Source: a virus (Duplodnaviria > Heunggongvirae > Uroviricota > Caudoviricetes). From it: a stretch of 17,112 bases of DNA. The stretch is from the IMG/VR virus record IMGVR_UViG_2541047699_000018, one strand, 5' to 3'. Within the stretch, counting starts at the first letter, position 1. Each line of letters begins with the position of its first letter. Both the position numbers and the translations under genes were made by a program. The notes under the pieces are model-generated. The model was not told the origin of the DNA, searched no databases, and saw only the letters and a program-made list of their open reading frames with translations. Below, piece after piece: positions 1 to 17,112 of the stretch.

Positions 1-714
1 TCAATAATCAAGCCCTTGCCTGGATACATATCTGTCTGGCGGGAAGCCATAATAGCGGTGAAATACAGAAATAAAGTAGGACCTGCTTGAATAACCGCAT
101 TTTTCTGCTATAGCCTGTCCATATCCATGCCGGGAACATAACATATTTACAGCAACACGCATCCGCTCTTCCAGCAACAAGCGACTGAACATGCCCCCTT
201 CATTTTTCAGTTTTGTCTTTAACAAACTCTCACTCATATGCAACTGTAGAGCAATCGCACCAAGCGTCCAGCTTGCTGATATATCTGTCTGAATTATCGC
301 CCTGACTTTGGCACTTATGCTGGATAAACATCCACTTAAAAACAATGACATCCGTTCATCTGTTTCAAACAGAGACAGGCAGGCCATCATAAGAAACATA
401 TCCGTGGCCTCTCCGGAAAATCCCTGGCTGGTAATTAAAGCCGCAGCCAACGCAGGATTGTTGGGTTCCAGCAACAGGTAAAGCGGAATGTCAGTCAGAC
501 GAGTCCTCGTCAGCTTATGCTGACTTTCCAGATATTGACTTACGACGGATTCGCTTATATCGACAATTTTAACTTTGCCATAATGCATAAGGAAAAGCTC
601 CCTGATGCATTTGGTGGCCAGAACAACTGAGCCTGGCTTAAGTGACAACGTATCCTTTTCAAGAAAAATATTAATTGGGGAGCAAACCATGATAACTGAA
701 CAGACAACAGCCAT
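1..714 (-). CDS. AraC-family transcriptional regulator, AppY/YdeO/GadX-like subgroup
   Basis: Complete 237-aa ORF. C-terminal AraC-type HTH region (ESLLKTKLKNEGGMFSRLLLEERM ... IAEKCGYSSRSYFISVFHRYYGFPP) and N-terminus MAVVCSVIMVCSP resemble my recollection of AppY/YdeO. Stop codon sits at positions 1-3. Confidence 0.85.
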   Translation of the reverse strand: MAVVCSVIMVCSPINIFLEKDTLSLKPGSVVLATKCIRELFLMHYGKVKIVDISESVVSQYLESQHKLTRTRLTDIPLYLLLEPNNPALAAALITSQGFSGEATDMFLMMACLSLFETDERMSLFLSGCLSSISAKVRAIIQTDISASWTLGAIALQLHMSESLLKTKLKNEGGMFSRLLLEERMRVAVNMLCSRHGYGQAIAEKCGYSSRSYFISVFHRYYGFPPDRYVSRQGLDY

Positions 715-835
715 TATAATTTTACTTTCATTAGCAATTGGTTAGCTCAATTATAGCCCCAAAAGGTAAATTATCATCAACACATAAGCAAAGGACTGAC
801 AGGTGTCGCCCCCCCACCAGCCGCCCATTCACCAC

Positions 836-862
836 AAATAAAAAGCCTTCAGGACTGAAGGC
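836..862 (-). terminator. Intrinsic terminator for leftward transcription
   Basis: Minus strand reads gccttca-gtcc-tgaaggc (7-bp GC-containing stem, 4-nt loop) followed by TTTTTATTTG; overlaps the stop codon of the 65-aa ORF. Confidence 0.5.
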
Positions 863-1046
863 GTCTGTAACAACCGCACTGATAGTCTGCCAGACCCGCC
901 ATAACCAGCTGGGTCAGTATTAACTGGCAGCGTTCGCGTGAAAGGTAAGTATTCTGCGCAATCTCCCCGACTGTCGCCGGTTCGGTGACGCTTAATTCAT
1001 TAAACACCACTCTGGCGGTTTCTGTCATATCCTGCTGTTTCAGCAT
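849..1046 (-). CDS. Small winged-helix DNA-binding protein, possibly PapI/FaeA-like
   Basis: 65-aa ORF with HTH-like segment TVGEIAQNTYLSRERCQLILTQLVMAGLA. Bracketed by terminators on both sides. Only a weak SD (aaggg) upstream. Confidence 0.45.
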   Translation of the reverse strand: MLKQQDMTETARVVFNELSVTEPATVGEIAQNTYLSRERCQLILTQLVMAGLADYQCGCYRRLQS

Positions 1047-1168
1047 GTCTTTTTACCCTTTTCGGTTAACGTGACACACCAATAACTCTTGTCGAAAAAG
1101 CCAGCAAGCTGAAAGACAGGTATTCACCGCCACCAGCACGTTTACTGTACTGGACCGATTTCAGCCAT

Positions 1169-1193
1169 AAAAAAACCCGCTCGCGGCGGGTTT
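1169..1193 (-). terminator. Intrinsic terminator downstream of the Q gene
   Basis: cccgc-tcgcg-gcggg hairpin at 1176-1190; on the minus strand it is followed by a run of 7 T (plus-strand A-run 1169-1175), about 70-95 bp past the Q stop. Confidence 0.6.
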
Positions 1194-1261
1194 AAGCTGT
1201 GTGGCGAAGTAACCACTCTTAACATACTGACATACTTTTTGCGGACCGCACTAATCATTTT

Positions 1262-1657
1262 TTACTTTTTTAGCAGCCAGTCGTCCATCTCCAGTCTTAC
1301 CCCCAGCACAGACAAACATCCGTCAATAAACCCTTCGGCTATCTGCATCTCAATTCGTATTGCTTTTTCGCTTTTCTTTCTCGTCCTGGCTATCTGTCTT
1401 TTTGATATTCGCAACAAATAATGAGCAATGAGAAGCGAATACTCCTCAGGTTTTTTCTGCTTCAGACGAGCAAGACAGTTTTCAATGATAAGTCCGTCAT
1501 CATCGCAGCAGGCCGGACGTGGTTTAGTGGCAGATGGTAAAAGTCCTTTGAATCCGGCAGCGATCGGAGAATAGTCCACCCCGGTGTTACCACTTGCAGC
1601 CCATGCCCCCCAGCGTTCAAGAACCATCTGAATATCACGCATCAACTTTCTCCACAA
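1262..1657 (-). CDS. Late-gene antiterminator Q (phage 82 / QuuD-like family)
   Basis: N-terminus MRDIQMVLERWGAWAA, CCDDD motif and C-terminal RLEMD match my recollection of QuuD-type Q proteins. True start may be the internal ATG at 1642. Start overlaps the upstream gene stop. Confidence 0.8.
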   Translation of the reverse strand: MWRKLMRDIQMVLERWGAWAASGNTGVDYSPIAAGFKGLLPSATKPRPACCDDDGLIIENCLARLKQKKPEEYSLLIAHYLLRISKRQIARTRKKSEKAIRIEMQIAEGFIDGCLSVLGVRLEMDDWLLKK

Positions 1658-1659
1658 AA

Positions 1660-2655
1660 TCAGGACAGCACACCAATCGCCAGCGCGCGATCGATAAAAC
1701 GAAATATCAGCTCCAGTTGGGAACCATACTTCTCTTCAAATGCCACGGTATCCGCATGCAGTTCGTCATGGTGTTTTCTGCACAAAGGCAACACAAAAAG
1801 GTCATGCGCTTTTGTACCCATTCCACCCTGACCATGACCAATCAGGTGATGAGGATCGTCGGCTGGCTTACCACAACATGCACACGGCTGCGTCTTAACC
1901 CAGCGCGTGTACTTTTCATTAACCCAGCGGCGACGTTTTGGGCGTAACATAAAAGACTCCGGCGACTCCGGATCCACTTTCAGCGCCAGCACCTTTTTCG
2001 CCTTATCCTGGATGATGCTGGTGGCAGGAACCGAAGGCACAAGGTCACTTTCCCGGGTGACAGACGGCACAACAGGCTTCGGTAATCTCAGTGCCTTACG
2101 GGCTGCACTTTCCGGTAAGGCATCCGCCAGGTCATTACGAATCAGCCACCAGCACAGTTCCGGCATTGTCACAACGTGACTGTCATCAAAACCAAGATCA
2201 CGGCGCACAACAGACAACACCCAGCGGGCACAGTTATCCGTTGCCATTGCTTCCAGCCGTTCCGTGAACTGGTCACGGAGAAGATTGTCACAGTGCCAGC
2301 ACAGACGGATTGCGCCTGGCGCGTGCCGCATTGTGGTCATGTTCTCGCTGTGCCAGTCGGAATGAGGCCACTGACAGCCTTTTTCACGAAGTAACCAGCT
2401 CTCAAGGCATTCCACGCCACCAGCACGACGGATCACCGCCTCATGGCGGAACACGGCCCGAACGGCAGGATCATCCGCCAGCGGTTGTGATGCTGCCGGA
2501 ACGGCACCACTGGCAAAAGATGAATAACGTTCCGGCTCAGGCTCCAGCAGGACACGCCCCTGCATAAACAGGGGCATCAGCTCTGAACCGGGTCTGAACA
2601 AGACGATCCCCATACGCGGGGCAATTTCAGGGGTCAGCAGTGCTCTCACGGTCAC
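1660..2655 (-). CDS. DUF968-like protein with HNH-like Cys/His cluster (YdfU-like)
   Basis: 331-aa ORF. C-terminal motif CACCGKPADDPHHLIGHGQGGMGTKAHDLFVLPLCRKHHDELH. GTG start at 2655 has a poor SD, so the true start is uncertain. Confidence 0.65.
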   Translation of the reverse strand: MTVRALLTPEIAPRMGIVLFRPGSELMPLFMQGRVLLEPEPERYSSFASGAVPAASQPLADDPAVRAVFRHEAVIRRAGGVECLESWLLREKGCQWPHSDWHSENMTTMRHAPGAIRLCWHCDNLLRDQFTERLEAMATDNCARWVLSVVRRDLGFDDSHVVTMPELCWWLIRNDLADALPESAARKALRLPKPVVPSVTRESDLVPSVPATSIIQDKAKKVLALKVDPESPESFMLRPKRRRWVNEKYTRWVKTQPCACCGKPADDPHHLIGHGQGGMGTKAHDLFVLPLCRKHHDELHADTVAFEEKYGSQLELIFRFIDRALAIGVLS

Positions 2656-2701
2656 CTCAGCGAACGGTATTGCATGAACGCAGGAGAAAAAAATTCAGCC
2701 A

Positions 2702-2959
2702 TCACGCAGTAAACTCCTTCACCAGCGTTTCAAACTGGCTTACCTGTCCTTCCAGTTCCGCCACGCAATCCACCAGCTCATCCACCGCCTTTTGTGTGCG
2801 GTGTTTTGCCTGCAGCAGATCACTAAGCGCCGGAGTAAGCTGCTTGCGGAGCGTATCTTTTTTCACGCTCGTTTTTTCCATCTGTTCAGCACAACGAAGC
2901 ATCTCCTGCGCCTGCCGACGAAGTTGTTCCGGTGAAACAGTGATTGTTCTGTTGTTCAA
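2702..2959 (-). CDS. Hypothetical phage protein, coiled-coil-like
   Basis: 85-aa ORF whose start overlaps the DnaB-like stop (4-bp overlap), within the coupled leftward operon. Confidence 0.5.
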   Translation of the reverse strand: MNNRTITVSPEQLRRQAQEMLRCAEQMEKTSVKKDTLRKQLTPALSDLLQAKHRTQKAVDELVDCVAELEGQVSQFETLVKEFTA

Positions 2960-4356
2960 AATAAACGCTCCGTTTTACTGCCCGACATGCGGTTATTGCT
3001 GTATCTGCGCGGATTGCCCGGCGTCATGGGTGTGGAAAGAACCCGGGCACTCTCCTGGTCCACAGGCAGAAAATGTCCGTTATGAAAACGCCGGTAAATG
3101 GTCCCGAGCGTGCCATTACGCTGTTTCGTGATGTTGATTTCTGCTATGCCTCTGGCCTGAGTTTCCGGGTTGTATACCTCATCCCTGTAAAGCATCAGAA
3201 TGATGTCGGCATCCGCCTCGATTTCCCCGGAGTTTTTCAGGTCCGAGTTCATTGGGCGTTTATTGGGTCTGGATTCCACGCCGCGGGAGAGCTGGCTCAG
3301 AGCAATCAGCGGAAAACCGCCGGATTTTGCCAGGCTTTTAAGTCCCTTTGAGATTTCCCCCACCGCAAGGTCGTGACGCCCCGTGCTGCGGGTTTTAATC
3401 AGGCCGAGGTAATCGACCACCACCAGCGCCGTTTCCGGGTGTTTCATCCGGTGGTGCTTCGTGGTTGCACATATCTCATCAATGGTCAGGTTTGCCTGGT
3501 CCACCATCCAGATATTACGCCCCGTCATTCGTCCCACGCCCTGCGAGAAACGCGCCCAGTCTTCATCTTCAAAACGGGCAACAGACTTAAGACGGGATAC
3601 CGGCATTCCACCGGCAGCAGACACCATACGTTCACCAATCTGGATGTTCGCCATCTCCATGGTGAACAGAAGCACGCCATGCCCCTGCTCAGTCACCTTG
3701 TCGATGATGTCCAGCGCAAGTTCGGTTTTCCCCATCGAAGGACGGGCGGCAATGAATACCAGGTCTCCGGGCTCCATACCGCCCGTTTTTGCGTCCAGTT
3801 CATCAATACCGGTCATCAGCGCCCTGGATTTCTCCAGTCCCTGATTGCGGCATTCAACACGGTCGACCACTTCCGGAAGGACATCATCAATGTGAACCGG
3901 CTGAATGACGCCCTTTCCGGTCGACAGTGAGGCCATCATGTTCTGCGCATCCTTCAGGGCATCCTCGGCTGCTTCACAGGTATACGCATCACGTAAATTC
4001 TGTAATGCTTCAGTCAGTGTTTTTTCTGCATCACGCAGTGCGGCATTGCGCCGCAACGCTGCGACATAGTGCTCCAGTGAAGACTTCACCCAGGTTTTGC
4101 GTCCGGTGTCGGTAATCACCGGGGCAAGTTCCGGCATCTCATTGCACAGCAGTACGGGGTCAATGACGCCGGATATGCGAGCCTGTCTGCAAATCCCCGC
4201 GTAAATATCCCGGTACTGACGCACAAAAAATACATCCGCCGGAAGTGTGGCCAGAATATCCATCACTTCCGGATCGGCCCCACGCAGAAAAAACGCACCG
4301 ATGACAGCGCCTTCCAGGTCATCGTTACGCCATGCCGGGGTGTTCTGGCTGGTCAT
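2956..4356 (-). CDS. Replicative DNA helicase, DnaB-like
   Basis: 466-aa ORF with Walker A (ARPSMGKTELALD), DnaB-type motifs (VVVDYLGLI, SQLSRGVESR) and the expected N-terminal domain. Confidence 0.9.
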   Translation of the reverse strand: MTSQNTPAWRNDDLEGAVIGAFFLRGADPEVMDILATLPADVFFVRQYRDIYAGICRQARISGVIDPVLLCNEMPELAPVITDTGRKTWVKSSLEHYVAALRRNAALRDAEKTLTEALQNLRDAYTCEAAEDALKDAQNMMASLSTGKGVIQPVHIDDVLPEVVDRVECRNQGLEKSRALMTGIDELDAKTGGMEPGDLVFIAARPSMGKTELALDIIDKVTEQGHGVLLFTMEMANIQIGERMVSAAGGMPVSRLKSVARFEDEDWARFSQGVGRMTGRNIWMVDQANLTIDEICATTKHHRMKHPETALVVVDYLGLIKTRSTGRHDLAVGEISKGLKSLAKSGGFPLIALSQLSRGVESRPNKRPMNSDLKNSGEIEADADIILMLYRDEVYNPETQARGIAEINITKQRNGTLGTIYRRFHNGHFLPVDQESARVLSTPMTPGNPRRYSNNRMSGSKTERLF

Positions 4357-5261
4357 GCGGCAACACCTCCGATACGAGAACGGTAGCTGGGCCAGTTAAA
4401 CGACAACCAGTTGCGCCCGCCATCGGTGATCCTGTCGGCAATCCGGGGACTGATGAACGCCCACAATTCTTCCGGTGAAAGGTTGCTGATCAGGATAGTT
4501 GGCAAAATACCCTCATACCGGGCATTGATAATTTCCTGCAAAATGGCCATTTCAGCCGCACTGCCAAACTGAACGCCGACTTCGTCGACAATCAGCAAAT
4601 CCAGTGACGCATAATGCTCAATGACGTCATCCGCTGTTTTTTCACTGTCATTCCGCCAGCAGTTTTTCACAGCCCGGGTAAGGCGCATCACGTCGGTGAT
4701 CTCCACACTGGCCAGATAGTTACGGATGATGTGTTTTGCCATTGATACCGCCAGATGATTTTTCCCGGTACCGCAACTGCCGGTCATAACAAGACTGGTA
4801 CCGTTCTCCAGCATATCTGGCCAGTTCTCCGCATAGCGGCGACAGGCCGCAAGATTTCTGGCTGCGTCAGGATTAACCTCCAGATAATTATCAAACTCGC
4901 AGTCCCGAAAACGCAGAGCAATTCCGGCGTTATCAGTCAGTTCTTCCGCCTTGAGGGACGACAGTTCCATGGTCAAATCACTGGCCTCAGCGATCAAGCA
5001 GTCAGGGCAGCATGAAATTTTTTCTCTGTCCTCGCCATTACGATCGATCCACACCAGTATATGCGTACGATATTTACCGTGTTTTTCGCAATATCCGCGA
5101 CCTTCACGCATCAGGCAGGAACGATAAGGCCATGGCTTTTCGCCCTTCTGAGCAAATGCAATCTCTGCCCGTAACTCATCCATTTCTGCCCGTAACTCAT
5201 CCATTCGCGCCTGTAGTCTTGTTTGTTTCTCACGTTGGTCAATCGTCATCATCGCTGTCAC
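4353..5261 (-). CDS. DnaC/IstB-like helicase loader ATPase
   Basis: 302-aa ORF with Walker A GSCGTGKNHLA and Walker B LLIVDEVG. N-terminal Cys cluster (C...C...CC..C). Start overlaps nothing upstream but its stop region overlaps the DnaB-like start. Confidence 0.85.
   Translation of the reverse strand: MTAMMTIDQREKQTRLQARMDELRAEMDELRAEIAFAQKGEKPWPYRSCLMREGRGYCEKHGKYRTHILVWIDRNGEDREKISCCPDCLIAEASDLTMELSSLKAEELTDNAGIALRFRDCEFDNYLEVNPDAARNLAACRRYAENWPDMLENGTSLVMTGSCGTGKNHLAVSMAKHIIRNYLASVEITDVMRLTRAVKNCWRNDSEKTADDVIEHYASLDLLIVDEVGVQFGSAAEMAILQEIINARYEGILPTILISNLSPEELWAFISPRIADRITDGGRNWLSFNWPSYRSRIGGVAA
5164..5205. repeat. Perfect 21-bp tandem duplication inside the DnaC-like gene
   Basis: tctgcccgtaactcatccatt occurs twice in tandem (5164-5184 and 5185-5205); encodes the in-frame repeat MDELRAE-MDELRAE. 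Confidence 0.9.
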
Positions 5262-5262
5262 C

Positions 5263-6255
5263 TCAGAATGTCAATTTGTTACTGGATTTACCGAATTTGT
5301 CAGACATGGCTCCCAGGCCAGCCAGGACATCGACCTGTCGCTGTCGCCCACCTCCGTGAGCGGCTGGCTGTTGCCAGTAATCTTCGAAGTGACGATCGGG
5401 TCCAAAGAACGTCGCAGCCTGCTTCACGAACTGTGTGCCGGTATTTCCTGTAGCACGTACCCAGGCGGCATACCGCTTCACGCCATCAAGCATGGTCTCC
5501 GGTTTTATTCCCTCCCTGATACGGGCTTTCCAGGCTTTGAAGGCTGCTGACTTGGAATTGCCACCAGCACGTTTGGGATATTCCTGCCAGGCCTGTTCAA
5601 ATTCCGGTGAATATTCCTGTCGGGCAGAACGCGCTGGCGCAGACGCGTCAGCGGATGCATCAATAGTGTTTTTAGTCTCCGTTGTAATCTCTGTAGTAAT
5701 CTCTGTATTTGTATCAACATTCGGCGTATCCCCTGTTCCGTTATGACGTCGGGGGGTGTTCCGTTTTAACGTAATAGCTGTATCGCTGATTGCATTATTG
5801 CTGTTACTTTCTGGCGAAACAGAAGAAGGTGTGGTGATGGCCGCAATTGCCTGTGGGTTGATCCCGACAAACAAAATATTGCTGCATTTCACCCCATCGA
5901 GCATTTCCACCGTGCGTAAATCCAGAGTAATAAACCCTGCATCGCGCAGACGCTTCAGCGCATCTGCGGTTTCCCTTTTCCCGAAACCAAACTGCTCAGC
6001 AAACGCCTGGTAGCTTCTTTGCAGTTTGTCGCCCTGAAAACGCTTGCGATATCCCAACAACGCTCCGGTGTGCTCATCCCTGACCTCTGTCGGGCGGTAC
6101 CAGTAAACGATCTCTGAAAGCAGAGCGATAGCCGTCGCATCCGGACGCCCACTGGGTAGTCGAATATATTTCCACCAGTTCGCAGGTGTAACATTGCCGG
6201 AAATATTAATTTGACCAATAGCCATAACTTCCGGTGTGGGGGCGTAACGGCTCAT
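5263..6255 (-). CDS. Phage replication initiator / replisome organiser (O-like)
   Basis: 330-aa ORF. C-terminal region (EFEQAWQEYPKRAGGNSKSAAFKAWKARI ... FEDYW) fits the conserved phage replication-protein C-terminus as I recall it. Directly upstream of the DnaC-like and DnaB-like genes. Confidence 0.7.
   Translation of the reverse strand: MSRYAPTPEVMAIGQINISGNVTPANWWKYIRLPSGRPDATAIALLSEIVYWYRPTEVRDEHTGALLGYRKRFQGDKLQRSYQAFAEQFGFGKRETADALKRLRDAGFITLDLRTVEMLDGVKCSNILFVGINPQAIAAITTPSSVSPESNSNNAISDTAITLKRNTPRRHNGTGDTPNVDTNTEITTEITTETKNTIDASADASAPARSARQEYSPEFEQAWQEYPKRAGGNSKSAAFKAWKARIREGIKPETMLDGVKRYAAWVRATGNTGTQFVKQAATFFGPDRHFEDYWQQPAAHGGGRQRQVDVLAGLGAMSDKFGKSSNKLTF
5684..5707. repeat. Perfect 12-bp tandem duplication in the initiator linker
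   Basis: gtaatctctgta twice in tandem (5684-5695 and 5696-5707); encodes the TEITTEITTE linker in a locally AT-rich stretch. Confidence 0.85.
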
Positions 6256-6551
6256 ACAACCTCCTTCCGCGGCATGAGAATTGTGTAGCCACGCGCAGGT
6301 TGTAGTCTGGCTTTTGCATCAATAGTAAGCGTTGCAATTTTTCGGATATGAAGATAACCAGCTCTTTCCAGTGCCAGGGTTTCCCTGAATATCGCTTGCT
6401 TAGAACAACAGCAGAAATCAGCAAGCACCTGATGATCAATAACTCTCTCGCCTTCACCGTCTGAAGAACCCGACATCAAAACACGCAACATAATTAGGCG
6501 CTGAATCGGGTTATCGAAAGCACATCCGCACACAAACTGAAAACAGTTCAC
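6252..6551 (-). CDS. Hypothetical protein, possible winged-helix DNA-binding
   Basis: 99-aa ORF; 4-bp overlaps with both neighbours. Confidence 0.5.
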   Translation of the reverse strand: MNCFQFVCGCAFDNPIQRLIMLRVLMSGSSDGEGERVIDHQVLADFCCCSKQAIFRETLALERAGYLHIRKIATLTIDAKARLQPARGYTILMPRKEVV

Positions 6552-6772
6552 GCCACACCTCCCAGACGCTTAAACATTTTTCCAGACAGAAATACCGCCA
6601 GAGGGTAACTGATGGTGTAGCTACGCCCCTGTAGTTCGCACACGACTTTCTGGCTTTCAGCGTTGACTAGGCAAACCCGCAGAACGTGACCGTTGCTGGT
6701 GGCGAACCACTGCCCCACACGGGGGCAACGGTTGTATCGGTGATACAGGGAATTAACGATGTGGCGGATCAT
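6548..6772 (-). CDS. Hypothetical protein
   Basis: 74-aa ORF translationally coupled on both sides. Confidence 0.45.
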   Translation of the reverse strand: MIRHIVNSLYHRYNRCPRVGQWFATSNGHVLRVCLVNAESQKVVCELQGRSYTISYPLAVFLSGKMFKRLGGVA

Positions 6773-6963
6773 GGACGCACCTCCACCGTAGTTACGTATT
6801 TAACCGGGCTACCTTTCATTGAGATGGTTTCACACATCTCTGCCGCTTTCAGTTCCGCTGTTTTTCTGGATTTATAGCGACGGTGCCAGACAGATACATC
6901 CGTGCGAACTGATACATCGTTTCTGTATTCCGTAGTGGAGATGATGATTTCGTAACTAATCAT
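6769..6963 (-). CDS. Hypothetical protein
   Basis: 64-aa ORF translationally coupled on both sides. Confidence 0.45.
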   Translation of the reverse strand: MISYEIIISTTEYRNDVSVRTDVSVWHRRYKSRKTAELKAAEMCETISMKGSPVKYVTTVEVRP

Positions 6964-7511
6964 GGGCGAACCTCCTTGTCAGAACCATTCAGCCTGGAAT
7001 CAACAAGTGCAGCGCCAAAAACAGCATCACCAACACGGTCGTACAGTTTGCTAGCCAGCGGAGATTCAACGGCCTTAAGCATTGGATAAAGCTGGCTTGT
7101 CCAGATTTGATGGATTTCACGCAAATGCAGGTATACGCCTCTGGCGTTTCGTGCGACAGCTGACATATCAACCGCGTCAGCACCAGATAAATTCTTCTCC
7201 ATCTGGTTAAAGGCGTTGATGTATGCCTCTTTGAACCGGGCTGCACGTTTGCCAGTAAAGCCCATAGCAAGGAACGCGAAGCCATCGCGGGTGATTTGAT
7301 AGCAAGGTAGTTTGCGGCCTGTGCAATCGGTGTAATCACTGGGCTGAAAATTCAGCTCAGTGAATTCAACAGAGCACTCAAGCGTCTGGATTTTTTGAAT
7401 AACGTTTTTGTGCTGCTTGCAGAAATATTCGGCAACGACCAAAGAAGAGGTAACAGCCTTCCCATGGATAACATCAATTTTAGGGTGAGTTTGGGTAGGG
7501 GTGGTTGCCAT
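6960..7511 (-). CDS. Phage regulatory protein, Rha family
   Basis: Rha signature KAVTSSLVVAEYFCKQHKNVIQKIQTL and DGFAFLAMGFTGKRAARFKEAYINAFNQME. Start chosen at ATG 7511 (SD gagga 8 nt upstream); the ORF is open to 7808 but that start has no SD. Confidence 0.7.
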   Translation of the reverse strand: MATTPTQTHPKIDVIHGKAVTSSLVVAEYFCKQHKNVIQKIQTLECSVEFTELNFQPSDYTDCTGRKLPCYQITRDGFAFLAMGFTGKRAARFKEAYINAFNQMEKNLSGADAVDMSAVARNARGVYLHLREIHQIWTSQLYPMLKAVESPLASKLYDRVGDAVFGAALVDSRLNGSDKEVRP

Positions 7512-7522
7512 AGTGACATCCT

Positions 7523-7728
7523 CATGTGCGAATTTTGAAAACTCACCACATGGGACGCCAATCACAGAGGTGGTGAGACGTACAGGGTTGGCGTAACCGG
7601 TCGCACATGACCCCGGCGCATCTTTCGATGCCCCTGCACGCCCCACCATAATTTGGATGTGAGGAAACGTGCGCAAAAAAACCGCTGAAGCGCGGTTATG
7701 CGCATGTGCGAATTTCAGGACGCCAATC
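7523..7728. repeat. Direct repeats catgtgcgaattt ... ggacgccaatc (two copies)
   Basis: Copy A at 7523-7563 (with a 17-bp insert) overlaps the Rha start/SD region; copy B at 7703-7728 is contiguous. Confidence 0.6.
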
Positions 7729-7893
7729 CCGGCACCCGCTTTATAAGGTGCGGAGACAGTGTAACGTCCCGAAATTGCAGAATCAATATTTGGTCTTGAA
7801 ATGATCATATAGCTGCTGATATCTTTAGAACTGTTCTTGGATGTTTCGGAGCCGTTTTATGCGAAACAGCTCCCCGTTATTGATGTTGAGTGA

Positions 7894-7917
7894 GCCGGGT
7901 TACTCCCGGCTTTTTTT
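7894..7917 (+). terminator. Intrinsic terminator oriented for the plus strand
   Basis: gccggg-ttact-cccggc followed by TTTTTTT on the plus strand, overlapping the stop of the minus-strand Rha-like gene. Confidence 0.5.
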
Positions 7918-8624
7918 CACCGCTGCCAACCAATAACCTGAAATAACCCCATTTTCGGGTGATACCAGCGAGTCCCTCGCGGTTCTGCTTCCTCCATAAC
8001 CCGATAAAAAGCAGCCATAAACGGTTCCACAGCAACAATTGCGCGACGTGACAACAATCCGTCCGGCGTCATGAACTCATGGGTGTCTGTAGGAATCTGA
8101 TAGGCGTTCACCAGATTGCGGCATTTATCATCTGACAAACCGGTTTTTGCTTTCAGTTGGCGATATCCGGCATAGCCCTCACGAATAGTGCCCTTTTTAA
8201 TTTGCTCGACTGTTTCAGCAACGTGGCTGACTTTTTCTTCCACCTGAGTGATCCGTTTCTGCTGACGAACTGCTTCAAGAGCCATCGCGGCAACCATTTC
8301 GATTTCGCTCATTGGCTTACGGATCTGTTCTTCCAGTTCGCGCCAGCGATCTACCAGGCGAGCAGTGAATTCAGGACAGAGCTGTGCGACGACAATGATG
8401 CTGTCGCGCTTACCTTGTTCTCCTTCAAACAGGTAATGCTCATATTGAACTTTAAAACCTAAGTTATTGATTCTTTCGGAAACCTCAATTTGAGGAGACC
8501 GGACAACGCCACCTTTGGCTAATGTTTCAATAGTGCGTTTCACATTGTCATGACGTTTACCCACCAGCTCTGCGATCTCAACGCTGGTCATGGATGCTTT
8601 GCCGTTAAAAATTGCGGTGTTCAT
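7917..8624 (-). CDS. Rha-family-like phage regulatory protein
   Basis: 235-aa ORF. N-terminal motif TSVEIAELVGKRHDNVKRTIETL. Strong SD (aggaga) before ATG 8624. Confidence 0.7.
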   Translation of the reverse strand: MNTAIFNGKASMTSVEIAELVGKRHDNVKRTIETLAKGGVVRSPQIEVSERINNLGFKVQYEHYLFEGEQGKRDSIIVVAQLCPEFTARLVDRWRELEEQIRKPMSEIEMVAAMALEAVRQQKRITQVEEKVSHVAETVEQIKKGTIREGYAGYRQLKAKTGLSDDKCRNLVNAYQIPTDTHEFMTPDGLLSRRAIVAVEPFMAAFYRVMEEAEPRGTRWYHPKMGLFQVIGWQR

Positions 8625-15798: not shown

Positions 15799-17112
15799 AT
15801 GGATAAAGTCAAATATCCAACAGGCGTCGAAAACCACGGCGGCACATTACGCATCTGGTTTAATTTTAAAGGTAAACGTGTCAGGGAAAATCTTGGTGTC
15901 CCTGACACTGCCAAGAACAGGAAGATCGCCGGGGAACTGCGGACATCAGTATGTTTTGCCATCCGCACAGGAAGCTTTGATTATGCTGCACAGTTCCCTG
16001 ACTCCCCCAACCTTCAGGCTTTTGGGGTAAGTAAAAAAGAAATTACGGTGAAGGAACTTGAAGAAAAGTGGCTGGATCTGAAACGAATGGAAATCTCTGC
16101 AAATGCATTCAATCGCTATGAATCCGTTGCAAGAACGATGGTTCCGAAAATTGGAGGCAGTAGACTGGTGTCATCGGTAACCAAAGAGGAATTGCTGTAT
16201 ATCAGGAAAGATTTGCTGACCGGGTATCAGAATTCAACGAAAAACAAAGCAGCAGCAAAAGGACGGAGCGTCGTTACTGTAAATTATTACATGACGACAA
16301 TCGCTGGAATGTTTCAGTTTGCTGCAGATCACGGTTACTTAGAAGCAAATCCCTTCCAGGGAATTAAGCCTCTTAAAAGAGCCAGGGCAGAGCCAGATCC
16401 GCTAACTCGTGACGAATTTATTCGCCTGATAGATGCTTGCCGACATCAGCAGACGAAAAACCTGTGGTCATTGGCTGTGTACACAGGAATGCGTCACGGT
16501 GAACTGGTCTCCCTGGCCTGGGAAGATATCGATCTGAAGGCAGGAACAATTACCATCAGGCGCAATTATACGAAACTTGGTGAGTTCACTCTACCGAAAA
16601 CTGAAGCAAGCACAAACAGGGTTGTGCACCTTATCCAGCCCGCTATCAGTGTCCTGAAAAATCAGGCTGAAATGACAAGACTGGGTAAGCAGTACAACAT
16701 CAAGGTGCAACTACGTGAATATGGACGTTCAGTGAACCATGAATGTACTTTCGTGTTTAACCCTCAAGTGGTTAGAAAAAGCGAACAGGTAGGTTTTGTC
16801 TACAAAGTCGATTCTGTAGGTGACTCATGGGAAACAGCCATTAAGCGTGCAGGGATCAGGCATCGAAAGGCATACCAGTCACGACACACTTATGCGTGCT
16901 GGTCATTATCTGCCGGAGCAAACCCAAGCTTCATTGCCAGCCAGATGGGCCATGCAAGTGCCCAGATGGTATTCAATGTATACGGAGCATGGATGACTGA
17001 CAGCAATGCAGAACAGATCGCAATGCTGAATCAGAAGCTGACAGATTATGTCCCAATGATGCCCCATAGTCACCAAAGTGACACCAGAGGCTTATTAAAA
17101 TCAGTAAGTTAA
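15799..17112 (+). CDS. Phage integrase, tyrosine recombinase
   Basis: 437-aa ORF with SD ggagg. Catalytic motifs TGMRHGELVSLAWEDIDL, RHTYACW and VYGAW. Complete, with its stop at the window edge. Confidence 0.9.
   Translation: MDKVKYPTGVENHGGTLRIWFNFKGKRVRENLGVPDTAKNRKIAGELRTSVCFAIRTGSFDYAAQFPDSPNLQAFGVSKKEITVKELEEKWLDLKRMEISANAFNRYESVARTMVPKIGGSRLVSSVTKEELLYIRKDLLTGYQNSTKNKAAAKGRSVVTVNYYMTTIAGMFQFAADHGYLEANPFQGIKPLKRARAEPDPLTRDEFIRLIDACRHQQTKNLWSLAVYTGMRHGELVSLAWEDIDLKAGTITIRRNYTKLGEFTLPKTEASTNRVVHLIQPAISVLKNQAEMTRLGKQYNIKVQLREYGRSVNHECTFVFNPQVVRKSEQVGFVYKVDSVGDSWETAIKRAGIRHRKAYQSRHTYACWSLSAGANPSFIASQMGHASAQMVFNVYGAWMTDSNAEQIAMLNQKLTDYVPMMPHSHQSDTRGLLKSVS

Follow-up and report, generated by a model that had tools for sequence, protein, structure and literature searches.

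The left end of the viral sequence analyzed here (17,112 nt; IMG/VR record IMGVR_UViG_2541047699_000018; hereafter the window) raises the question of whether a Q antiterminator gene that is followed by a terminator and two putative regulator genes, with no late genes in view, marks a decayed prophage or the start of a working late operon. The original prediction, made from the letters alone, had favored a prophage remnant whose late region was deleted or lay beyond the left edge. The elements on which it was built (Q, a hairpin, a small ORF, a second terminator, and an AraC-family gene) were all found at or near the positions it gave, all of them on the minus strand (Table 1). We nevertheless consider it probable, at roughly 85%, that the left end of the window is a normal lambdoid late-operon start, under the control of a Q protein of the phage-21 family, with two genes carried as cargo; the late region of this particular prophage is deduced from a nearly identical contig (L112) and from relatives. 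The two regulator genes, a PsrB-type gene for acid resistance and virulence and a small companion gene, are known prophage cargo located in front of the late genes, not replacing them, and the arrangement is ordinary and already described.

Table 1. Features at the left end of the window (positions in the window; promoter, binding, and folding assignments are predictions)
Feature	Position	Strand	Remarks
psrB-type AraC/XylS regulator gene	1..714	-	complete, 237 aa
-35 hexamer (TTGATT) of the promoter-like site ahead of the tRNA array	6..11	-	putative
Promoter-like site of the AraC-family gene	750..777	-	-10 TATAAT at 755-750; scan 10/12; activity predicted
Second intrinsic terminator, overlapping the stop codon of the 65-aa ORF	840..862	-	hairpin 862-845 and T-run
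65-aa ORF, PHROG 331, possibly a minimal winged helix	849..1046	-	phrog_331, E 2e-37
Intrinsic terminator, tR'-equivalent	1169..1193	-	8-bp stem and 7 T
Small leader hairpin GUGGU-N6-GCCAC	1201..1216	-	predicted fold
TGTTAAGAGTGGT, extended -10-like or sigma-dependent-pause-like element of the late promoter region	1212..1224	-	invariant
Palindrome TGCGGTCCGCA, candidate Q-binding element	1240..1250	-	tracks Q class; putative binding
Q antiterminator gene, phage-21 family	1262..1642	-	126 aa, ATG start as in RefSeq relatives

The window ends exactly at the stop codon of the AraC-family gene on its 5' side and exactly at the integrase stop codon on the other side. Because it stops there, the lack of late genes within it is an edge effect. 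The genes for integrase, a CI-type repressor, Rha/Ash regulators, a DnaC-like loader, DnaB helicase, a DUF968 protein, and Q were all full length. Positions 1-1800 contained 5 terminator-like sites, versus 1.4 ± 1.4 in shuffled sequences. The top window match among complete Escherichia coli genomes covered 2670 nt at 98.6% identity, and at least 80% of the 1.26-kb module was present in 725 of 5426 such genomes (about 13%).

The DNA beyond the left edge was followed in contig L112 (8.8 kb), which differs from window positions 1-7386 by 1 mismatch in 7386 nt (99.99% identity). Leftwards, L112 contains three tRNAs, a terminator, and a TerB-family gene, and it ends before any lysis gene; a DUF3927-like gene was also found after the tRNAs, and no stx was seen there. 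The promoter-like site for the tRNA array has its -10 element, TATTAT, just past the window edge in this contig, and the site is kept in nearly all of 80 related loci. The tRNAs start about 28 nt past the AraC stop codon in 77 of 77 loci with at least 150 nt of downstream sequence. Lysis genes were present downstream in 24 of the 25 AraC loci that extend for at least 7 kb, and one locus carries stxAB. The order Q, small ORF, AraC gene, tRNAs, cargo, lysis genes, and terminase was seen in complete genomes (AR_0013, S1-CAM-01-A, O157 TB21-1, and Sakai Sp4). PhiR49_2, which was deposited as a complete phage genome, has an identical Q and cassette (see below), followed by tRNAs, holin, lysozyme, and Rz, and in Shigella phage SfIV, about 150 nt separate the leader and terminator from the downstream holin gene, and Q is 2.5 kb away. 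Sakai Sp4 and L149, a further related prophage, are rearranged and show IS elements and an inverted lysis block. The original prediction had named lysis and structural genes immediately left of the AraC gene as the sign of an insertion into an intact late operon, and all of the relatives examined have such genes after the tRNAs. Thus, of the two proposed fates of the late region, the continuation of L112 into tRNAs and the lysis genes of the relatives point to a position beyond the edge and speak against deletion.

Profile matches place Q in the phage-21 family: Pfam model PF06530 (Phage_antitermQ) scored 176.8 bits (cut-off 26; E 1.6e-52), the Q21 structures 6P18/6JNX (PDB chains) were matched with an E value of 7.5e-8, and the protein falls into PHROG 79 ("anti-termination protein Q-like"). 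Its longest ORF spans 1262-1657 and has a TTG start. Unlike the 162-aa Q of phage 21, the window Q is 126 aa long, with 33% identity over the N-terminal 79 aa. The hairpin behind Q had been judged too close to the Q stop codon to leave room for a late promoter and a leader, a view that the distances in known systems contradict. In the curated phage 21 sequence, promoter, Q-binding site, pause site, and terminator are all contained within 87-91 nt of the Q stop (the -35 begins at 7 nt, transcription starts at 42 nt, and the T-run ends at 87 nt), and in Gifsy-1, where the -35 and the Q stop overlap, the IsrK leader extends to about 109 nt past the stop. In the window, the distances from the Q stop are ~70 nt for the hairpin and 93 nt for the end of the first terminator's T-run.

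The short interval between Q and this T-run contains a conserved cassette (1249-1209), composed of a palindrome, an 18-19 nt spacer, and TGTTAAGAGTGGT, and then the terminator. The full pattern was matched once in the window and not at all in 200 shuffles, and TGTTAAGAGTGGT with its downstream terminator was common to 53 distinct cassette copies. The palindrome centre was always 23.0-23.5 nt upstream of TAAGAGT, and the palindrome itself varied with Q: TGCGGTCCGCA was unchanged in all copies linked to Q proteins with a "..EK.IRI..Q.AEGF" recognition region, and other recognition regions were accompanied by other palindromes at the same position (GCGTACGC, TTTACGTACGTAAA, TTTACGATCGTAAA, TGTTATAACA, and GGAATTCC). 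Seven classes of Q recognition region were distinguished, each with its own palindrome and with 0 exceptions. Since the palindrome switches with the recognition-helix class, it is likely the Q-utilization site, as a candidate for binding by Q; its position, 1250-1240, falls within the interval 1047-1261 in which the original prediction had suggested looking for such a site. A direct repeat, AGTATGTC/AGTATGTT (1236-1221), was considered as a Q21-style two-subsite QBE and rejected. It is confined to one spacer variant and absent from locus L059, which has the same recognition helix, and it is the upstream palindrome that tracks the Q class instead. When the cassette motif strings were used in a full-text literature search, only unrelated primer sequences were retrieved.

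The downstream part of the cassette is invariant, with TGn+TAAGAG present in 100% of the 53 distinct copies and A2/T6 of AAGAGT in 98%. It resembles the pause element TAAGCTG of phage 21. When the 53 copies were scored for -10 and -35 elements, two conserved -10-like elements were detected, xAxxxT located 8 nt upstream of TAAGAGT and TGnTAAGAGT itself, giving two candidate -10s and no unique transcription start; no good -35 hexamer was found in the cassette by this scoring. If the phage 21 analogy is followed, TAAGAGT would be the pause element and not a -10. For the window as for most related leaders, a small hairpin is predicted in the leader, at the same place and with differing sequences. 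The stem of the first terminator (1193-1173) has 8 pairs, 5 of them G-C, and a loop of 5, with TTTTTTT at 1175-1169, and the hairpin originally noticed at 1176-1190 corresponds to its G+C core. Two Rfam hits to this region were discarded as terminator-driven, isrK (18.3 bits versus a gathering score of 50) and Trp_leader (21.6 bits, far under the gathering score). In loci with genes inserted after Q (about 40 IMG/VR loci, SfIV, phiP27, and Sakai Sp4), Q gains a different terminator and the cassette is found on the late side; in the latter three, the original terminator is likewise separated from Q and accompanies the cassette.

The 65-aa ORF had been described as a small winged-helix gene. The gene is there, with terminator hairpins on either side, the second of which has a folding energy of -10.5 kcal/mol (z -2.97). 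The winged helix is hinted at by sub-threshold matches, to TrmB (18.3 bits, under the cut-off of 25.6) and, on the same residues, to MarR_2, DprA_WH, HTH_24, and others (E 0.04-0.1). A single-sequence AlphaFold model of the protein reached a pLDDT of 52, and a PDB profile search returned nothing relevant, only a spurious FtsA match. phiP27 and many Stx2a phages have the ORF but lack the AraC gene, and the Sakai counterpart of the ORF is ECs_1086 (98% identity across 49 aligned aa).

The description of the leftmost gene as a complete AraC regulator of the AppY/YdeO type held. Positions 1-714 contain the complete gene, its product exceeds the Pfam cut-offs for HTH_AraC (50.3 bits, cut-off 26.6) and HTH_18 (39.8 bits, cut-off 33.6), and YdeO was the top NCBIfam model over the whole length. 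Because the YdeO score (108.5 bits) is far under the equivalog cut-off of 348, the protein is classified by sequence as YdeO/AppY-like, not as YdeO, in a separate subfamily (PHROG 1450). It is identical to PsrA (ECs_1087) of O157:H7 Sakai at 215 of 237 positions (91%) and to a second O157:H7 paralog at 234 of 237 (99%), and the latter shares 91% identity with PsrA. From the 99% identity and the published mutual identity of PsrA and PsrB (90%; PMC10877973), we infer that the second paralog is PsrB; a literature search for PsrB locus tags gave nothing useful. PsrA and PsrB have experimental host targets: gadE/hdeA are activated and type III secretion is repressed, indirectly (PMC10877973). For the AraC-like protein, this agrees with the proposal that the regulators may act on host genes. 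HnrS is a prophage sRNA linked to psrA expression. The TATAAT of the promoter-like site was kept in all 19 distinct upstream variants, which comprised PsrA-type and PsrB-type loci. The AraC gene was missing from PhiR49_2, phiP27, and many Stx2a phages with the same flanks. With this presence/absence variation, a predicted promoter of its own, and an upstream terminator, it has the sequence features of a moron.

How do other readings of the left end compare with this evidence? A remnant that has lost late promoter, leader, and late genes by deletion and retains Q, a plain terminator, and domesticated regulators would explain the lack of late genes in the window and the hairpin ~70 nt from the Q stop, and some related prophages are indeed rearranged (Sakai Sp4 and L149). 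We regard it as highly improbable, since the absence is an edge effect, the spacing is as in functional phage 21, and Q and the cassette are identical in the PhiR49_2 genome. Moreover, L112 runs on into the tRNA array, and the term prophage remnant fits neither the full-length early genes of the window nor the lysis genes reached in 24 of the 25 relatives with enough sequence. It is also very unlikely that the hairpin at 1193-1169 just ends the early Q transcript and that the late promoter and the Q-utilization site are located elsewhere, for example past the AraC gene or before the lysis genes. In its favor, a consensus scan found no canonical -35/-10 pair between 1261 and 1194. Against it stand the late-side position of the cassette when genes are inserted after Q, the fact that the palindrome, at constant spacing, changes together with the Q recognition region, and the 32-kb AR_0013 prophage locus, in which no second cassette copy was found.

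A further reading takes the small ORF and the AraC gene as ordinary late genes, made only upon Q-mediated read-through. Both genes form part of the late transcription unit and share its strand, and no convincing sigma-70 promoter was found upstream of the small ORF, for which this is quite possible. For the pair, we consider it unlikely, because TATAAT is perfectly conserved in front of the AraC gene, together with a plausible -35, and a terminator upstream shields the gene. In addition, deletion of psrA, or psrA/psrB in trans, changes secretion in uninduced lysogens, and psrA mRNA was measured in uninduced lysogens (PMC10877973, PMC13502914).

The preferred reading, a normal late-operon start with two cargo genes, suggests the following course of events, in which the exact transcription start, the promoter activities, and the regulatory targets in the host are predicted. 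In the lysogen, the late promoter would give rise only to a short leader RNA of roughly 45-55 nt, ending at the terminator 1193-1169. Upon induction, Q would join RNA polymerase at the cassette and enable it to read through both terminators. This Q-dependent read-through would rely on GCGGTCCGC, and Q specificity would follow the palindrome class, for example, TTTACGTACGTAAA or TGTTATAACA with the cognate Q. The late transcript would pass through the 65-aa ORF, the terminator 862-845, the AraC gene, ileZ-argN-argO-type tRNAs, and cargo to the lysis and structural genes. With a promoter-like site of its own (TATAAT 755-750), the AraC gene could be expressed in a silent prophage, from which the product would act on host genes. 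More tentatively, the short PF06530 Q proteins (about 120-142 aa) may use a previously uncharacterized palindromic Q-utilization site with at least 7 interchangeable specificity classes, and the constitutive ~50-nt leader and the 65-aa ORF, which is widespread and in many cases the gene next to the terminator, could have regulatory roles like StxS/IsrK; we put this forward as a possibility that is somewhat doubtful as a whole.

The locus illustrates that lambdoid prophages use the cargo slot just past the late terminator, in which Shiga toxin genes are also found, to carry host-directed regulators. Given the presence of the module in about 13% of complete E. coli genomes, PsrB-type regulators would be a common means for prophages to reprogram acid resistance and, where the strain is LEE-positive, type III secretion as well. 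When genomes are scanned, a terminator 70-90 nt past a phage-21-type Q is to be read as a normal switch and not as a sign of decay. The co-variation of Q recognition helix and palindrome offers testable predictions of Q specificity, which bear on the question of which prophages can trans-activate one another's late genes, toxin genes included.

Among known systems, phage 21 is close to the window in several respects: the Q proteins belong to the same Pfam family, the cassette begins at the Q stop, the terminator ends about 90 nt further on, the leader (a predicted one in the window) has about 50 nt, and the genes further downstream are a tRNA array and lysis genes. Both also have a TAAG-type -10-like element about 20-23 nt downstream of the centre of the Q site, which in the window is a candidate site. 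In contrast to phage 21, where the Q site consists of two direct 8-bp repeats, the candidate site of the window is a palindrome, its cassette is devoid of a consensus -35, and about 1.1 kb of cargo follows the terminator. Constitutive PR' promoters and short terminated leader RNAs are a general property of antiterminated late promoters (PMC7547250), and a short RNA reaching to the terminator past Q is expected here as for lambda 6S RNA, StxS, and IsrK of Gifsy-1 (PMC7547250, PMC4825925). Unlike the window Q, the Gifsy-1 Q is of the phage 82 type, and IsrK is therefore an analog, not a homolog.

The order downstream of Q is like that of the Stx phages 933W/Sp5, phiP27, and phiSTEC1575-Stx2k (Q, PR'/tR', tRNAs, stx, nanS-p, lysis genes). 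In phiSTEC1575-Stx2k, the tRNAs and stx2k are directly preceded by the small ORF and an AraC gene of 92% identity, and in phiP27, the cassette and the small ORF are upstream of stx2e. As with psrA (ECs_1087/Z1789) and psrB (Z2104), the AraC gene of the window occupies the lambdoid prophage slot between the small ORF and ileZ-argN-argO. The neighborhoods differ from the window in that Sakai Sp4, which carries psrA, has a QuuD-like Q (48% identity) and an inserted CAAX-protease gene, and in the O157 psrB phage, the place of Q is taken by a DUF1133-type protein. PatE is a more distant relative of PsrA/PsrB, and the domain layout of the AraC-like protein is the same as in AppY, YdeO, and GadX, the acid-stress regulators of the chromosome and of DLP12.

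The genes at the window's left end form a real but ordinary arrangement: a probable late switch of the phage 21 family followed by known cargo. The original prediction of terminators and two regulator genes 3′ of Q was confirmed by ORF calls, Pfam and a consensus scan (see the table of features). The Q-like protein matched PF06530 Phage_antitermQ (E 1.6e-52; Pfam), and the 237-aa protein belongs to the AraC family, both HTH_AraC and HTH_18 exceeding the cut-offs (Pfam); its top NCBIfam model was YdeO, at 108.5 bits versus an equivalog cut-off of 348. Five terminator-like sites were detected in positions 1-1800, compared with 1.4 ± 1.4 in shuffles. Among complete E. coli genomes, approximately 13% contain most of the module; work on its best-studied copies dates back to 2011.

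Features of the window (ORFs, cassette elements and predicted sites)
Feature	Position	Strand	Basis or remark
AraC-like ORF, 237 aa	1-714	-	ORF call
Promoter-like site, perfect TATAAT at 755-750	777-750	-	consensus scan
Strong terminator-like hairpin, then TTTTTATTT	862-845	-	consensus scan
Small ORF, 65 aa	849-1046	-	ORF call
Strong terminator-like hairpin, then seven T	1193-1173	-	consensus scan
5-bp leader hairpin	1201-1216		predicted
Invariant element TGTTAAGAGTGGT(T/C)AC	1224-1209	-	window copy of common architecture
Perfect direct repeat AGTATGT-C-AGTATGT	1222-1236	-	
Palindrome TGCGGTCCGCA	1250-1240	-	window copy of common architecture
Q-like ORF	1262-1657; 1262-1642 (126 aa) if started at the ATG used by RefSeq in relatives	-	
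DUF968/HNH gene	1660-2655	-	
85-aa ORF between DnaB helicase and DUF968 genes	2702-2959	-	no Pfam match
330-aa ORF upstream of DnaC-like loader	5263-6255	-	no Pfam match
Adjacent Rha-domain regulator genes	6960-7808 and 7917-8624	-	one with Ash domain; adjoin cro-like gene
Second HTH_3 protein, 167 aa	9720-10223	+	beside S24-type CI repressor

The late region had been proposed to be deleted or to lie beyond the left edge. Because the window starts exactly at the AraC gene stop codon and ends exactly at the integrase gene stop codon, the lack of late genes within it is uninformative. The IMG/VR locus L112 (3300029851_000098) differs from window 1-7386 by one mismatch and runs 1393 nt beyond the left edge, starting with a 28 nt spacer, tRNA(CAT), tRNA-Arg(TCG) and tRNA-Arg(TCT). 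Past this array, L112 7670-8430 contains a hairpin with a T-run, a TerB-family ORF (approximately 143 aa, tellurite-resistance-like) and a small hydrophobic membrane ORF (54 aa, DUF3927-like), after which the contig ends. Prophages of O157:H7 and O145 likewise contain TerB/DUF3927-like cargo, which there separates the tRNAs from a SASA/NanS-p esterase gene. The closest complete genome, AR_0013 (98.6-99.5% identity), has tRNAs after the AraC gene, then DUF6645, DUF1378, holin, lysozyme, spanin, terminase, portal, capsid and tail genes. S1-CAM-01-A, with TerB/DUF3927 cargo, and O157:H7 TB21-1 share this layout. Of 80 IMG/VR loci carrying the AraC gene, 77 have 150 nt or more of sequence beyond it, and in all of these a tRNA starts approximately 28 nt after the AraC stop. 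Lysis-gene matches were found in 24 of the 25 loci whose downstream sequence reaches 7 kb or more; stxAB was present in one. In phage phiSTEC1575-Stx2k, the small ORF and an AraC gene with 92% identity lie immediately upstream of tRNAs and stx2k. Lysis and structural genes thus follow the AraC gene wherever this was testable, as predicted for an inserted moron in an intact late operon, which speaks against deletion, while L112 continues into the tRNA array and relatives reach late genes, as expected if the late region lies beyond the left edge. Judged from these sequence comparisons, the late genes most probably lie beyond the window edge and were not lost.

The early region of the window seems intact, with an integrase containing arm-binding and catalytic domains, an S24/HTH repressor, two Rha-type regulators, a DnaC-like loader and a DnaB helicase. 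The immunity region is unusually rich in regulators. Another AraC-gene locus, L149 (IMG/VR 2534681938_000025), resembles Sakai Sp4 in that the holin-lysozyme-Rz block past its AraC-tRNA module runs opposite to the late operon; both are rearranged, probably defective relatives.

PsrA and PsrB are AraC-family regulators of O157:H7 prophages. In strain Sakai, psrA is ECs_1087 of prophage Sp4 (PMC13502914). The genome record places it after Q (ECs_1084), a CAAX protease gene and the small ORF (ECs_1086), in that order, and before ileZ, argN and argO. Across its full 237 residues, the window AraC protein shares 91% identity with PsrA; it is 99% identical (234/237) to a second O157:H7 paralogue, for which identity to PsrA is also 91%. 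Since PsrB is described as the nearest homologue of PsrA, with 90% identity (PMC10877973), we infer that the window carries a psrB-type allele. Both regulators reportedly increase gadE/yhiF and hdeA expression, leading to higher acid resistance and repression of type III secretion (PMC10877973). The IMG/VR locus L114 (2695420847_000016) carries two AraC-tRNA modules in tandem at about 4756-7700: a PsrA-type copy (90% identity) with tRNAs and, 1.9 kb on, a PsrB-type copy (100% identity) that has a separate set of tRNAs.

Upstream of the AraC gene, PsrA-type and PsrB-type loci show 19 distinct sequence variants, all of which keep the TATAAT, and this conservation is compatible with expression from a silent prophage. 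Another promoter-like site, TTGATT-17-TATTAT, overlaps the 3′ end and last codons of the AraC gene (window 1-14; L112 7372-7414) and is directed into the tRNA array. It ends approximately 7 nt 5′ of the first tRNA, and nearly all of the 80 related loci keep it, so transcription of the array may not depend on Q.

The 65-aa ORF is indeed present, but its description as a small winged-helix gene is tentative: all matches to winged-helix families were sub-threshold, and the AlphaFold model was of poor quality. It is a member of PHROG 331 (function unassigned) and occurs with or without the AraC gene, alongside several unrelated Q types. The consensus scan revealed no convincing promoter 5′ of this ORF, which may thus be just the first late gene. 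In alignment A1 of its family, two allelic forms (approximately 50-55% identical overall) have the N-terminus MLKQQDMTETA and the segment CQLILTQLV.AGLA in common without change. Such a mosaic points to the shared parts as the likely functional core.

To characterize the region 3′ of Q, 80 IMG/VR loci encoding relatives of the window Q were compared, plus further loci found via the AraC gene. A common architecture was detected: an A-rich stretch, the palindrome, a variable A/T-rich spacer of 18-19 nt, the invariant element, a short hairpin, and finally a G+C hairpin plus T-run. The window contains one match to this complete pattern, compared with none in 200 shuffles. In the window phage and close relatives this cassette begins approximately 12 nt, and its TAAGAGT 40 nt, after the Q stop; in the group with a 142-aa Q it overlaps the Q end. 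At approximately 40 other loci, including Shigella phage SfIV, Stx2e phage phiP27 and Sakai prophage Sp4, extra genes separate Q and cassette by 0.6-3 kb, and the cassette keeps its place beside the late side (in SfIV, approximately 150 nt upstream of the holin gene). Because it stays with the late side when genes intervene, the cassette fits a putative late promoter plus Q-utilisation site, not a terminator belonging to the Q gene. Among 53 distinct copies, TGn+TAAGAG (read as an extended -10) and a second xAxxxT hexamer 8 nt upstream of TAAGAGT were present in 100%, and AAGAGT with the key A2/T6 in 98%; no conserved -35 was found. The leader would be about 45-55 nt, depending on which -10-like element sets the predicted start. 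Directly after TAAGAGT, a 5-bp hairpin is predicted in most variants despite differing sequences (stems GUGGU/GCCAC, GUUAC/GUGAC and GUGGU/GUCAC), followed by a conserved GCUUA(A/U), for which UAAG is a possible pairing partner. This hairpin may be a conserved leader RNA structure.

Loci were then sorted into classes according to the Q residues that align with 76-108 of the window protein, taken as the recognition region. Each of seven classes was paired with its own palindrome, with no exceptions seen, and the palindrome centre lies 23.0-23.5 nt before TAAGAGT in all of them. This class-specific tracking at fixed spacing is good comparative evidence for the palindrome as a candidate Q-binding element, and gives 1047-1261 a candidate Q-utilisation site.

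Q recognition classes and their palindromes
Q recognition region	Palindrome	Examples
..EK.IRI..Q.AEGF	GCGGTCCGC	window, SfIV, many others
CSDGTIRKE.QTA.GF	GCGTACGC	
CSDGLIGKRLYKAEGI	TTTACGTACGTAAA	Sakai Sp4, QuuD-like
CSDTCVGKRLQKAEGV	TTTACGATCGTAAA	
RSDCWVGRLLQKAEG	TTTACAATCGTAAA (imperfect)	
ISLNQVVIRLQKAEGF	TGTTATAACA	
ISHTQILKRLQKAEGF	GGAATTCC	phiP27

The AGTATGT direct repeat in the spacer between palindrome and TAAGAGT was considered as a Q21-style site and rejected. It was found only in the spacer variant of the window Q allele; other cassettes whose Q has this recognition helix lack it, so its presence is independent of Q class, and it may be incidental. No description of palindromic, class-specific Q sites was found in open-access text, and such candidate sites, at fixed spacing from the invariant element in this Q sub-group, may be the only new part of the arrangement.

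Finally, the hairpin had been judged too close to the Q stop for a late switch, an expectation derived from lambda and 933W-type phages. The lambda 6S RNA is 194 nt long. For 933W-type phages, a leader of 258 nt has been predicted (PMC7547250). The window Q matches the Q21 chains of PDB 6P18/6JNX (E 7.5e-8; 33% identity over 79 residues), and by this alignment the protein is related to phage 21 Q. In phage 21 (curated record OL657228), measured from the Q stop, the PR′ -35 begins at 7 nt and transcription starts at 42 nt, with two 8-bp Q-binding subsites occupying the spacer and the pause element TAAGCTG at +2; the terminator T-run ends at 87 nt and the annotated terminator at 91 nt. In Gifsy-1, which has a phage 82-type Q, the -35 and the Q stop codon overlap, and IsrK, the 77-nt leader, extends to approximately 109 nt after that codon (PMC4825925). 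The T-run of the window ends 93 nt after the Q stop, and the spacing is therefore typical of compact late cassettes. The internal geometry is similar as well: the Q-binding element of phage 21 is centred 20.5 nt before its pause element, close to the 23.0-23.5 nt measured here for the palindrome.

Follow-up and report, generated by a model that had tools for sequence, protein, structure and literature searches.

Introduction

Phage cassettes in which an antisense RNA of the C4 type controls a downstream gene have been known since 1990. In P1, the C4 RNA is cut from a precursor transcript by RNase P and represses the translation of its target. The source for the immI operon of phages P1 and P7 is said to be the 1990 study of Citron and Schuster. 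The immunity factor of P4 is known to be an RNA (cited in PMC4825925 and PMC10111431). In Gifsy-1, relief of C4 repression by another RNA, IsrK, was demonstrated experimentally (Hershko-Shalev et al. 2016, PMC4825925). The short form of IsrK binds Hfq and acts in trans to activate translation of a read-through mRNA (PMC4825925), and lysogens express both IsrK and STnc1160 at high levels (PMC7067206). In recent work on the regulatory region of Shiga-toxin phages (PMC8951638), "Rha/Ash domain proteins" are still treated as proteins whose function is unknown.

Here we describe a locus of this kind in a 17,112-nt stretch of phage DNA (IMG/VR record IMGVR_UViG_2541047699_000018), referred to below as the window. 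The interval 7512–7916, which separates two Rha genes, is very probably not empty and holds a minus-strand RNA cassette composed of an IsrK-like RNA and a C4 antisense RNA. The cassette is located inside the early, cro-side operon of the phage.

Results

Both genes bordering the interval are on the minus strand. The upstream one (7917–8624) encodes a 235-aa Rha/Ant-like protein matching PF09669 at 40 bits and PHROG 63, "anti-repressor Ant", at 167 bits. The gene taken here as the regulated one (6960–7511) encodes a 183-aa protein with a Phage_pRha domain (PF09669, 113 bits), Rha- or antirepressor-like, and the PHROG families that match it are labelled transcriptional regulator or anti-repressor. 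It is the first gene 3′ of the cassette, and the replication genes come next. Its start at ATG 7511 is supported by homologous cassettes, in which the next ORF is placed likewise: it begins with MATTPTQ or MATVP, and its distance to the b2 site described below is unchanged.

A first-pass annotation had regarded the interval as a non-coding gap of about 400 bp in an operon where every other leftward junction is a 4-bp overlap. Most junctions are indeed such overlaps, with one exception at 4353–5261/5263–6255. The gap itself stands if the gene starts at 7511, but two RNAs lie inside it, and from 7808 onward a frame without stops extends into the downstream gene. The resulting ORF, 6960–7808, has 282 aa and is carried by RefSeq (PGAP) as a single "Rha family" CDS, so that one can speak of a gap only with the gene start at 7511. 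Six terminator-like sites were found by the terminator scan within 6800–9000, against 2.3 ± 1.9 in shuffled sequences. A 601-base query across the gap had matches in 1188 of 5426 complete E. coli genomes, chiefly to the cassette part, and in about 300 phage records, many of which are Stx phages.

The IsrK-like small RNA occupies 7751–7675 on the minus strand and matches Rfam RF01394 (isrK) over the full model with 62.3 bits (gathering score 50, E = 1.7e-11). The c4-a1b1 model, RF03163, gave 23.9 bits on the same region, which is under its threshold. The RNA consists of a 5′ hairpin, a second hairpin that displays a1 (UUGGCGU, 7726–7720), b1 (UCGCACAUG, 7711–7703), and an intrinsic terminator with a stem at 7697–7680 and a U-run at 7681–7675, detected by the terminator scan. 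This last hairpin had been noticed earlier as a weaker minus-strand structure with a U-run near 7672–7696; it is present, and far from being minor it is a defining part of the cassette, the IsrK terminator. An isrK match lies directly 5′ of a C4-family RNA and an antirepressor-like gene in the window, in Gifsy-1, in P4 and in five related E. coli and Stx-phage loci.

Upstream of this RNA a promoter, PisrK, can be predicted at 7786–7758 by reading the sequence, with a -35 element TTGATT (7786–7781), a spacer of 17 nt and a -10 element TACACT (7763–7758), the latter 6 nt from the IsrK 5′ end at 7751. Its consensus score of 8/12 falls below the threshold of 9/12 used in the promoter scan, so the scan did not flag it. 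The promoter block ATATTGATTCTGCAATTYCGGGACGTTACACTG is identical, save for a single Y position, across loci whose upstream DNA is otherwise unrelated, and the homology among those loci begins exactly at the -35 of PisrK. By-eye inspection of PisrK revealed no LexA box. The CI repressor of the window belongs to the LexA family.

The C4 antisense RNA follows at 7653–7566 on the minus strand and matches Rfam RF01695 over its full length with 75.1 bits (gathering score 45, E = 2e-13). It folds into a 17-bp outer stem around two hairpins and exposes two segments, the b′ loop UCAUGUGCGA (7610–7601) and the single-stranded a′, ACGCCAA (7594–7588). A covariance analysis of the gap across related phages had been suggested, and it proved informative: among 36 distinct homologues the C4 stems covary strongly. 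Paired bases account for 96.4% of the stem cells, 164 cells are compensatory and 16 of 27 pairs show changes on both sides. None of 500 shuffles reached 96.4%, and slid controls gave 39–49%. The invariance of the third helix comes from the search pattern, which had fixed it. Many G-U pairs in C4 are compatible with the minus strand only. Among the cassettes, C4 has a length of 85–89 nt and the b′ loop of 10–13 nt, within conserved flanks.

The target region for C4 lies at 7561–7519 in the leader of the regulated gene and was delimited from inverted repeats and covariation. It comprises a2 (UUGGCGU, 7561–7555), b2 (UCGCACAUGA, 7531–7522) and the Shine-Dalgarno sequence GAGGA (7523–7519), which b2 overlaps; b2 ends 11 nt from ATG 7511. 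Each half of this region recurs in the IsrK-like RNA as a direct repeat: the b part, ATCCTCATGTGCGAATTT, is found at 7518–7535 and 7698–7715 with 89% identity, and the a part, GGACGCCAATC, at 7553–7563 and 7718–7728 with 100% identity. By complementarity these repeats are the predicted target sites, a1/b1 and a2/b2, of the two single-stranded segments of C4. The b′ loop is complementary to b2 at 10 of 10 nt (100%), a′ and a1 form an inverted repeat (7585–7594/7720–7729) of 90%, and 7 bp between a′ and a2 can be read from the sequence. The proximal repeat copy had been thought to overlap the Rha start; there are two copies, but this one ends 11 nt upstream of the ATG and overlaps the Shine-Dalgarno sequence.

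Whether the repeats are instead a functionless scar, left when the 5′ end of the Rha gene was partly duplicated, is decided by how they vary among phages. Such an origin, which was also raised in the first-pass annotation, would explain why two copies of a bipartite sequence lie 165–180 nt apart with one adjoining the gene start. Yet the C4 RNA between the copies exposes segments to which both are complementary, and the rest of the Rha 5′ end is not duplicated. In a sample of about 110 phage loci with 41 different b′ loop classes, 99 of 110 loci carried the complement of their own b′ loop at +47 to +56, compared with 28 of 1100 after loops were exchanged between loci; upstream, at about -94 to -100, the complement of the locus's own C4 loop was found in 81 of 110 loci, against 59 of 1100 with swapped loops. 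The b copies thus change together with the loop through 41 loop classes, and the P1 record annotates the same a1b1/a2b2 layout as functional binding sites. The scar can practically be dismissed, and the repeats are best taken as C4 target sites. The order promoter, hairpin, a1, b1, terminator, C4, a2, b2/Shine-Dalgarno, ATG is kept in 38 of 40 loop classes. Duplex energies did not discriminate for the a2/b2 leader, since 112 and 129 of 500 shuffled targets were equally good; they are uninformative here because the G-rich flanks give strong spurious duplexes. The argument for C4 and its targets is therefore one of covariation and not of duplex energy.

Alternatively, 7512–7808 could be protein-coding, as the N-terminal "Ash" domain of a 282-aa Rha/Ash protein, the RNA motifs being secondary or coincidental. 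The ORF 6960–7808 is open and is a single CDS in the PGAP annotation. Pfam PF10554 (Phage_ASH, cut-off 26) scores 42.8 bits on the residues of 7512–7808 alone and 53.8 bits on the 282-aa ORF, PHROG 821, 3960 and 995 also match the translation of the Ash region, a stop-free frame spans the whole module in 88 of 108 cassettes, and the Stx phage literature treats Rha/Ash as protein domains (PMC8951638). However, the founder of PF10554 is the old P4 "cI" ORF, which lies over the CI RNA (74.9 bits with the C4 model); in P4 the profile matches this obsolete ORF, while the real epsilon protein matches PF25738. In the window the PF10554 profile aligns with the translation of isrK plus C4. C4 and the b′ loop differ in length, between conserved flanks, by numbers not divisible by 3; the variable segments change in the manner of RNA-RNA partners, and the stems carry compensatory changes and G-U pairs. 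Moreover, the cassette's own transcription start is downstream of ATG 7808, a 7-U terminator falls within the 282-aa ORF, and about 20% of cassettes have stops in all frames. No clear third-position bias is seen across C4 and the leader (codon-position shares 0.31/0.30/0.39 and 0.34/0.36/0.30), in a comparison where the downstream-gene control is itself weak (0.34/0.29/0.37). Taken together, it is highly improbable that 7512–7808 is protein-coding, and the RNA cassette is the reading retained. The RefSeq label, by which the cassette becomes the N-terminus of a 282-aa "Rha/Ash" protein, is very probably a mis-annotation, and the Pfam "Ash" domain and several PHROG families would appear to be, at least largely, translations of the RNA cassette.

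A more limited form of translation is possible. An open frame of 46 codons (7649–7512, minus strand) runs from an AUG in the 5′ stem of C4 (7649–7647), in frame and with no stop, to ATG 7511, and corresponds to orf45 of Gifsy-1. Of 54 distinct segments, 39 have no stop in this frame, compared with 20 and 7 that are free of stops in the other frames; among 22 distinct 12-nt loops none has a stop in it, against 8 and 4 in the other frames. A stop-free frame through the cassette is thus commoner than chance, and translation from the C4-internal AUG, as for Gifsy-1 orf45, may occur. The distance from a1 to C4 modulo 3 was also considered as a coding sign and rejected: 82 of 108 cassettes fall in one class, but the distinct values are evenly spread over the three, the skew arising because a few abundant lineages dominate.

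A strong plus-strand terminator with no plus-strand gene nearby had also been noted; it is present at 7892–7917, and no plus-strand ORF accompanies it. An antisense or small RNA had been offered as an explanation for the interval. Two such RNAs do exist in the IsrK-like RNA and C4, but these established RNAs are on the minus strand and are not tied to this terminator, which is a separate neighbouring element outside the IsrK-C4 cassette. As detected by the terminator scan, its stem is GAGCCGGG/CCCGGCTT (7892–7899/7905–7912) with the loop TTACT and a T-run at 7911–7917; it abuts the stop codon of the upstream Rha gene, its last T falling in the TGA. Three sequence versions of the element, V1 to V3, were recognized, in which the stem and the T-run of 6–8 nt are invariant and the loop and flanks vary. 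The piece 7790–7925 occurs in 223 of 5426 E. coli genomes (about 4%) and, among the matches listed, always lies between the upstream Rha gene and the cassette. A scan of species-representative genomes for the terminator element returned two matches only, both in unrelated metagenome-assembled genomes, so the element in its exact form is essentially confined to E. coli prophages.

The reading that we tentatively favour is that the terminator ends an undescribed RNA of about 87 nt (7831–7917, plus strand), starting from a promoter-like site at 7796–7825 and divergent from the IsrK promoter. This site, TTGAAA-18 nt-TG-n-TATCTT, was predicted by the promoter scan, and its -35 is 9 nt from that of PisrK, back to back. 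In the two versions with about 70% identity to the window, TTGAAA-18-TATTTT with the TG is the sole promoter-like match in 600 nt, and the spacing from promoter to terminator is 67, 71 and 60 nt in V1, V2 and V3, so that predicted promoter and terminator are kept in all three versions. The candidate RNA would carry a conserved 5′ segment, GUUCUUGGAU (7833–7842), a hairpin at 7848–7873, a single-stranded spacer and the terminator. Two further trials were set aside: a small peptide, since the ORF from 7842 reads across the terminator and the versions do not share it, and an RNAalifold consensus of 12 versions, whose structure was meaningless as MAFFT misaligned the three length variants.

The terminator may also have no functional RNA behind it; it would then be what is left of a lost plus-strand gene, or an insulator against stray antisense transcription into Rha, cro or cI. 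The lack of a plus-strand ORF close by would fit this, as would the distribution of the element, a single homologous family present in 10 of the 105 distinct contexts that precede C4 cassettes and replaced by unrelated DNA in the Stx1a and yecE phages. A search of the window for targets of the conserved GUUCUUGGAU gave 5 matches at ≤3 mismatches against 6 expected, the candidate has no Rfam match, and a literature search for the exact sequences found none. Nevertheless, a relic should decay, whereas the stem and T-run are invariant although the neighbouring DNA has diverged to about 70% identity, the extended -10 promoter-like site is kept 60–71 nt upstream in all three versions, and the hairpin is retained at the same place in every version while being built from different sequence. 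A terminator without a functional RNA is possible but doubtful.

The pair of hairpins in 7826–7916 could instead act in the minus-strand transcript of the early operon, as a nut/put-like antitermination signal placed before the IsrK terminator or as a 3′ stabiliser of the upstream Rha mRNA. In the operon, the pair is flanked by early genes on one side and the first intrinsic terminator on the other, the region folds with z = -4.1 on the minus strand against -3.4 on the plus strand, and inspection of V2 and V3 shows a boxA-like CGCUCAAC ahead of the second hairpin. G-U pairs that only the minus strand can form are seen in V1, at an internal U-G pair and two natural C-to-U variants, but a GAAG to GAGG variant in V2 gives one on the plus strand only, and the wobble evidence conflicts: judged by G-U against A-C pairs in the hairpin 7848–7873, two variants favour the minus strand and one the plus. 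A nut or put site would need a second copy on the other early operon, and within 7750–11800 only 14-nt inverted matches at chance level were found. The strictly conserved run of 7–8 A has no role on the sense strand, where no U-tract follows the 7892–7917 hairpin; read from the plus strand, it forms the U-tract of a canonical terminator. Action in the early-operon transcript is for these reasons unlikely, and a plus-strand RNA ending at 7892–7917 is kept as the tentative reading.

Discussion

With family membership, secondary structure and loop-target covariation demonstrated here, the regulation can be proposed by analogy with the experiments on P1, P4 and Gifsy-1, on which the translation block, C4 processing, the IsrK decoy role and polarity would rest. 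Transcription from the promoter at 7786–7758 would start at about 7751, and most transcripts should end at the 7697–7675 terminator to give a 77-nt IsrK-like RNA containing a1 and b1. Read-through, together with transcripts from an upstream early promoter, would cross C4 (7653–7566) into the Rha leader and coding sequence. The a′ and b′ segments of C4 would then pair with a2 (7561–7555) and b2 (7531–7522). Since b2 covers the Shine-Dalgarno sequence and lies 11 nt from the ATG, this pairing should block ribosome binding, and through polarity C4 repression probably also reduces downstream transcription, including that of the replication genes. The IsrK-like RNA, a target mimic with both sites, could sequester C4 in cis or titrate it in trans, lifting repression. 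The variation of the b sites between phages suggests that the checkpoint, for immunity or induction, is specific to each phage. That the early operon contains a regulatory checkpoint was among the earlier proposals for the interval and is right in substance, the RNAs being directed at the ribosome-binding region of the next gene.

The main value of these results is corrective, as two RNA genes are concealed in the 282-aa "Rha family" CDS of RefSeq. To recognise an antisense-RNA checkpoint just ahead of the replication genes alters how induction and immunity should be modelled in the phages with this widespread cassette, many of them Stx phages. Modest leads are offered by the candidate plus-strand RNA and by the frame without stops that crosses C4. 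The former, if true, could act in cis, as an antisense to early-operon read-through or by convergent transcription against it, or in trans as an Hfq-type regulator. Like lambda OOP RNA, the candidate would be short, directed against an early rightward-type operon, derived from an intergenic promoter and ended by an intrinsic terminator where an early regulatory gene has its 3′ end. The overlap of OOP with cII is about 50 nt, whereas that of the candidate with its upstream gene is confined to the stop codon, and the two share no sequence similarity.

The cassette is an ordinary member of the class formed by P1 immI, P4 CI and Gifsy-1 IsrK, and the Rfam models match P1, P4 and Gifsy-1 in the same order. 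In Salmonella, the Gifsy-1 isrK-orf45-anrP region has, like the window, a promoter, IsrK with its terminator, a C4-family RNA (STnc1160/orf45 region) and an antirepressor-like gene, and in both the Rfam isrK and C4 models score above threshold. The Gifsy-1 isrK promoter, TTGACA-17-TATATT-6 nt, has the same geometry as PisrK. The start AUG of orf45, which lies inside the 5′ stem of C4, is present in the window at 7649 (PMC4825925). The orf45 frame has 45 codons and its TGA overlaps the anrP ATG, whereas the frame in the window has no stop and continues into the regulated gene. The two systems also differ in their b specificity sequences and in position, the Gifsy-1 cassette coming after the Q gene and that of the window lying between the cro-side regulators and the replication genes.

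The P1/P7 immI operon (c4-icd-ant) shares with the window a1, b1, C4, a2, b2 and a start codon (P1 record NC_005856). In P1, b2 ends 11 nt before the icd ATG, the same distance as to ATG 7511 in the window, and the C4 model scores 68.8 bits, against 75.1 bits here. The P1 leader is isrK-like (35 bits) and ends in a hairpin with a U-run; the IsrK-like RNA of the window is the equivalent of this a1b1 leader and of P4 seqA. The a and b sequences are UUGACAG and GUUAGUG in P1, and UUGGCGU and UCGCACAUG in the window. The P1 promoter is controlled by C1 through the operator Oc4 (Oc4/Op51). An icd ORF lies between b2 and ant in P1, whereas the ATG after b2 in the window opens the 183-aa Rha-domain gene directly. 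P1 Ant1 belongs to PF03374 (ANT/KilAC) and the window protein to PF09669 (Phage_pRha), with no homology between P1 Ant and the latter by BLASTP (E = 0.46), nor is Gifsy-1 AnrP homologous to it. For the 183-aa protein we only infer an antirepressor role, since it lacks this homology to P1 Ant or Gifsy-1 AnrP and no icd-like ORF precedes it.

In the P4 immunity region (seqA, CI RNA, seqC), the Rfam matches to isrK (60.8 bits) and C4 (74.9 bits) follow the order of the window, and in both phages an ORF with the Pfam "Ash" match lies over the RNA. The described action of P4 CI is mainly to cause transcription termination, whereas b2 in the window overlaps the Shine-Dalgarno sequence, like that of P1, and the downstream genes of P4 and the window differ. 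In both phages, however, the cassette precedes replication genes, and this shared position makes it plausible that the downstream operon in the window is also controlled by premature termination.

RNAs and target sites in the gap

The early operon of this lambdoid prophage runs leftward on the minus strand. A small gene in the Cro position (8848–8621) comes first, followed by a 235-aa Rha/Ant-like gene (8624–7917), the gap (7512–7916), a 183-aa Rha-domain gene (7511–6960), four small ORFs, the replication genes and, further on, a QuuD-type antiterminator. A LexA-family CI repressor gene (8885–9616) lies divergent from it. The CI gene is flanked on both sides by palindromes and inverted repeats (9671–9715; 8866–8879 with 9637–9650; 8897–8914 with 9669–9686; TGATACCTTAGTTAC / GTAACTGAGGTATCA and GATACTTTGTTATC / GAAACCAAAGTATC) that look like operator sites of a CI/Cro switch.

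When all Rfam families were compared with the 17-kb window, exactly two matches exceeded the gathering score, both in the gap and both on the minus strand: isrK (RF01394) at 7751–7675, with 62.3 bits against a gathering score of 50, and C4 antisense RNA (RF01695) at 7653–7566, with 75.1 bits against 45. A permissive search also placed c4-a1b1 at 7764–7712, below threshold. Together the two RNAs form a cassette that lacks annotation but is typical of its class, the phage immunity RNAs, which has long been known.

The first-pass annotation had noticed a minus-strand hairpin with a U-run and a bipartite direct repeat. The hairpin (7697–7680, U-run to 7675) is present and, from the position of the isrK match, is the terminator of the IsrK-like RNA. 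The repeat is present as well (7518–7535 / 7698–7715 and 7553–7563 / 7718–7728) and, judged by complementarity, is made up of the sites that C4 targets. Loop b' of C4 (UCAUGUGCGA, 7610–7601, minus strand as are all these sites) has a perfect complement in b2 (UCGCACAUGA, 7531–7522) and a 9-nt complement in b1 (7711–7703), and the single-stranded a' (ACGCCAA, 7594–7588) is matched by UUGGCGU in both a2 (7561–7555) and a1 (7726–7720). The b2 segment overlaps the Shine-Dalgarno GAGGA (7523–7519) and ends 11 nt upstream of the ATG at 7511. The suggestion that the repeats are the scar of a partly duplicated Rha 5' end was ruled out, both copies being complementary to a' and b'.

A promoter for the cassette is predicted at 7786–7758 on the minus strand, with TTGATT (7786–7781), 17 nt, TACACT (7763–7758) and 6 nt to the start; the isrK match begins at this predicted start, G7751. 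The promoter block ATATTGATTCTGCAATTYCGGGACGTTACACTG is identical save one Y position across loci with unrelated upstream DNA, and homology among those loci starts exactly at the −35. The promoter scores 8/12 and was not flagged by the promoter scan.

The identity, structure and pairing of the cassette RNAs are demonstrated here at the level of sequence; for their operation we infer a translation block, processing, decoy action and polarity from what is known of P1, P4 and Gifsy-1. C4, as a processed RNA or inside the long transcript, would use a' to pair with a2 and b' to pair with b2, and so cover the site where ribosomes bind ahead of the 183-aa Rha-domain gene. The IsrK-like RNA, bearing the same sites, would compete for C4, so that the balance of the two RNAs would set the level of the Rha-domain protein, and polarity probably extends this balance to the following replication genes; the position ahead of replication genes recalls P4. 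Transcripts from the early promoter would also have to cross the IsrK terminator. On this mechanism the cassette is the regulatory checkpoint that had been suspected within the early operon. In the regulated protein a Phage_pRha domain is recognised, and the PHROG families it matches bear the labels transcriptional regulator or anti-repressor.

Covariation and conservation across loci

A loose C4-core pattern with the b' loop left free found 120 viral contigs, which gave 113 distinct regions with 41 different b' loops of 10–13 nt. Downstream, 99 of 110 loci contain the reverse complement (at least 8 nt) of their own loop, placed +47 to +56 from the end of the pattern and mostly with GGA as its last bases; with loops swapped between loci, 8 nt or more was reached anywhere in just 28 of 1100 controls. 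Upstream, the complement is found in 81/110 loci, mostly at about −94 to −100 (controls 59/1100). On 36 distinct C4 sequences the Rfam C4 structure is 96.4% paired, with 16 of the 27 pairs changed on both sides and 164 compensatory cells; none of 500 shuffles was as good, and slid structures reached 39–49%. Many positions are G-U on the minus strand, which fixes C4 to that strand.

The order promoter, 5' hairpin, a1 hairpin, b1, terminator, C4, a2, b2/SD and ATG is kept in 38 of 40 loop classes, the other two being chance pattern hits. Related E. coli and Stx-phage loci likewise have an above-threshold isrK match followed by one to C4, and one of these loci has two cassettes in tandem. Tandem IsrK-C4 cassettes, each before its own Rha-like gene, occur in some prophages: two C4 cores lie 866 nt apart in loci L072 and L307, and L002 (2375–3219) is a further case. 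Within L072 and within L307 the two b' loops differ, the first being GGTCATGTGCGA, the same as in the window, and the second TCTCCGTTGACG, which suggests two orthogonal switches in series.

Coding potential of the cassette

The region had been described as a non-coding gap. Its features are all there, yet a frame opens at ATG 7808 and runs through the entire gap into the downstream gene (282-aa ORF). RefSeq makes this ORF a single 'Rha family phage regulatory protein'; the record is an E. coli chromosome, 99.8% identical, and no RNA genes are annotated there at the locus. Alternatively, then, 7512–7808 could be protein-coding with an 'Ash' domain: its translation matches Pfam PF10554 'Ash' and several PHROGs, and a stop-free frame spans the whole module in 88 of 108 cassettes. 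However, what the same PF10554 matches in P4 is an obsolete ORF, the 'cI gene product', on top of the CI RNA; epsilon, the true derepressor, matches PF25738 instead. Moreover, C4 varies from 85 to 89 nt and its loop from 10 to 13 nt, differences that are not multiples of 3; the variable segments act as RNA partners; ATG 7808 precedes the point where the cassette's own transcript would start; and the U7 terminator falls inside the frame. We therefore take the 'Ash domain' to be, at least largely, a translated RNA cassette. The translated isrK-C4 cassette (window 7512–7808; P4 8168–8584) is matched by PF10554 'Phage_ASH', NCBI 'ash family protein' and PHROG 821, 3960 and 995. PF10554 has served as an epsilon profile in one paper (PMC8628076), and 'Rha/Ash domain' proteins have been discussed for Stx phages (PMC8951638). 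The practical value of the finding is a correction of the 'Rha/Ash protein' annotation, widespread in E. coli and Stx-phage genomes.

A shorter frame of 46 codons (7649–7509, minus strand) begins at an AUG on the 5' side of the outer C4 stem and enters the regulated gene in frame with no stop. Of 54 distinct segments, 39 keep this frame open as far as the downstream start (other frames 20 and 7), and among 22 distinct 12-nt loops a stop in it never occurs (8 and 4 in the other frames). It is joined in frame to the regulated gene in 61/99 cassettes, the window included. Together with the Gifsy-1 orf45 data, these frame statistics suggest that ribosomes traverse C4 on unprocessed transcripts.

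The plus-strand terminator

The plus-strand terminator reported in the gap is present (7892–7912, T-run to 7917). An antisense or small RNA had been proposed for the gap; the isrK and C4 matches bear this out, both on the minus strand and neither at this terminator. The first-pass observation is confirmed and its interpretation partly right. Plus-strand matches in the permissive Rfam search were weak (at most 24.5 bits, far under gathering), fell to unrelated small-RNA families and were apparently driven by the terminator.

Comparison across phages shows that the terminator does not belong to the cassette. Stx1a and yecE-type phages have the same upstream gene and the same cassette, but ~230 nt of unrelated DNA, lacking the hairpin, joins the two (L124 1839–2068, L125 1713–1942); because this piece is open in frame with the cassette, a 340-aa 'antirepressor Ant' is annotated from the upstream gene's stop through both RNAs. 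Among 105 distinct contexts upstream of C4 cassettes, an antisense terminator is confined to this one homologous family. Of 5426 complete E. coli genomes, 223 contain the piece 7790–7925, and all the matches listed place it between the 235-aa Rha-family gene and the cassette; copies at 60–80% identity are found in 18 genomes, those listed being ~70% identical.

Three sequence versions of the piece exist. The A7–8 run and the GCCGGG/CCCGGC stem are invariant and the loop is variable; ~15 nt adjoining the stem and a segment of 10–13 nt, GUUCUUGGAU(GUU), are kept, and a second hairpin has a different sequence in each version (e.g. CUUC/GAAG vs CUGC/GCAG). In each version TTGAAA-18-TATYTT with an extended −10 TG is the sole promoter-like flag of the scan per 600-nt region, 60–71 nt upstream of the terminator. 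On the minus strand no U-tract follows the hairpin. In the window the −35 of the promoter-like site (7796–7801, plus strand) stands back to back with the predicted IsrK −35 (7786–7781, minus strand), 9 nt away. The simplest reading, to which we give somewhat less than an even chance, is a candidate plus-strand RNA of ~87 nt (~7831–7917) divergent from the predicted IsrK promoter. The evidence for it comes from three versions only, and the G-U pairs disagree as to which strand folds; no target was found in the window, and nothing corresponding in Rfam or the literature. That the terminator is a product-less relic or an insulator is rather unlikely, given the promoter-like site kept in each version. 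A sense-strand RNA element formed by the hairpins is improbable; a search for the second copy that a nut-like site would call for found none. Two small leads can be tested: the divergent candidate RNA, and the passage of ribosomes through C4.

Many IMG/VR loci (e.g. L137, L153, L158, L131, L134) that the hairpin-pattern scan also picked up form an unrelated, abundant family, with AAAAAAGCCGGG-N6-7-CCCGGCTC in a 5' leader (…CAAATCGCAGRSAC, hairpin, TYTSCAA…, SD, ATG) before genes that begin MHMQTQSVQAL… or MNTIVAPSNT…; here the same hairpin sequence stands in what may be a different regulatory leader.

Comparison with P1, Gifsy-1 and P4

In the GenBank annotation of P1, operator Oc4, two promoters, a1, b1, c4, a2, b2, icd and ant1/ant2 are given; Rfam scores are 68.8 bits for C4, 51 for c4-a1b1 and 35 for isrK. 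The b2-to-ATG distance is 11 nt, equal to that of the window, and the P1 leader likewise ends in a hairpin and U-run. The back-to-back −35s at 7781–7801 resemble the annotated divergent PsimA/Pc4. However, the window has no icd-like ORF, and its regulated protein is homologous neither to P1 Ant nor to Gifsy-1 AnrP; the locus therefore belongs with the RNA families and not with the P1 operon as a complete unit.

In Gifsy-1 the order is isrK (79 bits), C4 (69 bits), the antirepressor-like anrP and isrJ, and the experimentally studied isrK promoter has the same geometry as the one predicted here. This promoter gives a short terminated IsrK and a read-through mRNA, which is translationally silent because the orf45 (C4) region is paired with the central part of IsrK; supplied in trans, short IsrK switches on translation, and translation of orf45 is coupled to anrP (Hershko-Shalev et al. 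2016, PMC4825925). Gifsy-1 orf45 begins at the AUG in the C4 outer-stem 5' arm, the same AUG as that of the 7649 frame, and its TGA overlaps the anrP ATG. STnc1160 is a stable RNA downstream of IsrK within the orf45 region (PMC4825925), where the C4 match falls, and is hence taken as the C4 homologue; IsrK and STnc1160 are highly expressed in lysogens (PMC7067206). The orf45/STnc1160 region (Gifsy-1 34131–34214), compared only loosely with P4 CI before (PMC4825925), is a C4-family RNA, and the Gifsy-1 IsrK and P1 c4 systems are therefore one cassette seen from two sides. In P4 the isrK match (60.8 bits) corresponds to seqA and the C4 match (74.9 bits) to the CI RNA, and the cassette stands ahead of the replication operon, as it does in the window.
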